Shown: piece after piece, positions 1 to 64,000 of the stretch
How positions within the stretch are numbered: the stretch's first letter is position 1
Layout: the number at the start of each line of letters is the position of its first letter
Source: a virus
IMG/VR virus record: IMGVR_UViG_3300048672_000430
Location: 1 to 64,000 of that record
DNA: 64,000 bases
Reading direction: 5' to 3' (one strand)
Notes under the pieces: generated by a model
What the model saw: the letters and a program-made list of their open reading frames with translations, nothing else
The model's database searches: none
What the model was told of the DNA's origin: nothing
Translations under genes and position numbers: made by a program

Positions 1-1907
1 CCGTTATTTACAACAATAGCATTAGCTGTACCTGATGCTAATTTTGTTCTATCAATATTAGCCGCTGCTTTAATGTCAGCATTTTCGATATTTGTAATAG
101 TATTCGAGTCTGCGTCGATTGTTTTATTTGTTAATGTTTGAACAGATTGATTACCCACTAAAGTTGTTGTAGAGTCTGGTAAGGTAATTGTTCTAGCAAA
201 TGTAGAGTTTGAAACTAGTGTAGTTGTAACACCAGTAGATCCTTGAACGTCTATTGCTAATTTTTTAGTGTTATCTGCTGAGTCTACAATAGATGTAGAA
301 GAATCAACTAATGACTTATTTGTTAAAGTCTGAGTTGATGTAGTTCCCACTAATGTTGTAGTACCAGAAGGTATAGTAACAGTACCGCCATTATTAATTT
401 GCGAAATGGTTGGATTAGATAAGGTCTTGTTTGTTAGAGTTTGAGTTGTACCTACACCAACTAAAGTATCAGAAGTGTCAGGAAAAGTAATAACTCTATT
501 TACTGTTTGAGAAGATTGTAAAGTTAAAGTTGTTCCAGTTGTAGCTGGGCCGTTTTCAAATATAACCTTTTTTGTAGCATCTGCTGATCCGACAATTGAT
601 GTTGTTGCATCAACTAAAGATTTATTTGTCAACGTTTGTGTTAAGTTTGTACCAACTAAAGTTGTTGAACCTGTTGGAATTGTAACTGTTCCACCGTTAT
701 TTATTTGAGAGATTGTAGGACTTGTTAAAGTTTTATTTGTTAAAGTTTGACTTGCTCCAACACCTACTAATGTATCAGATACATCTGGTAACGTAATAAC
801 TCTATCTACGGTTTGAGAAGATTGTATTACAGTTTTAGTATTTGTTGTTCCTGTTGCATCAAATCCAATTTTTTTAGTGGCATCAGCAGCATCTACTACA
901 AATGTAGAACTATCAACTAAAGACTTATTTGTAAGAGTTGCAATATCACTGTTTTTTGTAGCATCAGAAGTATTATCTACGTTACCCAATCCTAATGACG
1001 ATTTAGTTATTACAACTACTCCAGTTTGTCCGTTAACTGAAACTACCGCATTTGAATTAGCCGATTTTTGCCATACTGTACCAGAATAAACAACCCAATC
1101 ACCTACATCAAAAGTAATTGATCCGCTACCTAGATTTTGAGTTCCAGCAACTGATACTAGGTATACCATACCAGCATCACCTGTACCATCTACTAGGGTA
1201 GGAGTGTTTGTTGAAGCATTATATGTTCCTTCATAAGTCATTACCGAAGAAGGTAATTGTGACACAGGTACTTTACCACCAGCGTCTAGAGTAGCAACTC
1301 CGTTATTTACTCCTTTTTCAGAAGAAGGGATCTTGCTATTAATTTGTGTTTGAATAGAACTAGTTACACCTGATACATAACCTAATTCTGCATCTGTTAC
1401 AGAAGAAGCAGTAATGACTCCTGCAAGATCAGACACTAATGCTTTAGAAGCAGTTAATGTTGATAATTTAGATAAATCGATATTTGCACCAGATTTAATA
1501 TCTGCGTTTTCAATATTTGTAATAGTATTTAAATCGGCATCAATTGTTTTATTTGTTAATGTTTGTGTGTCAGAAATACCTACAGCAGCAGATCCTAAAC
1601 TAGATAATTGTTGGAACTCAGTATTTGAAACTGAACCATCTGCTATCTTAGTTGCGTCAATTGCAGCAGCAGCCTTGATATCAGCGTTTTCAATATTAGT
1701 GATAGTGTTTGTGTCAGCATCTATAGATTTATTCGTTAAAGTAGCTGTATGGTCTTCTGTAACGATTGGTGATCTACTTACACCATCATGATAGTTTAAT
1801 TTACCACTAGTGTTATCTACTTCTAATTCGCCTTTACTGTCTGAAGTTAAAGCCGACTTAGCTTTAATTTTTAGTCCGTCCCATATCGTTTTAAAATTAA
1901 TAGCCAT
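1..1907 (-). CDS. Tail fibre/virion fibre protein with TLTNK repeats, truncated at window start
   Basis: Absent from ORF track (no stop in window). Read by hand from ATG at 1907: MAINFKTIWDGLKIK..., open to position 1; repeated QTLTNK(T/S), GVATLDAGGKVP and SVNGQTG motifs typical of phage fibres. Confidence 0.75.
   Translation of the reverse strand, partial: MAINFKTIWDGLKIKAKSALTSDSKGELEVDNTSGKLNYHDGVSRSPIVTEDHTATLTNKSIDADTNTITNIENADIKAAAAIDATKIADGSVSNTEFQQLSSLGSAAVGISDTQTLTNKTIDADLNTITNIENADIKSGANIDLSKLSTLTASKALVSDLAGVITASSVTDAELGYVSGVTSSIQTQINSKIPSSEKGVNNGVATLDAGGKVPVSQLPSSVMTYEGTYNASTNTPTLVDGTGDAGMVYLVSVAGTQNLGSGSITFDVGDWVVYSGTVWQKSANSNAVVSVNGQTGVVVITKSSLGLGNVDNTSDATKNSDIATLTNKSLVDSSTFVVDAADATKKIGFDATGTTNTKTVIQSSQTVDRVITLPDVSDTLVGVGASQTLTNKTLTSPTISQINNGGTVTIPTGSTTLVGTNLTQTLTNKSLVDATTSIVGSADATKKVIFENGPATTGTTLTLQSSQTVNRVITFPDTSDTLVGVGTTQTLTNKTLSNPTISQINNGGTVTIPSGTTTLVGTTSTQTLTNKSLVDSSTSIVDSADNTKKLAIDVQGSTGVTTTLVSNSTFARTITLPDSTTTLVGNQSVQTLTNKTIDADSNTITNIENADIKAAANIDRTKLASGTANAIVVNN
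130..940 (-). repeat. Degenerate intragenic tandem repeat, about 300 bp (100 aa) period
   Basis: TLTNKSLVD...ADxTKK...R(V/T)IT(L/F)PD recurs with TNKSLVD near 921, 620 and 313; PTISQINNGGTVTIP occurs twice. Confidence 0.75.
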
Positions 1908-1921
1908 ATAATCCCTTGTTG

Positions 1922-2431
1922 TTAAATAGTGTTAAGAATACTTAGTGCTCTATACGCAAGAAGACCAGAATGATTAATTCCAGTTAATGATAAAGTAGAA
2001 AATTCAACTTGTCCTATGTCTGTAACATGAAACAAAATACTGGCATCATTTTCTCCCATTCTACCAATTTCCCATTTTTGTCCAGAAGGTCTGTTGTTAT
2101 TATAGACACACTCTAGAGTTCCTGTTTCTGAAACTTCTACAGCGTCACCGGCAGCAGGAGCTGATTCAGTAGTTTTGCGATATACAGTATAAAATACAGT
2201 AAACGCTCTAACGTCTGCTGGAGGAAATGTTAAATTATCAATAGGTATATTTGATCCGTTTGGATAAGCGTCGATATTAATTGTTTGTGGTGCAACGTCA
2301 TAAGTACCCGTAAAGACGTTAACAGCATCTGCTATAGATTGAAAGGCTTCGATAATAGCTGGAGCCCAATCTGGTGAACTACCTGAATTTGGTAGATCAA
2401 TTACAGTACCTTTTACAATAATTTTTGGCAT
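1922..2431 (-). CDS. Virion structural protein (hypothetical)
   Basis: 169 aa ORF with AGAGG RBS, between capsid and fibre genes, preceded by the late motif. Confidence 0.5.
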   Translation of the reverse strand: MPKIIVKGTVIDLPNSGSSPDWAPAIIEAFQSIADAVNVFTGTYDVAPQTINIDAYPNGSNIPIDNLTFPPADVRAFTVFYTVYRKTTESAPAAGDAVEVSETGTLECVYNNNRPSGQKWEIGRMGENDASILFHVTDIGQVEFSTLSLTGINHSGLLAYRALSILNTI

Positions 2432-2445
2432 AGAAAACCTCTATG

Positions 2446-2457
2446 TATAGTTGTTAA
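2446..2457 (-). promoter_or_regulatory. Putative late promoter motif TTAACAACTATA
   Basis: Intergenic copy of a motif recurring upstream of structural genes. Confidence 0.7.
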
Positions 2458-2473
2458 TAAAGAACCAATAAAT

Positions 2474-2501
2474 AAAAAAGGCCCAACAGAACGTCAGGCC
2501 T
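2474..2501 (-). terminator. Intrinsic terminator after major capsid gene
   Basis: Minus strand AGGCCTGAC-GTTCT-GTTGGGCCT followed by T run. Confidence 0.8.
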
Positions 2502-2526
2502 AAAGATAGGTTATAAATGTGAGGAA

Positions 2527-3789
2527 TTATGCAGCGTTAACGATTCCAGTTAATAGAACGTTTTTACCAGGTGCACAACAGAATACTGCTTGGTCAGTAT
2601 ATAATCTCATTTCGTATCCAGCAGAGTTTTCTAAGTCACGGAAGAAATCTTCACCTTGACCTGGACGTTTGAAAGTGATATCGCTTGAACCAACTCTTGA
2701 CCATTCTTCAAGTGCCAATCCGTATGCGTATCCTTCTTTAACGTAGATTGAAGGGATGATTTCAAGTTCACCGTTTTGTGAGTGGAACTTAATTGACTTA
2801 GCTCCGTTCTCAACTTTTACTGGAGAATATGATTGATCATACATTCTAAGAGCAGCTTGATCATTTAATAGATCAGCCCATCCACGAGGGTTAACGAAAA
2901 CTGTAAGTTTAGAATCCAATCCTTTTTCAACCGGTCTAGCAGCAGCTTTAGTTAATTTAGTGAATGATAATGGCCCTGAAACAGCGTATGAATTACCTTT
3001 GAAAAGGTTATAAGATCCTACGTTGATATTGAACATAGTTCCTGAAGTTGTTTCAAGAATTTTGTGGATACCAGCAAACTCATGATCTTTTGCACCTTTA
3101 TGGAAGATAACGTCAGAAGTTGTAACACCAGCAGCGAAAGCTGAAGTAGTTACAGTTACAGTTTTTGCATCCATATCTACTGAAGCAACAACGAATGAAC
3201 CACGTAAAGTAGCTAAAGTTGAGTCGTAAATATCGATTGGCATACCTTCTGCACCTGCCCAAATACCTGGAGCCCATTCTGCATCAGCAATAGCGATAAC
3301 AGTTGGAGATCCTACTAATACAGCAGATTCTACAGCAGCATATCCCTTTTGTCCGTAAAGCATTTGGATTTCTAGTTTTTTAGACATAGATCTTAACATG
3401 TTAGATACTAAGTATTTAGTAGCTTCCATGAAAGCTTGTGATCCACCCTTCATAGCTCTTGAAGCAGCAGCATATCCAAGGATTGAACGCATAACCATTG
3501 GGTTACCACGAACTTGAGCGTCCTTGATTTGTCCAGCGATAGCTGGTAATAAGTTGAAAGCATCTTCGTCTGAAGAAGCGAAAGTTACACCGTGCTCCAT
3601 TCCTAGGATTACTGGTTGGTGGAAAAGGTTACCACCTTGTTTTTCTTTTGATGCAAATGAGATTGCATTGATAATTTTAAGACCTTCTGGAATTAGATCT
3701 TTAAGCTTATCAGCATATTGTTCTTTGAAAAAACCGTTAAGGTTCCCAACTACGTTATCTGGTGTTGAGAATACGTTACTTGTTGACAT
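2527..3789 (-). CDS. Major capsid protein
   Basis: 420 aa, follows scaffold-like gene, strong terminator after it; NGFFKEQY N-terminus and GL/IHKI-type motif as in HK97-fold capsids. Confidence 0.75.
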   Translation of the reverse strand: MSTSNVFSTPDNVVGNLNGFFKEQYADKLKDLIPEGLKIINAISFASKEKQGGNLFHQPVILGMEHGVTFASSDEDAFNLLPAIAGQIKDAQVRGNPMVMRSILGYAAASRAMKGGSQAFMEATKYLVSNMLRSMSKKLEIQMLYGQKGYAAVESAVLVGSPTVIAIADAEWAPGIWAGAEGMPIDIYDSTLATLRGSFVVASVDMDAKTVTVTTSAFAAGVTTSDVIFHKGAKDHEFAGIHKILETTSGTMFNINVGSYNLFKGNSYAVSGPLSFTKLTKAAARPVEKGLDSKLTVFVNPRGWADLLNDQAALRMYDQSYSPVKVENGAKSIKFHSQNGELEIIPSIYVKEGYAYGLALEEWSRVGSSDITFKRPGQGEDFFRDLENSAGYEMRLYTDQAVFCCAPGKNVLLTGIVNAA

Positions 3790-3926
3790 TGTTTACTCCG
3801 TGTTAATTAATTGTTATAATAAGTTTTTAAAAATGTAGCTGACTTGTCAATTTTCGTAAGTTTTGGTATTTCCGCCCGGAGAGGTAACAGAAAATCTAAT
3901 TTACTAGTATAACAATAAGTTACAAA

Positions 3927-3938
3927 TATAGTTGTTAA
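3927..3938 (-). promoter_or_regulatory. Putative late promoter motif upstream of capsid gene
   Basis: TTAACAACTATA on minus strand, intergenic. Confidence 0.7.
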
Positions 3939-3957
3939 AAATACTAAACTGCTCATG

Positions 3958-4869
3958 TTAGATTCCAAAGAAGTCTCGCATAGTTACCTTCTGAGCTGGC
4001 TTAACTTCTTCTTGTTTCTTAGCAGCAACGTCCTTAGCTATTGATTTTATTGGAGTTGGTGCTTTTTTAGCAGAAGCTAATCTACTCTTTCTAAGCTTAT
4101 CAAGTACTTCTTTGCCCATTAAAGCTTCTACCTTATCTACCGGTAAAACGTTTAAAAGGTGCTTAACGTCGTTATTTACTTCTTCTCTAACGATATTAGC
4201 AATAATATCCATATCAGGCTCATAACCAGCATCTACGGCAATTGACATATACTTAGTCATTTTATCAACAATATATGGATTTGACGGTAAATCAGGGTTA
4301 GCATCTAAAGCCCCAGTAAGCATGTTTTCATACTTTTCATATGATCTTTCAAGGGTTTGTTGATATGCTCTATCTTCAGCGTCTTTCTTTTCACGTTGAC
4401 GCTCTTCTTCAATTTCTCGCAACTTAGCTTCATATTGCTCAATTTTTAATTGTTCAGGACTTTTCTTAGAGTTCTCAATTTCTTCCTCTAGTATCTCTGC
4501 TGCCAATTGCTTAATGTCGATTCCGATCATTGGATTAGCTAAAGCTTTACGAGGGTTACTTTTAAGTTCTTGTAAAAAAGAAACAACTTCGCTTTCTAAT
4601 GCTTTTGCTTCTTGTGCTTTAGATTGAGATAACTTAGCTAATTGTAATTGCTTAGTCATATACTCGATAGCTGCTGGATCATCATCGATTTCAAACGGTA
4701 GCTTTTCTTCGATCTCTCTACCATTATACTTAATCTTTAATGAATTGATTCTTTTCTTCTCAGCGGCAGTAAGAGGTACTTCTTCAAGTACTTCTTCATT
4801 CTCTAATTCTACATCACTTAATTCTTGGGGTTCGACCACAGATGGGTCTACGATTGATTCGTCAGACAT
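3958..4869 (-). CDS. Capsid scaffolding protein
   Basis: Acidic N-terminus, KIKYNGREIE motif, coiled coil, basic C-terminus ending DFFGI; directly upstream of capsid. Confidence 0.65.
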   Translation of the reverse strand: MSDESIVDPSVVEPQELSDVELENEEVLEEVPLTAAEKKRINSLKIKYNGREIEEKLPFEIDDDPAAIEYMTKQLQLAKLSQSKAQEAKALESEVVSFLQELKSNPRKALANPMIGIDIKQLAAEILEEEIENSKKSPEQLKIEQYEAKLREIEEERQREKKDAEDRAYQQTLERSYEKYENMLTGALDANPDLPSNPYIVDKMTKYMSIAVDAGYEPDMDIIANIVREEVNNDVKHLLNVLPVDKVEALMGKEVLDKLRKSRLASAKKAPTPIKSIAKDVAAKKQEEVKPAQKVTMRDFFGI

Positions 4870-4943
4870 AATTACTCCATTATAAATTTGCCCTTGCGGT
4901 TACAAATTATATTACACGCCTTGTTATTAAGGTAGTGTTTATA

Positions 4944-4955
4944 AGTAGTTGTTAA
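4944..4955 (-). promoter_or_regulatory. Putative late promoter motif upstream of scaffold gene
   Basis: TTAACAACTACT on minus strand at the end of the preceding gene. Confidence 0.65.
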
Positions 4956-4956
4956 T

Positions 4957-5394
4957 TTATATACTTAAACTCTTCAAATATTCATCAATTTGTGCAGGTG
5001 TAGTTTCATCATCTACCCAATCTAATCTTAATGCTTTGCCAACAAACTCAGAACAAATAAATGAGCTATTTTTATTATCTTTAAAAAATTGTTTAATTCC
5101 AAATAGATATCTAATACCTATTGAAATTAATTGTTTGTATCCGTATTTTTTACCTAATTGTCTTTTAACAAAATCAAAATCTATATCTTCGTGCTTTACT
5201 TCATATTCATTAATAATTTTATTATCAGCTAAGAATACATCAATATGTGTAACATTAACCGCACCATGACTAGCTTGAAATACAAGATCTTTGTATATTA
5301 TTAATACATGGGAAAATTCAGTACCTTGAACCTTTTTAATAAGTTCTGCCCCAATTTTAAATTTAATAGGACTAGATACTGCTATCTTGATCAT
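4957..5394 (-). CDS. Permuted papain-like (YaeF/YiiX-type NlpC/P60) protein
   Basis: FSHV near N-terminus, LGKKYG, FICSEFV near C-terminus (His before Cys); start moved to ATG 5394 for ATGA overlap. Confidence 0.7.
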   Translation of the reverse strand: MIKIAVSSPIKFKIGAELIKKVQGTEFSHVLIIYKDLVFQASHGAVNVTHIDVFLADNKIINEYEVKHEDIDFDFVKRQLGKKYGYKQLISIGIRYLFGIKQFFKDNKNSSFICSEFVGKALRLDWVDDETTPAQIDEYLKSLSI

Positions 5395-5798
5395 AAAGTT
5401 CCTGCATATAACCATAGGTCATCTAGTTGCTGAGAACTATAATTTAACATCTGTGCTACAATTGGAATTAAAGCATTATTACGTTGAAATGCTGTAGAAT
5501 ACTTCCAAGCAATCATAGCAGCTTCTTTTGTTGGGCTAGGTAAACTATTAATGATACTATCAATCATAGCTTCTGTTACACCAACTCCTAATAACGCCAT
5601 TCTAATTTGTCTTGGAGTTACATCAGGAATTTTAATTACAGCTTGTCCTCTAGTAATAACAGATTCAGCTTCATTACCAGCGTGTATCCATGCTACATAT
5701 TCTAAATAGTTTGGATCGTCATCTGACTGACATGGAGCTACTATAACTTCATCTGAATTTCTAATTACAATACCTTCATCTAAAATAATTTTATACAT
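5391..5798 (-). CDS. Tail fibre-associated/chaperone-like protein
   Basis: NYLEYVAWIHAGN, VTPRQIRMAL, WKYSTAFQR and QLDDLW motifs seen in small genes after fibre genes; start moved to ATG 5798. Confidence 0.5.
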   Translation of the reverse strand: MYKIILDEGIVIRNSDEVIVAPCQSDDDPNYLEYVAWIHAGNEAESVITRGQAVIKIPDVTPRQIRMALLGVGVTEAMIDSIINSLPSPTKEAAMIAWKYSTAFQRNNALIPIVAQMLNYSSQQLDDLWLYAGTL

Positions 5799-5799
5799 A

Positions 5800-8700
5800 T
5801 TAATTATCCGTTTCAATGTAGATAGAACAAATATCTACCCCAACCGCTAGAGCTGTTGTATTATTTGTTCTAAATTGTCTATAAGTTAATAATGTAGTAC
5901 TTGCTGGTACTGTAGTCCCCGGTGTTCCTGATAGTGTACCTGAAACACTCACTCCACTTCCTAAATTAGTAATTTGATAATTTACTACGGCATTTTGTTC
6001 TGGAGAAGAGAATAGTGCAATTTCCCAAGCCGTATTTGTTAAAGTTGGAGCACCTAACCCTGTACCTAATGCTATTGCAGTTTGAGCTACTGATCCACCA
6101 TATACTAAATACCATTGTGTAGCATCTGTAGATAGTTGAGCCATGCCTATCGAGTTTGTAAGTGTGTTAGGCTGTACGTTAGTTGGAGCTGCTGTTGTAG
6201 AACTTACTCCACAAAAATGTCTAGCTCCAGTTACTGTTGCAGCATCTGAAACAACAAATCTAGTTACAAAATGGAATCCACCTAAACCAGTTCCTGTACC
6301 TGTTGTAAACTGAGCATTAGCTATATAATGACTAGCTAAGTTACCAGCAACTGCTGTAGACACATACCCTATTCTTCTCATTCTAGTGGCAATATTGGTT
6401 GTAGCTACTGTTCTAGCTGTAGCTGTTCCTACTATTGTTGGAGCTGTTAATCCAAAGACTCCAGGCACTGTTGTAGCATTTCCCGGAGGGTTCCAGTAAG
6501 CTATTTTATTTCTAGATAATAATGGCTGTACTGTGGTATCTAATCCTGATGGGCCAATAAAAGCTGGCATTATTCTACCTGCAATACTTTTACCGAACAA
6601 TTTTACAGTAGAAGCTGGAGGAGTTGCTGGAGCTGCATTAGTTGCTAATGTTAAATCATTATTATTAATTGTTACATTAGAAGCTCCAGCAAATGCTCCT
6701 GCATTATTATACTGTACTTGAGTAGTTGATCCACCCGGAGAACCTGATAGTGTTACTGGAACCCAGTTAGCACCGTTCCATTGAGGAACTTGATTATTTG
6801 TTGCTCCTGATTGCGTAATGGTAGATAGATCTTGTTGGTGATACCCTACTGCTGGAAAAATAAAAGTTACATCGTCCGTACCTAATGTAGTTAAAGTTCC
6901 AAACTGAACTAAAGATTTATTAGCATTACTTCCTTCAGAAACATACACCATAACATCTTTTAATCGAGCTGCTGTATTTGCATCTGATGCTCTAGTCATG
7001 GCATTTCCAGATCCATTGTATACGTAAATTCCATTTTGACTACTAACGGTCTGGTTAAAAAGTAATACCCTGTCTCCAGAAACCATTACTGTAAAATCGA
7101 TATTGGCTGGAGCTGAAGCAATATTAATATTAGATCCTGCTGAAGATACTCTTACAGTTTTGTATCCAATAACTTCTTGCATATTATCTAATTTAGATTT
7201 GTCAGAAGAAGCCATGAAACCATTTACAGAAGTAGTAGCTGCTGCGTGGTGAGTTCCATCTGTCTGAGATCCGTGTGCGTGAATATGATCTTGTCTAGCA
7301 AAAGCATTAGCTGTACCAGTTTGATTTGTACCGTCGATAGTAGAAGGAGTACCTGTAGCTAAAGGATCTGCACCATTTGGTAAATGTCTAGAAGCGTGTG
7401 CTTCAATAGTAACACCATTTGCTGTACCAATATTTGTAATATTATTGCTACCTAAATTTAAGTTACCAGTTAAAGTTCTACCACCATTAGTTAATAAATA
7501 TTGCGGATGATCATCTGCACTCAATCCAGTTAAGTTAGCATGGACTGAAGCAGCCGAAACACCTGAAGCTTGAAAAGCTAATGTCGGTCTTTCACTTCTA
7601 ATTTGAGAAATATTTGTGTCACCTTGTTTTTGAATTATAGACGCAATTAAACAAATAGTACCAGTAAACCAATCTGGAGGAGTTGGGATTGTTCCAGATT
7701 CTGCATTTACTAAATTTGAATATTCAACTTGTCCCATTACTAAGAATAGTTTTTCGTTAGCACCTTCTCCTGAAGTATATAGTGCATCTCTTCTATAGTA
7801 ATTATTAGATAATGAAACTAAAGTTCCAGATCCATTATCATATTGTGTATTATTAATTTGAGTTTGACTTGCTGTGAAATTGTGTCCACCTGAACCATTT
7901 TCAGTAACTAAAGTAAAACTTACTCCAGTTCCTCCAGATGGATTCATTTCTACTGTACCATACTGATATTTACCAGAAGATACATTCAGACCTCTCGTTC
8001 CATTTTCTGTAACGATTGATCCTGATATATAGATTGCTCCCATATTTCTTGCAAATGTTTCCATTGCATTTCCATGATGTAGCGATTCCATAATAGCACT
8101 ACCTGTCCATAAAACAGAAGATGCTGCTGTCCTAATTCTAGCTAAGTATATTTTGTTAACTAGTCCGGGATTTGAAGTTTGTGCTTGGACTGTCCCTGCT
8201 GAATCTACACAAATATAATATGTAGTATTAGCTGAAAGTCCGCTTAAAGTTGTTGCACCCCATGTTACTTTTGCAACATAGTCGTTTGTAGAGTCATAGC
8301 AGAAACCTTCTCCTGCTGTAACATTAACTGAAAGTCCAGAAGCAGCAGATACTGCTCCGCCTGTATAAGATCCTGTTGTACCTGTTTTTGTAATCAATGT
8401 ACTGATTGGAGTTAACTTAGATAATTTACTCCCTTGTTGGACTTCTCCAATAGTAATAATACCGCCATAATTAGCATCTGTAATTTGTGCAGCAGTAGTT
8501 ACTCCATCTGCTATAGTTATCTTACTAGGAGTAGCTGTGATTGATAATGATGTTGATGAGCCGGGATTTAGAATAGAAATATCAGTAGTATTGTTTAAAA
8601 ATTGAGCACCTACTATATCAATATCCGAACCAGCTCCAGTATTCTCGTTTAATAATCCTATACCTGTTCCAGAAAACATTCTAATTGTAGCATCAGAGAT

Positions 8701-9747
8701 TAAAAGCTCTCCACCATTTAGAATTTTTATACCTATATTATCAGCTCCTCCGGTAAGACCTACAGAGTTCATAATAAGTTCAGCACCTGTACCACTTGAA
8801 TAACAATGTACTGGATTTGTACCAGCAGAAGCATACGAGTAAAAGTTTTCTGCTTGTAGTCTTGCTAGATTTGTAGCTGTGCTTCTGTTTCTTAAAGCAA
8901 ATGTATAATTTCCATTTATATCACAATATTCTGAATATAGGATAGAGCTTGTTGTATTGGCAAAATTATCTATACCAATATCAAAATCGTAAATTGATAA
9001 TTTATGTAACTGAGCAAAATCTCCAGCATCTTCTGCATATATAGCTGCTTTACCACTACCAATAGATCCTACTATACCTTTTAAATTTAAAAATGATACT
9101 TCACACATATTATTTAATACTAATAAATGTTGATTAGCATTTTGGGGTACTAAAGTGGAAGCATTAATTGTAGAACCTTTTAGTGATACACCAGAAGGTA
9201 ATATTGCTGGATTATTTACTGTATGAACTCCTGCTCCTAATTCAATTACATATGGCTTTGTTGTAGGATCTGCATCTGTTATACTAGCAATAGCTGAAGT
9301 TAGAGAAGTAAATTCTCCAGCTCCAGCATTACTTACTTTGACTGTAATAATCTGAGGGGTGATTAGTTTATCATCAGATTCTTTTAAATATTGAGTATGC
9401 GGGTCTGATAATCCATTATGAGTAGCCATTGTAGATGCTGCTGTTCCTGCGGCATCAAAATCTCCAGTGTTTGATTGTGCTGCTGTTCCTAAACCTAAAT
9501 TAGTACGAGCTGTTGCGATATTTTGTAAATCGCTTAAATTGTTATTAGCTAATAATGCTCCAGCATTCCCTGCACCTACTTCTCCCCAATCTGTATCTAA
9601 GTCTCCAAACTTTGTCCAGAGTTTACCTTGATCGTCAAGGGCAATAGAACCTTTAGGAGCAGGAGTCCCTTCCGCAAGGGAAGGATCTCCTATTACTTCT
9701 AAAATTACAACTTCGTTTAATGTTAAGGTTCCATTAATAGTAGCCAT
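5800..9747 (-). CDS. Large tail fibre/tailspike protein with probable beta-helix region
   Basis: 1315 aa, G/T/S/A/N rich; NNLSDL..ARTNLGLG, FTSLTSAI...IELGAGVH (beta-helix entry), GDRVLLFNQ...NGIYVY, PGGSTTQVQYNNAGAF. Confidence 0.75.
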   Translation of the reverse strand: MATINGTLTLNEVVILEVIGDPSLAEGTPAPKGSIALDDQGKLWTKFGDLDTDWGEVGAGNAGALLANNNLSDLQNIATARTNLGLGTAAQSNTGDFDAAGTAASTMATHNGLSDPHTQYLKESDDKLITPQIITVKVSNAGAGEFTSLTSAIASITDADPTTKPYVIELGAGVHTVNNPAILPSGVSLKGSTINASTLVPQNANQHLLVLNNMCEVSFLNLKGIVGSIGSGKAAIYAEDAGDFAQLHKLSIYDFDIGIDNFANTTSSILYSEYCDINGNYTFALRNRSTATNLARLQAENFYSYASAGTNPVHCYSSGTGAELIMNSVGLTGGADNIGIKILNGGELLISDATIRMFSGTGIGLLNENTGAGSDIDIVGAQFLNNTTDISILNPGSSTSLSITATPSKITIADGVTTAAQITDANYGGIITIGEVQQGSKLSKLTPISTLITKTGTTGSYTGGAVSAASGLSVNVTAGEGFCYDSTNDYVAKVTWGATTLSGLSANTTYYICVDSAGTVQAQTSNPGLVNKIYLARIRTAASSVLWTGSAIMESLHHGNAMETFARNMGAIYISGSIVTENGTRGLNVSSGKYQYGTVEMNPSGGTGVSFTLVTENGSGGHNFTASQTQINNTQYDNGSGTLVSLSNNYYRRDALYTSGEGANEKLFLVMGQVEYSNLVNAESGTIPTPPDWFTGTICLIASIIQKQGDTNISQIRSERPTLAFQASGVSAASVHANLTGLSADDHPQYLLTNGGRTLTGNLNLGSNNITNIGTANGVTIEAHASRHLPNGADPLATGTPSTIDGTNQTGTANAFARQDHIHAHGSQTDGTHHAAATTSVNGFMASSDKSKLDNMQEVIGYKTVRVSSAGSNINIASAPANIDFTVMVSGDRVLLFNQTVSSQNGIYVYNGSGNAMTRASDANTAARLKDVMVYVSEGSNANKSLVQFGTLTTLGTDDVTFIFPAVGYHQQDLSTITQSGATNNQVPQWNGANWVPVTLSGSPGGSTTQVQYNNAGAFAGASNVTINNNDLTLATNAAPATPPASTVKLFGKSIAGRIMPAFIGPSGLDTTVQPLLSRNKIAYWNPPGNATTVPGVFGLTAPTIVGTATARTVATTNIATRMRRIGYVSTAVAGNLASHYIANAQFTTGTGTGLGGFHFVTRFVVSDAATVTGARHFCGVSSTTAAPTNVQPNTLTNSIGMAQLSTDATQWYLVYGGSVAQTAIALGTGLGAPTLTNTAWEIALFSSPEQNAVVNYQITNLGSGVSVSGTLSGTPGTTVPASTTLLTYRQFRTNNTTALAVGVDICSIYIETDN

Positions 9748-9756
9748 TCAAACCTC

Positions 9757-12564
9757 TTATCTTATTCTTTGTAATACACATTTCCAAGTAATTGTTTTAG
9801 CATTTACCCCTGTAACTCTTACGTCAACGGCATTTGCGTTAACAATAAAAGTACAATTTGCAGAACCTAATCCAGCATCTTCAATAGTATAATCTGATTG
9901 AATTGTCGCTAAAGATACTGTTCCACCAACATTCTTAACTTTTACAGTTCTCTCATAAGCAACCGAACTGAATGTGTCATCAATCCCTGTTACGAAAACT
10001 TTAATTAACTCAACAGAGTTATTAGCCGGAGTAATAGAAGATACAACAGCATTTACAGAACCTGAAGTAGAAGTTGAAGTACCTCTTAACCCGAAGTTTA
10101 CGTTATTTTCAATTACGTCGATAACACTTACTGGAGAAACCGTACCAACACCTAATCTTGAATTGGCTTCATCGATTGCGGCAGCCGAACCAAAAAGAAT
10201 TTTACCTTTAGTGGCATTTGCTGTAGAGTTGATTGTTAAGTTACCAGAAGCAGCGGTGTCACCTTTTAATACTTGACCGCCAGATCTACCGGCTAATAAA
10301 GCATATTGAGAGTGATCGTCGTCTGATAATCCTGAAATAGATCCGTGATCTAAACCAGACTGAATTACATCAGCAGTAATTGTATTTGAACCATCGTTAT
10401 AAGTGAAGTCAATTGTTGCCGAATCCACTAAAGCACCAGCAACTGCATCTTGAGCAGCTTCTACGAAATCTGTAATATCAGTAGAAACGTGAGTGTGTGA
10501 AGTAGCGGCTTTACCATCAATTTGTGTTTTTAAGCTTTGTAAAACAGTTTGAACTTCTGTTCCAGTTACACCAGAAATAGCAGTTACACCAATATCACCA
10601 GCAGCTAAAACTACTGCACCTGTAAACCCATTTACTGAAGTTACAGAAGAAGATGCAATTTCAATGTATGTAGAACCAGACCATCTATATGTTCTATTAG
10701 TATCTAAAGCAACATAGATTTTACCTGTTTCCCCTGTACCTGGAAATGAAGCTAAGTTTGCAAATTCTAAAACATCATCAACATAAGAAGGTAATTGAGC
10801 TGCTGGAACTTTACCTGTAGCATCTAAAGACGCATAACCGTTAGCCGCACCTTTTTCCGAAGTAGACTGTTTTAAAGCTAAAGCATTAAATACAGCATCT
10901 TGTGAAGGAGCTGAAGTTGTTGCACCAGAGTTAATTCCGTTTACAACTTTTGCATCAGTGTAGGCTTTTGTTGAAGCATCTTGAGCAGAAACTGGATCTA
11001 ATAAGTTAGAAGCATTTCTACCTGTAAGGTTGTAAGCATTTCCTGTTCTCATTAAAGAGTATAGGTTTGCCCAAGTTTCAGGACTTGAATTTGTTAGGAT
11101 GTAATCAACTTGGTGTCCACCAGGAATTGTACCGATTGTTGTAGCACCATCTGTTTTTAATACAGTGATAGTAGCAGCAGATTGGTTATAGATAGTTATT
11201 TTTTCACCAAGAACTAAAGCAGCTAAAGATGGAGCAATAACAACGCTAGTTGCTGTAGACCCAAGAGTAAAAGTAATTTTTCTAGCTGTTGGAGTTTTTA
11301 CTGAACCATCTGGTACGTAAGATACGTATCCACCAGAAGCATCAACATACTGTTTATTTGCTGCATCAGATAATGCTGATGGATCAGATAAATTTGTAAT
11401 GTTATGTGAGTTAAGATCCAAGTTACCTGTCATTGCAACAGAACCGTCTTTCTTAACTACAGCACTATCTAATGCTCTAGTATCAATGTCAGATTGTAAT
11501 TCATTTAATGCACTCTGAACATCAGTAGCGGCTAAGTTACCTGAAGGTATAGAAGAGATTGCTGAAGCATCGTGAGCATCAGTAGCATCTGTTAAGTGGT
11601 CAGATAAAGATGAAGCATCTGCCTTTAAAGCAAGAGCATCAAATACTGCGTTTTGTGAAGGAGCTACATCTGTAACACCGTCTGCAATAGTATCGCCTAC
11701 TGCCGCTGCTTTTGCTCTAGAATCAGTAAAGTATTTATTTGCTGTACCTTCTGAAATATGATCAGTAGTTAATGTAACTGTTCCAGTTTGTCCGTTTACA
11801 GACATTACTTCATTTGAATTAATTGACTTGTGGTATTTTCCATCAGCAGCATACACAGCCCAATCACCAATAGCAAACGTAATAGATCCGTTACCAAAGT
11901 TATGTGATCCAGCAGCCGAAGCTTCATAAACATCCCCAGGGTTACCTGTTCCATCAGTTAATGTAGTAGTCGAAGGATCGAAAAATCCTTGAAGTTCCAT
12001 TACAGAGTTAGGAAGTTGAGATACTGGAACTTTACCACCAGCATCTAAAGTTGCCACACCATTGTTAGCTCCTTTTTCAGAAGAGTCTATTTTTGCATTC
12101 AATTGTGTTTGAATTGAACTTGTTGCATCTAAATAACCTAAAGTTGTAGTAGATACTGAAGAAGCAGATATTACACCTGATGCGTCAGAAACTAAAACCT
12201 TATTAATTGACAATGCAGCTAGCTTAGATAACGCAATTCCTGCTGCCGCAGCAATATGCGAATCCGTAACACTTAGAGCCTTTAAAGCAGCTACTAATGT
12301 TCCTGCTGGATCATCATAAGTAAAATCAATCGTATCCGTGTCGCCTACAGCAGCACCTACAATATCCATTACTTGTTCTGGATCTACAGATGATAATGCC
12401 CAATCGGTATCTCCTGTGTTCCCTTTTTGATAAATACCAACTGAACCAGCAACAATTGCTAAGTCCCCGATATTACCTGAATATCCACCACCAGTTGTTG
12501 GTGCGGAATCTAAAACAACGATCCTTTGATCCCCGATCGTGATTTGGTCTAAAATTACAGCCAT
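9757..12564 (-). CDS. Tail fibre protein
   Basis: 935 aa; GVATLDAGGKVP, LPSYVDDVLEF...GETGKIYVA, DAANKQYVD and SVNG repeats. Confidence 0.75.
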   Translation of the reverse strand: MAVILDQITIGDQRIVVLDSAPTTGGGYSGNIGDLAIVAGSVGIYQKGNTGDTDWALSSVDPEQVMDIVGAAVGDTDTIDFTYDDPAGTLVAALKALSVTDSHIAAAAGIALSKLAALSINKVLVSDASGVISASSVSTTTLGYLDATSSIQTQLNAKIDSSEKGANNGVATLDAGGKVPVSQLPNSVMELQGFFDPSTTTLTDGTGNPGDVYEASAAGSHNFGNGSITFAIGDWAVYAADGKYHKSINSNEVMSVNGQTGTVTLTTDHISEGTANKYFTDSRAKAAAVGDTIADGVTDVAPSQNAVFDALALKADASSLSDHLTDATDAHDASAISSIPSGNLAATDVQSALNELQSDIDTRALDSAVVKKDGSVAMTGNLDLNSHNITNLSDPSALSDAANKQYVDASGGYVSYVPDGSVKTPTARKITFTLGSTATSVVIAPSLAALVLGEKITIYNQSAATITVLKTDGATTIGTIPGGHQVDYILTNSSPETWANLYSLMRTGNAYNLTGRNASNLLDPVSAQDASTKAYTDAKVVNGINSGATTSAPSQDAVFNALALKQSTSEKGAANGYASLDATGKVPAAQLPSYVDDVLEFANLASFPGTGETGKIYVALDTNRTYRWSGSTYIEIASSSVTSVNGFTGAVVLAAGDIGVTAISGVTGTEVQTVLQSLKTQIDGKAATSHTHVSTDITDFVEAAQDAVAGALVDSATIDFTYNDGSNTITADVIQSGLDHGSISGLSDDDHSQYALLAGRSGGQVLKGDTAASGNLTINSTANATKGKILFGSAAAIDEANSRLGVGTVSPVSVIDVIENNVNFGLRGTSTSTSGSVNAVVSSITPANNSVELIKVFVTGIDDTFSSVAYERTVKVKNVGGTVSLATIQSDYTIEDAGLGSANCTFIVNANAVDVRVTGVNAKTITWKCVLQRIR

Positions 12565-12578
12565 ACTATCTCCCCTTA

Positions 12579-13310
12579 TTAGATATTTACGCTAGTTATT
12601 AGGTTCAATATCCATCTTATATCATTATTATTAACGCCACGTACCTTTAATTCCACTACTGGCCCTGTAACCAGAAAAGACACGTTCATTTGTGGATTAT
12701 CTCTACTTGTATAGTCAGATTGTAAATCATGTATAGTTACAACCCCTCCAATACTCTTTACTCTAAAACTTCTTTTAAAAGTCGCACCATCACCTGCTGT
12801 TCCGGCAGTCCCACCAACCCTTCTTGCTACAAACTTTGCTTCCATTAAAGTACTTGTTTCTGTAGCACAATTTACTGATAAAATTGTAGTGGCTATGTTG
12901 TTAGTTGTTAATACTGAACCCTCATAGGTCTTATTTTGGGCATCTTCAATCTTTGTTGGTGAGATTTTATTAACTTGCGTATCTGTTATAGAATTTGGAA
13001 CAATTTCTGCTGATATTTGTTTAGGCCCACTATTATACGTCATATCTATAGTAGGACTGTCGATCATCATAGCACCGACGGTATCTTTTATCCCAGCAAT
13101 ATTTGAACCTTCGGCTAGTAATTGCCAATATACTGTATTTGTTGGAAGATTACCTAATGTCGGAGCCATAGCAACATAACTAGACGGCCCAAATGAAACT
13201 GAATCACCAAGATTGTATTGAACTATAGAACTATATACACCTCTAGGTACGATACTAACAGTAATCTGAACTGGCGTGCCTAATAATTTTACTAATTTAA
13301 AATCAGACAT
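12579..13310 (-). CDS. Virion fibre-related protein
   Basis: PRGVYSS..QYNLGDSV...YWQLL small module; C-terminus resembles that of 9757-12564. Confidence 0.55.
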   Translation of the reverse strand: MSDFKLVKLLGTPVQITVSIVPRGVYSSIVQYNLGDSVSFGPSSYVAMAPTLGNLPTNTVYWQLLAEGSNIAGIKDTVGAMMIDSPTIDMTYNSGPKQISAEIVPNSITDTQVNKISPTKIEDAQNKTYEGSVLTTNNIATTILSVNCATETSTLMEAKFVARRVGGTAGTAGDGATFKRSFRVKSIGGVVTIHDLQSDYTSRDNPQMNVSFLVTGPVVELKVRGVNNNDIRWILNLITSVNI

Positions 13311-13701
13311 ATGTTAAACTCGCTCTATCATCCCAAATTTGGTTATAATCTGTTGACGCATTTGTGATAGAAACGTCAGTGTCGCTTATTACTATCTTTT
13401 GTATTTTCCATTTTGCTTCAGTATCTAATGCTCCAAAAATCCCGTAAGCCAAATAACAAAGAGTTGGAGATACTTGTTCAAATCGTAAAGATTTAGGAAC
13501 TTCTTCTGCAACGTTTACACTACCATCAGCATTTATAGCTAAAGGATCGCCATTCTCATCAACTATTCTGACTGTATCCCCAGTAGGGCCTTCTCCGTTT
13601 AAAAAAACGGTGGCATCTACACGCAGAGTTCCTCTTTCTTCGTCATGGACGTTCTGAAGAACCTGTCGTTGATCTAATTTACTTGGATCAGGAGCCGTCA
13701 T
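13303..13701 (-). CDS. Virion structural protein (hypothetical)
   Basis: AKWKIQKI...WDDRASLTYV C-terminal pattern; overlaps next gene. Confidence 0.5.
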   Translation of the reverse strand: MTAPDPSKLDQRQVLQNVHDEERGTLRVDATVFLNGEGPTGDTVRIVDENGDPLAINADGSVNVAEEVPKSLRFEQVSPTLCYLAYGIFGALDTEAKWKIQKIVISDTDVSITNASTDYNQIWDDRASLTYV

Positions 13702-13709
13702 ATAACCTC

Positions 13710-14411
13710 TTATTTATCAAACTTATTCAATAACTTTGGAAACTTACCCTTGATGCCTTCTTGTGAAACTCTTTTAAGTTCTTCATAAGTAGCTCTTTCG
13801 TTTCTAGGAGTTTGATCAACACCTTCTTGAACAAAAGGTTCTAACCCTGTAACGTCATCGTTTCCTTTTCCTAAACCCTCCGAACGTAAAGCCATTTTTA
13901 ATTGGTTTACAACGGGTACATAATCAGTTGCTAAATCTGCGGTATCAACTGCTGCTTCTTTTATTTCACCAGCATTTGCCTTATTTAATATTCCCATAGC
14001 AGTTAGAGCTGTTGCACCTAAACCTAGCATTGGTAATATCCCACGAGACATACCTTTACTGTTTTTAAGTATTCCTGACTCTTCATTAACTATCTTAGCT
14101 GCATCGTCAACTAAATCTCCTCCACCCATTTTATTATCTAAATTGAAGAACTTAGATTTATTTCTTATTTCTGGTTTAATACCTATAGTATCAGTTGGAG
14201 TTGTTTTTAAAGTATCTTCTAAGTTTGTAAGTTTTCCTTCTTGTCTTAAACTATCCATAGCTTCAGATAATGTAGGTGCTCTATTTTTTGGAGGATTTAA
14301 TGGTGTTCCTTTAATGTTCATAGTTCTGCCTTCTTCGGCATTCTTTGCAACATTAGCTAAACGTTTTTTTTCTAAAAGTGCATAAGCCTTTTCTAAGTTT
14401 TTATCACTCAT
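13710..14411 (-). CDS. Putative internal virion protein
   Basis: Helical, Gly/Ala-rich hydrophobic segment; C-terminal half paralogous to 14411-15247. Confidence 0.4.
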   Translation of the reverse strand: MSDKNLEKAYALLEKKRLANVAKNAEEGRTMNIKGTPLNPPKNRAPTLSEAMDSLRQEGKLTNLEDTLKTTPTDTIGIKPEIRNKSKFFNLDNKMGGGDLVDDAAKIVNEESGILKNSKGMSRGILPMLGLGATALTAMGILNKANAGEIKEAAVDTADLATDYVPVVNQLKMALRSEGLGKGNDDVTGLEPFVQEGVDQTPRNERATYEELKRVSQEGIKGKFPKLLNKFDK

Positions 14412-15247
14412 TATTGATCCTTTAACATATTACGAAGTTTTTCAAAAGTTCTTATTTGTTTATCATTTTTTATATCAGCATCTGCTCTATCTAATAGCTC
14501 TTGTTCTCCCTCATTTAAATTACTAGAGTCAAGACCAATAGGTGTAGCCATATCAATTGCTAATTTTGCAGAATCTTTTGTTGCACCTTTTGTATCTCCA
14601 GCATAAGCTTTTTCACCTATACCAAAAGCAGCCGCACCAAGGGCTATAGGTGCTAACATTTTTAATGGTTCACCCTTTACCATTCTTTTTAAATTAAGAA
14701 ATTGTTTTAATTGAGACGAACCAAATTCTGGATCTGGTTTAAAGTGATCTTTATAATATGCAGCAGCACCTTTCAATCCTTTAAGGTCTTCAAACTTTTC
14801 AACACTAGGTAATTCTTCTTTAATTTTACTTAATAGGTTCTTTCCTGTATATTCATACGGTTGATTTACTTTAGGTTGAGACATTTGATCATAATGATGT
14901 TGAAATTCATGACCTAAAGTTGCAAGATCACCTTTATCACGTAAAAGTATTTTATTATTTCCTTCTGGTACAAATAATCCTGTCTTAGCGTCAACTTGGT
15001 AATTATATCTACCAATATCTTTTAAATTTGGCTGATGCTTAACTGAAACATTATTAAATAATTCAGGATTTTCATATAAATCCCGAATATCTTTATTTTC
15101 TGAGTAAATACTCGAAGCTTCTTCCAAACCATCACGAATACTTGCTGGATTATACGATTTAAATAGTTCTTCAACTGGTGCATCGTTTTTTATATCATCA
15201 ATTAGACGATTATAGAATTTTTTGTTTAAATTCTTAAATTCAGCCAT
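14411..15247 (-). CDS. Putative internal virion protein with HExxH motif
   Basis: LGHEFQHH zincin-like motif; C-terminal domain shared with 13710-14411. Confidence 0.45.
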   Translation of the reverse strand: MAEFKNLNKKFYNRLIDDIKNDAPVEELFKSYNPASIRDGLEEASSIYSENKDIRDLYENPELFNNVSVKHQPNLKDIGRYNYQVDAKTGLFVPEGNNKILLRDKGDLATLGHEFQHHYDQMSQPKVNQPYEYTGKNLLSKIKEELPSVEKFEDLKGLKGAAAYYKDHFKPDPEFGSSQLKQFLNLKRMVKGEPLKMLAPIALGAAAFGIGEKAYAGDTKGATKDSAKLAIDMATPIGLDSSNLNEGEQELLDRADADIKNDKQIRTFEKLRNMLKDQ

Positions 15248-15250
15248 ATA

Positions 15251-15835
15251 TTATTGATCCTTTAGTATATCTAGTATGTCGTTACTTACTTCTTTGTCGT
15301 TTACTGAGTTAGGAGACCTATTTTTCTCCTTTCTAGCCAATAAACGTCTAACTTCCTTAAATTTATCTACGGATTCAGGTGTTTTTGGTGCATTTAAGGC
15401 ATTTAAACCACCTGTTATACCATTCTTGTGCATAAGGTAAATATTCTCTAAATTAGGGTCAAAAGGCCCATTTTTTGCGTTTTCTAGCACATTTTCGTAC
15501 TTATTTACAAGTGCCTTCATTAAAATCGCTTCTTTACGCAGCGGATTAGCCTCATTTTGACTTAAACCTTGCTGTTTTGCTAGTTCTTCTGCTGTTTTTC
15601 TTGTAGAATCAATGAGTTGATACTGTCCAGAAGCACTAGAATGAGGGTTTTTTAGGTTAATACCACCTGTTGTCTCAGCATAATGTATCTTTTCGATGTC
15701 TTCTGGGGTCAATTTCTTTGTATATTCAGCTACTTCCTTATTCATATCTCTATGATCATAAGGATCTGTAACATATTCCGATCTTTCTTTCGGAAGTTCG
15801 CTAATTCTTGCTATTAAGTCTAGAAATTTATCCAT
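15251..15835 (-). CDS. Lytic transglycosylase-like (lysozyme-fold) virion protein
   Basis: IHYAETTGG..KNPHSSASGQYQLIDST and IYLMHKNG match SLT-type motifs. Confidence 0.65.
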   Translation of the reverse strand: MDKFLDLIARISELPKERSEYVTDPYDHRDMNKEVAEYTKKLTPEDIEKIHYAETTGGINLKNPHSSASGQYQLIDSTRKTAEELAKQQGLSQNEANPLRKEAILMKALVNKYENVLENAKNGPFDPNLENIYLMHKNGITGGLNALNAPKTPESVDKFKEVRRLLARKEKNRSPNSVNDKEVSNDILDILKDQ

Positions 15836-17885
15836 TATTTGCCCTCGGATCTAAACTAGGGTTAGGTAATAGTGAAGGATCTACATTAGGTTGTGAAGGA
15901 AGTGCATTTTCTGGTGTTTGTTGTCCACCTAACATCTGTGCATTCATTAATTCGTCCACATTATTACCAGCGGTAGCACTTTGAGGCCCCATATTAGCAC
16001 CTTGTTGTGGATTCATTGGCCCTGGAGGTAAATTCGGAGCCCCAGCATTCTGTTGAGGGTTCAAAGGTTGCTCTTTAATCAACATTAATAAGTCTGGATT
16101 AACATTTCTTAACATATCAATATGTTCTTGTATGTGTGCTCTAACTTTTGCTGTTAATTCTGGGTTATCTCTTAGGTCTGGATCACTAATTACTGATCTA
16201 TGTTCTTGAATATGTAGAGAATGTCTGTCTAAAATGTCAGCCATTACCTCTTTACCTTCAAGTAACTTCTCATTTTCTCGTTTAATTAAGAAAATATCTT
16301 GCATATCTGCTTCATATAATGTTTCAACACTACCAGTTTCTAATACCATGAAGTATTGTTCTGGAGTTTTAATAATTTTCATATTAGCTAAGTTGTTTGC
16401 GATCTCTACTTTACCAGCAATTGTCTTAGCCAGAGGGTTACCAACGTTAACTGTTACTCTTCTAACATCAGAAATCATCTCACCTGTAAACTCTTTCATT
16501 AAAGATCTCTTATTTTTACCAACAATTGAGATCAATTTAGGAGTATTTGCGTAGTCTTTTAGTATTTCTATTAAAGTAGACCCGACATCTTCTAAGAATT
16601 TAACATAATTTCGTTGAAATGTGTTTTGAAATTGAAGAGACATTGACTGAACTAAGGCTAATGAGTTACCAGATCGTAATGAGGCTTCAGGATTACCTCT
16701 AGTTACTGAGTTAATACCAGATTGTGTTTCACCTAATTGCTCTAACATTTGAGCAAATTTAAATGTTTCTGGTGAAGTAGCTGTTAATTGTAATGGTTCT
16801 GGTTTTTTATTACCTTCAACTACGTTTAATCCACCAGGTAATGCCTGATGCACTAAGTCTGAACCTCTTTCTACGAATAAGTTTTGTACACCAAACGCAT
16901 TTTGATTGGTTAATATAGTAGAATATGTAGAGTTTAATGCTTCTTGTATAGGATAAACGTCAAACATATTAGAGTAACCGTAAGGTGTGCCCATAATATT
17001 TGCTGGAGATAGTCTAAATAGAGGAATACTTCTATAAGGAAGAGGTACATCCAATAGAACTACATCAGCAGCAACGAATAACATGTATCTACCTTCAGGC
17101 ATTGCTTCTGTTTTTTTATGATAAAACTTAAATACAGGAATATCATCTGTATCGTCATTAGAAAATGTTTGTAATTTAAAGCTATATATCTCATTTTTTG
17201 TAGGTAATGACATTATACGTTCTTTAAATTCAGGATATTTAGCAGCAAGGTTATATCTATTTTGAAAACTACGTACTAAAGCCCATTCCTGTGAGTAAAA
17301 GTTTTCTTTTGTCCCATCAACTACTACACTTAAAGGGTCATATAGAGTAAATTCCATCTCACCTTCGTAAGAATGTTCTCCAGTTTCTGGGTCAAAGTCT
17401 TTTGCTTCTCCAGCGGTTGCATTCCACTCCATATCAATAAATGAAGCACCCATTACTGTTGCCATTTCTACGGCATCATATATAATAGTTTCTAAGTTTT
17501 TTTCTCTCATATAATAATCTAACACACCATTTGCCAGATATGTTTGAGATAAAGATCTATAATCAGTGTTAATTGACTTTGCTTCAAAAACCGGTCTGTT
17601 TGCTGTAATAATTTGGACAATATGTTGAGCTAAATTTCTAAACATATTAATAGGAATAGATACTAATTCACCTTCTTCACCTGTAAAACTTATCGTATGG
17701 TTTTCTTGGGTTCCCTTATTAAAGTTACCATAGTAAAACTTATACATGTTAGCAAGTTTTGTAACGTATGAATTAGATTTAATTTGACTGTAAAAAGTTC
17801 TAGCTTTATCTAAAGCTGCCGCTGCTGCTCTTTCCGAGTCTCTAGCTGCGAAATACGTTTCACGATCATTTACATTACTTTCCAC
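15828..17885 (-). CDS. Portal protein
   Basis: 685 aa near terminase; PYGYSNMFDVYPIQEALN, SGINSVTRG, Q/P-rich tail as in P22-like portals. Confidence 0.8.
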   Translation of the reverse strand: MESNVNDRETYFAARDSERAAAAALDKARTFYSQIKSNSYVTKLANMYKFYYGNFNKGTQENHTISFTGEEGELVSIPINMFRNLAQHIVQIITANRPVFEAKSINTDYRSLSQTYLANGVLDYYMREKNLETIIYDAVEMATVMGASFIDMEWNATAGEAKDFDPETGEHSYEGEMEFTLYDPLSVVVDGTKENFYSQEWALVRSFQNRYNLAAKYPEFKERIMSLPTKNEIYSFKLQTFSNDDTDDIPVFKFYHKKTEAMPEGRYMLFVAADVVLLDVPLPYRSIPLFRLSPANIMGTPYGYSNMFDVYPIQEALNSTYSTILTNQNAFGVQNLFVERGSDLVHQALPGGLNVVEGNKKPEPLQLTATSPETFKFAQMLEQLGETQSGINSVTRGNPEASLRSGNSLALVQSMSLQFQNTFQRNYVKFLEDVGSTLIEILKDYANTPKLISIVGKNKRSLMKEFTGEMISDVRRVTVNVGNPLAKTIAGKVEIANNLANMKIIKTPEQYFMVLETGSVETLYEADMQDIFLIKRENEKLLEGKEVMADILDRHSLHIQEHRSVISDPDLRDNPELTAKVRAHIQEHIDMLRNVNPDLLMLIKEQPLNPQQNAGAPNLPPGPMNPQQGANMGPQSATAGNNVDELMNAQMLGGQQTPENALPSQPNVDPSLLPNPSLDPRANNG

Positions 17886-17894
17886 GTAAACCTC

Positions 17895-18635
17895 TTATTT
17901 TAAATTACTTAAAAATTCTTTTACATAAGACAAAGGAACAGCATGACCAGAGTTTTCGATTTGTGGATTTCCTGCAAAAATAACAGCAACAATATTACCA
18001 TATTTATTTACAACAGGTGATCCTGAATTTCCAGGGTAAGTTGGAGAGCTGATTTGAATTGTGTTTCTAGTTACAACACATACTTCCATTGCACCAAAAA
18101 ATGTTTGAATAGTTTGAATTGAACCTTCTGAACAAGAACCATCTTCATTTGTTTCAGCAGCTAATTGAATCTCATTATCATCAAAATATTCGCCTTTAGC
18201 AACGTTTAAAGCTTCACCTCTAGGATGTCCAAGTGTATATAGTTCTTCACCAATCTTAGGGTTTGAACCAATCTTTAAACCTTTATGATCTGGCAATGCT
18301 TCTAGAGCACAAAGATCGTGGTCTTTAGAAATTTTAATTATTTTACGTTCCACTAATAGTTTTGTGTCTTCAGCCTTTACTAAAAGAGGGCCTTTCATTT
18401 GACAGATATGTTTGTTTGTTAAGATAACAACAGAACCATCGGCTAATTCAACATGGGAACCAGAACCAGATCCATCTTGTCCAAAAATTTGAACAGTGCT
18501 TTGCTCTGCTAGATGGCGAATATAAGCTCTATGAGCATGAGGAGCCTCAAAGGAAATATAACCCAAGCCAACGGCTAAGATAGCGATTTTTATTGTCTTT
18601 TTAATTGCATTTGTAATTTTAGATTTTAGACTCAC
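17895..18635 (-). CDS. Trypsin-like (S1) serine protease with N-terminal hydrophobic segment
   Basis: Triad motifs TNKHIC, HDLC, PGNSGSPV. Confidence 0.85.
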   Translation of the reverse strand: MSLKSKITNAIKKTIKIAILAVGLGYISFEAPHAHRAYIRHLAEQSTVQIFGQDGSGSGSHVELADGSVVILTNKHICQMKGPLLVKAEDTKLLVERKIIKISKDHDLCALEALPDHKGLKIGSNPKIGEELYTLGHPRGEALNVAKGEYFDDNEIQLAAETNEDGSCSEGSIQTIQTFFGAMEVCVVTRNTIQISSPTYPGNSGSPVVNKYGNIVAVIFAGNPQIENSGHAVPLSYVKEFLSNLK

Positions 18636-18674
18636 TTTAACTCCATATGTTTATAGATAACTTATTTGCCTATA

Positions 18675-18686
18675 TATAGTTGTTAA
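18675..18686 (-). promoter_or_regulatory. Putative late promoter motif
   Basis: TTAACAACTATA, intergenic, upstream of protease/portal. Confidence 0.7.
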
Positions 18687-18702
18687 TAATGAGGATATGT
18701 GT

Positions 18703-20166
18703 TTATTTACGTTTATTTACACCAAAGATGCTTTCATAGACTGCTATCGTTGCAGTTTTAGCGTTACTAGAATACCCAAATCCACCATTATTATAAAATG
18801 TTGAATCAGAAGGTCTATTATAGTTATTGGGATAAGGATTCTTCGTATAGTTAATTGATTTAACCATATATAATAAAGCATCTACAGCATCATAATGACC
18901 GTTTCCTGGTGATCTAGCAAAGTCATCCTTTACAGAACTATCTTTCCATCTTGCGTTTTTTAAATGCTGTCTTAATACTACACACTTTGGATTAATTATT
19001 ATTTTTTCGCTTTGCAACATTACTCTAGTTTGATTAATTAAAGGTAACTTATAACCAGGAGCTTTCTTTACCGCTTGAAAGTTTAAACGCTTATTTGAAG
19101 CTCTATTGATTTCATTAATAACAATATACTCAACATCAGATACTCTGATTTCGGGCACAATTAATTCGTTAGTTAAAATGTTCATCCAGAGCTGCTCTTC
19201 TTTTTGTAGAATTTCTTCACTAAACTTATCTAGTTTTAAATCTTTACCTTCTTTAACTATTTCATCTTCTATTATAACCTTATCTTGTTTAAAATCATAA
19301 TACCCAAATAATACTACAGTTAGATCTTTAAACCCTAAATCCATAGAAACATACGGAGTATAAAAAGGAGGTTTATTATATTCTCTTACGATCTTTGCTT
19401 CTAGTTCTTCATCAAATTCTGGAATTACCGATCTGTTTTCATCTCTAATTAATTCACACAGATACTCTCTTCTAAAATTGATATTATTAACTCCACCAAC
19501 AAACTTTGATATTATGTGATTTTTCTTTTCATCAGATAATAACGGGTTGTCAAACAATGTTTTCTTCGTTAAGAAATTTTCTTGTTCAGCAACTTCAATG
19601 AACTCTATAAATTCATGATCTGCCTCTTCAGGAGGAGTAGATGCTAAAATAATCTTACCACCTGTATGTGTTGTTGTGGGAAAAAGAATAGACATAACAT
19701 TATACTTTAGATTATTACAGAAAGCGGCCTCATCTACTAAGATTAAACTAGACTTTTGTCCCCTTAACCTTTCAGCGTTATTAGCGTCTGTACCAGCCAT
19801 TTGAATCTGTGATCCATTAGGAAACTGATAAATAAATTTAGACGGGATATACTCCGGTCTAACGTCTTCAGGACAGTCTTCTAGTATCTCTCTGAACAAC
19901 GGTTCAAATATAGTTTGAACGTGTAGTTTAGTGTCTGTTAAAAGCTTTACTATTGAATTAGGATTTTGTATAGCGTGCATTAATCCGATGATAGCTAGTA
20001 AATATGATTTACCAGATTGTCTTGCAAGTAACCAAACTAAAGTTGACTGAGGTTGAGCATTTAAGTATATGTTAAACATCTCTTTTTGTACGGTGTGCAT
20101 CTTGTGGGTCAAGATACCTCTACGCCAAAGTTCATCCTCAATTTGTTTCTTACTAATAGTAGCCAT
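18703..20166 (-). CDS. terL: Terminase large subunit
   Basis: Walker A ARQSGKS, Walker B ILVDEAAF, LASTP, FRREYLCE, nuclease SMDLGFKD and HYDAVDALLY. Confidence 0.92.
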   Translation of the reverse strand: MATISKKQIEDELWRRGILTHKMHTVQKEMFNIYLNAQPQSTLVWLLARQSGKSYLLAIIGLMHAIQNPNSIVKLLTDTKLHVQTIFEPLFREILEDCPEDVRPEYIPSKFIYQFPNGSQIQMAGTDANNAERLRGQKSSLILVDEAAFCNNLKYNVMSILFPTTTHTGGKIILASTPPEEADHEFIEFIEVAEQENFLTKKTLFDNPLLSDEKKNHIISKFVGGVNNINFRREYLCELIRDENRSVIPEFDEELEAKIVREYNKPPFYTPYVSMDLGFKDLTVVLFGYYDFKQDKVIIEDEIVKEGKDLKLDKFSEEILQKEEQLWMNILTNELIVPEIRVSDVEYIVINEINRASNKRLNFQAVKKAPGYKLPLINQTRVMLQSEKIIINPKCVVLRQHLKNARWKDSSVKDDFARSPGNGHYDAVDALLYMVKSINYTKNPYPNNYNRPSDSTFYNNGGFGYSSNAKTATIAVYESIFGVNKRK

Positions 20167-20591
20167 TATATACTATCCACCAATCTAAGTAGATCTGCTG
20201 TAGATAGTGCAGTAGGTTGTTCTTTCTTCTTCTCTTCATGATTCTTACCTTTAATCAATTGGAGAGTTTTAGCAAATATTTCTAACTTCTTTGTTTCTTC
20301 TAAAGTAAGTTCTCTATTCATTGCTAGTCCTTTCAACATAGCTATTTGAACTATACAAGTAGTTTCAGTATCAGATGTTCCTTCTGGTTGATCTAAAGTT
20401 AAAGCATTACTAACAGCAACTTGCTTTTCAGCTTCTTGTAGTTTTACAGTTAATGACTCGACCTTACGTTCAAGTTCAGTAATCTTCTTACTTTGAGTAA
20501 TAATAGTTTTATACTGAGAAGAAGCATACTCTTTAACATCATCGATAGATGAGAAATTATCTAGTATATTGTTTGTTATTTGATCACTCAT
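20166..20591 (-). CDS. Hypothetical coiled-coil protein, candidate terminase small subunit
   Basis: 141 aa, translationally coupled upstream of terL; position only. Confidence 0.35.
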   Translation of the reverse strand: MSDQITNNILDNFSSIDDVKEYASSQYKTIITQSKKITELERKVESLTVKLQEAEKQVAVSNALTLDQPEGTSDTETTCIVQIAMLKGLAMNRELTLEETKKLEIFAKTLQLIKGKNHEEKKKEQPTALSTADLLRLVDSI

Positions 20592-20594
20592 ATA

Positions 20595-20870
20595 TTACCT
20601 CTTATAAGACATACCTAGTGACATCTTACTGGTATTACTTTTAATAACATCTAATACTTCATCTTGTTGCTTAAGTTTAGTACTTACATCTTCCTTAAGT
20701 TTACTTAATTCTTTTTTAGTGATTTGTTCAGTAATAAATTCATAAGCTAAGTATAAGATAGCTACTAGTATAATAAATACTATATCGTATCCATTTGTTT
20801 GATATTTAAATGATTTTATAAAAGAAGAAATAAAAAGAATAGCAAGAACTACTTGGATCTTTGATTTCAT
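20595..20870 (-). CDS. Small two-TM membrane protein
   Basis: Two hydrophobic segments then coiled coil; AGGAG RBS. Confidence 0.55.
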   Translation of the reverse strand: MKSKIQVVLAILFISSFIKSFKYQTNGYDIVFIILVAILYLAYEFITEQITKKELSKLKEDVSTKLKQQDEVLDVIKSNTSKMSLGMSYKR

Positions 20871-20958
20871 ATAGGCTCCTAAATAATAAAAAGAGATGTG
20901 TCCGTATCTAGCTTAATATAATGTACTTAGTACTCTAGTATCGACTAGTATCTCTAAT

Positions 20959-20970
20959 GATAGTTGTTAA
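20959..20970 (-). promoter_or_regulatory. Putative late promoter motif
   Basis: TTAACAACTATC, intergenic, upstream of terminase operon. Confidence 0.65.
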
Positions 20971-21058
20971 TTTATATACTGATTTTATTAAATGAACTTT
21001 AGACACACTACTACCGCTTAACCGTGTAGCTTTTTTGCTTGTCTGTTTATATACAGCG

Positions 21059-21087
21059 ATTATACCACAACATAGTGGTTTTGTCAA
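21059..21087 (-). promoter_or_regulatory. Consensus sigma70 promoter
   Basis: TTGACA-17 nt-TATAAT with TGn extension on minus strand. Confidence 0.8.
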
Positions 21088-21098
21088 GTTTTTTATGA

Positions 21099-21497
21099 TC
21101 ACGGGTTAAATACTCGGATATCGGTCTTTAAATTATAACTAGCCATAGGAACAATTTGAACATGAACCCAATTTGTTGTTCCCTTTTCCATCCAAAGATT
21201 ATACTTTTTAAGCATAGCACAATCATTTGCTATTAACCAATTGTAAAGCTCTAACTTCGGATCACTGATATCAGCAGCCTGTCCAAAAAGATGTTTCGAC
21301 ATTCTAGGATACTTCTTACTCTTATATATTCTTTCCATATCGGCATCATTTCTTAAACCTGAAGTTATTGTCATAGGTTTACCCCAAGCTACCCTAACTT
21401 TGTTTAAACGATCCAATAATATAGTGAGATTAACAGTTTGTTCATCCGTACATTCAGATTGACTATGAGCCCCTAATAGTTCTTTCATCGAAATCAT
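21099..21497 (-). CDS. Peptidase M15 family endolysin
   Basis: ITSGLR, SKHLFGQAADI, WVHVQ zinc-binding motifs. Confidence 0.85.
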   Translation of the reverse strand: MISMKELLGAHSQSECTDEQTVNLTILLDRLNKVRVAWGKPMTITSGLRNDADMERIYKSKKYPRMSKHLFGQAADISDPKLELYNWLIANDCAMLKKYNLWMEKGTTNWVHVQIVPMASYNLKTDIRVFNP

Positions 21498-21775
21498 ATT
21501 GACTCCTGAGCCTTTTTAAGCTCTTTATATACTCTATAATAATCAAGATAAACAGGTTCATTATTCTCTTTACAGGCTTCAACATACACACCTATAATAT
21601 AGATACAACGTTCAGCAACCTCATTTAACTCTTCTATTAACGACTCTAACTCCTCTTCATACTCAAGAATTAAAGAAGGATCAGAACAATTAGAAAGCAT
21701 CTCTCTAACTTCGGCTATATCATCCATGACATAACCTAATAACTGTATCTTCTTATGAATAGAGGAATTATACAT
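21494..21775 (-). CDS. Hypothetical protein
   Basis: 93 aa acidic helical ORF coupled to endolysin. Confidence 0.5.
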   Translation of the reverse strand: MYNSSIHKKIQLLGYVMDDIAEVREMLSNCSDPSLILEYEEELESLIEELNEVAERCIYIIGVYVEACKENNEPVYLDYYRVYKELKKAQESI

Positions 21776-21778
21776 TAT

Positions 21779-21991
21779 CTACCCTTTAGAACGTAATTTC
21801 TGCATCCTAACTTTCATTTGTTTACGTACACAATCACTACACTTCCTACCAACCCATAGGTCACCCTTATCATCTACCCATTTCTTATTTCTATTATCAG
21901 GGTACTTACCTACTTGCACACGTAGTTTGATCTCTTGACAAACTGAACATTTACTCATGTTTTGTTCTAATTTTACTTCATCATTTTCCAT
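21779..21991 (-). CDS. Small zinc-finger protein
   Basis: CSVC...CSDC; AGAGG RBS. Confidence 0.55.
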   Translation of the reverse strand: MENDEVKLEQNMSKCSVCQEIKLRVQVGKYPDNRNKKWVDDKGDLWVGRKCSDCVRKQMKVRMQKLRSKG

Positions 21992-22005
21992 AATACACCT
22001 CTATA

Positions 22006-22017
22006 TAAAGTTGTTAA
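22006..22017 (-). promoter_or_regulatory. Putative late promoter motif
   Basis: TTAACAACTTTA followed by TAT-AGAGG, same geometry as the 2446 copy. Confidence 0.65.
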
Positions 22018-22049
22018 TATTGTTTATATTTAATAACTTAGTAAAGCGA

Positions 22050-22082
22050 GAAAAGGGAGCTGGGGTTCTCTCCTCTCTTTTC
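22050..22082. terminator. Intergenic hairpin, possible terminator
   Basis: GAAAAGGGAG ... CTCTCTTTTC inverted repeat. Confidence 0.4.
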
Positions 22083-22099
22083 GAGCTGCGTTTATATAC

Positions 22100-22591
22100 C
22101 TATTTCCGTTTCTTCACCCACTCCATCGTTCTATCGTTCAGAGCATATACCGGCTGCACTAGATCCACTCCAACATAATACTGAGCAACAAAACCCTTAG
22201 CTTCATCCATGTTCTCAAAAACCCCAACAACGGTCTTATCCTTTCTAATATTCTCAATTACAACAAACACAGCAGGTATACTACAATTCACTAGGATCTT
22301 GGGTTTATATTTTGAATAGCTAATTTTAGCCTTAACAACATCAAACCCGGCAGTAACATACTTCTCAACATAATACTGAGAGTAAATTTGTTTATATAAC
22401 AACTCTTCTGTTTTTAATAAAATTTTTATATAAGATCGATCGCCCACTAATTCTGGAAAATCATCCAAAATTTGACCTATACGAGATTTTAGGTTATTTG
22501 CATATCCAACGTAGCATTTACTAGAAACAGGGTTAATAATGGCAAATACGCAACTATTAGGTAGACTATGGAGAGTATTGATGAAATTCAT
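22100..22591 (-). CDS. Degenerate GIY-YIG-like protein
   Basis: CVFAIINPVSSKCYVGYANNLKSR resembles GIY-YIG...R motif. Confidence 0.5.
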   Translation of the reverse strand: MNFINTLHSLPNSCVFAIINPVSSKCYVGYANNLKSRIGQILDDFPELVGDRSYIKILLKTEELLYKQIYSQYYVEKYVTAGFDVVKAKISYSKYKPKILVNCSIPAVFVVIENIRKDKTVVGVFENMDEAKGFVAQYYVGVDLVQPVYALNDRTMEWVKKRK

Positions 22592-22637
22592 TGTTGTTTT
22601 CCTCAGTAAAAATATAACATTACATTAGGTCGTTATG

Positions 22638-22649
22638 TATAGTTGTTCA
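22638..22649 (-). promoter_or_regulatory. Putative late promoter motif (variant)
   Basis: TGAACAACTATA upstream of 22591. Confidence 0.5.
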
Positions 22650-22834
22650 GTATTAGTGATTTCGATGAGGTGAGTAAAATAGGTGTGGTCGAGAATAGGT
22701 GTTTATATACTTGAATTAGGTGGTATCACGGATGAGCTAACAAAGCCTTTCGTCCCGTCGGAAAGCCCATAGGGGGTAGGTAGGTGGGGGGTGTTTGATA
22801 TGCCAAACTTTTGTATGATGTTGCGAACTTAAGA

Positions 22835-23050
22835 TGGCACGGATCTTGCAGGGATATGCAAGTATCATGCCGGCACGGTAATTGCTATATATGCAAGAAG
22901 TATGCCAAGTGCTAAGTGTCCAATATTGTAGGAGTTCTGGGGTAAGTGGTTGATATGTGATGAAATTATTTGGTATTGATGTTGCTATATATGCAAGGGG
23001 CATGCCGAGGTTTACCCGGTTGAGGGCAATTTTTTGGCATCGATTTTGCA
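22835..23050. repeat. Array of seven sigma54-type -24/-12 boxes in both orientations
   Basis: YGGYAY-N5-TTGCW at 22835(+), 22857(-), 22871(+), 22892(-), 22971(+), 22992(-), 23035(+). Confidence 0.8.
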
Positions 23051-23206
23051 ATTAGACCTGCATCATTATATGCCCCAAAACCAGGAATTTTATTTTTATC
23101 CTTATATACAACGAAAATCTGTCATGCCTGAAAAATTTTTTTAGCGTCTTAACTCTATGTTATCGTTGGTGAATTTCAGATTTTTTAAATTATTTTTGAA
23201 GATCGC

Positions 23207-23235
23207 TTGCAATTATTTTTTAGATCGGTTAAGAT
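23207..23235 (+). promoter_or_regulatory. sigma70-type early promoter
   Basis: TTGCAA-17 nt-TAAGAT with upstream A/T tracts. Confidence 0.55.
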
Positions 23236-23282
23236 TGTTTCAAGGCAAGCAACTAAGCTTGTCGGTAACGAGAGGTTAGAAC

Positions 23283-23345
23283 ATGGTAGCGGTGGTTGTA
23301 GTGATTTTTGTTTCATACTTTTTATTAGAAGTTGTTGGAATATAA
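23283..23345 (+). CDS. 20-aa hydrophobic peptide
   Basis: GAGAGG RBS; MVAVVVVIFVSYFLLEVVGI. Confidence 0.45.
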   Translation: MVAVVVVIFVSYFLLEVVGI

Positions 23346-23393
23346 AAAAAAGCTATAGGTTCCCGTTGTGGATAGTTTTTCAATATGTACTTA

Positions 23394-23405
23394 CATAGTT
23401 GTTAA
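23394..23405 (-). promoter_or_regulatory. Putative late promoter motif pointing left
   Basis: TTAACAACTATG, intergenic. Confidence 0.55.
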
Positions 23406-23426
23406 ATCAACTTTAAAGGAATTGTT

Positions 23427-23681
23427 ATGATAAAAAGTAAAGAGCAGATGAAATTTGAAGCTATGAAAAGAAAACAAGTACTTGAGGCGAAAAGTAAAAA
23501 TAACGCCTTTAATAAGGCGGGGAATGTTAAGACAAGTTTTGGAAAATGTAATAAAGAGTATTTAATTAACATGGGATTTTATGTTAAAGGAGAAAGAAAT
23601 AAACCGAGTAAATCGGCATGGGTAGAAAAAAGATTAGATAAAAATATAATTGAAGTTGACTTAAGAAAAAAGTCATGCTAA
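23427..23681 (+). CDS. Basic early hypothetical protein
   Basis: 84 aa Lys-rich ORF with AAGGA RBS. Confidence 0.55.
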   Translation: MIKSKEQMKFEAMKRKQVLEAKSKNNAFNKAGNVKTSFGKCNKEYLINMGFYVKGERNKPSKSAWVEKRLDKNIIEVDLRKKSC

Positions 23682-23684
23682 TAT
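23656..23684 (+). promoter_or_regulatory. sigma70-type promoter in front of structured RNA
   Basis: TTGACT-17 nt-TAATAT with TGn. Confidence 0.6.
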
Positions 23685-23690
23685 AAAGTA

Positions 23691-24035
23691 AGTAAAGCAA
23701 CTGAGATCGGTCACAAGTCCGACTGAAAAATGCTGAGTGATTATTTAAACAAAGTACCAAAATAGGTACTATACTCAAAGAACATGATTCGGGTAGACCC
23801 CAATCCTAGGGCTTTGAATGAAACACTCACGAACCACGGCGAAAAACGCTGAAAGCTTGACAATGCAAATTGTCTGCATCGTGTAAGAAAAATGCTTATG
23901 AACCACAAGTGATCGAAAAGTCGGTGGTTGCAAGTGAAGGCTACATCATGTAAATGATGAGAGATAACCATTAAGCATTGTTTTAAACATACAATGTCCT
24001 GTTGCAAGTCAGGCTGAGAAAATGTGAGCAAAACA
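23691..24035 (+). ncRNA. Candidate structured non-coding RNA, family unassigned
   Basis: About ten nested stems, two GNRA-capped hairpins, duplicated hairpin module with compensatory changes; no plus-strand ORF; upstream promoter. Confidence 0.65.
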
Positions 24036-24056
24036 AAATATAAACCGAGGTGATTT

Positions 24057-24296
24057 ATGTATGAACAACATCGAATCGAATTGATTCGTTCAATACGTAT
24101 TTACTTATCTATGTATAAGGTATCTAAATTAGAGAATTATTTGGATTCTGCGGTCAGAGTAATGAAACAACTAGATGATCTAAATAAGGAAAATATAAAC
24201 GAATATAAAAACCTAGTGAATCTTCAAAATAAAAGAGATGAGCTAAATAATTTCTTAGATCAAACAAATAACACTGTATTTTTAAAAGCTTCTTAG
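24057..24296 (+). CDS. Early hypothetical protein
   Basis: GAGGTG RBS, 79 aa. Confidence 0.6.
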   Translation: MYEQHRIELIRSIRIYLSMYKVSKLENYLDSAVRVMKQLDDLNKENINEYKNLVNLQNKRDELNNFLDQTNNTVFLKAS

Positions 24297-24305
24297 GAGT
24301 ATGTA

Positions 24306-24431
24306 ATGGAAAAATTCTATGATCGATTTAATGAAATGGAATATAGTGATTATATTGAGGAAAATGATTTAGACTTTGACTATGAAGACGACGATGAGGA
24401 AGATCAATTTATTTACACTGATAATTTTTAG
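24306..24431 (+). CDS. 41-aa highly acidic peptide
   Basis: AGGAG RBS; MEKFYDRFNEMEYSDYIEENDLDFDYEDDDEEDQFIYTDNF. Confidence 0.55.
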   Translation: MEKFYDRFNEMEYSDYIEENDLDFDYEDDDEEDQFIYTDNF

Positions 24432-24763
24432 AGGTACTTATGACAATTTATGATGCAGTAATTGTGTTTTTCATATCAACTATTGGGCTAACAATGACAA
24501 TTTGTTTCCTGGAAATGTTTACAATCTACGCAAAATTACAGTAATTATCGAGGTAGCCTATGTACTACATCAAAGGTAAGCTATTAAAAAATAGGTACGA
24601 ACTATATGATAAGGCCAAAACTATAAGCGAGGCCACTAAGTTATTGAAACAATATAAAAAAACCTTTAAGAAAATTAAATTCAAGATACAATTCATAAAT
24701 ACCTAGTAATCTAATGTATTGAGACGATCGTCTTAACCTTAAAATGTATTAGATTAAATTAAA

Positions 24764-24794
24764 GGGCGGTTTAATATCGCCCCCTGTCCTTTTT
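24764..24794 (+). terminator. Intrinsic terminator-like hairpin
   Basis: GGGCGGT-TTAAT-ATCGCCC then CCTGTCCTTTTT. Confidence 0.55.
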
Positions 24795-25084
24795 AGTTAA
24801 AAGAAACTTTAAAACGAGGTGTATTATGGAAATTACAATCGAAGTTCTAAGTTCTAATAGTAATGCTTTAGAGCAAATTAAAATGGCATTTAATAGAAGA
24901 AATGGTCATGATACAATCCCAAATATAATGAACGATATAGGTGAAGAATTGGGCTACGAGGTAGCTAATACAGACGACAAGTATTCGTTTACCGATAAGG
25001 AGTAACCTTTGATTAGAGTAATGTTACTTATCTATTATCTACTTACAATATTAATTTTAATGACATTTATTAAATACTTATGAG

Positions 25085-26545
25085 GTGAAAATGAACTTAG
25101 AATCATTTACTGTTAAGGGTACAATAATTCAAACAAATAAAGACTTATATGGTGGTGGATATGGTGGCACATATATTTATAAGATCGTAAAGAGTGCCAA
25201 ATTAAATCCAGATAAAACATTCCTAACTAATCAACCAATTCTTGTAAACGAAGACAACAGGCGAATATATCCTTATCTAACAAATTCTAGATTATTAGAA
25301 TTAAATATTAAAGAAATCAAATGTGAAAAAACAATAAAAGAATTTAATAAAATTTTAGTTGACTCGAAAAGGAAAAATGCCTTTAAAAATCTAACCAACG
25401 GTATTGTAGAAACTTTAGGAAGCGACCCTGAAATTTTTGTGGTAGATGAAAACGATAAAGTAATTCCTTCTTATGAATTTTTAAATGGTAAAGATAATCC
25501 AAATTTAACAGGAACATACAAGGAATTTAAAATAAATGGTAATTGTGGTGCAAATGTAAATCAAAAAATGTTTTGGGACGGTTTCCAAGCTGAATTTAAT
25601 ACAGATGCTCAAAGTTGTTTAGCCTGGGTATGTGACTCGACTGTACTCGGTTTACAATCCGTTTTGAAAGAAGCAAAAAAGTATAATCCAAATGCAAGAT
25701 TAACAATTCAAACAACAGTAGACATTGATAAGAATGTTCTAGATAACGCTAAACCTGAACATGTAGAGTTCGGTTGTATGCCATCGTTTAACGTATATAA
25801 TATGTCAGGAATCAAGGCAGATGGTAGGTCGGTATCATTTAGATCAGCAGGTGGACATATTCACTTCGGTATGAGTGACTTAACTAAAACGAAAGCTAAA
25901 AGATATGTAAAGGCACTAGATAAGATTCTAGGTGTTGCATGTGTTTCATTGTTTAATACTTACGACGACCCTAGAAGACGTACTATGTACGGATTAGCAG
26001 GTGAATATAGATTACCTGCACACGGTTTAGAATATAGAACATTAAGTAATGCGTGGTTATCTCACCCGCTTATTATGAATCTAGTATTTGAAATGGCTAG
26101 AAAGGTAATAGGTGCAGAAGAGGACGAACAAATGCAATTCTGGGATTCAACAGAAGAAGAAACTATTAGATGTATCAATACATGTGATGTTGATTTAGCT
26201 AGGGAGATTTTAGCAAGAAATAAAACAAACCTGATTAATCTCTTAAAATCTATAAGTTCTATAAGTTATAATGAAAATGCTGAATATATCTATAAAATTT
26301 TAATGTTAGGTATGCAATCGATCATTGAAAATCCTGATGATATATCGGGTAATTGGTCATTCGAAAATCTTTATAAAGGTCATTGTGATGCAGACGGTAT
26401 GCAACTTATTACAATAGATAATATACCAAATTATAGATTATTAAAAGATGAGAAGGTTACTGCGATATATGAACAACTAGCATTTAATATTAAGCAATTA
26501 GATAATGATGAGGAAACTATGACATTGAAAGAAGTTATGGGGTAG
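25085..26545 (+). CDS. phiEco32-like COOH-NH2 ligase type 2
   Basis: LGSDPEIFV, DGFQAEFN, FGCMPSFN, RSAGGHIHFG, RRTMYGLAGEYR, GLEYRTLSN. Confidence 0.85.
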   Translation: MKMNLESFTVKGTIIQTNKDLYGGGYGGTYIYKIVKSAKLNPDKTFLTNQPILVNEDNRRIYPYLTNSRLLELNIKEIKCEKTIKEFNKILVDSKRKNAFKNLTNGIVETLGSDPEIFVVDENDKVIPSYEFLNGKDNPNLTGTYKEFKINGNCGANVNQKMFWDGFQAEFNTDAQSCLAWVCDSTVLGLQSVLKEAKKYNPNARLTIQTTVDIDKNVLDNAKPEHVEFGCMPSFNVYNMSGIKADGRSVSFRSAGGHIHFGMSDLTKTKAKRYVKALDKILGVACVSLFNTYDDPRRRTMYGLAGEYRLPAHGLEYRTLSNAWLSHPLIMNLVFEMARKVIGAEEDEQMQFWDSTEEETIRCINTCDVDLAREILARNKTNLINLLKSISSISYNENAEYIYKILMLGMQSIIENPDDISGNWSFENLYKGHCDADGMQLITIDNIPNYRLLKDEKVTAIYEQLAFNIKQLDNDEETMTLKEVMG

Positions 26546-26548
26546 GTC

Positions 26549-27250
26549 ATGAATGAACTAAAGATTTTAATTTCAAATAGTGCATTGGTTTTAAATTACT
26601 ACGATAAGGAACTTAAGAAATCTGCTATAAGAAATAAAGGCTTATATGATGTAAGCGATGAAAATCTACATAAAGTTTGTAATGATGTATTTAGTATGGT
26701 GATAGGTAAACCAACAAATTTTAGTTGGACGGATTGCCAAGCAATATTTGACTTAATAGAGCGTGATTATGAAATAAAGGATAAGTAAATGAATAGATTA
26801 GAAATAGCAATGAAAATTCTTCAATGGGAAGGTGATGCAATCACTAAACATAGAAAGTTTGTTGATAACTTTATTAATGAAAATGAATTTAATGAAGTCT
26901 TAAAAGAAGCAGCATGTATAGAATTAGGTATTGAAGAAATCGAATTTGAAAGAATGAGCGATGAAGAATTTTTTAATGTAATGTTTGAATATTCTCATAA
27001 CAATACAGTTATGGTAGCAAGCTAGGTAATTATGCAAATATTTAACGTGTCTGCTGAGGTTATAAAAAAACCTAAAAAATGTTCGCATTGTGATAAATTA
27101 AAAGAAACAGGTTCAAGTATGTACTTCGGTCATACAATTCTATTCTCATTAAACAATAACAAAACTAAAGAGTTGCATTGGACATGTGAGGAATGTGTTA
27201 AAACAAAACATGGGTACTTGACAGAATGTTATTGTATGGATTATTTATGA
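26549..27250 (+). CDS. Three small hypothetical genes (26549-26788, 26789-27025, 27032-27250; last has CxxC pairs)
   Basis: Abutting plus-strand ORFs. Confidence 0.5.
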
Positions 27251-27381
27251 AAAGGTTTATAACAGAACACCACGATTTTTTAGTTGTGTTGTTAATTATG
27301 GGATTATTCGCAAAAGCCCTGTTATTAATTTTTAATATATTAGGATCATATACTATAAATGAATACTTTATGAGGTAAATT

Positions 27382-27672
27382 ATGCACGCATTTGTAGAAG
27401 ACATACTACAATTCACTTTAAACAATAAGAAGCATCAACATTTTCAAGAAAAGGAAACAAGATATTCATTCGTTATATGTAATAGGAATATATATGCTCA
27501 CGATAGTAGTGTGACATTACACAATGGTAAAACGGATATACATAGGAATTTTGATAGATTTAATGTGATTAAATCACCTCATAGATTACAGCCTATTTTT
27601 TTAAGTCGAGAAACTATGAGAGATTCTTATAAAAATAGACCATTTAGTGATTTGGTAAAAATAGTGGAGTAG
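27382..27672 (+). CDS. IxQ/YxF family small protein
   Basis: ILQF...RYSF...LVKIVE; GAGGT RBS. Confidence 0.55.
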   Translation: MHAFVEDILQFTLNNKKHQHFQEKETRYSFVICNRNIYAHDSSVTLHNGKTDIHRNFDRFNVIKSPHRLQPIFLSRETMRDSYKNRPFSDLVKIVE

Positions 27673-27861
27673 TAAATGGAAAAAATAAAACATATTTATT
27701 CAAAAGAATTAGGTCAATTATTTATGAGAATGACCGACGAAGAATATTTCGATTGGTTGAAAACAAACGAAGTAGAATATACTAAACCATTATTGGAATT
27801 AATAAATGAAGATAAGGCTAATCTAAGTGATGAAGATTATACAGATACATAGGGGAACATC

Positions 27862-28026
27862 ATGATAATAATACAATGCGATAACGATTTATGTGAAGCC
27901 GGAAATGAATGGTCTGAACATATTAATTATCGATTTAGTAATGATTATATAGATTACGATGATTTCTTAAATAATGTTTCAAATGAAGAAGAATATAGAA
28001 TAATATGGGAGGATACAAATGATTAA
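27862..28026 (+). CDS. IxQ/YxF family microprotein (54 aa)
   Basis: MIIIQC...NYRF...YRIIW; read by hand. Confidence 0.55.
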   Translation: MIIIQCDNDLCEAGNEWSEHINYRFSNDYIDYDDFLNNVSNEEEYRIIWEDTND

Positions 28027-29419
28027 TGTTGGATCAATAATAAAAATTAATGATGAACTTTGTCCAGAAAATGAACGCTCTAATAAAAGATTTCAATTCG
28101 GTGCTTTAAATTATATCGCAATTATGTTGGATTGGGAGTTTGAGGTAGTACGAGAATTTAAAGATGAGTTTCATGGTGACATGGTAGAATGTAAAATTAC
28201 CAATAGTGATAATATCAAGTCAAACATTGTTCTTAGAACACAAGATACAGTGTTAGCTAAGTCAAATAAATTCAATTTAACTTATGAGATTATCGGTAAA
28301 ACAGGAAGGTTTGATGCTGAGATAAGAGAACTCAAGAGAGAAGAAAATGATCTACTCTTAGTTCGTGCGGAAGAAAAAAGAAAAGGCACACCGATCACTG
28401 ATAAAACACTTATTCAAAATTGGTCAGAAGTTAAATCAGTTAGAAATAAGATCAAGCGTTATCAAGAAAATACTGATAAAGTTTTTGTTGTCAAACATTC
28501 GTCTGGTACTTACGAGATTGATTGTGCTGAGGAACAAATTCCAACAAAGCTTAGATCTTTAATTAGAAGTATGCGTGCTGATAGACGCAAAGTTTACCCT
28601 GTCACAAAAGAAATTGGTGGCGGTATGACATTAGAGAAATTAGGTAATGTCATGGTTAAACCTGGTAAGTTCCTGGAATTAAATGAGAAGTATGCTTTGA
28701 ATATTATTAAGGCACATAAGAAACCTACAACAAACGATAACTATGTTGGTATTGAAATTGAGATGTTATCACCTAAAAGTATTGAAGAAATGAATAAAGA
28801 GTTTATTAAGTCAAGATTACATAAGTATGTGAATGTTGGTACAGATGGTTCAATTAGAAGTGACATTAGTGGTGTTCATGCTATGGAATTGAGGGTATGT
28901 TTACCTGAAAACTTATTAGCTACTCATTTAAAAATGATTACAGAAGTATTACGTAAAACAGACTCTTATGCAAATCGTTCATGTGGTATGCACGTTCACG
29001 TTGATATGAGAAATCGTGACCCTGAGCTATGTTACAGAAACTTCTTTAAAGTTCAAAATATTATGCTACAAGCTCAACCATTAACTAGACGTACAAACCA
29101 ATACTGCAAACCTAGTACGATAGCTAGCAAAAAATTAAAAGACTTCTCAAGTAATGGTGATGATAACGTGAGACGACAAGCAATTAATACTGACTCGTAT
29201 CATAAAAACGATATGAAGACTATTGAGATCAGAGTACACGAAGGTGCTACTAAGTTCAAAGATATATTTAATTGGGTAAATTTCTTAGTTGCGACCGCTT
29301 CCCTTAAAAAAGATTTGGACGCACCTATTAATACTATTAAAGAATTAAGATCTGCTAATTTCGTAAATGAATTAGTAATTAATCATTTAAATGAACGTAT
29401 TGAAGAGTATTCGGCTTAA
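28019..29419 (+). CDS. Putative amidoligase (Amidoligase_2-like)
   Basis: YVGIEIEM, TDGSI, MELR, SCGMHVHVD, KTIEIR. Confidence 0.8.
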   Translation: MINVGSIIKINDELCPENERSNKRFQFGALNYIAIMLDWEFEVVREFKDEFHGDMVECKITNSDNIKSNIVLRTQDTVLAKSNKFNLTYEIIGKTGRFDAEIRELKREENDLLLVRAEEKRKGTPITDKTLIQNWSEVKSVRNKIKRYQENTDKVFVVKHSSGTYEIDCAEEQIPTKLRSLIRSMRADRRKVYPVTKEIGGGMTLEKLGNVMVKPGKFLELNEKYALNIIKAHKKPTTNDNYVGIEIEMLSPKSIEEMNKEFIKSRLHKYVNVGTDGSIRSDISGVHAMELRVCLPENLLATHLKMITEVLRKTDSYANRSCGMHVHVDMRNRDPELCYRNFFKVQNIMLQAQPLTRRTNQYCKPSTIASKKLKDFSSNGDDNVRRQAINTDSYHKNDMKTIEIRVHEGATKFKDIFNWVNFLVATASLKKDLDAPINTIKELRSANFVNELVINHLNERIEEYSA

Positions 29420-29447
29420 TTATAATAAAACTAATATGAGGTAAAAA

Positions 29448-30665
29448 ATGTGTAAAGTTATGGTAATGACCGGGATAGAAAATAATGATCTAGCCCTGAG
29501 ATTTATGAAAGCAGTAGCACCCAACATGTCAGTAGGTAATACCGACGGCATTGGGTACTCCGCAGTAAATTCTAAGAATCAACTGTTCATGGAAAAATGG
29601 CACGTTAATAATAAGTTCTTAAATACGAACGATGTTGTAGACGCTAAGACTATTGAGGAATTAAAACCTTATGAGAATAGGATAGGTAAACTCCAATTAA
29701 ATTACACAAGTTATGGTGATGTAACAAGAGACGATCTTAGATCAGTGACTATGCACACCAGGTACGCAACATGTGGAAAAACATTTGAGAATACTCACCC
29801 ATTTATTGAAAATGATATATCCCTTATTCATAATGGTGTTATTCAAAATTCTTTTACATTAGCATTAAATAAAAATTCAACTTGTGACTCCGAAAACGCT
29901 TTACAATTATACAATAACTTACAAGTTAATTTGAGTAAGAAAAGTACAGACTATCAAAGTTTCCTAGATAAGTTAAAGGGTTATTGGGCATTTGCTTTTC
30001 TTGCAAAAGATTCTGAAGGTACATATCAACTAGATGTTGTTCGTGAGGGTGCACCATTATACTTTGCAAAGATTGAAGAAATCGGAGTTAATTGTGTTGT
30101 GTTTGCAACAACAAAAGAAATCATCGAGATAGGTTGTAAAGAATTAGAGTTACCAGTTAGATCACAGATCTATCTACTAACTGAGTCTAACTATCACAGA
30201 TTTAACGCATTAACAGGCGAGTTAATACTTAATAAACAACTCGAAGATTCTTTATTAAATGCTTCATCGTATAGCTATTCAAAAGTATTTAAATCAAATA
30301 AGACAAAGAAAAAAGAACCTTATCAACCACTAAATAATAACAACATAGATGAATACTATGACTACTACAATAGTCAAGAAAATTACAAGGATCTTACATC
30401 AGTAACCGATGAGTTCTTATTAGATTCGTTCTATGATATTAATGAGCCTTTAGTTGATAGACTTGATTCTTATGATAAAATGTTCGACACTGAGTATTTA
30501 TCTAACTTTGAAGATCTAGCTATTAAAATCCGTGACTTCATAACAAAACAAGAATATAAAGAAGTTATTAGTTTTGCCGAAATTATCTTAATGTTAGACG
30601 CTTATATTGCAAGTGAAAATATATCAGACCTTTATAAAGTATTTAGAAATAAACGTAGGGCTTAA
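29448..30665 (+). CDS. Class II (Ntn) glutamine amidotransferase
   Basis: Cys2 (MCK), DGIG, HTRYAT, NTHPF, HNG, CDSE. Confidence 0.85.
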   Translation: MCKVMVMTGIENNDLALRFMKAVAPNMSVGNTDGIGYSAVNSKNQLFMEKWHVNNKFLNTNDVVDAKTIEELKPYENRIGKLQLNYTSYGDVTRDDLRSVTMHTRYATCGKTFENTHPFIENDISLIHNGVIQNSFTLALNKNSTCDSENALQLYNNLQVNLSKKSTDYQSFLDKLKGYWAFAFLAKDSEGTYQLDVVREGAPLYFAKIEEIGVNCVVFATTKEIIEIGCKELELPVRSQIYLLTESNYHRFNALTGELILNKQLEDSLLNASSYSYSKVFKSNKTKKKEPYQPLNNNNIDEYYDYYNSQENYKDLTSVTDEFLLDSFYDINEPLVDRLDSYDKMFDTEYLSNFEDLAIKIRDFITKQEYKEVISFAEIILMLDAYIASENISDLYKVFRNKRRA

Positions 30666-30668
30666 TTT

Positions 30669-30809
30669 ATGGACATAATACAATACAAATCAAGATACTA
30701 TTGGTTTAGATTTAGAGAAAATCGCATTAACTTTTATTACTCTTCGGAAACCTTAATAGAAAGCGGAGGTAATGACCTTCCTTATTGTGTAATTAAAAAC
30801 CTGGATTAA
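30669..30809 (+). CDS. IxQ/YxF family microprotein (46 aa)
   Basis: MDIIQYKSRYYWFRFRENRINFY...ESGGNDLPYCVIKNLD; clear paralog of next ORF. Confidence 0.65.
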   Translation: MDIIQYKSRYYWFRFRENRINFYYSSETLIESGGNDLPYCVIKNLD

Positions 30810-30822
30810 TTTGGAGGTATAA

Positions 30823-30981
30823 ATGTATGACGTAGAATTGATACAGTATACTGAAAAAAGAACATTTTATTTTAGATTTCGTATTGATAATGTAAACTTT
30901 TATTGGAATAAAAACTTTTCATCGATTATTAAATCCGGTGGAAATTACATTCCTCATAACATAATTAAAATAATAGATTAA
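30823..30981 (+). CDS. IxQ/YxF family microprotein (52 aa)
   Basis: GGAGG RBS; LIQY...FYFRFRIDNVNFY...KSGGNYIPHNIIKIID. Confidence 0.7.
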   Translation: MYDVELIQYTEKRTFYFRFRIDNVNFYWNKNFSSIIKSGGNYIPHNIIKIID

Positions 30982-30992
30982 CGGGAGAAGTT

Positions 30993-31151
30993 ATGTTGCT
31001 CACTCAATATAATAAATTTATCAGTCCGTCTCTTAGATATATTTTTCGACTATCTTCAGATGGTTATATATATAACAATAATGGAAGATTACATGGATCG
31101 ACTATCCCTGATGATGATAAACTATATCAAATAATAATGGAGAGAATATGA
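30993..31151 (+). CDS. IxQ/YxF family microprotein (52 aa)
   Basis: GGAG RBS; LTQY...RYIF...YQII; ATGA overlap with ATP-grasp gene. Confidence 0.6.
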   Translation: MLLTQYNKFISPSLRYIFRLSSDGYIYNNNGRLHGSTIPDDDKLYQIIMERI

Positions 31152-31903
31152 AATTCACAATACTATATAGTGGTCGTTCTTCTAAAACAGGAAGGGATTT
31201 ATTAAATAAATTCAAGCCTTTATCTAGAAAGGCATTTAGAAAACGAACAGAAAAACGATTCAATACTGATGTTATTTTAAGATGGGGGTCAACTGAGACT
31301 TTCAATAAGTTAAGAGGTAGGCTAGAACTAAACACTTTAGAAGCTGTCAGAAATGCAAGCAATAAGTTAATCATGATGCAAAAATTAGTTGAGGCTAATA
31401 TTCCAACCGCAGAAATTCTTTTCAATCCTTATAATCAATCTCAAGATGTTATAGACAATTATCGTGATGATAATGGTGGATTTTTTATCAGAGGTTCAAA
31501 CGATTCAATAAGATATGACGATAGTATTAATCCTAATGACAAGTATATATCTAAACCAATTGTAAATAAGCGTAGAGAATATAGAGTCCACGTATTCAAT
31601 GGTGAAGTTATAGCTATCTATGAGAAAATTCCTAACGATGAGAATGTTAAGTTATTCAAATCATATAACTGTCATTTCGAATTAAAGAATATAGAAAATT
31701 GTAGGCTAACCGAACAAGATAAACAAGTTTGTATAGATGCTGTAAATAAATTAGGATTACTATTTGGTGGTGTAGATTTAATGCGAGATAAGAATAAGAA
31801 AGTCTTTGTTTCGGAAGTAAATAGTGCCCCGGCTTTAAATGGAACTAACATAGATAGATATGTAACCAAAATAAACGAGTACATTCAAGCGATGGGAGTT
31901 TAA
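31148..31903 (+). CDS. ATP-grasp (RimK-like) ligase
   Basis: LRWG, ASNK, REYRVHVF, LGLLFGGVD, EVNSAPAL. Confidence 0.85.
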   Translation: MKFTILYSGRSSKTGRDLLNKFKPLSRKAFRKRTEKRFNTDVILRWGSTETFNKLRGRLELNTLEAVRNASNKLIMMQKLVEANIPTAEILFNPYNQSQDVIDNYRDDNGGFFIRGSNDSIRYDDSINPNDKYISKPIVNKRREYRVHVFNGEVIAIYEKIPNDENVKLFKSYNCHFELKNIENCRLTEQDKQVCIDAVNKLGLLFGGVDLMRDKNKKVFVSEVNSAPALNGTNIDRYVTKINEYIQAMGV

Positions 31904-31904
31904 A

Positions 31905-32042
31905 ATGATTGTGTTATTTCAAACAACAGACAAGCATCAGAATAATTATAGATTCTATTTACATAGATTTGCGGAAAATATATCGTTTGATGTGATATGT
32001 ACGGTAAATAAGTATCATAGTAACGCTATAATGGTATTATAA
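31905..32042 (+). CDS. IxQ/YxF family microprotein (45 aa)
   Basis: MIVLFQT...NYRF; abuts both neighbours. Confidence 0.5.
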   Translation: MIVLFQTTDKHQNNYRFYLHRFAENISFDVICTVNKYHSNAIMVL

Positions 32043-32939
32043 TGAGTCTAATAATACTAATATCCCTTATACTTTTTTTATTCTCACCATTTGGTAGAAT
32101 AGCCGTGATGTATTTAGCCACCCTTATCCTGGAATCAATGTGGTTATTTATATTCATATTAATGATTGTCTTTCTTAAAAAGAGGTAAGTAATGAAATTT
32201 CCAATCTCTGTAATTAAAATAGATAACTATATGGTATTAATTAATAGTGGCGAAGTAACTAAAGACTTTATTTCAAATTTAAAAAAACTTGAGCTAACTA
32301 GAACTCCACGTGATATGAAGATAGTATCGTGTGACTACCCAGCATTTAGTGGTCACACAATATACATAAGTGGTGATGACAGATCAAAACGATATCAAAC
32401 ATGTAAGACTGCGTACAATGAGCCATTATTTAATAGCTATCAAGAAATAATAAAATATTATGCTAACAAAATGGGTTACGATGAGTAATAAAATAGATGA
32501 TATGTTAGAAGAATTTATCTCAGAAGTATCTGAGAATTATACTGAAGATTCTGATGTAGAAGAGTTATTTAGAAACTCTATGAATAAGATTTTAACTAAA
32601 AAGAAACAAGGTATAGGACATGTATTAAAGACTCAAGTAATGTTTGAGATTGAAGAAGACATGGCTTTGCCTATATTTCCATCAGAGGAAATGTATGACG
32701 AGGATTAAGTATGTTAAAGAGAACGATACTTTAATTAGTCCAGTCTTTATAAACTACGAAGGTAAGAGATACCGTATTCTTATCCACACACAAAAGAACC
32801 ATTACACTGTAACAATCAGAACAACAACAGGAAAAATAGTAGAGGTTGTTAGTTGTGATGAATTATCCAAAGCAAAAAGAACAGCAAGAAACCTGATTAT
32901 TAATAAATATAATGTGAGAATCAAACACGAGGTTAGACG

Positions 32940-33095
32940 ATGAAGATAGGTCAAGTTAGTGCACCATTTGAAAACTCAATACAATATTCATTTGCTTTAA
33001 TATCTTTTGTTACTATGGATAGTGTTGTATTTGTTAGAGATATAGGCGGAATTAATTGTGTCATGAGAAAATATATTAAAATTATACAGGAGTAA
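32940..33095 (+). CDS. IxQ/YxF family microprotein (51 aa)
   Basis: GAGG RBS; MKIGQV...QYSF...YIKIIQE. Confidence 0.6.
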   Translation: MKIGQVSAPFENSIQYSFALISFVTMDSVVFVRDIGGINCVMRKYIKIIQE

Positions 33096-33437
33096 CATAT
33101 GAGAACAATAGGAGATAGATTAGCTGAATTAGACAAGACAGAATCAACAGTAGCTGATTTTAATAGAATATTCGATGATGTACCATTAACAAGATTCAAA
33201 GATACCGATACAGTCTTAGTTGGTGAGATCACAAAAAATGCAACAACTAGACAATTATTAATTAACAATGTAGCTATTGAACATAGCTTTGAAAGGAGAC
33301 TTACAAGTGAAAATGAAATTATTATTACTGACGACAATGTTATTAGCGACGACGATTTTTGGATGTGCCAGTTCGTCTAAACCTTTGACAGAAGAAGAAC
33401 GAAGAGAAGCTAGGCGACTAGCCAGAGAAGTTCGATA

Positions 33438-33463
33438 GCCCCTGAATTGGGGCCTTTTTATTT
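33438..33463 (+). terminator. Intrinsic terminator
   Basis: GCCCC-TGAATT-GGGGC followed by CTTTTTATTT. Confidence 0.7.
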
Positions 33464-33472
33464 GGAGATAAA

Positions 33473-33625
33473 ATGATAAGCATATTGCAAGCATCTACTG
33501 GACTACATTTCGGAAAATATTCGTTTCATATATTCCACCTAAACGGAGATCTAAGAACAATTAGAAGTGATAAATTTAGAGAATCAACTTACTGGAATAC
33601 AATTTTAATAGACGTGGAGTTATAA
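33473..33625 (+). CDS. IxQ/YxF family microprotein (50 aa)
   Basis: GGAG RBS; MISILQA...KYSF. Confidence 0.55.
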   Translation: MISILQASTGLHFGKYSFHIFHLNGDLRTIRSDKFRESTYWNTILIDVEL

Positions 33626-33869
33626 TGAGAAAAGAACTTTTAGTGTATGTTAATACTGGAGAAGCCAACGAAGAAATCAGTGTGACCTCGGTTGCCAAAC
33701 ATCGTAGCTTAGTGTTGATCACTACATCAACAGGAACTAAATTTACAGCAAACAGAGAAGAGTTATTAGAAGCGTTACAAGCGATTGCAACATTTGATAG
33801 TTCAGTCACTACTAAACCCGAACCAATAGACAATCTAAATACTTTAGAAGTTAGCTATGGAGACGAACA

Positions 33870-34127
33870 ATGAAAATCGTACAAATATCAACCACTGACA
33901 GATTCGTAGGTGATCACACCGGATACTATAGATATGAGTTCGGTATTATTACGGGAAATTCTGGAGCAGGAAATTATATTGTTGATTTCGGTAAGAGACC
34001 TCCTGAGATTTTATCGATCTTGAAAGAGATTAGGGATTTTGATGGTGATTATGAAGAAGATGAATATTTTAGAGAAGATTTCTCTGTTCTTAAAAAAGAA
34101 TGTAATATTATAGGAGTTTTTAAATGA
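33870..34127 (+). CDS. IxQ/YxF family small protein (85 aa)
   Basis: MKIVQI...RYEFG...CNIIG. Confidence 0.55.
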   Translation: MKIVQISTTDRFVGDHTGYYRYEFGIITGNSGAGNYIVDFGKRPPEILSILKEIRDFDGDYEEDEYFREDFSVLKKECNIIGVFK

Positions 34128-34322
34128 TATTATTTTTAGTATTTAATATAGCTCTACTTACGTCGAGTCTATATTTATTGTTTCAAACAATGTTAAATTA
34201 TTCGGTCTTATTATCCTTGCCAACACCATTGATAATTGTTTATGTAATTGGTGTTATCACCCCGCTACTTAATATATACGATAGTATTAAGAATCTACTA
34301 TCATTAACAGTGAGTTCAGTCG

Positions 34323-34625
34323 ATGAAGATAGTATGTAAACCAACGCCTAGATTTAAACGTTTTTTTATTGAACAGTGGGTAGAATTTTATGGATATCAT
34401 TGTGCATACTGTACGGGATATTGTGAAAATGATAGAACAATAGATCACATTATACCAATAAGTAAAGGTGGTAGAAACCAATTTATAAACATGGTCTTAG
34501 CTTGTCGTAAGTGTAATGAAGAGAAAGCAAACAAAATGCCAGAAGAGTTTAGAACACTAATGTTACAACCAATACAAAACAAACACAAAAGGAAAGAAAA
34601 TCATGACGAAAAAAGAGTTGGATGA
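34323..34625 (+). CDS. HNH endonuclease
   Basis: CAYC, TIDHIIPISKGG, NMVLACRKCNEEK. Confidence 0.85.
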   Translation: MKIVCKPTPRFKRFFIEQWVEFYGYHCAYCTGYCENDRTIDHIIPISKGGRNQFINMVLACRKCNEEKANKMPEEFRTLMLQPIQNKHKRKENHDEKRVG

Positions 34626-34870
34626 ATTATATATGAAGTTATCAGCAAAGCATAATATTGGTTCGCCTTCATATGTACTTGGATCAATAATCGAAGATGA
34701 ACCATCTTATTATGATCGTAAGATCAGGGAACTAGAAGAATATAACAGGAGAGCATCTATGACTAGATATCCTGTTGAATATCAACTCACTCTACTAAAT
34801 AAACAGATCGAAGAATTAAAAGCAGAGAATGAATATCTAAAAGAAATCATAGAAGAAGAAAGGAGCACAA

Positions 34871-35353
34871 ATGGATTGGCGTAAAATTAAAGGTTATTCA
34901 AATTATTTATTAAATGAAAACGGAGATCTATATAATGTTAAACTGGATTCTTTCCAAAAAGGCTACACAAATTCATCTGGAGTTCGTTACGTATCTTTAT
35001 CTAAAAATGGACAAGGTAAGTGTGTACCCCTTGCAGAGCTTGTTCTAAATGTATTCAAGCCTTCAAGAACTGTTATTAAAACTTACGCTTGGCATGAAGA
35101 TTTAGAACTAATTAATTGTTCTAATGATAACCTATTAAGATGTAATAGGGCAGATCGTTTGAGAATGTTTAATGAAATCAAGAAAAAGAAAAGAGGTGTT
35201 TATTCCTGGAACATAGGAAAGAATAATTTCCGAGTTGTTTTAAAAGATAAGCATGGAAAAACAAAGACAATAGGTTACTATAGAACAGAATTTTTTGCTA
35301 GATTTATGTATATAAAGGCATATCAAAAAGAGTTTGGCAGACCACCTTACTAG
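34871..35353 (+). CDS. NUMOD4-type protein with degenerate HNH and AP2-like tail
   Basis: WRKIKGYSNY..NENG; HNH residues poorly conserved; RGVYSW...IGYY. Confidence 0.55.
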   Translation: MDWRKIKGYSNYLLNENGDLYNVKLDSFQKGYTNSSGVRYVSLSKNGQGKCVPLAELVLNVFKPSRTVIKTYAWHEDLELINCSNDNLLRCNRADRLRMFNEIKKKKRGVYSWNIGKNNFRVVLKDKHGKTKTIGYYRTEFFARFMYIKAYQKEFGRPPY

Positions 35354-35744
35354 GAGAATATATGATTCTTAAAATACTTATAATACTATTTATTGCATAT
35401 TGTTTTGTTTGTTTTTTAATTGTACATACCACTCTTTTTTGTGATAAGAAAAGTAGAAAATCATTATCACGTCTATCTGAATCGTTTCATGACGAAAATA
35501 GAGGAGGTTTTATGTTGCCATCGGAGTACAAAAAACTATTACAAATTAGAGAAGTAATCGATAGACAACTAGCGAGAATAGAGGATGATTAAAAAAATAA
35601 TAACTTCCGTAACCATAACCTATGCAATGTTATTTAGTATGAGAATTGTAACAATCGCAACACCACTTAATATAGCGGAGCAGGTATCTATTATAGCAAT
35701 GCTCATTGAGTATACGGTAATGAAGAGTAATAAAGGAGATAAGA

Positions 35745-36041
35745 ATGATTAGTTATTTAAAAAGTTTATTCAGTAAAAACAACAAAGAAGATACCGAAGA
35801 GATTGAAGAAGCCCTACGTAAGTTTCATCATAGAAATTCACAGAGTCCTCCTGTATATCAAGATAATAATGTTAATCGAGAGCTAGAAGATGTTGTAACC
35901 ACTGTACTAATCAATGCAGCATTTGACAGCTTGACAAGTTCGGAAAGTTGTGATATACTAACCTCTTCGACTAGTGACACCTCTGATTGGTCTGGAGGTG
36001 GTGGTGATTTTTCAGGTGGCGGTGCAGATGGAAATTTTTAA
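35745..36041 (+). CDS. Hypothetical protein with Gly-rich C-terminal tail
   Basis: Ends SGGGGDFSGGGADGNF. Confidence 0.6.
   Translation: MISYLKSLFSKNNKEDTEEIEEALRKFHHRNSQSPPVYQDNNVNRELEDVVTTVLINAAFDSLTSSESCDILTSSTSDTSDWSGGGGDFSGGGADGNF
35931..35959 (+). promoter_or_regulatory. Intragenic sigma70 promoter upstream of RNR
   Basis: TTGACA-17 nt-TATACT with TGn. Confidence 0.65.
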
Positions 36042-36048
36042 TGAAACA

Positions 36049-36246
36049 ATGGATTCTGTAATCTATCAGTACGGTGGCAGTTCTCGTACAAAATATGAAT
36101 TTACTTATCGGGATGAAAGCAGTTATACTGATGGTCACAGTATAGATGAAAATGTGGCATATTGGTCAAGCACAAATAGCGATCTCCCTGACATTACACA
36201 AAGGTATGCTTCAGTAATAAAGGTGTATAGAAAATGTTCAGTATAA
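36049..36246 (+). CDS. IxQ/YxF family small protein
   Basis: MDSVIYQY...KYEF...VIKVY; start could be 36028. Confidence 0.5.
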   Translation: MDSVIYQYGGSSRTKYEFTYRDESSYTDGHSIDENVAYWSSTNSDLPDITQRYASVIKVYRKCSV

Positions 36247-36362
36247 CGCAGTCTAAAGGTAATTACTCATTTGGGGTATATGAAGATTATGAAAGTTTAA
36301 ATATCTTAAGAATAATAGAAGAAACAAGATGGTTTAAAATAATTGCAATTGACTTAAATTAA
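36234..36362 (+). CDS. IxQ/YxF family microprotein (42 aa)
   Basis: AAGGTG RBS; MFSITQSKGNYSFG...WFKIIAIDLN. Confidence 0.55.
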   Translation: MFSITQSKGNYSFGVYEDYESLNILRIIEETRWFKIIAIDLN

Positions 36363-36385
36363 CAAATAAAAAAGGGGAGTTAGAT

Positions 36386-38233
36386 TTGAATCCAAGTAAT
36401 AAATTACTATCTGACATTGTAACATTCAGAACTTATTCTAAACATCTCCAGCATTTAGGTAGACGAGAATCTTTAGAAGAAACAATTAATAGAAATATGA
36501 TGATGAACTTGGAAAGATTTCCTTCGTTGTCAAGAGATATTATAAAATCATACAAACAGGTTCATGATTTAAATGTAATGCCTTCAATGCGTTCAATGCA
36601 ATTTGGCGGGGAGACAATACTAAAGAACCATGTTAAGATGTTTAATTGTTCATTCGCAACAGCTAACTATGTTGAAGTATTTTCAGAAGTCTTATATGTG
36701 TTGATGTGTGGAACAGGTTTTGGCGGTTCAATACAGAATAAGCATGTTCAACAATTACCACCAATTAGAAAGCCAAAGGAAGAAGCTAAGTATTTAATAG
36801 CTGATAGTATAGAAGGTTGGGCAGAGTCGGTAAACACATTAATGAGATCTTATTTTATCGGTGGATTAAGACCTATATTTGACTTTTCATCAATTAGAGA
36901 AAAGGGTGCTAGGTTATCTAACGGATCTACAGCCCCAGGTGCAGAGCCTTTAAAAATGATGTTACAAATCGTCGAACAACGATTAAAGAATGCTATTGGT
37001 AGAAAGCTAACAACCGAAGAAGTAGGTGATATTATTTGTATAATAGCCGATTGTGTTTTAGCTGGAGGAATTAGAAGGGCAGCAATCATACTTTTATTCG
37101 ATAAAGACGATGAATTAATGTTAAAGTACAAACACGGTTCTTGGTGGGAAAAACACCCTTACCGTGCTAGAGCAAATGTAAGTGCGGTATTACATAGATT
37201 GTTTACAACTCAAGAAGAATTTGAAAGAGTATTCGATGCGTGTATTGCGAGTAATTGCGGTGAACCTGGTATTAGTTGGACAAATGATTATGATTTAGGT
37301 TTTAATCCTTGTCATGAAATTTCCTTAAACTCTAATCAGTTTTGTAATCTTACTTCAATTAATTTAACAGGAGTAAAGTCGGAAAAAGACTTACATAACC
37401 GTGCATACTCAGCGGCTTTATTAGGAACATTACAAGCAACATACACTGACTTTCCTTACTTAAATAGTAAATGGAAGGAAACAACAGAACGTGAAGCTTT
37501 ATTAGGAGTTTCTTTTACAGGTATAGCAGATGCAACAACTATTACAGATGAGCAACTAAGAAAAACTGCTCAACTGGTATTAGACGTTAATGAGAAGTAT
37601 GCTAAGAAATTAGGTATAAATATAGCAGCAAGAGCTACATGTGTTAAACCGGAAGGATCAATGAGCTGTGTTGTAGGATCTGCATCAGGGATTCATGCTA
37701 GATATGACGACTTTTATTTAAGAAGAGTTAGAATGAATAAGACTGACGCTCTAGCTAAGTATCTATCTTCGGTTATCCCAGATTTAGTTGAGGACGATCT
37801 ATTCAGTCCTAGCGGTGTTGTTGTTACAATCCCACAAGAATCACCTAAAGGATCTATTATAAGATCACAAGAAACAGCCGAGACTTTATTGAATAGGATA
37901 ATGAAGTATAATAAAAACTGGGTTAATTTTGGACATAGAACAGGGGCTAATAAACATAATGTATCTTCTACTATTTCATATAAACCAGAAGAAGTCGACC
38001 TACTTAGACTAAGACTATGGGAAGATAGAGAACATTACACAGGTATAAGCTTGTTACCTTATGACAATGGAACATACAAACAAGCACCGTTTGAATCTTG
38101 CACTAAAGAAGTTTTTGAAAAATTCAACGGACTCATAAAGAAAGTGAATTTGTCAGAAGTAATAGAATTTGAAGACAATACTAAAAGAATAGAACAATTA
38201 GCCTGTAGTGGTGGAGTTTGTGAGATCGTATGA
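36386..38233 (+). CDS. nrdJ: Class II (B12-dependent) ribonucleotide reductase
   Basis: PSMRSMQ, FNCSF, GGIRRAA, FNPCHEI, FCNL, TCVKPEG, C-terminal ACSGGVCEI; no beta subunit nearby. Confidence 0.85.
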   Translation: MNPSNKLLSDIVTFRTYSKHLQHLGRRESLEETINRNMMMNLERFPSLSRDIIKSYKQVHDLNVMPSMRSMQFGGETILKNHVKMFNCSFATANYVEVFSEVLYVLMCGTGFGGSIQNKHVQQLPPIRKPKEEAKYLIADSIEGWAESVNTLMRSYFIGGLRPIFDFSSIREKGARLSNGSTAPGAEPLKMMLQIVEQRLKNAIGRKLTTEEVGDIICIIADCVLAGGIRRAAIILLFDKDDELMLKYKHGSWWEKHPYRARANVSAVLHRLFTTQEEFERVFDACIASNCGEPGISWTNDYDLGFNPCHEISLNSNQFCNLTSINLTGVKSEKDLHNRAYSAALLGTLQATYTDFPYLNSKWKETTEREALLGVSFTGIADATTITDEQLRKTAQLVLDVNEKYAKKLGINIAARATCVKPEGSMSCVVGSASGIHARYDDFYLRRVRMNKTDALAKYLSSVIPDLVEDDLFSPSGVVVTIPQESPKGSIIRSQETAETLLNRIMKYNKNWVNFGHRTGANKHNVSSTISYKPEEVDLLRLRLWEDREHYTGISLLPYDNGTYKQAPFESCTKEVFEKFNGLIKKVNLSEVIEFEDNTKRIEQLACSGGVCEIV

Positions 38234-38472
38234 TTGGTTGGATAGGTAGTGTATTATTAGCTTGTTGTGGGCTTCCAGAATTAATTAGAACAATCAAGGA
38301 TGGTAAGTGTCACATCGGTTGGGGTATGCTCCTATCCTGGTTTTTTGGTGAAGTATTCGTCTTTGTTCATATATTAAAAACAATTAACGACTTAGCCTTA
38401 CTAACAAACTATTCATTAAATATAATTATAATTTCGATTATGTTATATTATAAAATTAGGAGATCAAGATGA
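38230..38472 (+). CDS. PQ-loop/SemiSWEET-like 3-TM protein
   Basis: IGWIGSVLLACCGLPELIRTIK, three hydrophobic helices, LTNY..N..YYK. Confidence 0.6.
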   Translation: MIGWIGSVLLACCGLPELIRTIKDGKCHIGWGMLLSWFFGEVFVFVHILKTINDLALLTNYSLNIIIISIMLYYKIRRSR

Positions 38473-38685
38473 CATTTAATAAAAACTCATACTACACTAT
38501 ACCGAACTCATCAATCTACATTTTCATACTAGATGTTCTTTCACAGGATGAAAAGGAAGCAAAACTTAATGTATTTTATCTAAACAAAGAAGGTAGAATT
38601 ATAACATTCGATTACATTAATGTTAAAAAAGAAAACACATCACATTGGGAACAATCAAAATTAATTAGAATAAAACTATAATAAC

Positions 38686-38714
38686 TTGACAAATTAAATA
38701 AACTATGCTAGTAT
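38686..38714 (+). promoter_or_regulatory. Repeated sigma70 promoter
   Basis: TTGACA-aattaaataaactatgc-TAGTAT. Confidence 0.75.
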
Positions 38715-38917
38715 TCATTTAGGAGATATCAATGTTTGATAAATTAATGATAATTATAATTTCTACAGCAATGTTAATAATGATCTTGGGAGTCACTAGT
38801 ATAGTTGTTTCGTCAATCGGGTGGTATTCATTTCCCCTTGTTGTTTTTGCTATGTTATCAACAATTAAGTATGTTGTTATTTTACTCGGTACTTTAGAAA
38901 TTATATAGGGGGGATCA

Positions 38918-40424
38918 ATGGTAATAGAAGGTAAGATTAGCGGTCAACCTTACAGAAGAAGATTTAATTCTGGAGATCCTAAACCAACATGTGCTAAATG
39001 TAATAGACTAATAAGTAATCCAGTGCAAACTACTATAAGTCCTAGTAAACCTTATTATAATTTAATTGATGGAAAACTAGAATTTAAAAGACAATGTAAT
39101 CAAATTGCATATTCTTATATGACAACTACATATTATATCTATGAATCTAAAAGTGGGTGGTCTGTAATATACTGTAGTAAGAAATGTAGAGATAAACATA
39201 ATCATAGATTTAATAAAGGAGTTTAAAATGGAAGATAATAAAGTATTTTTAATCTGTTCCTTGACTATCAGCTTGTTGGTTGCTACTATATTCATATTTG
39301 CAATCTACAGAAGTAGCGTAGATGGAAGATATGTAGCATGTTTAAGAAATCAACAAGTTAATTGTGATGGGATTATAAAATGAATAAAGAACAACTAGAA
39401 ACAAAAAAGAAAGAAGCTTGGGATAGGTATGCAAGCATATTTCACACACAAGAGGATCACAGAGAGTTTTCAAATGGTTTCGATGTAGGAGTCAAGGTAA
39501 TGCAAGTTGAGGTTGAAGAACTGAAAGAAACCCTATCAAGTTACATTAAAATAGATGATAAGATTATAGATGATCTTGAAAACAAAGTCAAAAAAATGCG
39601 TAACCTAATCTTAGAATTATACGGAACGATTGAAGGTGTTCGTTACTATGAACCAGTAATAGTATTGCTGAATGAGTTAGATAATGAATAATTGGATTTG
39701 TGCAAAATGTGACACGCTTCAAAATAATATATACGGGTGTGAATACTGTGGAAATAAACGTCCTTCTATTGAATCACTACAAAGACAAATTAAAGAACGT
39801 GACGAGTTATTACGTCAGTGTTATAAGTATGCTCCATTTGAAGGAAAGTTAAGAGGCAAAATTGAAGCAATCTTAGAGGAGAGTAACAATGGGTAATTAT
39901 TGGGATGATAGACAACAAGGTAGAGAAATGGACTCTTACGAGAATTATATCCAACAACTCGAATCTCAACTTGCAGAAAAAGATAGGGAGATTAACAGAT
40001 TAAAAATAGATAATTCATCTATGGGGAAATTAATAGCTAAGTCTATTTTCATCAGCTATGACGAACATGATGAGATGCTTAGAAACAAGAAACAATTAGC
40101 AGAAGCGGTTAGGATTGTAACTAATCTTACTCATTATGAAATGAGTCCAGAGTTATATAAAATGGGCAAAGAATTTCTAGATAAAGTAAATAGGGGTAAA
40201 TAATGAATGAGAATGACATAATCAATACTGTGATACTAGTTCACCCGGAGAGTTGCTTTTGTGGAGTTTGTCAGACTAAGAGACATAATGATTTAGTGGA
40301 AAAACTAAAAATACATAATAATAAAATGAGAGAATGCTTACAAAAAATAGCAAATGAAGATTTTAGAGGTAATAGAAGTCAGGCTTCTGTTGATGCGTTT
40401 AAATGTTTGAAGGAGTTGGAATGA
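38918..40424 (+). CDS. Run of small hypothetical genes, several with CxxC motifs or coiled coils
   Basis: Closely spaced ORFs at 38918, 39380, 39684, 39889, 40203. Confidence 0.5.
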
Positions 40425-41050
40425 AACTAATAGATACTTCATTTGAAGTTATGAGTGATCTTGATACTATTATGCCTGTTGTAAAAATAATTGAGAAAGC
40501 GATTAGAAATTGTTATAAGTCAGAAGATAAGATAACAGAAGATAGTTATAAGACAATGATATCGAAAATGGTTGATAGCGATCACGCATCTACACTAGAA
40601 CATGGTGTCATAACAGTGAGGGTTATATGTAGCCGTGCTTGTTTAGCTCAGTGGACTAGACATAGATTAATGTCGTATTCAGTTGAATCTCAAAGATATT
40701 GTAACTATTCTCGTGGTAAGTTTAATAACGAAGTAGTATTTATTAAGCCTGATGATTTTGAAAAGTGGACTATACAACAACAGTTCTTATTTAAACAAGC
40801 ACTAGAAGACAGCGAAGAATACTACTTAGAGTTAATTGATGCCGGATTAAAGGCACAAGACGCTAGAGCAGTATTAAATAATGCGTGTAAGACTGAAATG
40901 GTTGTAACAGCAAACATGAGAGCGTGGAGAGACTTCTTTAAAAAAAGAACAACAACCCATGCCCAACTAGAAATTAGAAACATAGCAACATCTATCTTAA
41001 AAGAATTTCAATCGAAAGTACCTGTTATATTCGACGACTTGACAAATTAA
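40421..41050 (+). CDS. thyX: Flavin-dependent thymidylate synthase
   Basis: HASTLEH, SRACLAQWTRHRLMSYSVESQRY, DARAVL, NMRAWRDF, HAQLEIR. Confidence 0.92.
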   Translation: MKLIDTSFEVMSDLDTIMPVVKIIEKAIRNCYKSEDKITEDSYKTMISKMVDSDHASTLEHGVITVRVICSRACLAQWTRHRLMSYSVESQRYCNYSRGKFNNEVVFIKPDDFEKWTIQQQFLFKQALEDSEEYYLELIDAGLKAQDARAVLNNACKTEMVVTANMRAWRDFFKKRTTTHAQLEIRNIATSILKEFQSKVPVIFDDLTN

Positions 41051-41067
41051 ATAAACTGTGCTATAAA
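41039..41067 (+). promoter_or_regulatory. Repeated sigma70 promoter
   Basis: TTGACA-aattaaataaactgtgc-TATAAA, overlapping thyX stop. Confidence 0.7.
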
Positions 41068-41089
41068 TATATTAACGGAGAAACCAAAG

Positions 41090-41533
41090 ATGAAATACTT
41101 ATTATCATTACTTTTAATTTTTAACATTCAAGCATCAACAACTGGGACATTGTTTTTATCTGGAAATGTACCAAAGAAGGTTGAGATTTCTGTAACACCA
41201 GACAGCGTGGCTTCAACATTAGACCTAGAGGCAACACAAGTCGATTTAACTATTGCTGAATTAAGTGGTAAATCAAACGTAAATGCTGGGTATAAAATAA
41301 GTCTAGCTTCTTCAAATAATATGAAATTAGTGAATGTTTCTAACCCTTTAATGTTTGTCAACTATTCTTTAAAGATAGGTACAACATCAATTACTAATGG
41401 TGGCAACATAAACTATACAGGGAAGGGTACATTCAGTAAAGATTTGAAGATAAGTTATACCGGAATCGATTTCACTAACTACGATGATGGAAACTATAAC
41501 GATACTTTAACCTTTACAATTGTTGGTAACTAA
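41090..41533 (+). CDS. Secreted fimbrial/pilin-like beta-sandwich protein
   Basis: Signal peptide, alternating N-terminal strand GTLFLSGNV, C-terminal GNYNDTLTFTI as in Csu/spore coat U-type pilins. Confidence 0.55.
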   Translation: MKYLLSLLLIFNIQASTTGTLFLSGNVPKKVEISVTPDSVASTLDLEATQVDLTIAELSGKSNVNAGYKISLASSNNMKLVNVSNPLMFVNYSLKIGTTSITNGGNINYTGKGTFSKDLKISYTGIDFTNYDDGNYNDTLTFTIVGN

Positions 41534-42036
41534 TGAAGACAGTAGAAGATTTAATAACTGAATTAAATTATTCCCTACCTTATGGTGATAATGAAATAAG
41601 AAAAGCATACAAGCTAGGACAAATAAACTTATTGTTAGAACTAGCAAATAAAGTACAAGGCTATCCGGTAAATGGTTTAATCAGAGGAATCATTACAGAA
41701 GATCAATTAACTGATAAATTAGTAGAGGTTTCAAATGATTAACTATTTTTTATTCTTATGTTCTTGTACTGCCATTCTTTTTTTAGCTGATAAAGTATCA
41801 AGGGATTCTGTAGACATAGAACGATTAAAAGCTGTAAATGAATCAAGAGCAAACACAATCATAGAACAAGAAATTAAGATTAACAATCTAACGTATGAAC
41901 TAGGAATGTGTAAGTTATTATATACTGGAAAACATTATTAGAGGTAAGTATGGATAGATTAGGGTTCACTATGATTTTAGCCTGTGGTTTAATTTTATTC
42001 TTAGCTGGATATATATTAGGTCTAGGTAAACAAGAC

Positions 42037-42065
42037 TTGACATTAATTATGAATCGTGATATAAC
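42037..42065 (+). promoter_or_regulatory. sigma70 promoter
   Basis: TTGACA-17 nt-TATAAC with TGn. Confidence 0.6.
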
Positions 42066-42080
42066 TTATACGAGGGACAA

Positions 42081-42542
42081 ATGACCCAACCATTAACTAA
42101 GTATTATCTGATATTTTTAATGTTACTATTAACACACAATGCTCCTAGTATTGAGTTGGCATCGAGACCTTACTTTGACCGATATATTGAACTGTCTAAA
42201 AAATGTGGATTAAATCTAAACACCGCAGAAATTAGAATTGAATACATGGACACTAAAATTAAATACCAAGTTGCTACTTGTAATTCATCTCAACAAATAA
42301 TACGATTAGATAGAAGATCTTTTCGAGGAGATGATATTCGTAGAGAACAAATTCTATTTCATGAACTAACGCATTGTTTAATGTCACAAGGACACAATGA
42401 TATTGACTTGAATATAATGAACACAAGTGGATTCATTGATAACCTAGATTATGTTAACAACTACGATATGTATATTAGAAAGATGTTTAAAGTTTGTAAT
42501 TATAAAGAACAAATAAAATATGAGGGATACGATGGGAATTAG
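42081..42542 (+). CDS. Secreted zinc metallopeptidase-like protein
   Basis: Signal-like N-terminus; LFHELTHCLMSQGH and NIMN Met-turn-like motif. Confidence 0.65.
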   Translation: MTQPLTKYYLIFLMLLLTHNAPSIELASRPYFDRYIELSKKCGLNLNTAEIRIEYMDTKIKYQVATCNSSQQIIRLDRRSFRGDDIRREQILFHELTHCLMSQGHNDIDLNIMNTSGFIDNLDYVNNYDMYIRKMFKVCNYKEQIKYEGYDGN

Positions 42543-43635
42543 ATTAAGTCACTCAGCCAGTACTAAATACACAGATTGTCCAAAATCGTATCAGTATCAT
42601 TACATTGAAAAGTTTAGGGCTGAAGTGCAATCCTCGGCCCTTCTCTTTGGTACTGCTATAGATAAATCAGCCGAACATTATGCACTCACTAAAAACTTCG
42701 ACGAAACTATTGAAGTATTTGAAAAGACTTGGCAAACTCAAAATATTAATGGAGTAGACGAGGACTTAAGATTTCTTTTAAACTTCACATATTCAGATAA
42801 AGATTTAGACACAGATCTACTTAAAAAAGATGACTGGAATATACTATCAGAACATTTTCATATCACATCTGATAACATAGAAGAAGCATTAAAAGAAGTT
42901 ATTTATACTAAAGCATCTACTGGATATGCGTATCTAAATAATCAAGATAAATCTATTTTTAACTATGCTAACTGGCTTTGCTTAAAACGTAAAGGTAAGT
43001 TGATGCTTAGAGAATTTAAAAACATATTCGATGGGAATGTTGAGCAAGTATTAGGATCACAAGTTAAGGTTGATTTAGAAAACGAATCTGGTGATTCTGT
43101 TGTTGGATTTATTGACTTTGTTGTTAAATGGAAAGGTATTGATAAACCAATTATTATTGACTTAAAAACAGCAGGTAGAGAATATGATGAGGACGCTGTT
43201 AAGAAATCACCTCAATTGTCACTATATGTTTACGCTGTATCTGAAAAATACGAGGGAACTAGAGAGTGTGGGTTCATAGTATTAAATAAGAACATCAATA
43301 AGAACAAGCATAAAAAATGTAAAGAGTGTGGACATGATGGTACAGGAGGTAGACATAAGACCTGCGACAATACTATTGAAGGTGTTCGATGTAATGGAGA
43401 ATGGAAGGAAACTATATACCCTAAAGCGAAATCACAAATACTAATAAGTTCAGTATCTGAAGTCTTGGTGGAAAGAGTTGTTGAGAACTTTAATGAAGTT
43501 AACAAAGCAATCAAGGCTGAAGTGTTTCCGAGAAACCTAAGCAATTGTATAAAGTATGGTTCGATTAAGTGTTCATTTTACGATATTTGTCATTCAAATA
43601 GTGAAGCTGGATTAATCAAAAAAGAAGACGCTTGA
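42532..43635 (+). CDS. PD-(D/E)XK exonuclease (RecB/Cas4-like)
   Basis: LSHS...CP, FGTAID, GFIDFV, IIDLKT, QLSLY, C-terminal Cys cluster. Confidence 0.8.
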   Translation: MGIRLSHSASTKYTDCPKSYQYHYIEKFRAEVQSSALLFGTAIDKSAEHYALTKNFDETIEVFEKTWQTQNINGVDEDLRFLLNFTYSDKDLDTDLLKKDDWNILSEHFHITSDNIEEALKEVIYTKASTGYAYLNNQDKSIFNYANWLCLKRKGKLMLREFKNIFDGNVEQVLGSQVKVDLENESGDSVVGFIDFVVKWKGIDKPIIIDLKTAGREYDEDAVKKSPQLSLYVYAVSEKYEGTRECGFIVLNKNINKNKHKKCKECGHDGTGGRHKTCDNTIEGVRCNGEWKETIYPKAKSQILISSVSEVLVERVVENFNEVNKAIKAEVFPRNLSNCIKYGSIKCSFYDICHSNSEAGLIKKEDA

Positions 43636-43660
43636 CAAATTAAATAAACTATGTTATATT
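43632..43660 (+). promoter_or_regulatory. Repeated sigma70 promoter
   Basis: TTGACA-aattaaataaactatgt-TATATT. Confidence 0.75.
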
Positions 43661-43967
43661 GTATTAGAGGAGATTATTATGGCTAAAAAAATTAAAGAAG
43701 CTACGGTAGAAGAAGTGACAAATGTTGCAACTAAAACAAACCAAACAACAGATTTAAAGACATATACTATCTTATATGAAGGATCAAAAAAATATTCATT
43801 GGTTGAAGTATCGATTGATTCAAAGTCTTTAGACAGCACTACAATGGCTACAGTTAATGTTGTTGAAAAGGGATTAGATTATTATCAAGTATTAGACTCA
43901 TTTAAATCACATGTTATTAAAGCTGGTTTATTTGACAAAAGAGTAGACTAAATAAAGGAGAGATGAA

Positions 43968-44555
43968 ATGATTAAGTCGGACACAATTACAAATCTAGCA
44001 GGTGCACTAGTAAAAGCACAAAGCGAAATGGGTAACGCATCAAAAGGTGCAGCAAACCCTTTCTTCAAATCAAAGTATGCGGATCTTAACGCAATTAGAG
44101 AGGCATGTCTACCTGTCCTATCAAAACACGGTTTATCTGTCTTACAACCAACTGTATTCATCGATGGACGTAAGTTTGTTGAAACATTGGTTATGCACGA
44201 ATCAGGAGAATTTATCGGAGGACACACTGAAATATTATCAGTAAAAGAACTAGATGCTCAGGCACAAGGTAGCGGTGTTTCGTACGCTAGACGTTACGGG
44301 TTACAATCGTTATTATGTATCGGTGCAGAAGACGATGATGGAGAAGGAGCTATTGGTAGAAGCAAATCATATTCAAAGCCTACAACCGCAACAGTTACAA
44401 CCAGCTCTACTATTGATACTAGTGCAGTAAAAACAACTAAGCCGGGTGGATTCGGTGTAAAGAAGAATGATTCATATGAAAAAGAAGAGGCAAAGCAATT
44501 AGAAAAGATCGCACAAAAAGCTTTAGAATTACCAAATAACGATGGATGGGAGTAG
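43968..44555 (+). CDS. erf: ERF family single-strand annealing protein
   Basis: NPFFKSKYADL, HESGE, QAQGSGVSYARRYGL, EDDDG. Confidence 0.9.
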   Translation: MIKSDTITNLAGALVKAQSEMGNASKGAANPFFKSKYADLNAIREACLPVLSKHGLSVLQPTVFIDGRKFVETLVMHESGEFIGGHTEILSVKELDAQAQGSGVSYARRYGLQSLLCIGAEDDDGEGAIGRSKSYSKPTTATVTTSSTIDTSAVKTTKPGGFGVKKNDSYEKEEAKQLEKIAQKALELPNNDGWE

Positions 44556-44746
44556 AATATGCAAAGACAAGTAGTAGTACCAATTGCTAATTATAAGACA
44601 ATCAATAAATGGCTTAATAAAGGTTATGAAATAGGATATACTTTAAGTGATAAGCTTGTAGTGTTGAATTTAATAAGACCAAGAAATATGAACAATTTAA
44701 ATGAACTAGTACAGGCAGAACCAGCAATGCTACGAGGAGGATACTA

Positions 44747-45479
44747 ATGACTGAAACAACAACTGTTACTGTGGAAAATAATGAAACTAAAGTAAACATT
44801 GAAGTACCAAAGACTGATGCTAAAAAGATTGAACAAGAAATGTTACAAGCTGCGGAAAATCGTGCAATCGATCCGGCAGAATCGGCAGCGATGGTTTTTC
44901 ATATGTATAAACCAGAAGTATTAAAGCGTTTACCTTTATTATCTAGTAAGCAGATGCGTAGATTATTACGCAAGCTTATTGAGTATCCTTTGAACGAAGG
45001 TGAGTTAAAGGGCTTTAGTAAGCTTGAGAACGAGTTCTTTCTCTTATCAGATGCGATGTTACAGTCAAAATTTATCATGATGCAACAAACGTATATGGAA
45101 AGTGCGGAAGAATTAGTGAAGGCACAGGACGCAATGTTTAAGGGTGAGATAAAAGAAGAAGTAGAATTTGGATCTTCAAATGAAGAAGTTAACGAACAAT
45201 TAAAAGGAGAATAACATGGCATACAAAAGATTAAAAATCGGTTCAATTTTAAAGTCAAGAGAGGAAGGGAAACCTGATTATATCAAAATCGATACTGATA
45301 TAGTATTGAAAAAGGGTGACTCCCTAAGTCTAGAGAGTAAGAAATCTAAGTTAGCTTCTCTTGAAAAGAATATCGAAAACGGTAAACTTAGTGGTGATCT
45401 CGCTGACAAAATTAGAGAAGGTATTGAAAAGATGCCAGAATTTGTTCGATTTGAAATTGTAAAAGTTACAAAAGATTAA
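44747..45479 (+). CDS. Two hypothetical replication-region genes (44747-45214, 45216-45479)
   Basis: Strong RBSs (GGAGG, AGGAG); no family recognised. Confidence 0.55.
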
Positions 45480-45603
45480 TTTTCCCTAGCAAGGAAGTAA
45501 AACACATATGCCGGGTGCTTGTTGATCAACAAGGTAAATGTTAGAAAAATGAACTGACAGCCCTCCCCTTTTTTCAACAAATAAAATATTTAGAGGATTA
45601 TCA

Positions 45604-47544
45604 ATGAAAGGAGATATGATGTATTTTAATATAAGAGATGGGTTGGCTAGTAGAGCAAAACTCGTCCCAGCAACAACAAAACTAACAGACGCAATTAAGA
45701 ATGTAAATAGAGACTATTATACTTCTTTGTATTTATATAATGAGAATCATAAAAAGATTCTAGAAGAAAGAGGAACATTGTCAGGAATTGCAGACGTTGT
45801 TACAAATAGACTATTATTTGATTTTGACGACAAAGAGAATACTGAGAATGCTAGAATGGACGCTATTGAAGCAGCAAATCGGTTGCTAGCATCAGGTATC
45901 CCAGAAGACGCAATAGTGCCTTATTTCAGTGGTAACAAGGGTTATAACATCGAAGTTACATTGAATGACTTTATTACCCCTGAAAAATTTGGTGCAATCG
46001 TAGACAGTATTGCTTCGGATCTTAAAACGTTCGATGTTGTAATTAGAGACGCACAAAGAGTTATACGTGTACCTGGCACTAAACACGATAAGTCAGAACT
46101 ATACAAAATTGCTTTAACGGCAGAAGAACTAATAAACCTAACAACAGATGAGATTAAAGAAATGGCTAAAACACCAAGACCTATTCCAACTAATGTAGTA
46201 AAGGTTGATTTACCAGAAGAACTAAAAAACGTGAAACCTGCTGAGATTAAGCTTGAAAAGGTTGTTGGTGAATTAACATTTGATACTAGTACAATCGATA
46301 TGAAGTCTAGACCAAAAGGTTTAGATGAAGCAAGATGGCTACTAAGTAATGGTTTTTTTAAGACAGGTGAAAGAAACTCAGCTATGTTATGTCTAGCTGC
46401 AACATACAAGAATCAGAACTTTCCACAAGAAGTAACTAAGGGTATTTTAGATGGTGTAGCAGAATTACAATCATCTAGAACTGGTGAGGATAAGTTTCAA
46501 GAAAAAGAAATTGATTTAATCCTTAACCAAGTATACGGGCCGAACTGGAAAGGTGGTACATTTACAACTCGTGATCCTAACAATTGGTTAGCTAAATATG
46601 CTATGAAAATGAAGATCAATGTTAAGGAAGAGAATGGCCCAATGACTATTGATGGCATTGGTGATAGCTTTGCGACTTTCGTTCAAAACATTGAAAAGAA
46701 TACAATCAAAACTGGTATCGAATCTTTAGATAAGACAATGCCAATTACTATTGGTAGTAATATCGGAATAGTAGCAGCGGCAGGAGCAGGTAAGACAGCA
46801 CTAGCACTAAAGATACTAAAGTATAACTCTCAAGCTGGAATACCTACAGTATTTGCTTCGTTAGATATGGTTAAGAATAGATTATTTGAAAAGGTATTGT
46901 ATAATGTCACAGGGTTGACAAGAGAAGATTTATATGCTACATTTAAGAAAGGTGAGGGTCATAAGCTAGTAGATATGGTAAAAGCCCAGTATGGTAATGT
47001 TTATTTCTATGATAAGAGTGGTGCAACAGTTAATGATATTAAAAACTATGTTATGGAAGTAGAACAGAAAACAGGACAAAAGATTAAATTAGTTATGTTA
47101 GATTACTTTGAAAGAATTAATAGTGATATAAGTGATGCGACGGCTTCTAGTTCAAAGGTAGCTAATGAAATACAAGATATGATGAATGATCTTGACGTTG
47201 CCAGTATTACTTTGTGTCAGCCTAATAAATTTAGCTTAGGTGGAGGCCCAGATACTGAGATTAAGAGTTATACAGCAATCAAAGGTGCATCTACATTGTA
47301 TCAATCATTCAGAGGGATTATATCGTTGAGTAGACCTTTTTATACACCAGAAACAAAAGACTTAGATAATTATATGATTATAAATGTTTTAAAGAACGAT
47401 CTTGGTGAATTAGATAGATTAAAGTATGGATGGTCTGGTAAACGTGGTGATATTTACGAATTAGAAGATGTTGAGTTACAAGAATTTAATGATCTTTTAA
47501 AACAGAAAGAATCTAATAAAAAAGGAGAATCTGGATGGGAATAA
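45604..47544 (+). CDS. Primase-helicase (AEP-type primase fused to DnaB-like helicase)
   Basis: LFDFD, FSGNKGYN, RVIRVPGTKH, GERNSAM; Walker A AAAGAGKT, FASLDM, LVMLDY. Confidence 0.8.
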   Translation: MKGDMMYFNIRDGLASRAKLVPATTKLTDAIKNVNRDYYTSLYLYNENHKKILEERGTLSGIADVVTNRLLFDFDDKENTENARMDAIEAANRLLASGIPEDAIVPYFSGNKGYNIEVTLNDFITPEKFGAIVDSIASDLKTFDVVIRDAQRVIRVPGTKHDKSELYKIALTAEELINLTTDEIKEMAKTPRPIPTNVVKVDLPEELKNVKPAEIKLEKVVGELTFDTSTIDMKSRPKGLDEARWLLSNGFFKTGERNSAMLCLAATYKNQNFPQEVTKGILDGVAELQSSRTGEDKFQEKEIDLILNQVYGPNWKGGTFTTRDPNNWLAKYAMKMKINVKEENGPMTIDGIGDSFATFVQNIEKNTIKTGIESLDKTMPITIGSNIGIVAAAGAGKTALALKILKYNSQAGIPTVFASLDMVKNRLFEKVLYNVTGLTREDLYATFKKGEGHKLVDMVKAQYGNVYFYDKSGATVNDIKNYVMEVEQKTGQKIKLVMLDYFERINSDISDATASSSKVANEIQDMMNDLDVASITLCQPNKFSLGGGPDTEIKSYTAIKGASTLYQSFRGIISLSRPFYTPETKDLDNYMIINVLKNDLGELDRLKYGWSGKRGDIYELEDVELQEFNDLLKQKESNKKGESGWE

Positions 47545-48028
47545 CTAAATATGCAATAATAGATGAGATGGGTTATATACTTAAATCATCTGACGATATT
47601 GAAGAGATCAAAAAAACCAAAGCAACTATGGATAATAGAAGAACTGGTAAATCTACTAGAACACTACTACACGCTCTGTCTGTTAATCCAGACAAGATTG
47701 TATATGTTGTAGCTATGAACCGTGAACATGCAAAACACTTGTTTGCAACATGTACTTCTTATTTGCGTGATCTTAAATTTGAGTTTGAATCAACAATAAC
47801 TACTTTAAAAATTAAACCTTTAAAGTCGGCCGCTATAATCTTTTTAACAGAAGATAGACTTAGAGGAATGGTTAAACCGGATGTTATTTTATATGATTTG
47901 GAGTAATTATGCAAATTAAAGTTATATGTATGGAAACCGGAAAATGGTTTATCACTACAGTCTCAATTAACGAAAATATCAATAAAATATATAATAAATG
48001 TGTTATAGAGAAAGTTTATCAATAAAAC

Positions 48029-48057
48029 TTGACAAATTAAATAAACTATGTTATAAC
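48029..48057 (+). promoter_or_regulatory. Repeated sigma70 promoter
   Basis: TTGACA-aattaaataaactatgt-TATAAC. Confidence 0.7.
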
Positions 48058-48559
48058 TATATTAAGGAGTCAAATATGACGAGATTAAAATTAATTCCAT
48101 CGAAAACCGTGGAAGAACAAATCGAAGAAATCAATTTACCTAATTTTGAAATAAATGAAAATTTTGATGAGAATTGGTTTACTGAAACTATCAAACAACA
48201 TGAAGAAGCTTTAAAGGTTTTAGATTGGTTTAAGGACGAAGATGACACTAACAATCCAGGAAATTAATTGGATGGTTTATTTAGTATTCTTTTTGTTATT
48301 TTTTGCGAGTTTTGAATGAAAGAACAACCAATAAGATGTCCTTTTCATAAAGGAATAATTATGATAGACGTTGAGTGGGCGGCTAAAAATGGACGAGTGT
48401 TTTGTGAAAGTTGCTGCAAAGCATTTCCAATTGAAGTTCAAAAACAAGAACCAGAAGTCGAAGAGATACTTAAAAAGTTTGATGAAGGTGTAAAAGAAAT
48501 TTTAAACGAAGAAGATGAAGATCCTAATTTTTATTGGGATAAATTTTAAGAGGGTTATT

Positions 48560-48943
48560 ATGAAGAAATTAATTATGAGTTTATTTATTGTTGGTTTATT
48601 AGGATTAACTTCTTGTGCTAGAGAAGCCGATGTTGCATCTGAAAATTTAAGCAGGTCTGCCGACTCTTTTGAAATTAATAGACGAATTGTATTCTATAAT
48701 GGAGTTACCGGAGATTATATCTTAACTATTGAAGGACTTTGTGCATTAGGTAATTTTGATAAAGAAAAAGAGCTAACTGTTACTTGTAAAACTGGAGCAA
48801 ATCAGTACAAAAAACATTTCCTAGGACTGTCAGATAACGTAACTTTTTTTGCAGAACAAATAGAAAGTGCTACAACTAGTATTTATCAATACAAAGTTAT
48901 ATTTAGACCTAGTACTATTATTCCAGATATTGAGGTTAAGTAA
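48560..48943 (+). CDS. Phage lipoprotein
   Basis: Lipobox LTSC; ADVASENLS..ADSFEINRRIVFYNG. Confidence 0.7.
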   Translation: MKKLIMSLFIVGLLGLTSCAREADVASENLSRSADSFEINRRIVFYNGVTGDYILTIEGLCALGNFDKEKELTVTCKTGANQYKKHFLGLSDNVTFFAEQIESATTSIYQYKVIFRPSTIIPDIEVK

Positions 48944-50247
48944 TTATGAAAGACAACGATTTACTATTCATTCGTAAACAACGTGCAGAAATAGCTCATT
49001 TTATCCATTACGAAATGACATCTGAAAACTGGAAAGAGAATAAAATATTAATTCAGATTTTAGAAAATATAGACTATCATTTAAAATTAAAAGATGCTGA
49101 ATTTGACGAGGTAGAATAATATGGAATTAATTGATATATTTGAAGAAGTTGCTGATCATGCTATGGAAAGATTGATGGAAACGGTTGCGTATTCAGGGAG
49201 ATATTATTCGTATTACTTAATTAATAACAATGTTTATCCTAATGTTCATTCTATTGAAATAGAGTACGATGTAAGCAAACCTTTTTTATTTAAAAAAGAA
49301 ACATTAACTATACAAATTAAAACTAGGACTAGAGAATTAACTGACATAGAAATAGTAAATGGTTGTTATAATTACCAGCAAACAGATATGGTAGTCTCGA
49401 AAAATAAAGAGTTAATATCTAAATTTAAAGAATTACAAAAAATGGGACACATGAGAGAGCTTGATAATGAATTAAAACGAAAACTACGTAGAGAAGAGGT
49501 AGTTAAACAAGCGATTAAAAACTCAATATCTGGAGTTATAGAATGAAATACTTATACTGTACTCTTGTGGGTGTATACTTAGGATTTAATTTTTGTATTT
49601 TATTAGACAAAGATACTGAGAATAAAGAACTACAAGAAAGAATAGACTATAAGATTGAAAATGCTATGCTAAATTCATTATTAAACCAATGTAGGAAATT
49701 AAAATGAAATATTTATATTATATATTTAGATTATTTTTTACACCATCATGCAGTCACAAGTTTACTATCTACTCTACTGGATCTATTGAAAATTGCGAAG
49801 GTGTCCGAGTGGGTAATTTTTACAATCTTCAATGTACTAAATGTGGAGATATTGTGAGAAGGAGTGTTCAGATATGAAAACTAGTGGATTCCGTGAAATT
49901 GACTTCACAAAAATAGAATGTAAAAACTGTGGAATGAACGGTGTAGCTAACGTGGGAACAATGTATTTTTGTGAGACGGGTAAAATTCCTAGGATTAAAT
50001 ACACTACAAAGCCGTTCAGTATAATGCCTGAAGTTGACTACATAGACTGCCCTAAATGCAATGGCACAGGCTATACAGATGAAACTGGCACAGAATTGGA
50101 GTTGGAATTTAAAAACTCTACATGCGAAGAATTACCATATATACTAAAACCTTTATCAGAAAAAGAATTGAGAAATTATTTAGGAGAAGCTGAAGTTGAA
50201 AAGGTATTAAATGCAAGACTTAAACTGAAGCTTACAACGGAGTTAGA

Positions 50248-50505
50248 ATGAAAAGAAGTGAGATGGTGCAACATTTAATGGATACAGCAAAAGCACATAG
50301 AATGTGTACTCCGTATAAAGAAGAAAAAGAATTTTGGGAAATCATGTTACATGAAATTGAAATGGCAGGTATGTTGCCTCCTCCAGATAAAGCAGAAGCT
50401 GTAACAGATTTGATAGTGTACGCATATTATGGTGAAAGAGTGGAAAGTGATGGTTCATTAGATGGACTCGTTATCAGAAACAAACTGTGGGAACCAGAGG
50501 AATAA
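50248..50505 (+). CDS. Hypothetical protein, paralog of 50861-51118
   Basis: MKRSEMV...GMLPP...WEPEE. Confidence 0.6.
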   Translation: MKRSEMVQHLMDTAKAHRMCTPYKEEKEFWEIMLHEIEMAGMLPPPDKAEAVTDLIVYAYYGERVESDGSLDGLVIRNKLWEPEE

Positions 50506-50507
50506 AG

Positions 50508-50864
50508 ATGAAGTTAATTATAGCAGGAAGTAGAGATTTACAAATGTTTGAAGAAGGGATATATTCTTTACTATGTGCTCATAAAATATATAGAAACCAA
50601 TATACTGAGGTAGTATCAGGTGGGGCTGGCGGCATAGATAAATGTGGAGAATTTTTTGCAACACACTATAACCTAGATTTAAGAAGATTTCCTGCCGATT
50701 GGGATATTCACGGTAAAGCAGCAGGGCCGATCCGTAATAGACAAATGGCTGAGTATGCAGATGCCCTACTATTAATTTGGGATGGAAAAAGTAGAGGCAG
50801 TGCTAGTATGAAAAAAGAAATGGAGAAATTAGGTAAACCTATTTACGAGGTAATTATAAAATGA
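50508..50864 (+). CDS. SLOG family (DUF2493/YspA-like) protein
   Basis: IIAGSR, VVSGGAGGID, FPADW..HGKAAGPIRNRQMA, WDGKSRGS. Confidence 0.85.
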   Translation: MKLIIAGSRDLQMFEEGIYSLLCAHKIYRNQYTEVVSGGAGGIDKCGEFFATHYNLDLRRFPADWDIHGKAAGPIRNRQMAEYADALLLIWDGKSRGSASMKKEMEKLGKPIYEVIIK

Positions 50865-51118
50865 AACGAAGTGATATGGTAGAAGAAATTACTCATATTC
50901 TAGACATGGAAGCTGAAGAATTAGCCTATCCTTTTTTAGCTGAATTAATTTTAACCATAATAGAAAATAAAGGAATGTTACCTCCAACTATAACAAATCC
51001 AGAATTTAAAGATATAAACAATTGGCTAAAGCATTGTGATGAAGTAGCAAAAGGTACTGTATATGGATATTCTGTCGAAAGGAAACCTTTAGAGTTAAAT
51101 ATGTGGGAGGAAGAATGA
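50861..51118 (+). CDS. Hypothetical protein, paralog of 50248-50505
   Basis: MKRSDMV...GMLPP...WEEE. Confidence 0.6.
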   Translation: MKRSDMVEEITHILDMEAEELAYPFLAELILTIIENKGMLPPTITNPEFKDINNWLKHCDEVAKGTVYGYSVERKPLELNMWEEE

Positions 51119-51457
51119 GCGATACAAAACAATACTATATATTTAATGGTGGATTACCAGAAAATAGATACAAAGGAATGAAGTGTTATATTTCATTTGT
51201 ATTTGAATCAGATCCTAATTACGGTGTAATATGTTTTGATGATAAAGAAGTTGAAAAGAAAGGGCTTGGGTTGAGTTTTGAAGTTGCAGATTTAAGAAAG
51301 CTAGAGGAAATAGTATGAAAAAGTATAAGTCTCCTCGTAGGTTAAAAGTAAAGCCACCTAAAGTTATTCGTCACGCAAAAGAATATAATCGTAGGATCAA
51401 TAAATTAGATTCAAAGAAAATACTAAAAGAAGTACTAGAAAAGTATAAGGAAAACTA

Positions 51458-52138
51458 ATGGACTATTTATCTGAAAGATACGGACTTATTACTGATAATG
51501 ATACAGAAACCGAGAACGGACAATTATTTTTGGCTGAGTATCAGTTATTATTGGACTATAAAAAAGGTAGTGAAATTAATAAGATGTCGGCATTTATAAC
51601 AATGTTGGAACAGTTACGAAATAGTTACGTAGAAGAGGGTCTCTATCACCGTAATCCTGATCTAATAAATAGACGTATAATGTCTCATGATAATTTATCA
51701 GGAATTATGGCTTGGTCTAAGTATAATAATACAACACATAGATTTGAAATATGGGATTACCTGTTGAAGCACCTCGGTACTTATGATAATTCAAAGGGTA
51801 AATCAAAACAACTATCTAGATTTTTACCATTCAACCCTAGTAATTTTTTTATTTGGGGACTATGTGCGGAATCTAAAATATACTTATTATTCTTACCTTT
51901 CTTTCTAATTAACCTTATTTTAACTTGCAATAAGCCGCCAGGGAATACATCAGGTAAGATACTAGCTTGGGTTGAAATGTATTCATTAAGAGACCACTTT
52001 ATTGTAAAGCACATATTCAAGTACTATGAAACTAAAATGAGACAACAATATGGTACTGATTATATTGAAGCTTTAATGAAGATTTATCACGGCTCAAATT
52101 CCAAAGACTTCCCAATAAACAAAATACTTGACAAATAA
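51458..52138 (+). CDS. Hypothetical protein
   Basis: 226 aa; ENGQLF, GLYHRNP, SHDN; family not recognised. Confidence 0.55.
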   Translation: MDYLSERYGLITDNDTETENGQLFLAEYQLLLDYKKGSEINKMSAFITMLEQLRNSYVEEGLYHRNPDLINRRIMSHDNLSGIMAWSKYNNTTHRFEIWDYLLKHLGTYDNSKGKSKQLSRFLPFNPSNFFIWGLCAESKIYLLFLPFFLINLILTCNKPPGNTSGKILAWVEMYSLRDHFIVKHIFKYYETKMRQQYGTDYIEALMKIYHGSNSKDFPINKILDK

Positions 52139-52156
52139 CTAAACTTATGTTATCTT
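52128..52156 (+). promoter_or_regulatory. sigma70 promoter upstream of polymerase operon
   Basis: TTGACA-17 nt-TATCTT with TGn. Confidence 0.65.
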
Positions 52157-52393
52157 GTTAAAGGAGGATTTAACATGAAATATATTGTTTTATTATTTTT
52201 ACTAGCTTCATGTGCTACAGATATGAGGACAAAAATACCTTGTGAGTTAGTACATAAAACCACTGTTCTAGGAAGAACATATTCTGAGTATTTATGTGAA
52301 GAAGAGATTATCTGTAAAGATCCTTTAAATTGTTTTGTAACTTGTCATGAAGAAGTTGAAATCGGTAAAATTCGTTGTATAACGAGGTAATAT

Positions 52394-54550
52394 ATGTCTA
52401 ATAATGATTTAATCTACGGAAAAAATAGAACAGAGAACATAGTATCAATGGAAATTGACGGAGACGTTTTGACTGTTTTTATTGAAAAAGACGGGGTGGT
52501 TCGTCAAGAAAAACATCCTCATAAGTTCTGGATGCTTTCAAATGAAAGATTGGATCTATCTTGGGTTAAAATGCAAGGAGATCAGCACTACAAATATGGT
52601 AAACAATTTGACAGTTACTTTAAAATGAAAATGGAGAAAGAGAAGTATCAAGGTAAGGACTTCTATAATATTGGTAATTCGATTGAAGCTTGTCAAGTTA
52701 AGGATGGATTTTCTTATTTTAAAGGTATGCAACCTAATCAAGTTTCTATCCTTGCATTCGATATTGAAACAAACGGATTTGCAATGGACGATAACTCTAG
52801 GGTGGTATTGATAGCTAATACTCTCCGTAAAAATGGAGAGATTACTAGAAAATTATTCAGCCACGATGAGTATGCTAATGATGGAGAAATGATTGAAGAT
52901 TGGTGCAATTGGGTCATTTCAGTAGACCCTAGTATCATGTGTGGGCATAATATATACTCTTTTGACTTTCCATTTTTAATCCACACCGCAGGATTATATA
53001 ATAAAAAACTACGATTAGGTAGGAACGAAGCACCGATTAGAGTTCAAAGTAATGAGTCTAGTTTCAGAGTTGACGGAAGTAGAGACCTACATTATCACAA
53101 AGTACAAATATATGGAAGAGAAGTATGTGATACTATGTTCCTATCTTATAAATATGACATTGGTAGAAAATACGAAAGCTATGGTTTGAAGTATATCATA
53201 AATAAAGAAGGCTTAGAAAAAGAAGGTCGAACATTTTACGATGCTCAGAAAATTAAAGATAACTTCAATGATCCCGAAGAAATGATAAAAATTAAGAAGT
53301 ATGCAGAAGAAGATGGTGATGATGCTTTAGCTCTATTTGACTTAATGGTTCCACCGTTCTTTTATATGACGCAAATGATACCTAAACCGTTTCAATTAAT
53401 GATTGAATCAGCCAGTGGATCACAACTTAATTCTTTAATGGTTAGAGCTTATTTACAAAATAAACATAGTATTCCTAAAGCTTCAGAAGCAATTCAATTT
53501 GAGGGTGCTATAAGTTTTGGTGAAGCAGGTATTTATCCTAATGCTGTTTCATTAGATATTGCGTCTCTATATCCGTCTATTATGCTTCAATATGATGTTC
53601 ATGATCCAATCAAAGATCCAGAAAATAACATGCTAAAACTACTGAATTATTTGAGAGATGAAAGATTAAAAAATAAGAAGTTAGCTAAAGAAACTGGGCT
53701 AGATAAATACAAACATCTAGACGGATCATTAAAAATACTAATTAACTCATTGTATGGGTTTTTAGGTGCAACTGGATTAAATTATAATTATCCTATGGGT
53801 GCAGCAGAAGTAACTAGAAAGGGAAGAGAAATACTTACCCAAAGTATGACTTGGGCTAAATCAAAAGGATTCACTGTTCCAAAGGGTGACACAGATTCAA
53901 TCACTATTTATAAAGACGGTAAGGAATTTGAAATAGCAGAAATTAACTCTTTAATTGAGGAAGTCAATAGTATCCTGCCTCCTTATATTAACTTTGAATT
54001 AGATGCTATCTATGACGTTATAGTAGTGTTTAAAGCTAAGAATTACGCATACAGAGAAGGCACTAAGATAAGCTTAAAAGGTAGTAGTATAAAGGGTGGT
54101 ACGAAATCCGCTGCTCTTAAAGAATTTCAAAGAAAGGTAATAGATATATTATTAGAGGGATCTAATGGTGATATTAATGAAAGATTAAAGATTGTGTATA
54201 ATGAATTTGTAAAGAGATCTCAACAACTAAAGACTAAAGAAGATATCAAGCAATGGGCAACTAGAAAAACATTATCCTCTACAATGATGGAAAGTAATAG
54301 ACCAAATGAAACTAAAATAATAGAGGCAATAAAAGGTACTAACTACAAGGAAGGAGATAGATTTTTTACCTTCTATAAATCAGATGATTCAGTGTGTCTT
54401 GTTGAGAATTTTGAGGATGATTATAACAGAGTCCGACTGCTAAAGGCAATACACGATACTATTAATATATTTAGTGATGTGTTAAATGTTAAAGAACATT
54501 TCCCTAATTATAGTTTAAAAAAGAACTTGAAAATGGTTGATCAACTATAA
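52394..54550 (+). CDS. Family B DNA polymerase
   Basis: Exo FDIET and GHNIYSFDF; polymerase LDIASLYPSI, KILINSLYG, GDTDS. Confidence 0.92.
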   Translation: MSNNDLIYGKNRTENIVSMEIDGDVLTVFIEKDGVVRQEKHPHKFWMLSNERLDLSWVKMQGDQHYKYGKQFDSYFKMKMEKEKYQGKDFYNIGNSIEACQVKDGFSYFKGMQPNQVSILAFDIETNGFAMDDNSRVVLIANTLRKNGEITRKLFSHDEYANDGEMIEDWCNWVISVDPSIMCGHNIYSFDFPFLIHTAGLYNKKLRLGRNEAPIRVQSNESSFRVDGSRDLHYHKVQIYGREVCDTMFLSYKYDIGRKYESYGLKYIINKEGLEKEGRTFYDAQKIKDNFNDPEEMIKIKKYAEEDGDDALALFDLMVPPFFYMTQMIPKPFQLMIESASGSQLNSLMVRAYLQNKHSIPKASEAIQFEGAISFGEAGIYPNAVSLDIASLYPSIMLQYDVHDPIKDPENNMLKLLNYLRDERLKNKKLAKETGLDKYKHLDGSLKILINSLYGFLGATGLNYNYPMGAAEVTRKGREILTQSMTWAKSKGFTVPKGDTDSITIYKDGKEFEIAEINSLIEEVNSILPPYINFELDAIYDVIVVFKAKNYAYREGTKISLKGSSIKGGTKSAALKEFQRKVIDILLEGSNGDINERLKIVYNEFVKRSQQLKTKEDIKQWATRKTLSSTMMESNRPNETKIIEAIKGTNYKEGDRFFTFYKSDDSVCLVENFEDDYNRVRLLKAIHDTINIFSDVLNVKEHFPNYSLKKNLKMVDQL

Positions 54551-54553
54551 AAC

Positions 54554-54582
54554 TTGACAAATAATACGTTATATGTTATATT
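54554..54582 (+). promoter_or_regulatory. sigma70 promoter
   Basis: TTGACA-17 nt-TATATT with TGn. Confidence 0.65.
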
Positions 54583-54946
54583 ACTAATTAAGAGGTTGTA
54601 TGACTGCTCCATATAAAAAACGTGCAAAAGCTGGGTGGAACTCGGATAAAAAACAATCAAATAAAGATGAACGAGTTTTTGAGAAACACGAAATAAGAAC
54701 AATCAGTTATGAAGAACTAAATGCAGATGCTGAAATAGAGCATAATGATAAGCTACCTAAAAAGAAAAAGAGAAAACAACCAAAACCAAAAGACATACTA
54801 AATAAGATAAATTCTACCGAAAAAACTTTAGCATTTTTTAAATCTGGTTCAGTATATAGATCTGAATGGATTAAAGGTGTTATTTCGAGATACGAAAAAG
54901 AATTAGAGGATCTACATAAACAATATAATGAGATGACAAGTAAGAC

Positions 54947-54975
54947 TTGACAAATAGCTAGAAATATGTTACATT
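54947..54975 (+). promoter_or_regulatory. sigma70 promoter
   Basis: TTGACA-17 nt-TACATT with TGn. Confidence 0.6.
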
Positions 54976-55180
54976 AAAATTAAGGAGACAAACATGACAA
55001 GATTAGAAGCTAACAAACAAATTTTAGAAAGAATTAACGGTGTAGTAGAGACATACCCAGAACTTAGATTTGAGCAGATAATGGTAGGTTTAGGACTAGA
55101 ATGGATGAGTTTCTGTGAGGAATCAACAGATACTTTAGAAATTATTAATGACCATTTAGGTAAAATGAAGGAAGTTAAAA

Positions 55181-55630
55181 ATGCTTAGTATAAAGAATAT
55201 TAATAAAGAAGTTGTGATGGTTGCCTTAGTTATTGCTGGTCTAGCATTTGGTGCTGGATATTATGCAACACCATCTAAGGTTAAAACAGAGATAAAAGAA
55301 GTAGTTAAAACCGTAAAGGAAGAAGCTAAATCTAAGGTTGTGTATAAAGAAAGAATCGTCTATAAAGACGGCACAACCGTTGAACGTGAATCGGAATCGG
55401 AACAATCAAATACTAAAGAAAGTAATGAATCAACAAAAACAGCTAATTCTGAGACAACAAAAGATACTGGATTAGTTTTAAGTGCATTAGCTATTGTTGA
55501 TAGTTCTGATATTCAGGGACATAGAGATTATGGCTTACATGTTACAAAGAGAGTTTTTAGTAATATTAATGTTGGGGTAATCGCAACTACTGATAAAAAG
55601 GTTGGGGTATCCGTTGGGTTGAGCTTTTAA
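55181..55630 (+). CDS. Membrane-anchored hypothetical protein
   Basis: N-terminal TM helix; C-terminal amphipathic beta strands ending VGLSF. Confidence 0.5.
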   Translation: MLSIKNINKEVVMVALVIAGLAFGAGYYATPSKVKTEIKEVVKTVKEEAKSKVVYKERIVYKDGTTVERESESEQSNTKESNESTKTANSETTKDTGLVLSALAIVDSSDIQGHRDYGLHVTKRVFSNINVGVIATTDKKVGVSVGLSF

Positions 55631-56421
55631 TGAATGTATTAAGTTTATTCGATGGTATTTCTTGTGGACAAATTGCTCTTGAGAAAGCAGGACTTAAAGT
55701 AGATAAATACTTTGCGAGTGAGCTTGATAAGTACGCTATCGCTGTAACACAAAATAACTATCCAAATACTATACAACTTGGTGATGTTTGTAAAATTAAA
55801 GTAGAAGATCTCCCTAGTATAGATTTGTTAATTGGGGGATCTCCCTGTCAAGGGTTTTCATTTGCTGGTAAACAGTTAAATTTTAATGACCCTAGGTCTG
55901 TTTTATTTTTTGAATACGCAAGAATACTGAAAGAAGCTAAACCTAAATATTTTTTACTTGAAAATGTTAAAATGAAGAAAGAATTTCAAGATATAATTAG
56001 TAAAGAATTGGGTGTTGAGCCTATTGAAATTAATAGTAAGTTGGTTTCTGGTCAATTAAGATCAAGATTATATTGGACAAATATTCCTAATATAACTCAA
56101 CCGGAAGATAAGAATATTCAATTTCAAGATATATTAGAAAAGGATGAAGCTAGGATTCCAAAAGCTTATACGTTAACTGCTAGCTATTTTAAAAAAGGAG
56201 CAGAAGCTACTAGACAAAGAGGATTTAATAAATCACAAAGACCTATAGCTTGGATTAATGATAATGAAACTAGATGGTTAACTCCATTAGAATGTGAAAG
56301 ATTACAGACTATTCCAGAAAATTACACAAATAATGTATCCAATTCACAACGTTATAAGATGTTAGGTAATGGCTGGACGGTTGATATTATTGTTCATATA
56401 TTTAAAAACTTGACATTTTAA
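55630..56421 (+). CDS. DNA cytosine-C5 methyltransferase
   Basis: LSLFDGISCG, GGSPCQGFS, LLENV, RLYW, LTPLECERLQ, LGNGW. Confidence 0.92.
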   Translation: MNVLSLFDGISCGQIALEKAGLKVDKYFASELDKYAIAVTQNNYPNTIQLGDVCKIKVEDLPSIDLLIGGSPCQGFSFAGKQLNFNDPRSVLFFEYARILKEAKPKYFLLENVKMKKEFQDIISKELGVEPIEINSKLVSGQLRSRLYWTNIPNITQPEDKNIQFQDILEKDEARIPKAYTLTASYFKKGAEATRQRGFNKSQRPIAWINDNETRWLTPLECERLQTIPENYTNNVSNSQRYKMLGNGWTVDIIVHIFKNLTF

Positions 56422-56438
56422 TAGTTTTGTGTTACACT
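56410..56438 (+). promoter_or_regulatory. sigma70 promoter
   Basis: TTGACA-17 nt-TACACT with TGn. Confidence 0.6.
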
Positions 56439-56737
56439 AACTTTTAGAGGGCTTAATGGAAAATGTAATAGAACTTAATGACATGCGTAGAATTAAAAAT
56501 ATGGAAAAGACAGTTAAATTATTTGAAAAGCAGTTAGCCGATATTAAAAAAGCACATGGAATATTAGTTCCTCATGTTGATTTTAGATTTTTCAGTATTA
56601 CATGTTATGCGTTAAGAGAAGAGCAAAAGAGCCTAGCTGCTGAATTATTGAGATTAAAGTTACGTTTGGATAAAGCAAAAAATCCATCTAAATATGAACA
56701 ACTATTAATAGAACAAAAACCTGAATAGGATAATTAA

Positions 56738-57673
56738 ATGAAACATTGGACTGAAGAAGAATTAGAAACATTAGTATTTATGAAGAATTGTGGTTTAACA
56801 TGGTCTGAGATTAACCCAGAATTTCCAGGTGAAACACAAAATTCTCTAAGAAAAACATACTACAGACATATTAGAAAAGAACCAGTGAATAATGTAGGCC
56901 CAAAGGTACTTCTGTTAGATATTGAAACTCTCCCTATGGAAGCATATGTTTGGGGATTGTTTGACCAAAATATAGGGCTAGAAATGGTTAAAACCGATTG
57001 GTCAATACTTAGTTTCTCTGCTAAATGGTTAGGAGCACCAGAAAACGAAGTGATGTACTATGATACTAGAGATGAAGAGAATGTTAGAGATGATTCTAAC
57101 CTAGTTAAGATTATACATGGATTATTAGATGAATGTGACGTAACAATCACCCAGAATGGGATTAGATTTGATATACCAAAATTAAATGCTCGTTTTATTA
57201 AACACGGTTTAACTCCACCATCTAGCTATAGAAATATAGACACAATGAGAATAGCTAAATCTAAGTTCGGATTTACTAGTAATAAGTTAGCATATATGAC
57301 CGAATTATTGTGCACAAAATACAAAAAACTAGATCACTCTGAATTTTCAGGATTTAAATTATGGTCTGAATGTATGAAGGGTAATTTGGCAGCGTTTGAA
57401 TCAATGAAGAAATACAATATGTACGATGTTTTAAGCTTAGAAGAATTGTACTTAATTATGGCTCCTTGGGATAAAACTATTAATTTCTCAGTATTTAATG
57501 ATGAGGATCTTAGTCATCGTTGTTCGTGCGGGAATGATCAGTTTGAGGAGAGTGGGTTTGTATACACAAATACTGCAAAATTCCAAAGACATAAGTGTAC
57601 GGTGTGTGGTAAAGAACATAGAGATTCTACAAATTTATTAAGTAAAGAAAAACGTAAAAGCATTAAGAGGTAA
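56738..57673 (+). CDS. DnaQ/RNase H-like 3'-5' exonuclease with N-terminal Myb-like HTH and C-terminal Zn ribbon
   Basis: WTEEE..L; LLDIET, QNGIRFDIP, YNMYDV; CSCG...CTVCG. Confidence 0.75.
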   Translation: MKHWTEEELETLVFMKNCGLTWSEINPEFPGETQNSLRKTYYRHIRKEPVNNVGPKVLLLDIETLPMEAYVWGLFDQNIGLEMVKTDWSILSFSAKWLGAPENEVMYYDTRDEENVRDDSNLVKIIHGLLDECDVTITQNGIRFDIPKLNARFIKHGLTPPSSYRNIDTMRIAKSKFGFTSNKLAYMTELLCTKYKKLDHSEFSGFKLWSECMKGNLAAFESMKKYNMYDVLSLEELYLIMAPWDKTINFSVFNDEDLSHRCSCGNDQFEESGFVYTNTAKFQRHKCTVCGKEHRDSTNLLSKEKRKSIKR

Positions 57674-57675
57674 AA

Positions 57676-58020
57676 GTGAAGGCAATATCACAGATTACTT
57701 TAAATATCAAAGGTCGAGACTGGACTTTTAAATTGTTGACAGATAAACAGTTTAATAAACTTCATAATAAAGAAGATGAAGGTAATACAGCAATGACCAT
57801 ACAATCGGACTATGAAGTTCATTTTCGTAAATCTGATTGGTCTATAGCAACGATTAGACACGAGCTAGGACACACATTACACATGTCTTCTCTAGTAGGA
57901 TCTTCTGATCTAACAGTCAGTGATACCGTAGAGTTGATGTGTGAAATAATTGGCGAGCATACGGATGAAATAGTGTTATGGTCGGTAAGAATTGCTGAGA
58001 AATTCATTAATCATTCGTAA
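57676..58020 (+). CDS. Small HExxH protein
   Basis: TIRHELGHTL...ELMCE. Confidence 0.5.
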   Translation: MKAISQITLNIKGRDWTFKLLTDKQFNKLHNKEDEGNTAMTIQSDYEVHFRKSDWSIATIRHELGHTLHMSSLVGSSDLTVSDTVELMCEIIGEHTDEIVLWSVRIAEKFINHS

Positions 58021-58028
58021 GGAATAAC

Positions 58029-58697
58029 ATGGAAAGGGAAGAATCAATGATAGTTTGTTTGGCTGGTGTAAAAAGAAGTGGTAAAGACAGTGTAGCAAAT
58101 ATACTCAAAACGGAAGGGTTTGAACAAATAAGTTTAGCTGATCCTTTGAGAGAAATATGCTCTAAAGTATTTGATATTCCAATGAATGTTTTTACTGCTG
58201 ACGAATTAAAGGAAAAACCTTTTGACCGTCCTGTTTTTTTAACAGCGGACGATATAGCTCATTTTCAAGCTATTGTTGAGAATGAATGGGGATTTAATAT
58301 TGATAAAACTGCATACAATGGAATGATTGAACATTTAGATGTTGGATTTGAAACACCAAGACAAATGCTGCAATATATTGGAACTGAATTTCTAAGAAAC
58401 AATGTAGACGATAATATGTTTTTAAAGATAGCAGATAAGAGAATTGAACATTCACCAAAAGATGTTGTTATTTCCGATTGTAGATTTAAGAATGAACGTG
58501 AATGGTTTCGTAAAAAGAACGCTATAATATGTTTAGTAAAAAGACCGTCTTTAGCACAAAATACAGACACCCATGTATCTGAGAATGATTTAGGTGATGA
58601 AAAGGACTATCAAGTAATTATTACTAATGATAGAGACTTAAATGCTTTACATCTTAATATCAGTACATGGATTAACATGACAAATAGGAGAAGATAA
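58029..58697 (+). CDS. Deoxynucleoside monophosphate kinase
   Basis: GVKRSGKD, LADPLRE, PRQMLQYIGTE, ISDCRFKNE, HVSE. Confidence 0.88.
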   Translation: MEREESMIVCLAGVKRSGKDSVANILKTEGFEQISLADPLREICSKVFDIPMNVFTADELKEKPFDRPVFLTADDIAHFQAIVENEWGFNIDKTAYNGMIEHLDVGFETPRQMLQYIGTEFLRNNVDDNMFLKIADKRIEHSPKDVVISDCRFKNEREWFRKKNAIICLVKRPSLAQNTDTHVSENDLGDEKDYQVIITNDRDLNALHLNISTWINMTNRRR

Positions 58698-59137
58698 TGG
58701 CTAATTTTCAATTAAGAGTACGTATCCAAAAAGAAAATGGTGTTGAAACCCCTAAATATGCACATAAAGGTGATGCCGGATTTGATTTAAAAGCAAACGA
58801 ATCGGTTACTTTAGTGCCTGGAGAAACAAAGCTAATTGATACTGGATTGAAATTTCAAATACCAGAAGGTTATGAAATACAAATTAGACCTAGAAGTGGT
58901 ATGTCAGCTAAAAGTAAATTTAGAGTGGCAAACTCTCCTGGAACAATTGACAGCAACTATACTGGACTTGTGAAGATTATTGCCGAAAATACCGGACATA
59001 GACCAATTTTTATTGAAAAAGGTGACAGAATTGCTCAGGCTGTTCTTTGTCCTGTATATGAAGCAGTATTTATTGAAGAAGAATTTGAATCTACTAATAG
59101 AGGAACCAATGGATTTGGGAGTTCTGGGGTTAAATAA
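58697..59137 (+). CDS. dut: dUTPase (trimeric)
   Basis: AGFDL, RPRSG, GTIDSNYTG, GDRIAQ, RGTNGFGSSG. Confidence 0.95.
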   Translation: MANFQLRVRIQKENGVETPKYAHKGDAGFDLKANESVTLVPGETKLIDTGLKFQIPEGYEIQIRPRSGMSAKSKFRVANSPGTIDSNYTGLVKIIAENTGHRPIFIEKGDRIAQAVLCPVYEAVFIEEEFESTNRGTNGFGSSGVK

Positions 59138-59240
59138 TGCTTTTAATTAAACTATTTTTTATACTAGTTACGATGGGGTTTCTAGGTGGAATTGTAATTA
59201 ATCTCATTATTATGTTGTATAAAAAACTAAAGGGGTAACC

Positions 59241-59654
59241 TTGGGAAAATCTAAACATCGAGAATATAATAAAGAAGCTAAGGATGGAGAAACTTCTAAA
59301 TTAAAAAGAAGAATCGCACATCTTGAAAAAGAGAATAAGCTACTTAAAAGTCAACTAAGAACATATGAAGCTGCCTTTCATAAAAATATACGTTTTTTAA
59401 AGGGTAAAACAGACGATTTAAGCTTAGAGGAATTAATTAAGGGTGCTCAAGAGGAGCTAACGGTTAATGAAATTAAAGCCGATAAACAGTACAAATTTGA
59501 GGATTTAAAAGCTAAGTGGCAATGTTTTAAATGTAATGAGGGAGTACTTAGGTTGATAATAATACCAGGTAATAGATATTTTAGAAAATGTAGCATGTGC
59601 GAGCATAGAACCGGTGCACAAGAATATACTGAAAATGTAGAAGGAATAAGGTAA
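59241..59654 (+). CDS. Coiled-coil protein with C-terminal Zn ribbon
   Basis: CFKC...CSMC. Confidence 0.5.
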   Translation: MGKSKHREYNKEAKDGETSKLKRRIAHLEKENKLLKSQLRTYEAAFHKNIRFLKGKTDDLSLEELIKGAQEELTVNEIKADKQYKFEDLKAKWQCFKCNEGVLRLIIIPGNRYFRKCSMCEHRTGAQEYTENVEGIR

Positions 59655-59841
59655 TGCAATTTATAGTGGAAAAACCAATGGTTATCATGCAGAAATGTGA
59701 AAACTGTAACTGTCATTTTTTTAGCATGGTTTCTGAACAAAAATGCGTGGATTGTTGTGTAAAAGGAACAGAAGAGGATACTAATGAATAATTTTATCAC
59801 AATAAGTAAGTTTGATAACCTTTCTTGAAGGATAAAAAATT

Positions 59842-60483
59842 ATGAAGATTTGCACAAAATGTAAAGAAACTAAGGATTTAGATGGATTTCCAAAAGATTC
59901 AAGAACTAAAGATGGTTACCATTCAAGTTGTAAAACATGTATTAAACTTAGGGATTTAAAGTATAGGCAATCTAATAGGTTAGAAATAAGCGAAAGAAGG
60001 AAAATGTTGAGAAAATTAAAAGGTGAGTCGTTCTTAAAAAAAATAAGAGAGTATAGAGAAAATAATAAGGATAGGATAAATGCACTTCAAAATAAATTAT
60101 ATAAAGAAAAAATGGAAAATGATCTTGAGTATAGGAAAAAAAGAAAGGAAACAGGAAGACAATATTTCTTAAAAAATAAAGATGTGATTAATAAATGGCG
60201 ACAAGAATTTTGTAAAACACCAGAAGGTACTAGGAACTTTGATAAAGCAAAAAGAAAGGCTCAAAAATTACATGCAACACCAAAATGGCTAAGTAAAGAG
60301 CATTTAAAAGAAATTAGAAATATATACAAAGAAGCTAAAAGGTTAACAAATGAAAAAAATATTGAACATCAAGTCGATCATATAATCCCGTTAGTTAATA
60401 AGAATGTTTGTGGTTTGCATGTTCCTTGGAATTTACAGATATTAACAAGAAATGAGAATGCAAGTAAAGGAAATAAATTATGA
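59842..60483 (+). CDS. HNH homing endonuclease
   Basis: N-terminal CTKC...CKTC; ATPKWL, HQVDHIIPL..KNVCGLHVPWNLQIL..EN..KGN. Confidence 0.85.
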   Translation: MKICTKCKETKDLDGFPKDSRTKDGYHSSCKTCIKLRDLKYRQSNRLEISERRKMLRKLKGESFLKKIREYRENNKDRINALQNKLYKEKMENDLEYRKKRKETGRQYFLKNKDVINKWRQEFCKTPEGTRNFDKAKRKAQKLHATPKWLSKEHLKEIRNIYKEAKRLTNEKNIEHQVDHIIPLVNKNVCGLHVPWNLQILTRNENASKGNKL

Positions 60484-60866
60484 GTAAAAAGGTTAAAAAG
60501 GGCCCATCAAAAACAACCTTTGCTAAGGGTGCATTGAGAAGAGCTAGTTTAGCTTGGAGGCCAATATCAGAAGCTAGAAGATTAGCACGTAAAGAACGTG
60601 GTCGTTATGAATGTGCAATGTGTAAGGAATTATTCAGTGCTAAAGAAGTACAGGTTGACCATAGAAATCCAGTTATTGATATTAAAGAAGGGTGGCAAGG
60701 TTGGGATTCATATATAGAACGATTATTCTGTGATGTAGACCAGTTAGATGTACTATGTACAACTTGTCATGATGTGAAAAGTAGTCACGAGGTTCAGATG
60801 CGTAAATATTTCCGTGCAAAGAAAAAAGAACAGAATCTAGATGTAGAGGATGAAGATAATGAGTAA
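60480..60866 (+). CDS. HNH-family nuclease
   Basis: CAMC, VQVDHRNPV, LDVLCTTCHDVK. Confidence 0.75.
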   Translation: MSKKVKKGPSKTTFAKGALRRASLAWRPISEARRLARKERGRYECAMCKELFSAKEVQVDHRNPVIDIKEGWQGWDSYIERLFCDVDQLDVLCTTCHDVKSSHEVQMRKYFRAKKKEQNLDVEDEDNE

Positions 60867-61545
60867 ACTACCTCACCATCTTACTGATGAAGAACTATTA
60901 GCATCATTAGAGAATGCAGAATCGATTAGTACCGACATTGAATGGACTAATGATATACCTCAGTTTTTATCACATTTTAAAATAAATCAAGGTGAATATG
61001 CGATTAAACGAAAGTTGTTATATCAACTATATCTAACGTATTCAAATGCACCATTAAGTATGTATTCATTTACAACCGAGATAACTCAGTTTTTAACTAC
61101 CGCTGGAGAACAATACTATAAGTCTGATATAAAACCAGAAGAAGTATTAAAAATAATAAAAAAAGATAAGGATAAGCATAGTAATAAAGTAGGTACAAAT
61201 TTAGGTATTCGTAAAAGGTTTGAGTCATTTGTTGAGAAGATTGAACTAAAAAAAGGTAAGGACTTGATACCAGCTTATTACATATACGAAATCTATAGAT
61301 GTTGGGCGATAGATAATAATATTAAAGCACGTATATCACACCGTAATTTTGTAACACTATGCTCGCTTTATTTTGAGAAACAACTAAGATATCATACAGA
61401 AGGAGCAATTTTCATTAAAATAGACAAAGAAATACTTTATCGTAAAGGTCATAAAACAATTATGTACCATTTAAAGCAAAGAATAAAAAAACAAAAGGAG
61501 TTATCTAAATGTCAAAGAAGAAAAAAACCAGTAGGCAGAGTTTGA
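60859..61545 (+). CDS. Hypothetical protein, possibly two winged-helix domains
   Basis: LLYQLYLTYS...SMYSF and YIYEIYRCWA...ISHRNF resemble D5/RFX-type winged helices. Confidence 0.4.
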   Translation: MSKLPHHLTDEELLASLENAESISTDIEWTNDIPQFLSHFKINQGEYAIKRKLLYQLYLTYSNAPLSMYSFTTEITQFLTTAGEQYYKSDIKPEEVLKIIKKDKDKHSNKVGTNLGIRKRFESFVEKIELKKGKDLIPAYYIYEIYRCWAIDNNIKARISHRNFVTLCSLYFEKQLRYHTEGAIFIKIDKEILYRKGHKTIMYHLKQRIKKQKELSKCQRRKKPVGRV

Positions 61546-61874
61546 AGTACCCGGCATTGAGTCCTCAACATAATCTACTAACTAGATTTGAAGAGATAGA
61601 GGATATAGCGAGTTACGCTAATACTTTAAATGAAGCAGATAAACAATGGTTAAATAGTTATTCTGAAGAAGAAATATGTGCTAATTTTGATCATAAAGGC
61701 CCTAAGTTAAATGATTCTAGTGATCCAGAGGTTAGAAGTAGAATATACGGAAAAAACAATGCTCGTAATAGATGTGTATTTTCTCGTGAGAAAGCACAGA
61801 ATTGTATGAATTATCTAGAAGACATGGATATCGACAGGGAATATGATGCCGAAAAAGAAGATGATTTTGAATAA
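61509..61874 (+). CDS. Hypothetical protein
   Basis: 121 aa, last gene before terminator; YGKNNARNR. Confidence 0.55.
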   Translation: MSKKKKTSRQSLKYPALSPQHNLLTRFEEIEDIASYANTLNEADKQWLNSYSEEEICANFDHKGPKLNDSSDPEVRSRIYGKNNARNRCVFSREKAQNCMNYLEDMDIDREYDAEKEDDFE

Positions 61875-61877
61875 GAA

Positions 61878-61904
61878 AAGGGCTCGAAAGAGTCCTTATT
61901 TGTT
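61878..61904 (+). terminator. Intrinsic terminator closing the plus-strand block
   Basis: AAGGGCTC-GAAA-GAGTCCTT then ATTTGTT. Confidence 0.7.
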
Positions 61905-61919
61905 GTAAATGTTTGTTTT

Positions 61920-61931
61920 TTAACAACTGTA
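61920..61931 (+). promoter_or_regulatory. Late promoter motif in plus orientation
   Basis: TTAACAACTGTA, 3 nt before the GIY-YIG ATG. Confidence 0.6.
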
Positions 61932-61934
61932 TAT

Positions 61935-62645
61935 ATGAACATCAAAACTGGTATTTATAAAATCCTAAACAAAATATCAAATAACTTTTATATTGGTTCA
62001 TCTAGTTCTAATTTGTCTGGAAGATGGTCAACACATAAGTATTACCTTAAAAAAGGTAAACATCATTCACAACCTTTACAGAGAGCATATAATAAATACG
62101 GTTTAGATGTTCTTGAATTTATAATAATTGAAGAATGTGAACCTGAAAAGTGTATAGAAAGAGAACAATATTATATAGATTTGTATGATCCTGAATATAA
62201 TTGTTGTAAAATAGCTGGCTCGACTAGAGGATTAAAGACCACTGAGAACCAGAAGGAAATAGCTAGAAGAGTCCATAAAAATAACACATATGTTAAGGGT
62301 AGGAAAATGACAAAGGAAGAAGTTATTAGACGACAAAATTCTAGGCGATTAAGTGGTAAAAATAAGCCGATGTTAGGAAAGACTCATTCAGAAGAAACAA
62401 AAAGGAAAATGTCAGAAAAAAGAAAGGGTGTTAAAAAACCACACGTTGCAGAAAGAGTTAGGGTTGAAGTTTACTGTGAAAATAATGGTAAATCTTATAA
62501 ATCAATAAATGATGCAATAGTAGATATACTAGAAACATACGGTAAAATATTACATAATCCCAATGTTTCGAACGTTGTAAATGGTAAAGCAAAACATACT
62601 AAAGGATTTAGATTTAAAAGACTAGAAAAAGGAACTGTAGTTTAA
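61935..62645 (+). CDS. Free-standing GIY-YIG homing endonuclease with NUMOD3
   Basis: GIYKI...FYIGSS, EREQYYID, PEYN, GKTHSEETKRKMSE. Confidence 0.9.
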   Translation: MNIKTGIYKILNKISNNFYIGSSSSNLSGRWSTHKYYLKKGKHHSQPLQRAYNKYGLDVLEFIIIEECEPEKCIEREQYYIDLYDPEYNCCKIAGSTRGLKTTENQKEIARRVHKNNTYVKGRKMTKEEVIRRQNSRRLSGKNKPMLGKTHSEETKRKMSEKRKGVKKPHVAERVRVEVYCENNGKSYKSINDAIVDILETYGKILHNPNVSNVVNGKAKHTKGFRFKRLEKGTVV

Positions 62646-63055
62646 TCTTCTTTTTTATCCTTAATATTATCATTGGCCGAGCCAAGGATCTTAATCAAGC
62701 TACCAAATAAATTTCTTTCTGATAAAACGTTTAAGTTCTCATATATACTGAGGGCTTCAACCGAACCTATTAGTCCACCAACTATACTAGTAATTGGTAT
62801 TGTTCCGCCAATCAAGTATGTCTCGATTAAGAAACCAGTTAGTACTGCTGTTTGATAAATAAGGGCTTTACTTATCGTTCTTCTAGCTGCCGCACTATTG
62901 GGTTTTTCACCACGTTTTTTAGCCGCAAGGATTCCTGTAATTAAATCGACAAATATAACCACACCAACTGTAATAATTGTTGCTTTTATTGGAGCAAATA
63001 CAGCAATTACACTAACTAATAAAGGATGCAGATATTCGGCAATTAATTTTTTCAT
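62642..63055 (-). CDS. Holin
   Basis: FVDLITGILAA, ARRTISK, EALSIYENL; three hydrophobic segments (holin 4-like). Confidence 0.75.
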   Translation of the reverse strand: MKKLIAEYLHPLLVSVIAVFAPIKATIITVGVVIFVDLITGILAAKKRGEKPNSAAARRTISKALIYQTAVLTGFLIETYLIGGTIPITSIVGGLIGSVEALSIYENLNVLSERNLFGSLIKILGSANDNIKDKKED

Positions 63056-63067
63056 TACATTGGTTTC

Positions 63068-64000
63068 CTATGGTTCTTCGGTTTGTATTTCATTCTCGTC
63101 TTTAACAAAAGCACGAGCCTTTGGATTTTGCATAATAGTAAATAATACTTGGTTTTTTCTATTTTGGTCTGGAAAGTTTAAAGCACTCTCTAAATCAACT
63201 CCATATCTACTTAATTCAGGAATTGATTTTAACTTCTGAGACAAGCTAAGAGTTGCTTCATGTGGGACATTATAGATACTATAAGCCACTTTACTAATAG
63301 GATTTGTTGGCGATTGTTGTATTTTTTTAGTCATCCCACCCATTCTACCAGCAAAATTTGCAGCACTTAACGATGTTGCTCTACCTGTTTCACCTAGCGG
63401 GGTAATTATGCTACCAAAAGTCTTTAACACACCAGTTTGAGGATCTAAAGAATCTATAGAATTTCTAGCTACAGCATCATCTGAATTTGTTTTAATTTCA
63501 TCTGCGATATCTTGTGCTGTTCTAGCAAATGCAGAATCGTTCTCTGTAATTAATCCTTTTGCTAATCTATCTGCTTCTTGTTGTTCAAATGTTTTTAATC
63601 CTTTAATCGTATTAACATAAGCTTCTCTAATTGGTTGCGTTGCAGATCCTTCTCTAGTTGTTCCTTGATTTAATCTTTTTAATTGAGTATATAATTTTAT
63701 ATCGTAATTATTCATGTCGGCTACTCTCTTTCCTTCAACACCAACAGGGGTAGAACCAGCTATAATAGTTTCTGGAACTAAATGACGAAATTGATTAAAT
63801 CTTTCAGCAGCAACACCATATTCAGGTATTGCAATTTTTAAAGTATTAGAGAACCTTTGTCTGGATTCTTTCAAGCTTGCTAGTATTCCTCTTTCCGCAG
63901 GAGTTATGTTTGTTGCGGATTCGAATTTACCTATATACGAATCCATATAATCGATTAAATCTTTTGCTTCTGTTGGTGTGACAACTTTTCCGCCATTTGC
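63068..64000 (-). CDS. C-terminal part of a large protein, probably internal virion protein; truncated
   Basis: Frame stays open from 63946 to 64000 (ANGGKVVTPTEAKDLIDY-M), so the true start lies outside the window. Confidence 0.5.
   Translation of the reverse strand, partial: ANGGKVVTPTEAKDLIDYMDSYIGKFESATNITPAERGILASLKESRQRFSNTLKIAIPEYGVAAERFNQFRHLVPETIIAGSTPVGVEGKRVADMNNYDIKLYTQLKRLNQGTTREGSATQPIREAYVNTIKGLKTFEQQEADRLAKGLITENDSAFARTAQDIADEIKTNSDDAVARNSIDSLDPQTGVLKTFGSIITPLGETGRATSLSAANFAGRMGGMTKKIQQSPTNPISKVAYSIYNVPHEATLSLSQKLKSIPELSRYGVDLESALNFPDQNRKNQVLFTIMQNPKARAFVKDENEIQTEEP

Follow-up and report, generated by a model that had tools for sequence, protein, structure and literature searches.

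Face-to-face sigma-54-type boxes between the late and early arms of an uncultured freshwater phage, and their recurrence in unrelated viral genomes

The divergence point and its flanking genes

The locus belongs to an uncultured freshwater phage represented by an 82,107-bp IMG/VR record (linear, 96% complete, 33.1% G+C). Bases 1-64000 of this record form the window, the whole stretch of DNA that was analysed here. An 835-bp gap at 22592-23426 is the point from which a leftward late arm and a rightward early arm diverge, and it contains the array of boxes that is the subject of this work. The minus-strand genes from 22591 downward are late genes and encode a 163-aa protein, an endolysin, the large terminase subunit (18703-20166, minus strand), the portal (15828-17885, minus strand), and tail and head proteins. 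The plus-strand genes from ~23427 are early or middle genes, which include small ORFs, a phiEco32-like amide-ligase set, a class II ribonucleotide reductase, ThyX, a DnaB-like helicase, and a family B DNA polymerase. No tRNA genes were found in the window. A C-5 cytosine DNA methylase is encoded at 55630-56421 (plus strand, E 6.5e-51). In the virion arm, a 1565-aa ORF at 77378-82075 of the whole record G000 (minus strand; L196 14378-19075) matches no PHROG family, as do several other ORFs of 340-700 aa.

The first gene of the late arm (22100-22591, minus strand) encodes the 163-aa protein, which has a weak GIY-YIG-like N-terminus. A profile of this protein gives a weak GIY-YIG match in two of six members, and no match was obtained in a profile search against solved structures. 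Homologues adjoin arrays in three phage groups and, by locus, in L009, L010, L042, L085, and L024. A late promoter-like motif, TGAACAACTATA (22638-22649, minus strand), lies ahead of the gene in a block that is conserved in relatives. A second, leftward copy, TTAACAACTATG (23394-23405, minus strand), is located upstream of the array. The phage-specific late motif TTAACAACTATR has 10 matches with at most one mismatch against 2.59 expected, and its minus-strand sites in the window are at 2446, 3927, 18675, 20959, 22006, 22638, and 23394. In relatives it is found at L085 905-920 and L042 685-700, and the motif occurs as TTAACAACTATA directly ahead of the homologous first late gene in L085, L042, and L024. 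Repeats of CTATAGAAAC accompany the motif in the same three loci and resemble the core of single-subunit polymerase promoters.

On the early side, a candidate sigma-70-type rightward promoter has been identified at 23207-23235 (plus strand; TTGCAA, 17 nt, TAAGAT). It scores 8/12, below the scan threshold, and its block is conserved in L009 and L010. The conserved element CCCATAGGGGG, followed by G tracts, is located at 22766-22791 (plus strand), 44 bp to the left of the array, and is kept in L008 (4-13), L009 (4399-4408), and L010 (3568-3577). Between this element and the array, AAACTTTTGTATGA (22805-22818, plus strand) forms a dyad of the AAAC-N4-GTTT type that adjoins box 1. When read by eye, the dyad has one copy in L009 and three spaced copies in L010. 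A search of 22400-24300 against Rfam returned no match in the array, and the only match elsewhere in this interval was a type-P1 twister ribozyme at 23689-23743 (plus strand; 38.2 bits, below the gathering score, E 2.7e-06).

Composition of the array

Direct reading of the letters confirms what the first-pass annotation had described, namely seven boxes with exact GG-N10-GC spacing within 22835-23050. The plus-strand boxes are box 1, TGGCAC-GGATC-TTGCA (22835-22850); box 3, CGGCAC-GGTAA-TTGCT (22871-22886); box 5, TGGTAT-TGATG-TTGCT (22971-22986); and box 7, TGGCAT-CGATT-TTGCA (23035-23050). The minus-strand boxes are box 2, CGGCAT-GATAC-TTGCA (22857-22872); box 4, TGGCAT-ACTTC-TTGCA (22892-22907); and box 6, CGGCAT-GCCCC-TTGCA (22992-23007). 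An eighth site at 23059-23075 (minus strand) is degenerate, with a 6-nt spacer and ATGCA, and had already been read as such. Compared by eye with YTGGCACG-N4-TTGCW, the seven boxes agree at 12, 10, 11, 10, 9, 10, and 10 of the 12 positions.

The boxes face each other in four imperfect palindromes. Unit 1 (22835-22872) is formed by boxes 1 and 2 with 6 nt between the -12 elements, unit 2 (22871-22907) by boxes 3 and 4 with 5 nt, and unit 3 (22971-23007) by box 5, a TGGTAT variant, and box 6, also with 5 nt. In unit 4 (23035-23075), the good box 7 faces the degenerate box at a distance of 8 nt. The earlier description of three facing pairs with -12 boxes 5-6 nt apart is thus accurate. Units 1 and 2 adjoin back to back, with a 2-nt overlap of boxes 2 and 3. 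Unit 3 duplicates unit 2 at a distance of 100 bp and with 86% identity.

The local enrichment of RpoN-type boxes that the first-pass annotation implied is borne out by pattern scans. The strict pattern GGCAYN5TTGCW has seven matches in the 64-kb window, six of them in 22836-23050 and the seventh isolated at 34526-34540. By chance, 0.27 matches are expected per 64 kb (sd 0.58, largest 3), and none of 100 shuffles reached seven. The same seven matches and no other cluster were found when the whole 82,107-bp record was scanned. The box at 22971 is recovered by the relaxed pattern only, because it has T for C in GGCA. Within 22600-23420, the relaxed pattern detects seven boxes with a 5-nt spacer and none with a spacer of 3, 4, 6, or 7 nt.

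The distance of the boxes from the first genes on either side is 245-590 nt, and promoter-like elements are found closer to these genes at 22638-22649 and 23207-23235. Both observations argue against the boxes being simple promoters. A transcript that starts at the late motif at 23394-23405 may cross the whole array, which likewise speaks against simple promoters. Since this copy of the motif points leftward, transcription for a roadblock to stop may exist, and a barrier role of the array is possible.

Related phages and the viral collection

A terminase search yielded six related viral contigs. The array is present at the same place in related phages, with six boxes in L009 (an 81.5-kb contig) and four in L010. 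Box order and orientation differ in these two, and the central gap of one pair in L010 is just 2 nt. The contig L008 stops in a G run just beside the position at which the array would begin. Three further loci from the pattern scan, L085, L042, and L024, carry six, six, and five boxes, and they share the first late gene (21-22% identity) and a G run adjoining the array. Together, the six related control regions (the window, L009, L010, L085, L042, and L024) contain 34 boxes with N5 and none with N3, N4, N6, or N7. Number, order, and orientation of the boxes differ among the six regions, and the consensus is kept. The first-pass annotation had counted relatives with intact palindromes and altered GG-N10-GC spacing as evidence against its own reading; the opposite was found, with the spacing kept in 34 boxes against 0.

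By comparison, five more distant ligase-carrying phages of 77-87 kb have no array and only 0-2 scattered boxes, and a scan of 36 ligase loci found a box cluster only in the locus from L010's own contig. The array is therefore dispensable for this phage type and has been gained or lost within it. The absence of the array from the more distant relatives also counts against a promoter reading.

The face-to-face double box with N5 was found in at least 119 stretches when 2.9 million viral contigs were scanned, compared with 7 for N6 and 11 for N4. The matches listed comprise 310 half sites in 155 distinct units. At the positions left free by the pattern, these half sites have T before GG in 93%, a purine after CAY in 97%, and a pyrimidine one base further upstream in 77%. 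The position table of the 155 units was made without units less than 8 nt from a locus end. Carriers among the matches listed fall into 68-69 groups by shared proteins, and the regions looked at range from 32 to 65% G+C. No protein family beside the arrays is common to these groups. Cultured HMO-2011-type, CHOED, and Aeromonas phages, which have different hosts, contain no array and 0-2 scattered boxes, similar to controls. The T5-like Vibrio phage pVp-1 has four boxes compared with none in the reversed control. The motif GGGGGAGGGGG recurs in several carrier groups.

The central gap of the 155 listed units is 2, 3, 4, 5, 6, and 8 nt in 48, 32, 23, 42, 5, and 5 cases, respectively. The five-base spacers of the two halves agree at 1.35 of 5 positions, against 1.72 of 5 for shuffled partners (4.7 sd below, among the matches listed). 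Since the halves agree less than shuffled partners do, the unit works as duplex DNA and not as a hairpin; a structured RNA was also ruled out in this way, and no covariation for pairing was seen. Judged from these sequence features, the unit appears to be two independent bipartite sites placed as close together as possible, and neither a hairpin nor a site for a rigid dimer. As a form of the dimeric phage protein that the first-pass annotation had offered as one function, a rigid dimer is disfavoured, because the gap between half sites varies over 2-8 nt (2 in L010, 5-6 in the window) and no neighbour family is shared.

Another explanation is that the boxes are read by a protein other than sigma-54, from the phage or the host, with a specificity that coincides with the sigma-54 consensus. 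Such a protein could control the switch between early and late genes, or it could initiate replication by binding iteron-like palindromes. Arrays of palindromic units where genes diverge are a common feature of operators and iterons, the array is accompanied by a second dyad motif (AAAC-N4-GTTT), and homologues of the GIY-YIG-like 163-aa protein adjoin it in three groups, although this neighbour is absent from most groups. The minimum of the cumulative GC skew at ~22 kb coincides with the divergence point, but is equally explained by the switch of gene strand. G runs near the palindromes recall transcript-primed origins. G/C runs of at least 5 occur within 120 bp of palindromes in 36 of 68 groups against 22% of controls, and runs of at least 6 in 21 of 68 groups against 6% of controls (both among the matches listed). 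The run is G in the outward transcript in 26 groups against 9, at a median of 64 bp (36-78 bp) from the palindrome (again among the matches listed), but the window belongs to the minority orientation. Against this explanation, the -24/-12 spacing is rigid while the central gap varies from 2 to 8 nt, which fits a bipartite monomeric reader and not a dimer spanning the centre. In addition, one extended consensus is found in 68-69 unrelated groups without a shared neighbour protein (among the matches listed). We consider a reader other than sigma-54 to be unlikely.

The widest neighbour of the arrays is the large terminase, which lies within 3 kb in 45 of 122 listed loci from 16 groups. In 15 of these 16 groups, the array is upstream of the large terminase gene. 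Box orientation in 30 listed loci is unbiased, with 75 boxes pointing toward the terminase and 95 away from it. Clusters lie in divergent gaps in 26 of 60 classified cases and in 12 of 42 groups (among the matches listed), compared with 14.8% of all gaps, so that the enrichment is modest at the group level. For this count, gaps were defined as lying between ORFs of at least 120 aa, and 17 clusters inside a called ORF and 49 at a locus edge were left out. A separate count of the context left out 58 clusters inside a called ORF and 13 at a locus edge. The position upstream of the terminase and in divergent gaps fits a promoter region.

The same position in 15 of the 16 listed groups would also suit a packaging or terminus function, in which the head of the terminase operon would contain a concatemer junction or a region for terminase binding, marked by the array and the CCCATAGGGGG/G-run element. 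The T7 terminal repeat contains CCCCCATAGGGGGTACC (T7 locus L193 24-42), to which CCCATAGGGGG is similar, and the contig L008 ends in the G run adjoining CCCATAGGGGG. Four of five fragmentary related contigs (G040, G020, G048, and G055; L085, L042, L024, and L008) end within 550 bp of the array. However, these ends are scattered on both sides of the array, and they are therefore probably assembly breaks in a variable, repeat-rich stretch and not a fixed end. A 77,880-bp contig assembled from the probable source run crosses the array without a break, the relatives G050 and G051 end at different map positions, and in DTR-flagged records the palindromes are 5-21 kb away from contig ends that are arbitrary. 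The terminase gene is separated from the array by 2.7 kb and seven ORFs, and the box consensus is constant among groups whose small terminase subunits differ. Four other loci contain the 10-mer CCATAGGGGG, which is about the frequency expected by chance. Taken together, a packaging or terminus role is very improbable. The CCATAGGGGG 10-mer is also found 47 bp from a palindrome in the unrelated locus L047.

Candidate readers and known systems

To our knowledge, sigma-54 is unique among bacterial sigma factors in binding promoters stably while remaining silent until an ATPase fires it. The sigma-54 (RpoN) identity of the boxes, which was the core of the first-pass annotation, is well supported by comparison: GG-N10-GC is the only spacing kept in the relatives and in the collection, and the positions that the search pattern did not impose follow the consensus. 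Sigma-54 sites mapped by ChIP-seq in E. coli, e.g. TTGGCACGG..TTGCA, have the same extended consensus as the phage half sites (PMC4591121). The available text of the same source describes binding of the sigma-54 holoenzyme while it is transcriptionally inactive (PMC4591121). Since carriers range from 32 to 65% G+C and share no neighbour protein, a conserved host reader fits better than a phage-specific one. The annotation had gone on to offer four candidate functions (a decoy for host RpoN polymerase, a roadblock, a DNA-entry or packaging signal, and a site for a dimeric phage protein), each of which is hypothetical.

The phage genome was searched for a transcription machinery of its own. The sigma-54 activator domain PF00158 is absent from this genome and from all 49 other box-bearing records among the matches listed, including the 11 that are at least 90% complete. 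No plausible ATPase of this genome has a GAFTGA-like loop, and neither a sigma-54 DNA-binding domain nor sigma-70 regions 2 and 4 were found in it (G000). No T7-type polymerase was found in this genome or in the relative G001, while the T7 control was positive, and the large virion ORFs match no polymerase family. No upstream activator site was identified beside the array.

Among cultured phages, the closest comes from Silvanigrella aquatica, a freshwater bacterium. Its portal and terminase are 28-34% identical to those of the present phage, its G+C is the same, and its partial record contains one isolated box. A pilin-like protein leans weakly to Spirochaetota. Scans of genome contigs for a host gave no match, and nothing usable on rpoN in Bdellovibrio or Silvanigrella was found in the literature.

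Judging by the letters and their comparison, the boxes are probably docking sites for the sigma-54 RNA polymerase of a putative rpoN-bearing host. We propose that this polymerase would dock at the four face-to-face -24/-12 pairs that lie where the leftward late and rightward early arms diverge. The first-pass annotation had held that facing pairs are too close to fire together, which is geometrically sound and otherwise inferred. Because the two halves share the stretch to be melted, each pair would take one polymerase at a time, in either orientation. Activation would then lead to outward transcription into both arms, and the driver could be an enhancer-binding protein of the host or an unrecognised phage factor. 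The phage would thereby gain an input that depends on the state of the host, and its development would be tied to host physiology if the sites fire. That the docking sites fire outward in both directions is the output we prefer, put forward tentatively at somewhat less than an even chance. Face-to-face packing makes promoters interfere and is not how two that both fire would naturally be arranged. Neither this genome nor the 49 other listed carriers yielded an activator, and the boxes have no orientation bias toward the late genes.

These same features would be expected if the boxes bind host sigma-54 or its holoenzyme in a silent closed complex and never fire. Silent complexes could soak up scarce sigma-54 as the phage DNA multiplies and switch off the enhancer-dependent responses of the host, or they could hold polymerase in place or obstruct a leftward transcript from its possible start at 23394-23405. 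An inactive bound state of the holoenzyme is stated in the available text of PMC4591121. The lack of an activator in this phage and 49 other carriers (among the matches listed) and the unbiased orientation of the boxes favour this explanation, and the face-to-face gap of 2-8 nt would preclude double occupancy. The array also lies between two copies of the leftward late motif. Among relatives, box number, order, and orientation turn over while the consensus is kept, which is expected if number and affinity matter and not the position relative to a gene. On the other hand, there are only 4-9 boxes per genome, the benefit is hypothetical, and mutually exclusive pairs would halve the capacity of a sponge. 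The arrays head the late operon in 15 of 16 groups (among the matches listed), a position for which a pure sponge would have no need. In the record G026, single boxes are spaced from small genes as promoters would be, which suggests real promoters at least there. Docking that never fires is thus possible but rather unlikely. If the sites only bind, they would be a natural sigma-factor sponge or a barrier, which would also be useful in synthetic biology.

The complete record G026 (161 kb; L152 is G026:7000-13000) contains, within 3.7 kb of small genes, 10 boxes of the sigma-54 type. Some of these share the orientation of an ORF that starts 30-60 nt beyond them, which is what real promoters would show.

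A broader proposal, which we regard as rather unlikely, is that the facing sigma-54 sites and the nearby G run are a portable module of many unrelated phage lineages. This module would capture the enhancer-dependent polymerase without a phage-encoded activator and exploit its silent complex. The complex might be used to strip the cell of sigma-54 and so disarm its stress or defence responses, as a barrier that can be switched, or for priming replication where the two arms diverge. If this is correct, viruses would exploit a host sigma factor in a new manner.

Probable docking of host sigma-54 polymerase can be compared with several known systems. The E. coli sigma-54 promoters pspA, glnK, and norV have GG and GC doublets 10 nt apart and the consensus YTGGCAYR-N4-TTGCW, like the phage boxes (PMC4591121). 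In contrast to bacterial sigma-54 promoters, the phage boxes form face-to-face pairs in an array of 7-8, lie far from gene starts, and sit in a genome that encodes neither sigma-54 nor an activator. The available text of PMC4591121 makes no mention of palindromic, convergent, or both-orientation sites. In the dmp system, divergent sigma-54 and sigma-70 promoters are coupled through supercoiling, as described in the part of the source that was available (PMC5175336). There, a divergent promoter of a different class is affected by a sigma-54 promoter located in an intergenic gap, as may be the case here. According to the same part of the source, however, dmp has one non-overlapping pair with a known activator and no array or palindrome, unlike the phage of the window (PMC5175336).

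The Pseudomonas phage YuA is described as dependent on host sigma-54 in the accessible parts of two sources (PMC5053324; 10.1101/2023.10.13.562163). It resembles the phage of the window as a tailed phage with -24/-12 elements and without a polymerase of its own, although the use of host sigma-54 is putative here. In the GenBank record of YuA, three late-region fragments are annotated as active -24/-12 promoters, and the strict pattern matches none of them. These are single, one-way promoter fragments without an array or face-to-face pairing, unlike those of the window. A literature search found phage use of sigma-54 for YuA only, with single promoters, and returned no sigma-54 box arrays or face-to-face sigma-54 pairs in phages. 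The recurrence of dense, mutually exclusive pairs in unrelated uncultured phages in which no activator is recognisable suggests that phages interact with host transcription in a way that is widespread and unstudied. Because the consensus is universal, this interaction with sigma-54 is directly testable.

Face-to-face promoters are also part of the developmental switches of the temperate phages P2 and 186, in which single pairs of sigma-70 promoters are 35-62 bp apart. As in these phages, the candidate promoters of the window face each other at a divergence point, and use of one would exclude or interfere with the other. Unlike in P2 and 186, the boxes are of the sigma-54 type, 2-8 nt apart, and repeated four times. 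The lambda ori and the R sites of cosB consist of several short, partly inverted sites that are specific to the phage's own protein. The likeness lies in short sites, some of them inverted, within non-coding control DNA that precedes the terminase genes or is located at an origin. In contrast to the lambda sites, the boxes follow one consensus that is common to unrelated phages and equal to that of a host sigma factor.

Follow-up and report, generated by a model that had tools for sequence, protein, structure and literature searches.

Twister ribozymes are already known in phages, and GOLLD, ROOL and HK022 put are structured non-coding RNAs found in phage genomes. Type-P1 twisters (RF03160; the class of Roth et al. 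2014, reviewed in PMC5408937) combine the stems P1, P2 and P4 with the two pseudoknots T1 and T2 and are cut at an N-A step; P1 is described as dispensable (PMC5408937), and imperfections in it are tolerated (PMC11662667). According to excerpts of one review, the reason why twisters are associated with genes is not determined (PMC6765202). In the synthetic Tornado design, a promoter drives an RNA placed between two twisters, whose cuts leave a 5'-OH and a 2',3'-cyclic phosphate, and the twister-flanked RNA yields circles, which also form in E. coli with the bacterium's own RtcB (PMC7324948, PMC12628768). HDV-like theta ribozymes that lie beside phage tRNAs are a case of phage ribozymes processing a non-coding RNA (PMC10879173), and viroid-like RNAs and retrozymes are non-coding RNAs of a few hundred nucleotides bounded by self-cleaving ribozymes (PMC7761336, PMC6765202). 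A link of Drum RNA to ribozymes was dropped, as the excerpted text of PMC5737381 gives it no support.

Here we describe a phage locus that we read, with a probability of about 0.72, as a self-contained cassette for a processed early non-coding RNA, consisting of a promoter, a first twister, an RNA of ~230 nt and a second twister. Unlike Tornado, the cassette is natural, both of its ribozymes are of type P1, ribozyme 1 would be retained in the product, and a designed or conserved end-joining stem is absent, with circularisation disfavoured. Theta ribozymes belong to another ribozyme class and have a cargo tRNA of known function, whereas ARAGORN found no tRNA in the window (the whole stretch of DNA analysed, 64,000 nt). 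In contrast to viroid-like RNAs and retrozymes, the element is encoded once in a DNA phage genome, in no tandem repeat; its two ribozymes, which are of different sequence, do not rebuild each other, and nothing points to RNA replication or retrotransposition. From GOLLD, ROOL and put it differs in size, and its cargo has no Rfam match at any threshold tried.

The window covers the initial 64 kb of IMG/VR virus record IMGVR_UViG_3300048672_000430, which is 82,107 bases long, 96% complete and derived from a freshwater metagenome. Gene orientation is leftward as far as ~22.6 kb and rightward beyond 23.4 kb, and this switch places the cassette at the head of a rightward early/replication operon. 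The operon includes phiEco32-type ligase, amidoligase, GATase and RimK genes as well as genes for RNR, ThyX, ERF, DnaB, PolB and a C5-methylase. As an earlier note made from the letters of this DNA had remarked, the part at 23691-24035 has no plus-strand ORF: no sense ORF of at least 30 aa lies within 23682-24056, between the stop of an 84-aa ORF (23681) and a start codon at 24057. The flanking features and the two end modules are as follows.

23427-23681, plus strand: upstream gene, an ORF for an 84-aa basic protein, family unassigned
23656-23684, plus strand: sigma-70-type promoter-like site TTGACT-17-TAATAT, 9/12 consensus matches, TG before the -10 box
23683-23747, plus strand: predicted ribozyme 1, type-P1 twister without P3 (RF03160 match, covariation)
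23686-23692/23740-23746, plus strand: ribozyme 1 P1, 6/7 pairs
23696-23699/23731-23734, plus strand: ribozyme 1 P2
23700-23701/23717-23718, plus strand: ribozyme 1 T2
23707-23710/23719-23722, plus strand: ribozyme 1 P4
23712-23714/23737-23739, plus strand: ribozyme 1 T1
U23693 / A23694, plus strand: predicted cleavage site 1, the N-A step in the Rfam consensus alignment and in two ribozyme alignments of our own
23974-24038, plus strand: predicted ribozyme 2, type-P1 twister without P3 (read against the consensus; covariation)
23978-23983/24031-24036, plus strand: ribozyme 2 P1, 6/7 pairs
23987-23990/24022-24025, plus strand: ribozyme 2 P2
23991-23992/24008-24009, plus strand: ribozyme 2 T2
23998-24001/24010-24013, plus strand: ribozyme 2 P4
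24003-24005/24028-24030, plus strand: ribozyme 2 T1
U23984 / A23985, plus strand: predicted cleavage site 2
24047-24296, plus strand: first downstream gene (79 aa, start codon ATG at 24057), preceded by the ribosome-binding site GAGGTG at 24047-24052

Seven homologous loci were compared: the window, L036, L048, L049, L050, L051 and L078. A pattern built from both ribozyme copies matched 32 viral contigs, among them L036, which aligns with the window across the whole element (79% column identity), has a P3 hairpin in its right-hand ribozyme and contains a relative of the 486-aa ligase gene as well. Scanning JGI metagenomes with an alignment of the 84-aa protein returned four loci, all four of which carry the element; ribozyme pairs are present in L048, L049 and L051, and L050 ends inside the cargo. 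A scan with the single 84-aa protein gave nothing, and one with a two-sequence alignment gave again only the L036 contig, which was also the only match of nhmmer with the cargo. Patterns built from the cargo yielded 53 viral, 9 viral and 13 genome loci, with L078 as the only new locus; on the other cargo-pattern loci, our own twister covariance model (R1, which encodes P1, P2 and P4 only and no pseudoknots) found no match apart from a weak one in L070 (19.9 bits, E 0.061), and L081 proved to be a chance match inside a coding region. A second covariance model, of H1-H2 of the cargo (R2, effective sequence number 2.69), recovered only its seven training loci across 49 sources (561 kb), and blastn of 23600-24100 against 50,697 phage records gave no match. 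In 12 loci that share the 486-aa ligase gene there was no twister at the Rfam gathering score or with R1, and RF03160 found none in five whole records.

Rfam at gathering thresholds gives no match in the whole window. As a full model, RF03160 (twister-P1) aligns with the left module at 23689-23743 with P3 deleted (38.2 bits, E 2.8e-6), below its gathering score of 67.2, which is a curated threshold and not a structural feature; ribozyme 2 is not reported by Rfam even at E up to 10. The relatives score 37.5-66.9 bits with RF03160, so that even the best of them falls short of the gathering score. Matches are found at both ends of the L036 contig (also listed as L047), L048, L049 and L051 and at ribozyme 1 of the partial L050, with 42.1-66.9 bits for the syntenic ribozyme 2 copies. 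We attribute the sub-threshold scores mainly to the missing P3 and to changed pseudoknot letters. R1 gives 70.4 bits for ribozyme 1 and 64.2 bits for ribozyme 2, both of them training sequences, and a pattern derived from both modules has two matches against 0.00 expected, having been built on the same two. All twister matches lie on the plus strand, and it is they that assign the RNA to that strand.

The two copies have in common the U/AA cut step, a four-pair P2, an AC:GU T2 and a P4 with the invariant extra G-C pair of type-P1 twisters; the three-pair T1 differs between them (CAC:GUG versus UGC:GCA). Of the letters conserved in twisters, the alignments keep A+1 and the following A, G-U...A-A-G..C in L4, and AAA and GA in L1. 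P3 is absent from the window's copies, as in ~20% of known twisters, where a short junction replaces it (PMC5408937). Two departures from the class concern the pseudoknots. The 'conserved GC' of L2 is AC in both window ribozymes and is compensated by GU in L4; T2 is AC:GU in 10 of 12 ribozymes from the homologous loci instead of the conserved GC:GC. T1 varies freely (CAC:GUG, UGC:GCA, UAC:GUA, CCA:UGG and UGU:ACA), its middle letters deviating from the consensus CCC:GGG; the last of these was read by eye in ribozyme 1 of L078, which R1 missed.

These 12 ribozymes, aligned with R1 and with the pseudoknots outside the model, come from all seven loci and are paired in 92.9% of cells, against 29-37% when the partners are slid; kinship among the loci inflates such covariation statistics, the family being small and phylogenetically narrow. 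P2 and P4 are 100% paired, with both-side changes at 4/4 and 3/4 pairs, and P1 is 79.8% paired, with all seven pairs covarying. Both pseudoknots are also 100% paired: T1 covaries at 3/3 pairs, and T2, which has AU in 10 and GC in 2 ribozymes next to an invariant CG, covaries at one of two. In a broader collection, comprising 19 phage twisters of this subtype, 91.3% of cells pair against 28-36% slid, again with covariation in P1, P2, P4 and T1. That set was chosen by eye (17 ribozymes from 16 of the 32 pattern-matched viral contigs plus the window's two, the other 15 contigs and one duplicate being dropped), which makes the unselected set of 12 the better test. From these alignments we conclude that both end modules are predicted twister ribozymes of a variant type-P1 subtype.

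The earlier note had described a module duplicated at both ends with different but fully paired stems. The duplication is real and covaries in the relatives; what the note missed is the self-cleaving nature predicted for the modules, which changes the picture to one of excision at both ends. Across the entire 82-kb genome R1 detects no twisters besides these two, and the ribozymes would therefore serve the cassette RNA and not general punctuation of the operon. On the 81.5-kb relative R1 finds ribozyme 2 only, ribozyme 1 having been identified there by eye.

Between the end modules lies a cargo of ~230 nt with four domains, H1 to H4, which belong with ribozyme 1 to the predicted product.

23694-23984, plus strand: predicted excised RNA, 291 nt, ribozyme 1 plus H1-H4, from the predicted cut sites
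23753-23770, plus strand: H1 hairpin, 6 bp, conserved loop AA[A/C]AUA, 94.4% paired
23775-23817, plus strand: H2, three stacked stems, covariation
23775-23780/23812-23817, plus strand: H2 outer stem, 88.9% paired, 6/6 pairs changed on both sides
23786-23789/23802-23805 and 23791-23793/23799-23801, plus strand: H2 inner stems, 100% paired, 5/7 pairs changed on both sides
23828-23883, plus strand: H3 three-way junction, in 6/6 loci
23828-23832/23879-23883, plus strand: H3 closing stem, own strands 31/31 paired, strands crossed between loci 48%
23837-23841/23847-23851, plus strand: H3a, A-rich loop, own strands 30/30, crossed 43%
23859-23864/23869-23874, plus strand: H3b, GCAA loop, own strands 31/31, crossed 37%
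23884-23890, plus strand: conserved junction UAAGAAA, weak pairing with the 3' tail possible (~0 kcal/mol)
23891-23979, plus strand: H4 multi-branch domain, in 6/6 loci
23891-23898/23972-23979, plus strand: H4 closing stem, 46/46 pairs in 6/6 loci, crossed strands 38%
23901-23906/23924-23929 and 23944-23949/23954-23959, plus strand: H4 inner hairpins

On comparative sequence evidence, this cargo is structured and conserved, keeping ~45 base pairs with compensatory changes. H1 and H2 together comprise 19 pairs, which are 94.7% paired against 20-50% when slid, and 14 of which are changed on both sides (three of the six in H1); the H2 loop reads UAGAC, and its internal loop contains a conserved AUG. 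The stems of H3 and the closing stem of H4 have a different sequence in each of six loci and are fully paired in all of them. As the loci are few and close kin, these figures overstate how much independent support the cargo fold has. The H3b loop is mostly of the GNRA type among the loci, and the H4 closing stem has 6-9 pairs and encloses an interior that is variable in length and sequence. Pairing of the UAAGAAA junction with the 3' tail is suggestive only. The predicted excised length in the relatives is 299, 260, 272, 303 and 304 nt.

Most stems drawn in the earlier note reappear in this comparison. AGTACC/GGTACT is H1, TCAAAG/CTTTGA the outer stem of H2, GACAAT-GCAA-ATTGTC H3b and AATGCTTA/TAAGCATT the closing stem of H4, each with covariation in the relatives; AACCAC/GTGGTT pairs in the window and has a counterpart in L036 (read from the sequence, unscored), and CATCAT-GTAA-ATGATG pairs in the window. 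Of the helix placed at CACG 23835/CGTG 23880 the existence stands and the register does not, the supported pairing being CACGA 23828-23832 with TCGTG 23879-23883. A stem TGAGTG 23734/CACTCA 23824 was rejected: its complementarity is kept in at most two of six relatives (read from the sequences), and forming it would come at the expense of the T1 pseudoknot in ribozyme 1. Among the checks that the note had named, the folding z-score is of modest size and nearly equal on the two strands (-2.85 plus, -2.88 minus), giving no indication of strand, and homologs bear out the stems of H1-H4 and of the twisters through compensatory changes. The note's folded plus-strand RNA behind a promoter is thus upheld and is conserved, and its free-standing RNA survives as one predicted to be excised at both ends. 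A GOLLD- or ROOL-like identity is not supported: Rfam has no match in the window at the gathering score and no family on the cargo at E up to 10 (22400-24400), and in the loci of five relatives no family appears at E up to 5.

The sigma-70 promoter that the note had placed before this RNA is present as a site; the pattern by itself is no commoner than chance predicts, with 27 sites in 6 kb where 31.9 are expected. A site of the form TTGAC[ATG]-17-TAnnnT lies directly 5' of ribozyme 1 in all seven loci, with 11/12 matches in L048; in L078 it reads, by eye, TTGACA-17-TATAAT. The coding sequence that it overlaps is the end of the 84-aa gene in five loci, the end of a small membrane ORF in L048 and an acidic ORF in L078, so the same signal recurs in three coding contexts. 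The distance from the end of the -10 box to the cut is 9 nt in the window, and over the seven loci 9, 18, 9, 6, 9, 9 and 3 nt. If transcription starts ~7 nt after the -10 box, where we infer it from the sequence, most loci would have the start a few nucleotides ahead of the cut; in L049 it would coincide with the cut, and in L078 it would lie within P2. In several loci, the transcript would then lack the greater part of the P1 5' strand; P1 is nonetheless conserved, and read-through from the 84-aa gene would supply this strand.

The position of the cassette is modular, as it follows the 84-aa gene, the small membrane ORF (L048) or the acidic ORF (L078) and is followed by genes that differ between loci and phages. 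A homolog of the 84-aa protein is encoded upstream of the cassette in all seven loci, as direct neighbour in the window, L036, L049, L050 and L051 and ~300-350 nt upstream in L048 and L078. The protein has 17 homologs, query included, and no matches in Pfam, PHROG or PDB; its Atlas structure model, at a pLDDT of 0.42, has low confidence and offers no usable neighbours. Among sequencing runs, the element is carried by one DNA run, probably its source, and by no RNA runs.

Under the favoured reading as a self-processing non-coding RNA gene, the locus would be transcribed early in infection from its own promoter, by read-through from the 84-aa gene, or both, and each type-P1 twister would cut at its own 5' edge. 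The first cut would free the RNA from the upstream mRNA or trim a leader of a few nucleotides; the second would free it from the downstream mRNA, which would then begin with ribozyme 2. The resulting 291-nt RNA, with a 5'-OH and a 2',3'-cyclic phosphate, would keep ribozyme 1 as a compact 5' domain, its 5' end buried in the double-pseudoknot fold of that ribozyme and its 3' tail at the foot of H4. The product may be a stable, discrete RNA that acts in trans, most plausibly by binding protein.

Its ends could meet a different fate, in which a host ligase of the RtcB type joins them into an exonuclease-resistant circle of 291 nt. Ribozyme 1 would then be held inactive by the cargo fold, with the tail paired to the AAGAAAC junction or to the stretch after ribozyme 1, and the circle would serve as a long-lived early regulatory or decoy RNA; we consider this improbable. 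Twister cuts do leave the end chemistry that RtcB uses, Tornado provides a synthetic precedent, the closeness of ribozyme 1 to the likely transcription start, a few nucleotides away, suits a need for a 5'-OH in place of a triphosphate, and the window's tail UUGUUU is, on direct reading, complementary to an AAACAA that directly follows ribozyme 1. We disfavour a circular product because ribozyme 1, being of type P1, would remain whole within it: ligation would rebuild the U/A site, and with ribozyme 1 intact and P1 dispensable, the circle could be cut again. In Tornado, the ribozymes are reportedly removed from the product. We found no conserved end-joining stem, and duplexes of the tail with the junction come to ~0 kcal/mol; pairing of the tail with the stretch after ribozyme 1 can be read from the sequences in ~4 of 6 loci and is A/U-rich, and a 'splint' of either kind was discounted as evidence. 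Further, the 5' strand of P1 in ribozyme 2 does not match the 3' strand of P1 in ribozyme 1, in 6/6 loci the linear fold is favoured over the circular one by 3-7 kcal/mol, and the phage has no RtcB gene.

If the twisters simply punctuated the early mRNA, the middle would be a leader, a spacer or a cis-regulator; single twisters of the same subtype do occur ~3 kb apart on other phage contigs (three on L017), and ribozyme 2 lies ~20 nt before a ribosome-binding site. We nonetheless regard plain punctuation as unlikely, since the compensatory pairs kept in the middle are unexpected for a spacer, ribozyme 2 separates the fold from a downstream gene that itself differs among loci, and the 82-kb genome has no further twister by R1. 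The earlier note had also proposed a cis-acting antiterminator like HK022 put, whose nascent fold would bind RNA polymerase and carry it past terminators. A cassette that immediately follows a promoter and opens a long early operon, upstream of a terminator-like hairpin (24764-24782), would suit that role, but a cut at ribozyme 2 should part the RNA from the transcript that stays with the polymerase, and the element sits before different genes in different phages. Put is much smaller than the ~230-nt, four-domain cargo, and we know of no put model in Rfam; a put-like function is very unlikely here. Most improbable of all is a micro-peptide translated from the conserved AUG in H2 (23784 in the window). 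The ATG is kept in 6/6 loci, and in four of the six the peptide begins M[IV]R[VI]D.[NS]P..L[ND]E[ST], a likeness that is not fully explained away. However, L048 and L051 diverge, the stops fall at different places (22, 43, 10, 30, 18 and 19 aa), and a Shine-Dalgarno-like motif is absent in five of six loci and too close to the ATG in L036. By reading of the alignment, the differences between the window and L036 are mostly compensatory and at paired positions, and over the first 18 nt the window and L078 do not differ at all, not even synonymously (read from the sequences).

What is new here is the conserved cargo fold without an Rfam match, together with the dedicated layout of promoter, ribozyme, RNA and ribozyme. 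In a literature search over selected passages of papers, we found no description of a twister-flanked non-coding RNA gene in a DNA phage, nor of a ribozyme-made circular non-coding RNA encoded by one; of the latter, no case is known to us. The only twisters that R1 detects in this genome would be dedicated to delimiting one promoter-driven structured RNA, so that the cassette would offer a concrete example of ribozymes as end-makers of a non-coding RNA gene and a natural counterpart of a widely used synthetic design. The new fold H1-H4, with its clean predicted processing signature, should make the RNA easy to detect and purify. Should the RNA prove to target the host or a defence system, the cassette would represent a new type of phage early function.

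Around the cassette (a promoter-like site, then cargo domains H1–H4 between two twister ribozymes), the window holds the following features:

21779-21991 (-), gene for a 70-aa Cys-rich protein
22100-22591 (-), gene for a 163-aa protein with a weak N-terminal GIY-YIG match
22592-23430, ORF-free stretch of ~830 nt at the strand switch
24306-24431, very acidic 41-aa ORF with C-terminal end ..DNF
24440-24544, membrane-like 34-aa ORF
25085-31903, four-enzyme set of the early operon, just downstream of the cassette

By nhmmer, the ORF-free stretch is conserved in three relatives carrying a homologous cassette, L078 (E 3.9e-32), L036 (E 2.2e-23) and L048 (E 8.3e-15). It contains the repeated motifs TGGCA..N..TTGCA / ATGCAAG..ATGCC and, at ~22730-22790, a strongly conserved block, ACGGATGA...GTCCCGTCG.GAAA.CCCATAGGGGGTA. 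It had no match in Rfam, where the top score was to T-box (15.9 bits, E 1.1).

The genes for the 163-aa and 70-aa proteins, on the opposite side of the strand switch from the cassette, retain their synteny in L036 and L078; the GIY-YIG match (E 3.2e-4) fails the cutoff. The acidic and membrane-like ORFs again adjoin the cassette in L036, L048 and L078, but their order relative to it is different. The enzyme set comprises a phiEco32-type COOH-NH2 ligase, an amidoligase, a glutamine amidotransferase and a RimK-type ATP-grasp protein.

Inside the multi-branch domain H4, a hairpin with loop ACUUGAAGU is common to the relatives L049 (1101-1122), L051 and L078; different hairpins occupy this position in the window, L036 and L048.

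A different viral contig, L017, carries three P3-less twisters that share the subtype of those in the window:

12178-12242 (-), twister
8982-9046 (-), twister
6112-6183 (-), twister

Lying ~3 kb apart on one strand, this trio looks like ordinary operon punctuation, unlike the window's twisters.

Follow-up and report, generated by a model that had tools for sequence, protein, structure and literature searches.

Small proteins encoded beside an ATP-grasp or glutamine-synthetase-like ligase include the precursors of graspetide RiPPs, the amino-group carrier LysW and Pup. RiPP precursors occur in multiple copies with a conserved and a variable part, and graspetide precursors, LysW and Pup are conserved at the modification site or in a C-terminal motif, most of them being unstructured. 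Among phages, the amidoligase cassette of the phiEco32 type is described as a 'peptidoglycan modification' cassette in the sections cited (PMC5498523, PMC10580990). T4-type phages produce the LSm-like-fold early proteins GoF, MotB.1 and Frd.2, three per T4 genome; according to the part of the source used here their sequences are very dissimilar, the shared predicted fold was recognised via AlphaFold and the function is largely unknown (PMC12152347).

Here we analyse a stretch of 64,000 nt (the window) from an uncultured freshwater phage. In this phage and its relatives, genes for mini-proteins are interspersed among the early genes and surround a set of amide-ligase enzymes. They encode a new family, not described before, of all-beta proteins of about 50 residues (median length 50 aa) with 10 to 20 copies per phage.

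Small genes among the early genes and the amidoligase cassette

A first-pass annotation of the window had pointed out eleven short plus-strand ORFs, many with a ribosome binding site or stop/start coupling, which share an N-terminal [IL]-x-Q and a [YF]-x-F. All eleven are present on the plus strand within 27382-36362. As taken from the ORF coordinates, they tile this strand with gaps of 1-92 nt or overlaps of 1-13 nt to their neighbours, and a Shine-Dalgarno-like site (GGAG/GAGG/AGGG-type) lies 5' of 10 of the 11, the exception being 36049. Because of this tiling and these sites we regard the ORFs as real genes; they are genes of a lineage-specific, fast-diverging multigene family of small all-beta proteins.

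By Pfam, four enzyme genes on the plus strand of the window belong to the phiEco32-type cassette, and the phages Bas89 and QDWS535 have the same cassette gene order. The COOH-NH2 ligase (25085..26545; PF14395, E 2.6e-16) has an N-terminal extension of ~100 residues. Its opening had been thought to resemble the family, but this candidate was rejected, as hhalign gave a probability of 4.6% and the orthologue in the related locus L005 lacks the Gln. The amidoligase (28019..29419) matches PF12224 (E 1.7e-10) over residues 302-425 only and has a conserved N-terminal extension of ~230 residues; 83 homologues were found, and the N-terminus is conserved in 29 aligned sequences. In the Atlas model, residues 1-84 of the amidoligase seem to resemble small SH3-type proteins, which we record as a lead only. 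The class-II-type glutamine amidotransferase (29448..30665; PF13522, E 9.3e-8) has its Cys at residue 2, and the N-terminal Met-Cys is retained in relatives. The RimK-like ATP-grasp ligase (31148..31903; PF08443, E 9.8e-11) is 46-72% identical in six relatives.

Scores in bits are given for a relatives-only profile, which contains none of the 11 window members, and are set against 2025 decoys. The first gene (27382..27672) encodes a long form of 96 aa with the motif within its first 30 residues and a GAGG site upstream; it scores 9.5 bits, reached by 1 of the 2025 decoys, and in L005 two members (4670 and 4798) share the equivalent slot. The gene at 27862..28026 (54 aa) runs 8 nt into the amidoligase gene and scores 10.2 bits, more than any of the 2025 decoys; this slot has a member also in L005 (5097) and L014 (1465). 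Directly 3' of the amidotransferase gene lies 30669..30809 (46 aa, 13.1 bits), and then its tandem paralogue 30823..30981 (52 aa; GGAGG site upstream; 8.3 bits, a score that 3 decoys attain). The top profile score (23.2 bits, E 1.2e-5) belongs to 30993..31151 (52 aa), whose stop overlaps the ATP-grasp start (ATGA) and which is joined by phmmer to members in L006, L007, L014 and L015. The gene at 31905..32042 (45 aa, 13.5 bits) starts 1 nt past the ATP-grasp stop and is joined by phmmer to the L005 members at 9260 and 11444. Members (27862, 30669, 30993 and 31905) do, as annotated at first, adjoin or overlap the genes for the amidoligase, the amidotransferase and the ATP-grasp ligase.

Further downstream, 32940..33095 (51 aa; 7.5 bits, attained by 4 decoys) is located between two conserved single-copy small genes, in a slot that is occupied by a member in L005 (10810), L014 (6689) and L015 (3968). 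The weakest by profile is 33473..33625 (50 aa; 6.1 bits, attained by 23 decoys), a slot occupied by members in L005, L014, L015 and L016. The long conserved subtype at 33870..34127 (85 aa, 9.5 bits) overlaps each neighbour by 4 nt and is the sole member with any BLASTP counterparts (L005 11987 at 48%, L015 5104 at 35%). The gene at 36049..36246 (65 aa; 11.7 bits, above all decoys), without a clear Shine-Dalgarno site, is taken to start at the ATG at 36049; the candidates further upstream, a GTG at 35974 and an ATG at 36028, agree less well with the N-terminus of the family. The last gene before the ribonucleotide reductase is 36234..36362 (42 aa, 14.6 bits), which phmmer joins to L005 5097. 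Membership is least certain for 27382 and 33473.

The positions of the family genes among the conserved early genes are constant in related phages. The cassette junctions are among these slots, and members were found there in the window, L005, L014, L015, L016 and L108. There are 1 to 4 copies per slot, 30669/30823 being a tandem duplicate. The start of the ATP-grasp gene is overlapped by a small ORF in the window as well as in all the related loci examined. In an 81.5-kb relative all 12 motif matches fall within 66150-78340, and on these matches the family is confined to the early block.

The shared motif compared with chance

The pattern ^.{2,7}[IL].Q.{3,20}[YF].F, composed after inspection of the 11 ORFs, matches 11 of the 229 plus-strand ATG ORFs of 30-100 aa in the whole 82-kb genome, and these are exactly the noted 11. 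The minus strand gave 1 match in 147 ORFs, and residue shuffles gave 0.55 on average and at most 5. The N-terminal and aromatic motifs tend to occur together (11/6/32/180, Fisher p = 1.7e-5). In held-out loci the pattern was found in 9/97 ORFs of L005 (shuffle mean 0.32), 12/68 of L014 (0.21), 7/28 of L015 (0.15) and 5/108 of L016 (0.41), while no match was seen in L017, L021, L008, L003 and L004. Background levels, with no difference between the strands, are 0.15 matches per locus for 72 distant ATP-grasp loci and about 0.17 for 65 RNR loci that are unrelated.

Could the motif be a by-product of AT-rich codon usage, several of the 11 being unrelated ORFs? Standard pairwise alignment places only 3 of 55 pairs above z 4. 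The end-to-end similarity of 30669 and 30823 reported earlier was reproduced (z 16.3; 44% identity, E 4.8e-9), and the weaker pairs are 30669/31905 (z 4.9) and 33473/36234 (z 4.5). Searches with jackhmmer from the members did not spread past the nearest relatives of each, and no family in Pfam or PHROG matches the mini-proteins. The scores of 33473, 32940 and 30823 fall inside the decoy range of the relatives-only profile, and the late composition of the pattern also speaks for chance. Against this, the pattern is enriched 12 to 57 times in the four related phage loci, on the coding strand only, and is at background in the 137 unrelated loci of similar G+C content. Moreover, 10 of the 11 members are the ten best real ORFs among 405 of the genome for a profile containing none of them, and 6 of the 11 outscore every decoy. 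For the 11 taken together this largely refutes the chance explanation, which we find highly improbable. The observation of an 11-member dispersed family is confirmed. Since single-sequence methods (phmmer, jackhmmer) join small sub-clusters only, we infer homology of all 11 from motif, size, position and profile rank.

Conserved positions and predicted fold

Across 60 members the sole nearly invariant columns are the Gln and the aromatic pair. Entropy is low at Q-4, Q-2 and Q and at Y, Y+2 and Y+4, and the other measured positions (around both motifs and in the last 12 residues) have 3.2 to 4.1 bits. It seems that a hydrophobic residue and the Gln in a first strand, the aromatic-x-aromatic in a second and a hydrophobic last strand are kept, and the alternation of the kept positions, a matter of periodicity and not of coordinates, suggests that they point into the core. 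The loops, the surface and the net charge appear free to vary; net charges between -13 and +9 occur, and 2 to 43 residues separate the Gln from the aromatic pair. BLASTP finds a counterpart in relatives for only 1 of the 11 members but for 13 of the 17 small genes that neighbour them.

The Gln is encoded by CAA in 44 and CAG in 16 members, 13 different codons are used two residues before it, and we found no repeated DNA element accounting for the motif. As the kept positions use varied codons and no such element lies behind the motif, the constraint acts on the protein. The C-terminus is a different matter. A K/R-I-I-like C-terminal strand had been proposed; a hydrophobic last strand is probably kept, but the tail similarity is partly a DNA-level effect, because the tail codons in relatives (L108) hold GGAG and then the ATGA start of the next gene, the tail Glu always being GAG. 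As their last residue, 13 of the 60 members have E, 9 have D, 8 have L and 30 have another.

AlphaFold2 predicted a five-strand beta fold for 30669 (pLDDT 89), from an input alignment with rows selected by the motif, and four strands with moderate confidence for 33473 (pLDDT 71.7). Two members thus model as small all-beta folds. For 30669 most of the top structural matches are SH3-like small beta-barrels (SH3, KOW, NdhS, PsaE, BirA C-terminal domain), which share five short strands with the model. The resemblance is weak, with Z at most 4.3, as for NdhS (rmsd 2.3 over 43 residues), and 4.2 for an SH3 domain. Foldseek gave no match reaching E 0.001 for the models of 30669 and 33473. Unlike 30669, the 33473 model matches generic beta meanders, and typical SH3 domains are longer than most members (42-54 aa). 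The diversified small fold with an invariant Gln suggested by the first-pass annotation agrees with these models, with the recurrence of the family in relatives, with the 60-member columns and with a divergence far above that of neighbouring genes.

Possible roles and comparison with described systems

Tentatively, we favour the reading that the family would be a repertoire of small binding modules, produced early in infection and with a surface differing per member. Their targets would belong to the host or to competitors, in host takeover or counter-defence, and the ligases encoded next to them would not use them as substrates. This leaves unexplained the invariant Gln beside amide-bond enzymes and the members at every cassette junction. 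It is rather unlikely that the members are instead substrates, carriers, tags or targeting adaptors of the four-enzyme amidoligase cassette, with the invariant Gln or a carboxylate modified, for example, or each member delivering a different target to the enzymes. The junction positions in the window and relatives and the small ORF over the ATP-grasp start are consistent with such a role. So are the enzyme-adjacent small genes of the window, 4 of 5 being members against 11 of 28 overall (hypergeometric p ~0.06, by hand), an adjacency partly expected since at least a third of the block's small genes are members. A sequence-unrelated small-protein array at the cassette junctions of L184 and L186 points the same way, as does, as a lead only, the clade's amidoligase having its own N-terminal domain. 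However, the members have diverged past BLASTP detection while the cassette enzymes remain 28-71% identical in relatives, a poor fit to a conserved interface or recognition site. The C-termini vary, the kept residues look core-facing, and 5 of the 11 window members, about half, are found past the cassette, as far as the reductase gene. For a link to the ligase genes, members occupy conserved junction slots in relatives; against it, the cassette occurs without the family in the 72 more distant ATP-grasp loci and in Bas89 and QDWS535.

Improbable, in our judgement, is that the members are mini-genes which proliferate and are replaced at gene boundaries, whether as passengers (selfish or neutral) or as relays of translational coupling, with products of little or no specific function. 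The start is ATGA, the form where the start codon overlaps a TGA stop, in 35 of the 60 members, and the tail codons of L108, the varying slot copy number and the tandem duplicate would suit this explanation. Yet different codons encode the retained Gln and aromatic positions, the 30669 fold is confidently predicted, and each slot keeps a member across phages whose amidoligases are only 32-58% identical. Further, other operon genes are equally coupled but outside the family. Overall, the interpretation given in the first-pass annotation is partly supported.

The arrays of L184 and L186 consist of ten small SH3-like paralogues per locus, with one at almost all junctions of this enzyme set. Like the window family they are translationally coupled, with a tail partly reflecting DNA-level signals. 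They differ in a Lys-Val-Gly-Asp-type first strand and an invariant Lys-Gly-Asn tail, and hhalign gives a probability of 0.65% between the two. Arrays of this type at at least 3 copies occur in only 2 of 80 ATP-grasp loci. The phiEco32-type cassette, as described in the sections cited and by a pattern check of Bas89 and QDWS535, is without the mini-protein family, and both window ligases have extra N-terminal regions. Beside the enzyme genes of the window no gene for a gamma-glutamyl cyclotransferase was apparent. The T4 LSm-like proteins, likened here by description, are also small early phage proteins with dissimilar sequences and a small beta-barrel-type predicted fold, and Sm/Hfq-type entries were weak matches only in our structure search. 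They number three per genome against 10-20 members here, are not interleaved with an enzyme cassette, and have no shared sequence motif reported in the part of the source used. Compared with graspetide precursors, LysW and Pup, the window family has a variable C-terminus and a compact predicted fold.

The enzyme cassette and its small-gene block

The record from which the window is taken comprises 82,107 bases and is estimated to be 96% complete; the window has a G+C content of about 30%, and its coding strand switches near 23 kb. The stretch was traced to one DNA sequencing run, of a freshwater metagenome, which may be the source sample; no RNA run containing it was listed. A nucleotide search with the region gave no match among GenBank phages, and a single-protein scan of IMG/VR with the amidotransferase as query returned nothing. 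The plus-strand block begins at about 23.4 kb with small genes, followed by four enzyme genes on the same strand, each above its curated Pfam cut-off: a COOH-NH2 ligase (COOH-NH2_lig, 25085-26545), an amidoligase (Amidoligase_2, 28019-29419), a class-II amidotransferase (GATase_6, 29448-30665) and a RimK-type ATP-grasp gene (31148-31903). By Pfam these four genes in one co-oriented block constitute a phiEco32-type amidoligase cassette, in the same order as in the cassettes of phage Bas89 and Alcaligenes phage QDWS535. Extracts of PMC5498523 use the term "peptidoglycan modification cassette", and extracts of that paper and of PMC10580990 give the substrate as not determined; the cassette is also treated in parts of PMC3890496, PMC4431377 and PMC7824862. 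After the block, on the plus strand, follows a ribonucleotide reductase, which apparently starts with the TTG at 36386 and not with the first ATG, as the 37 N-terminal residues read from the TTG (36386-36496) align with the N-termini of its relatives (overall identity 63-76%).

Public data hold 83 homologues of the amidoligase, about 45 of them full-length with 34-67% identity, and close homologues are present on about 40 Logan contigs. Its N-terminal extension of about 230 residues (28019-28710) lies outside the Pfam hit and is conserved in 29 homologues. Residues 1-84, in the Atlas model, resemble small proteins (60-85 aa), among them PetP-like and R67 DHFR-like clusters, which is a lead only; PetP-type and R67-type proteins we take to be SH3-like, hence a possible SH3-like character of these residues, again as a lead. 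Two candidate relationships of the amidoligase N-terminus were rejected, namely a fused copy of the 200-aa inter-ligase protein of other phages (hhalign 0.7% and 0.2%) and kinship with the mini-protein family described below (hhalign probability 0.2%).

The block holds further genes of some note. Two very hydrophobic small proteins amid the family genes, 32042-32188 (48 aa) and 34124-34339 (71 aa), are likely membrane proteins and are kept in L005, a locus from another phage, at 47% and 41% identity. An HNH endonuclease gene also lies inside the block (34323-34625; PF14279, E 3.3e-15; L005 51%). In L005 itself a gene without window counterpart (L005:2133-2828), sitting between the COOH-NH2 ligase and the first family genes, encodes a 231-aa protein that consists largely of tandem five-residue repeats containing Asn-Ser-Gly.

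A divergent family recognised by two short motifs

Eleven short plus-strand ORFs, named here by their starts (27382, 27862, 30669, 30823, 30993, 31905, 32940, 33473, 33870, 36049 and 36234), had been put forward in the first-pass annotation as a family sharing an N-terminal [IL]-x-Q followed by [YF]-x-F. They fill the spaces between genes nearly exactly, with gaps of 1-92 nt or overlaps of 1-13 nt, and 10 of the 11 have a GGAG/GAGG/AGGG-type site 5-12 nt upstream; 30993 shares 4 nt (ATGA) with the start of the ATP-grasp gene, and 33870 overlaps each of its two neighbours by 4 nt. We searched for a hydrophobic-x-Gln within the first 10 residues and an aromatic-x-Phe 3-20 residues further on, in coding-strand proteins of 30-100 aa. 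Over the whole 82-kb genome the pattern matched 11 of 229 plus-strand ATG ORFs of this size, which were exactly the 11 named and all lay within 27382-36362, whereas per-ORF shuffles averaged 0.55 matches and never exceeded 5. On the minus strand 1 of 147 ORFs matched. The two half-motifs are associated with each other (Fisher p = 1.7e-5). A search for the motif as a repeated DNA element found none except the 30669/30823 duplicate, and this candidate was rejected.

As the pattern was drawn up after the 11 ORFs had been seen, the real test is other DNA. It was enriched on the coding strand of four loci from other phages, L005 (9 of 97 ORFs; shuffle mean 0.32), L014 (12 of 68; 0.21), L015 (7 of 28; 0.15) and L016 (5 of 108; 0.41), with 0, 1, 0 and 1 matches respectively on their opposite strands, and the proposed family was thereby upheld. 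L007 gave 2 matches in 82 (shuffle mean 0.14) and L006 gave 1 in 85 (0.16), while none were found on the coding strand of L017, L021, L008, Bas89 or QDWS535. Background levels were seen in 72 loci anchored on distant ATP-grasp genes (11 plus-strand and 7 minus-strand matches) and in 65 loci retrieved with a reductase of 47-50% identity as anchor (about 0.17 matches per locus on either strand).

A profile of 51 members from other phages, none of them from the window genome, was run against all 405 ATG ORFs of that genome and 2025 shuffled decoys. Ten of the 11 members were the ten best real ORFs, 33473 ranking twelfth, and six outscored every decoy, but the other five fell within the decoy range: the scores of 27382 and 33870 were each reached by 1 decoy, that of 30823 by 3, that of 32940 by 4 and that of 33473 by 23. 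Separation from shuffled sequences was thus partial. It should be noted that the 51 rows were chosen by motif, so this test is not independent of the motif and shows consistency beyond the motif columns.

Pairwise, 30669 and 30823 proved as alike as first described (z 16.3, 44% identity, E 4.8e-9, alignment with shuffles); two further pairs were weakly supported, and 52 of the 55 pairs stayed below z 4. An all-against-all phmmer comparison of 266 small genes from eight loci grouped members only in small sets, several of which link non-equivalent positions: 30993 was joined with members of L006, L007, L014 and L015, 31905 with two L005 members, and 36234 with L005 5097. No jackhmmer search spread across the family, the ten members scanned (all except 36234) met no family of meaningful score in Pfam or PHROG, and only 2 of 1.84 billion protein representatives were hit by a profile search at E <=0.001, both near-copies of seeds. 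Such few library-scale hits follow from the family being short and divergent; nowhere in its alignment are 7-10 consecutive columns conserved. As a set the family is real, yet extremely divergent, and the putative membership of the weakest ORFs, 33473 and 27382, is argued from motif, size and position. The start of the COOH-NH2 ligase, to which a similar pattern had been ascribed, was rejected as a member: its residues 1-110 reached an hhalign probability of 4.6% against the family, its N-terminus was not among the matches when the whole genome was searched with the profile at E up to 1, and its L005 orthologue lacks Gln at the motif place.

Anatomy, predicted fold and positional conservation

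In 60 aligned members the length has a median of 50 aa and ranges from 39 to 73, the Gln occupying position 5 in 32 members and position 6 in 15. Low-entropy positions alternate, comprising Q-4 (Met), Q-2 (97% hydrophobic) and Q, then Y, Y+2 and Y+4, while the remaining measured positions, flanking both motifs and including the last 12 residues, lie at 3.2-4.1 bits. This one-face conservation suggests that the kept residues, Gln included, may point into the core. Net charge runs from -13 to +9, and the loop past the Gln spans 2-43 residues. Codons at kept positions vary (Gln is CAA in 44 and CAG in 16 members, and 13 different codons occur at Q-2), which together with the lack of a repeated DNA element shows that the constraint acts on the protein.

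The resemblance of the C-terminal K/R-I-I-like strand described earlier calls for caution, as both this strand and the acidic ends in part reflect translational coupling. Over the 60 members, entropy is close to its maximum at the final residue and throughout the last 12 positions. In L108, another phage locus, the conserved tail codons contain GGAG followed by the ATGA of the next gene, and the tail Glu is always GAG; several window members, for example 30993, end like the L108 tails when read by eye. L108:995-6283 belongs to the same clade, bears about 17 family copies and has a stronger C-terminal tail of Phe-Lys-Leu-Glu-Leu-Ile-Tyr type.

AlphaFold2, given the 60-row family alignment, predicted five strands for 30669 (pLDDT 89, pTM 0.64), and for 33473 four strands in the same order (pLDDT 71.7, pTM 0.46). 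In an exhaustive structural comparison most of the top rows for 30669 were SH3-like small barrels (NdhS, SH3, KOW, PsaE and the BirA C-terminal domain), at Z <=4.3 and with, for example, an rmsd of 2.3 over 43 residues; the 33473 model matched generic beta meanders at Z up to 3.8. Neither the PDB nor the viral models yielded a Foldseek hit at E <=0.001. In the Atlas, 30669 retrieved unnamed clusters at 0.90-0.92 along with weak rows of an Arm-type DNA-binding domain (99-131 of 256 features), a lead only. Given these low Z values, the Foldseek result and the generic matches of 33473, the mini-proteins are predicted to be all-beta, and "SH3-like" may serve as a weak lead. The small fold first supposed is modelled confidently for 30669 and with moderate confidence for 33473.

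Sequence and position behave differently in the block. Among five related loci a BLASTP counterpart (E <0.001) was found for 1 of the 11 members (33870) as against 13 of 17 other small genes, and the enzymes remain 28-71% identical. Each window member has at least one positional counterpart in L005, L014, L015 or L016. Where the region is present, these loci hold a member before the amidoligase, between the amidotransferase and ATP-grasp genes, after the ATP-grasp gene, between the matches of the conserved small genes 32695 and 33099, between those of 33099 and 33625, after 33625 and before the reductase. The earlier observation that members flank the amidoligase, amidotransferase and ATP-grasp genes therefore extends to related loci as conserved slots. 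Copies per slot number 1-4, 30669 and 30823 being a tandem duplicate. With a relaxed pattern, which matches 1.6% of shuffles, the family makes up 10 of 64 small genes in the window genome (11 when 36049 is taken from its own start), 14 of 39 in L005, 13 of 30 in L014, 9 of 15 in L015 and 9 of 36 in L016. In G001, an 81.5-kb relative, all 12 profile matches fall in the same early block. Five near-complete genomes that share the reductase have neither the ATP-grasp gene nor the family; the gene order around their reductase is entirely different, so this co-absence is uninformative on the link.

Possible roles and comparison with other systems

Other small proteins occupy comparable places in more distant phages. 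L184:4622-11575 and L186:4489-13962 each carry ten copies of a different small protein (63-88 aa), whose first strand is of Phe-Lys-Val-Gly-Asp type and whose Lys-Gly-Asn tail is invariant. Almost all junctions between the amidotransferase, COOH-NH2 ligase, amidoligase and ATP-grasp genes are occupied by a copy; by hhalign this family is unrelated to that of the window (probability 0.65%). L017 has the same enzymes without the Gln-type family, and bears tandem small paralogues (L017:7468-8032 and L017:12478-13153), three between the amidotransferase and ATP-grasp genes and three more upstream; several of its small proteins have a Val-Gly-Asp-type first strand. In L197, L212, L228, L239 and L253 a protein of small to medium size, its first strand of Lys-x-Gly-Asp-x-Val type, runs up to or into the start of the ATP-grasp gene, these starts being roughly estimated; no ORF of this kind appeared in 47 of 78 loci.

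The mini-proteins constitute a lineage-specific, strongly expanded and previously undescribed family in which the core is apparently fixed and the surface free. Our preferred reading, held tentatively and at somewhat under an even chance, is that they may serve as a repertoire of small binding modules, directed at host takeover or counter-defence. That they might instead be clients of the ligases we consider rather unlikely, although the conserved junction slots speak for it, as do the small ORF that overlaps the start of the ATP-grasp gene, both in the window and in all related loci examined, the distant cassettes of L184 and L186 with another small protein, the paralogues in the same places of L017, a more distant clade member, and, as a lead only, the PetP-like and R67-type resemblance of the amidoligase N-terminus. 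Against it, 5 of the window's 11 members are located beyond the cassette, which is far commoner than the family, the members are extremely divergent while the enzymes are conserved, and the C-terminus is not conserved while the kept residues look structural. The expected co-occurrence with the ligase genes accordingly held in part, as junction slots are kept in relatives but Bas89, QDWS535 and distant loci have the cassette without the family. Adjacency to the enzyme genes is itself partly expected, because members make up a third or more of the block's small genes: of the window's 5 small genes adjoining an enzyme gene, 4 belong to the family, compared with 11 of 28 overall (hypergeometric p ~0.06, calculated by hand). 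That the ORFs are junction-filling genes without specific function seems improbable to us.

Further, we speculate, as a long shot, that the phiEco32-type amidoligase cassette could have its long-sought protein partners in small beta-barrel proteins. Sequence-unrelated mini-protein families would then have settled at cassette junctions in at least three phage lineages (the present family, the Lys-Gly-Asn-tailed family of L184 and L186, and the L017 paralogues), and the amidoligase of the present clade would itself bear an SH3-like N-terminal domain. The enzymes might modify the mini-proteins, for example at the invariant Gln or at carboxylates; alternatively the mini-proteins might steer the enzymes to many different targets, and the expanded family would be a diversified set of tags or adaptors.

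Whichever role applies, at least a third of the small early genes in one group of freshwater phages belong to the family. The combination of fixed core and free surface is of interest in the search for phage-derived inhibitors that act on host proteins, and as a minimal scaffold for binding, and the family's place around the cassette offers concrete candidate protein partners and a route to the cassette target.

The literature searched held no description of the mini-protein family or of small-protein arrays in the cassette, though small ORFs may figure in the cassette tables that accompany PMC5498523.

Known ligase systems differ from the family in several respects. Pup-like and LysW-like ligase clients have a conserved C-terminal acceptor motif; no such motif is seen here, the last 12 positions being near maximal entropy. 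Precursors of graspetide-type RiPPs are unstructured, with a conserved leader and a core whose cross-linked residues are modified by an adjacent ATP-grasp enzyme, and the compact fold predicted for 30669 would argue against a precursor of this type. In the structural searches with 30669 the LSm class appeared only as weak rows, namely Hfq and Gemin6. The nearest parallel met in print is of that class: the sequence-dissimilar early proteins of T4-type phages, which, according to PMC12152347, carry an N-terminal LSm-like fold.
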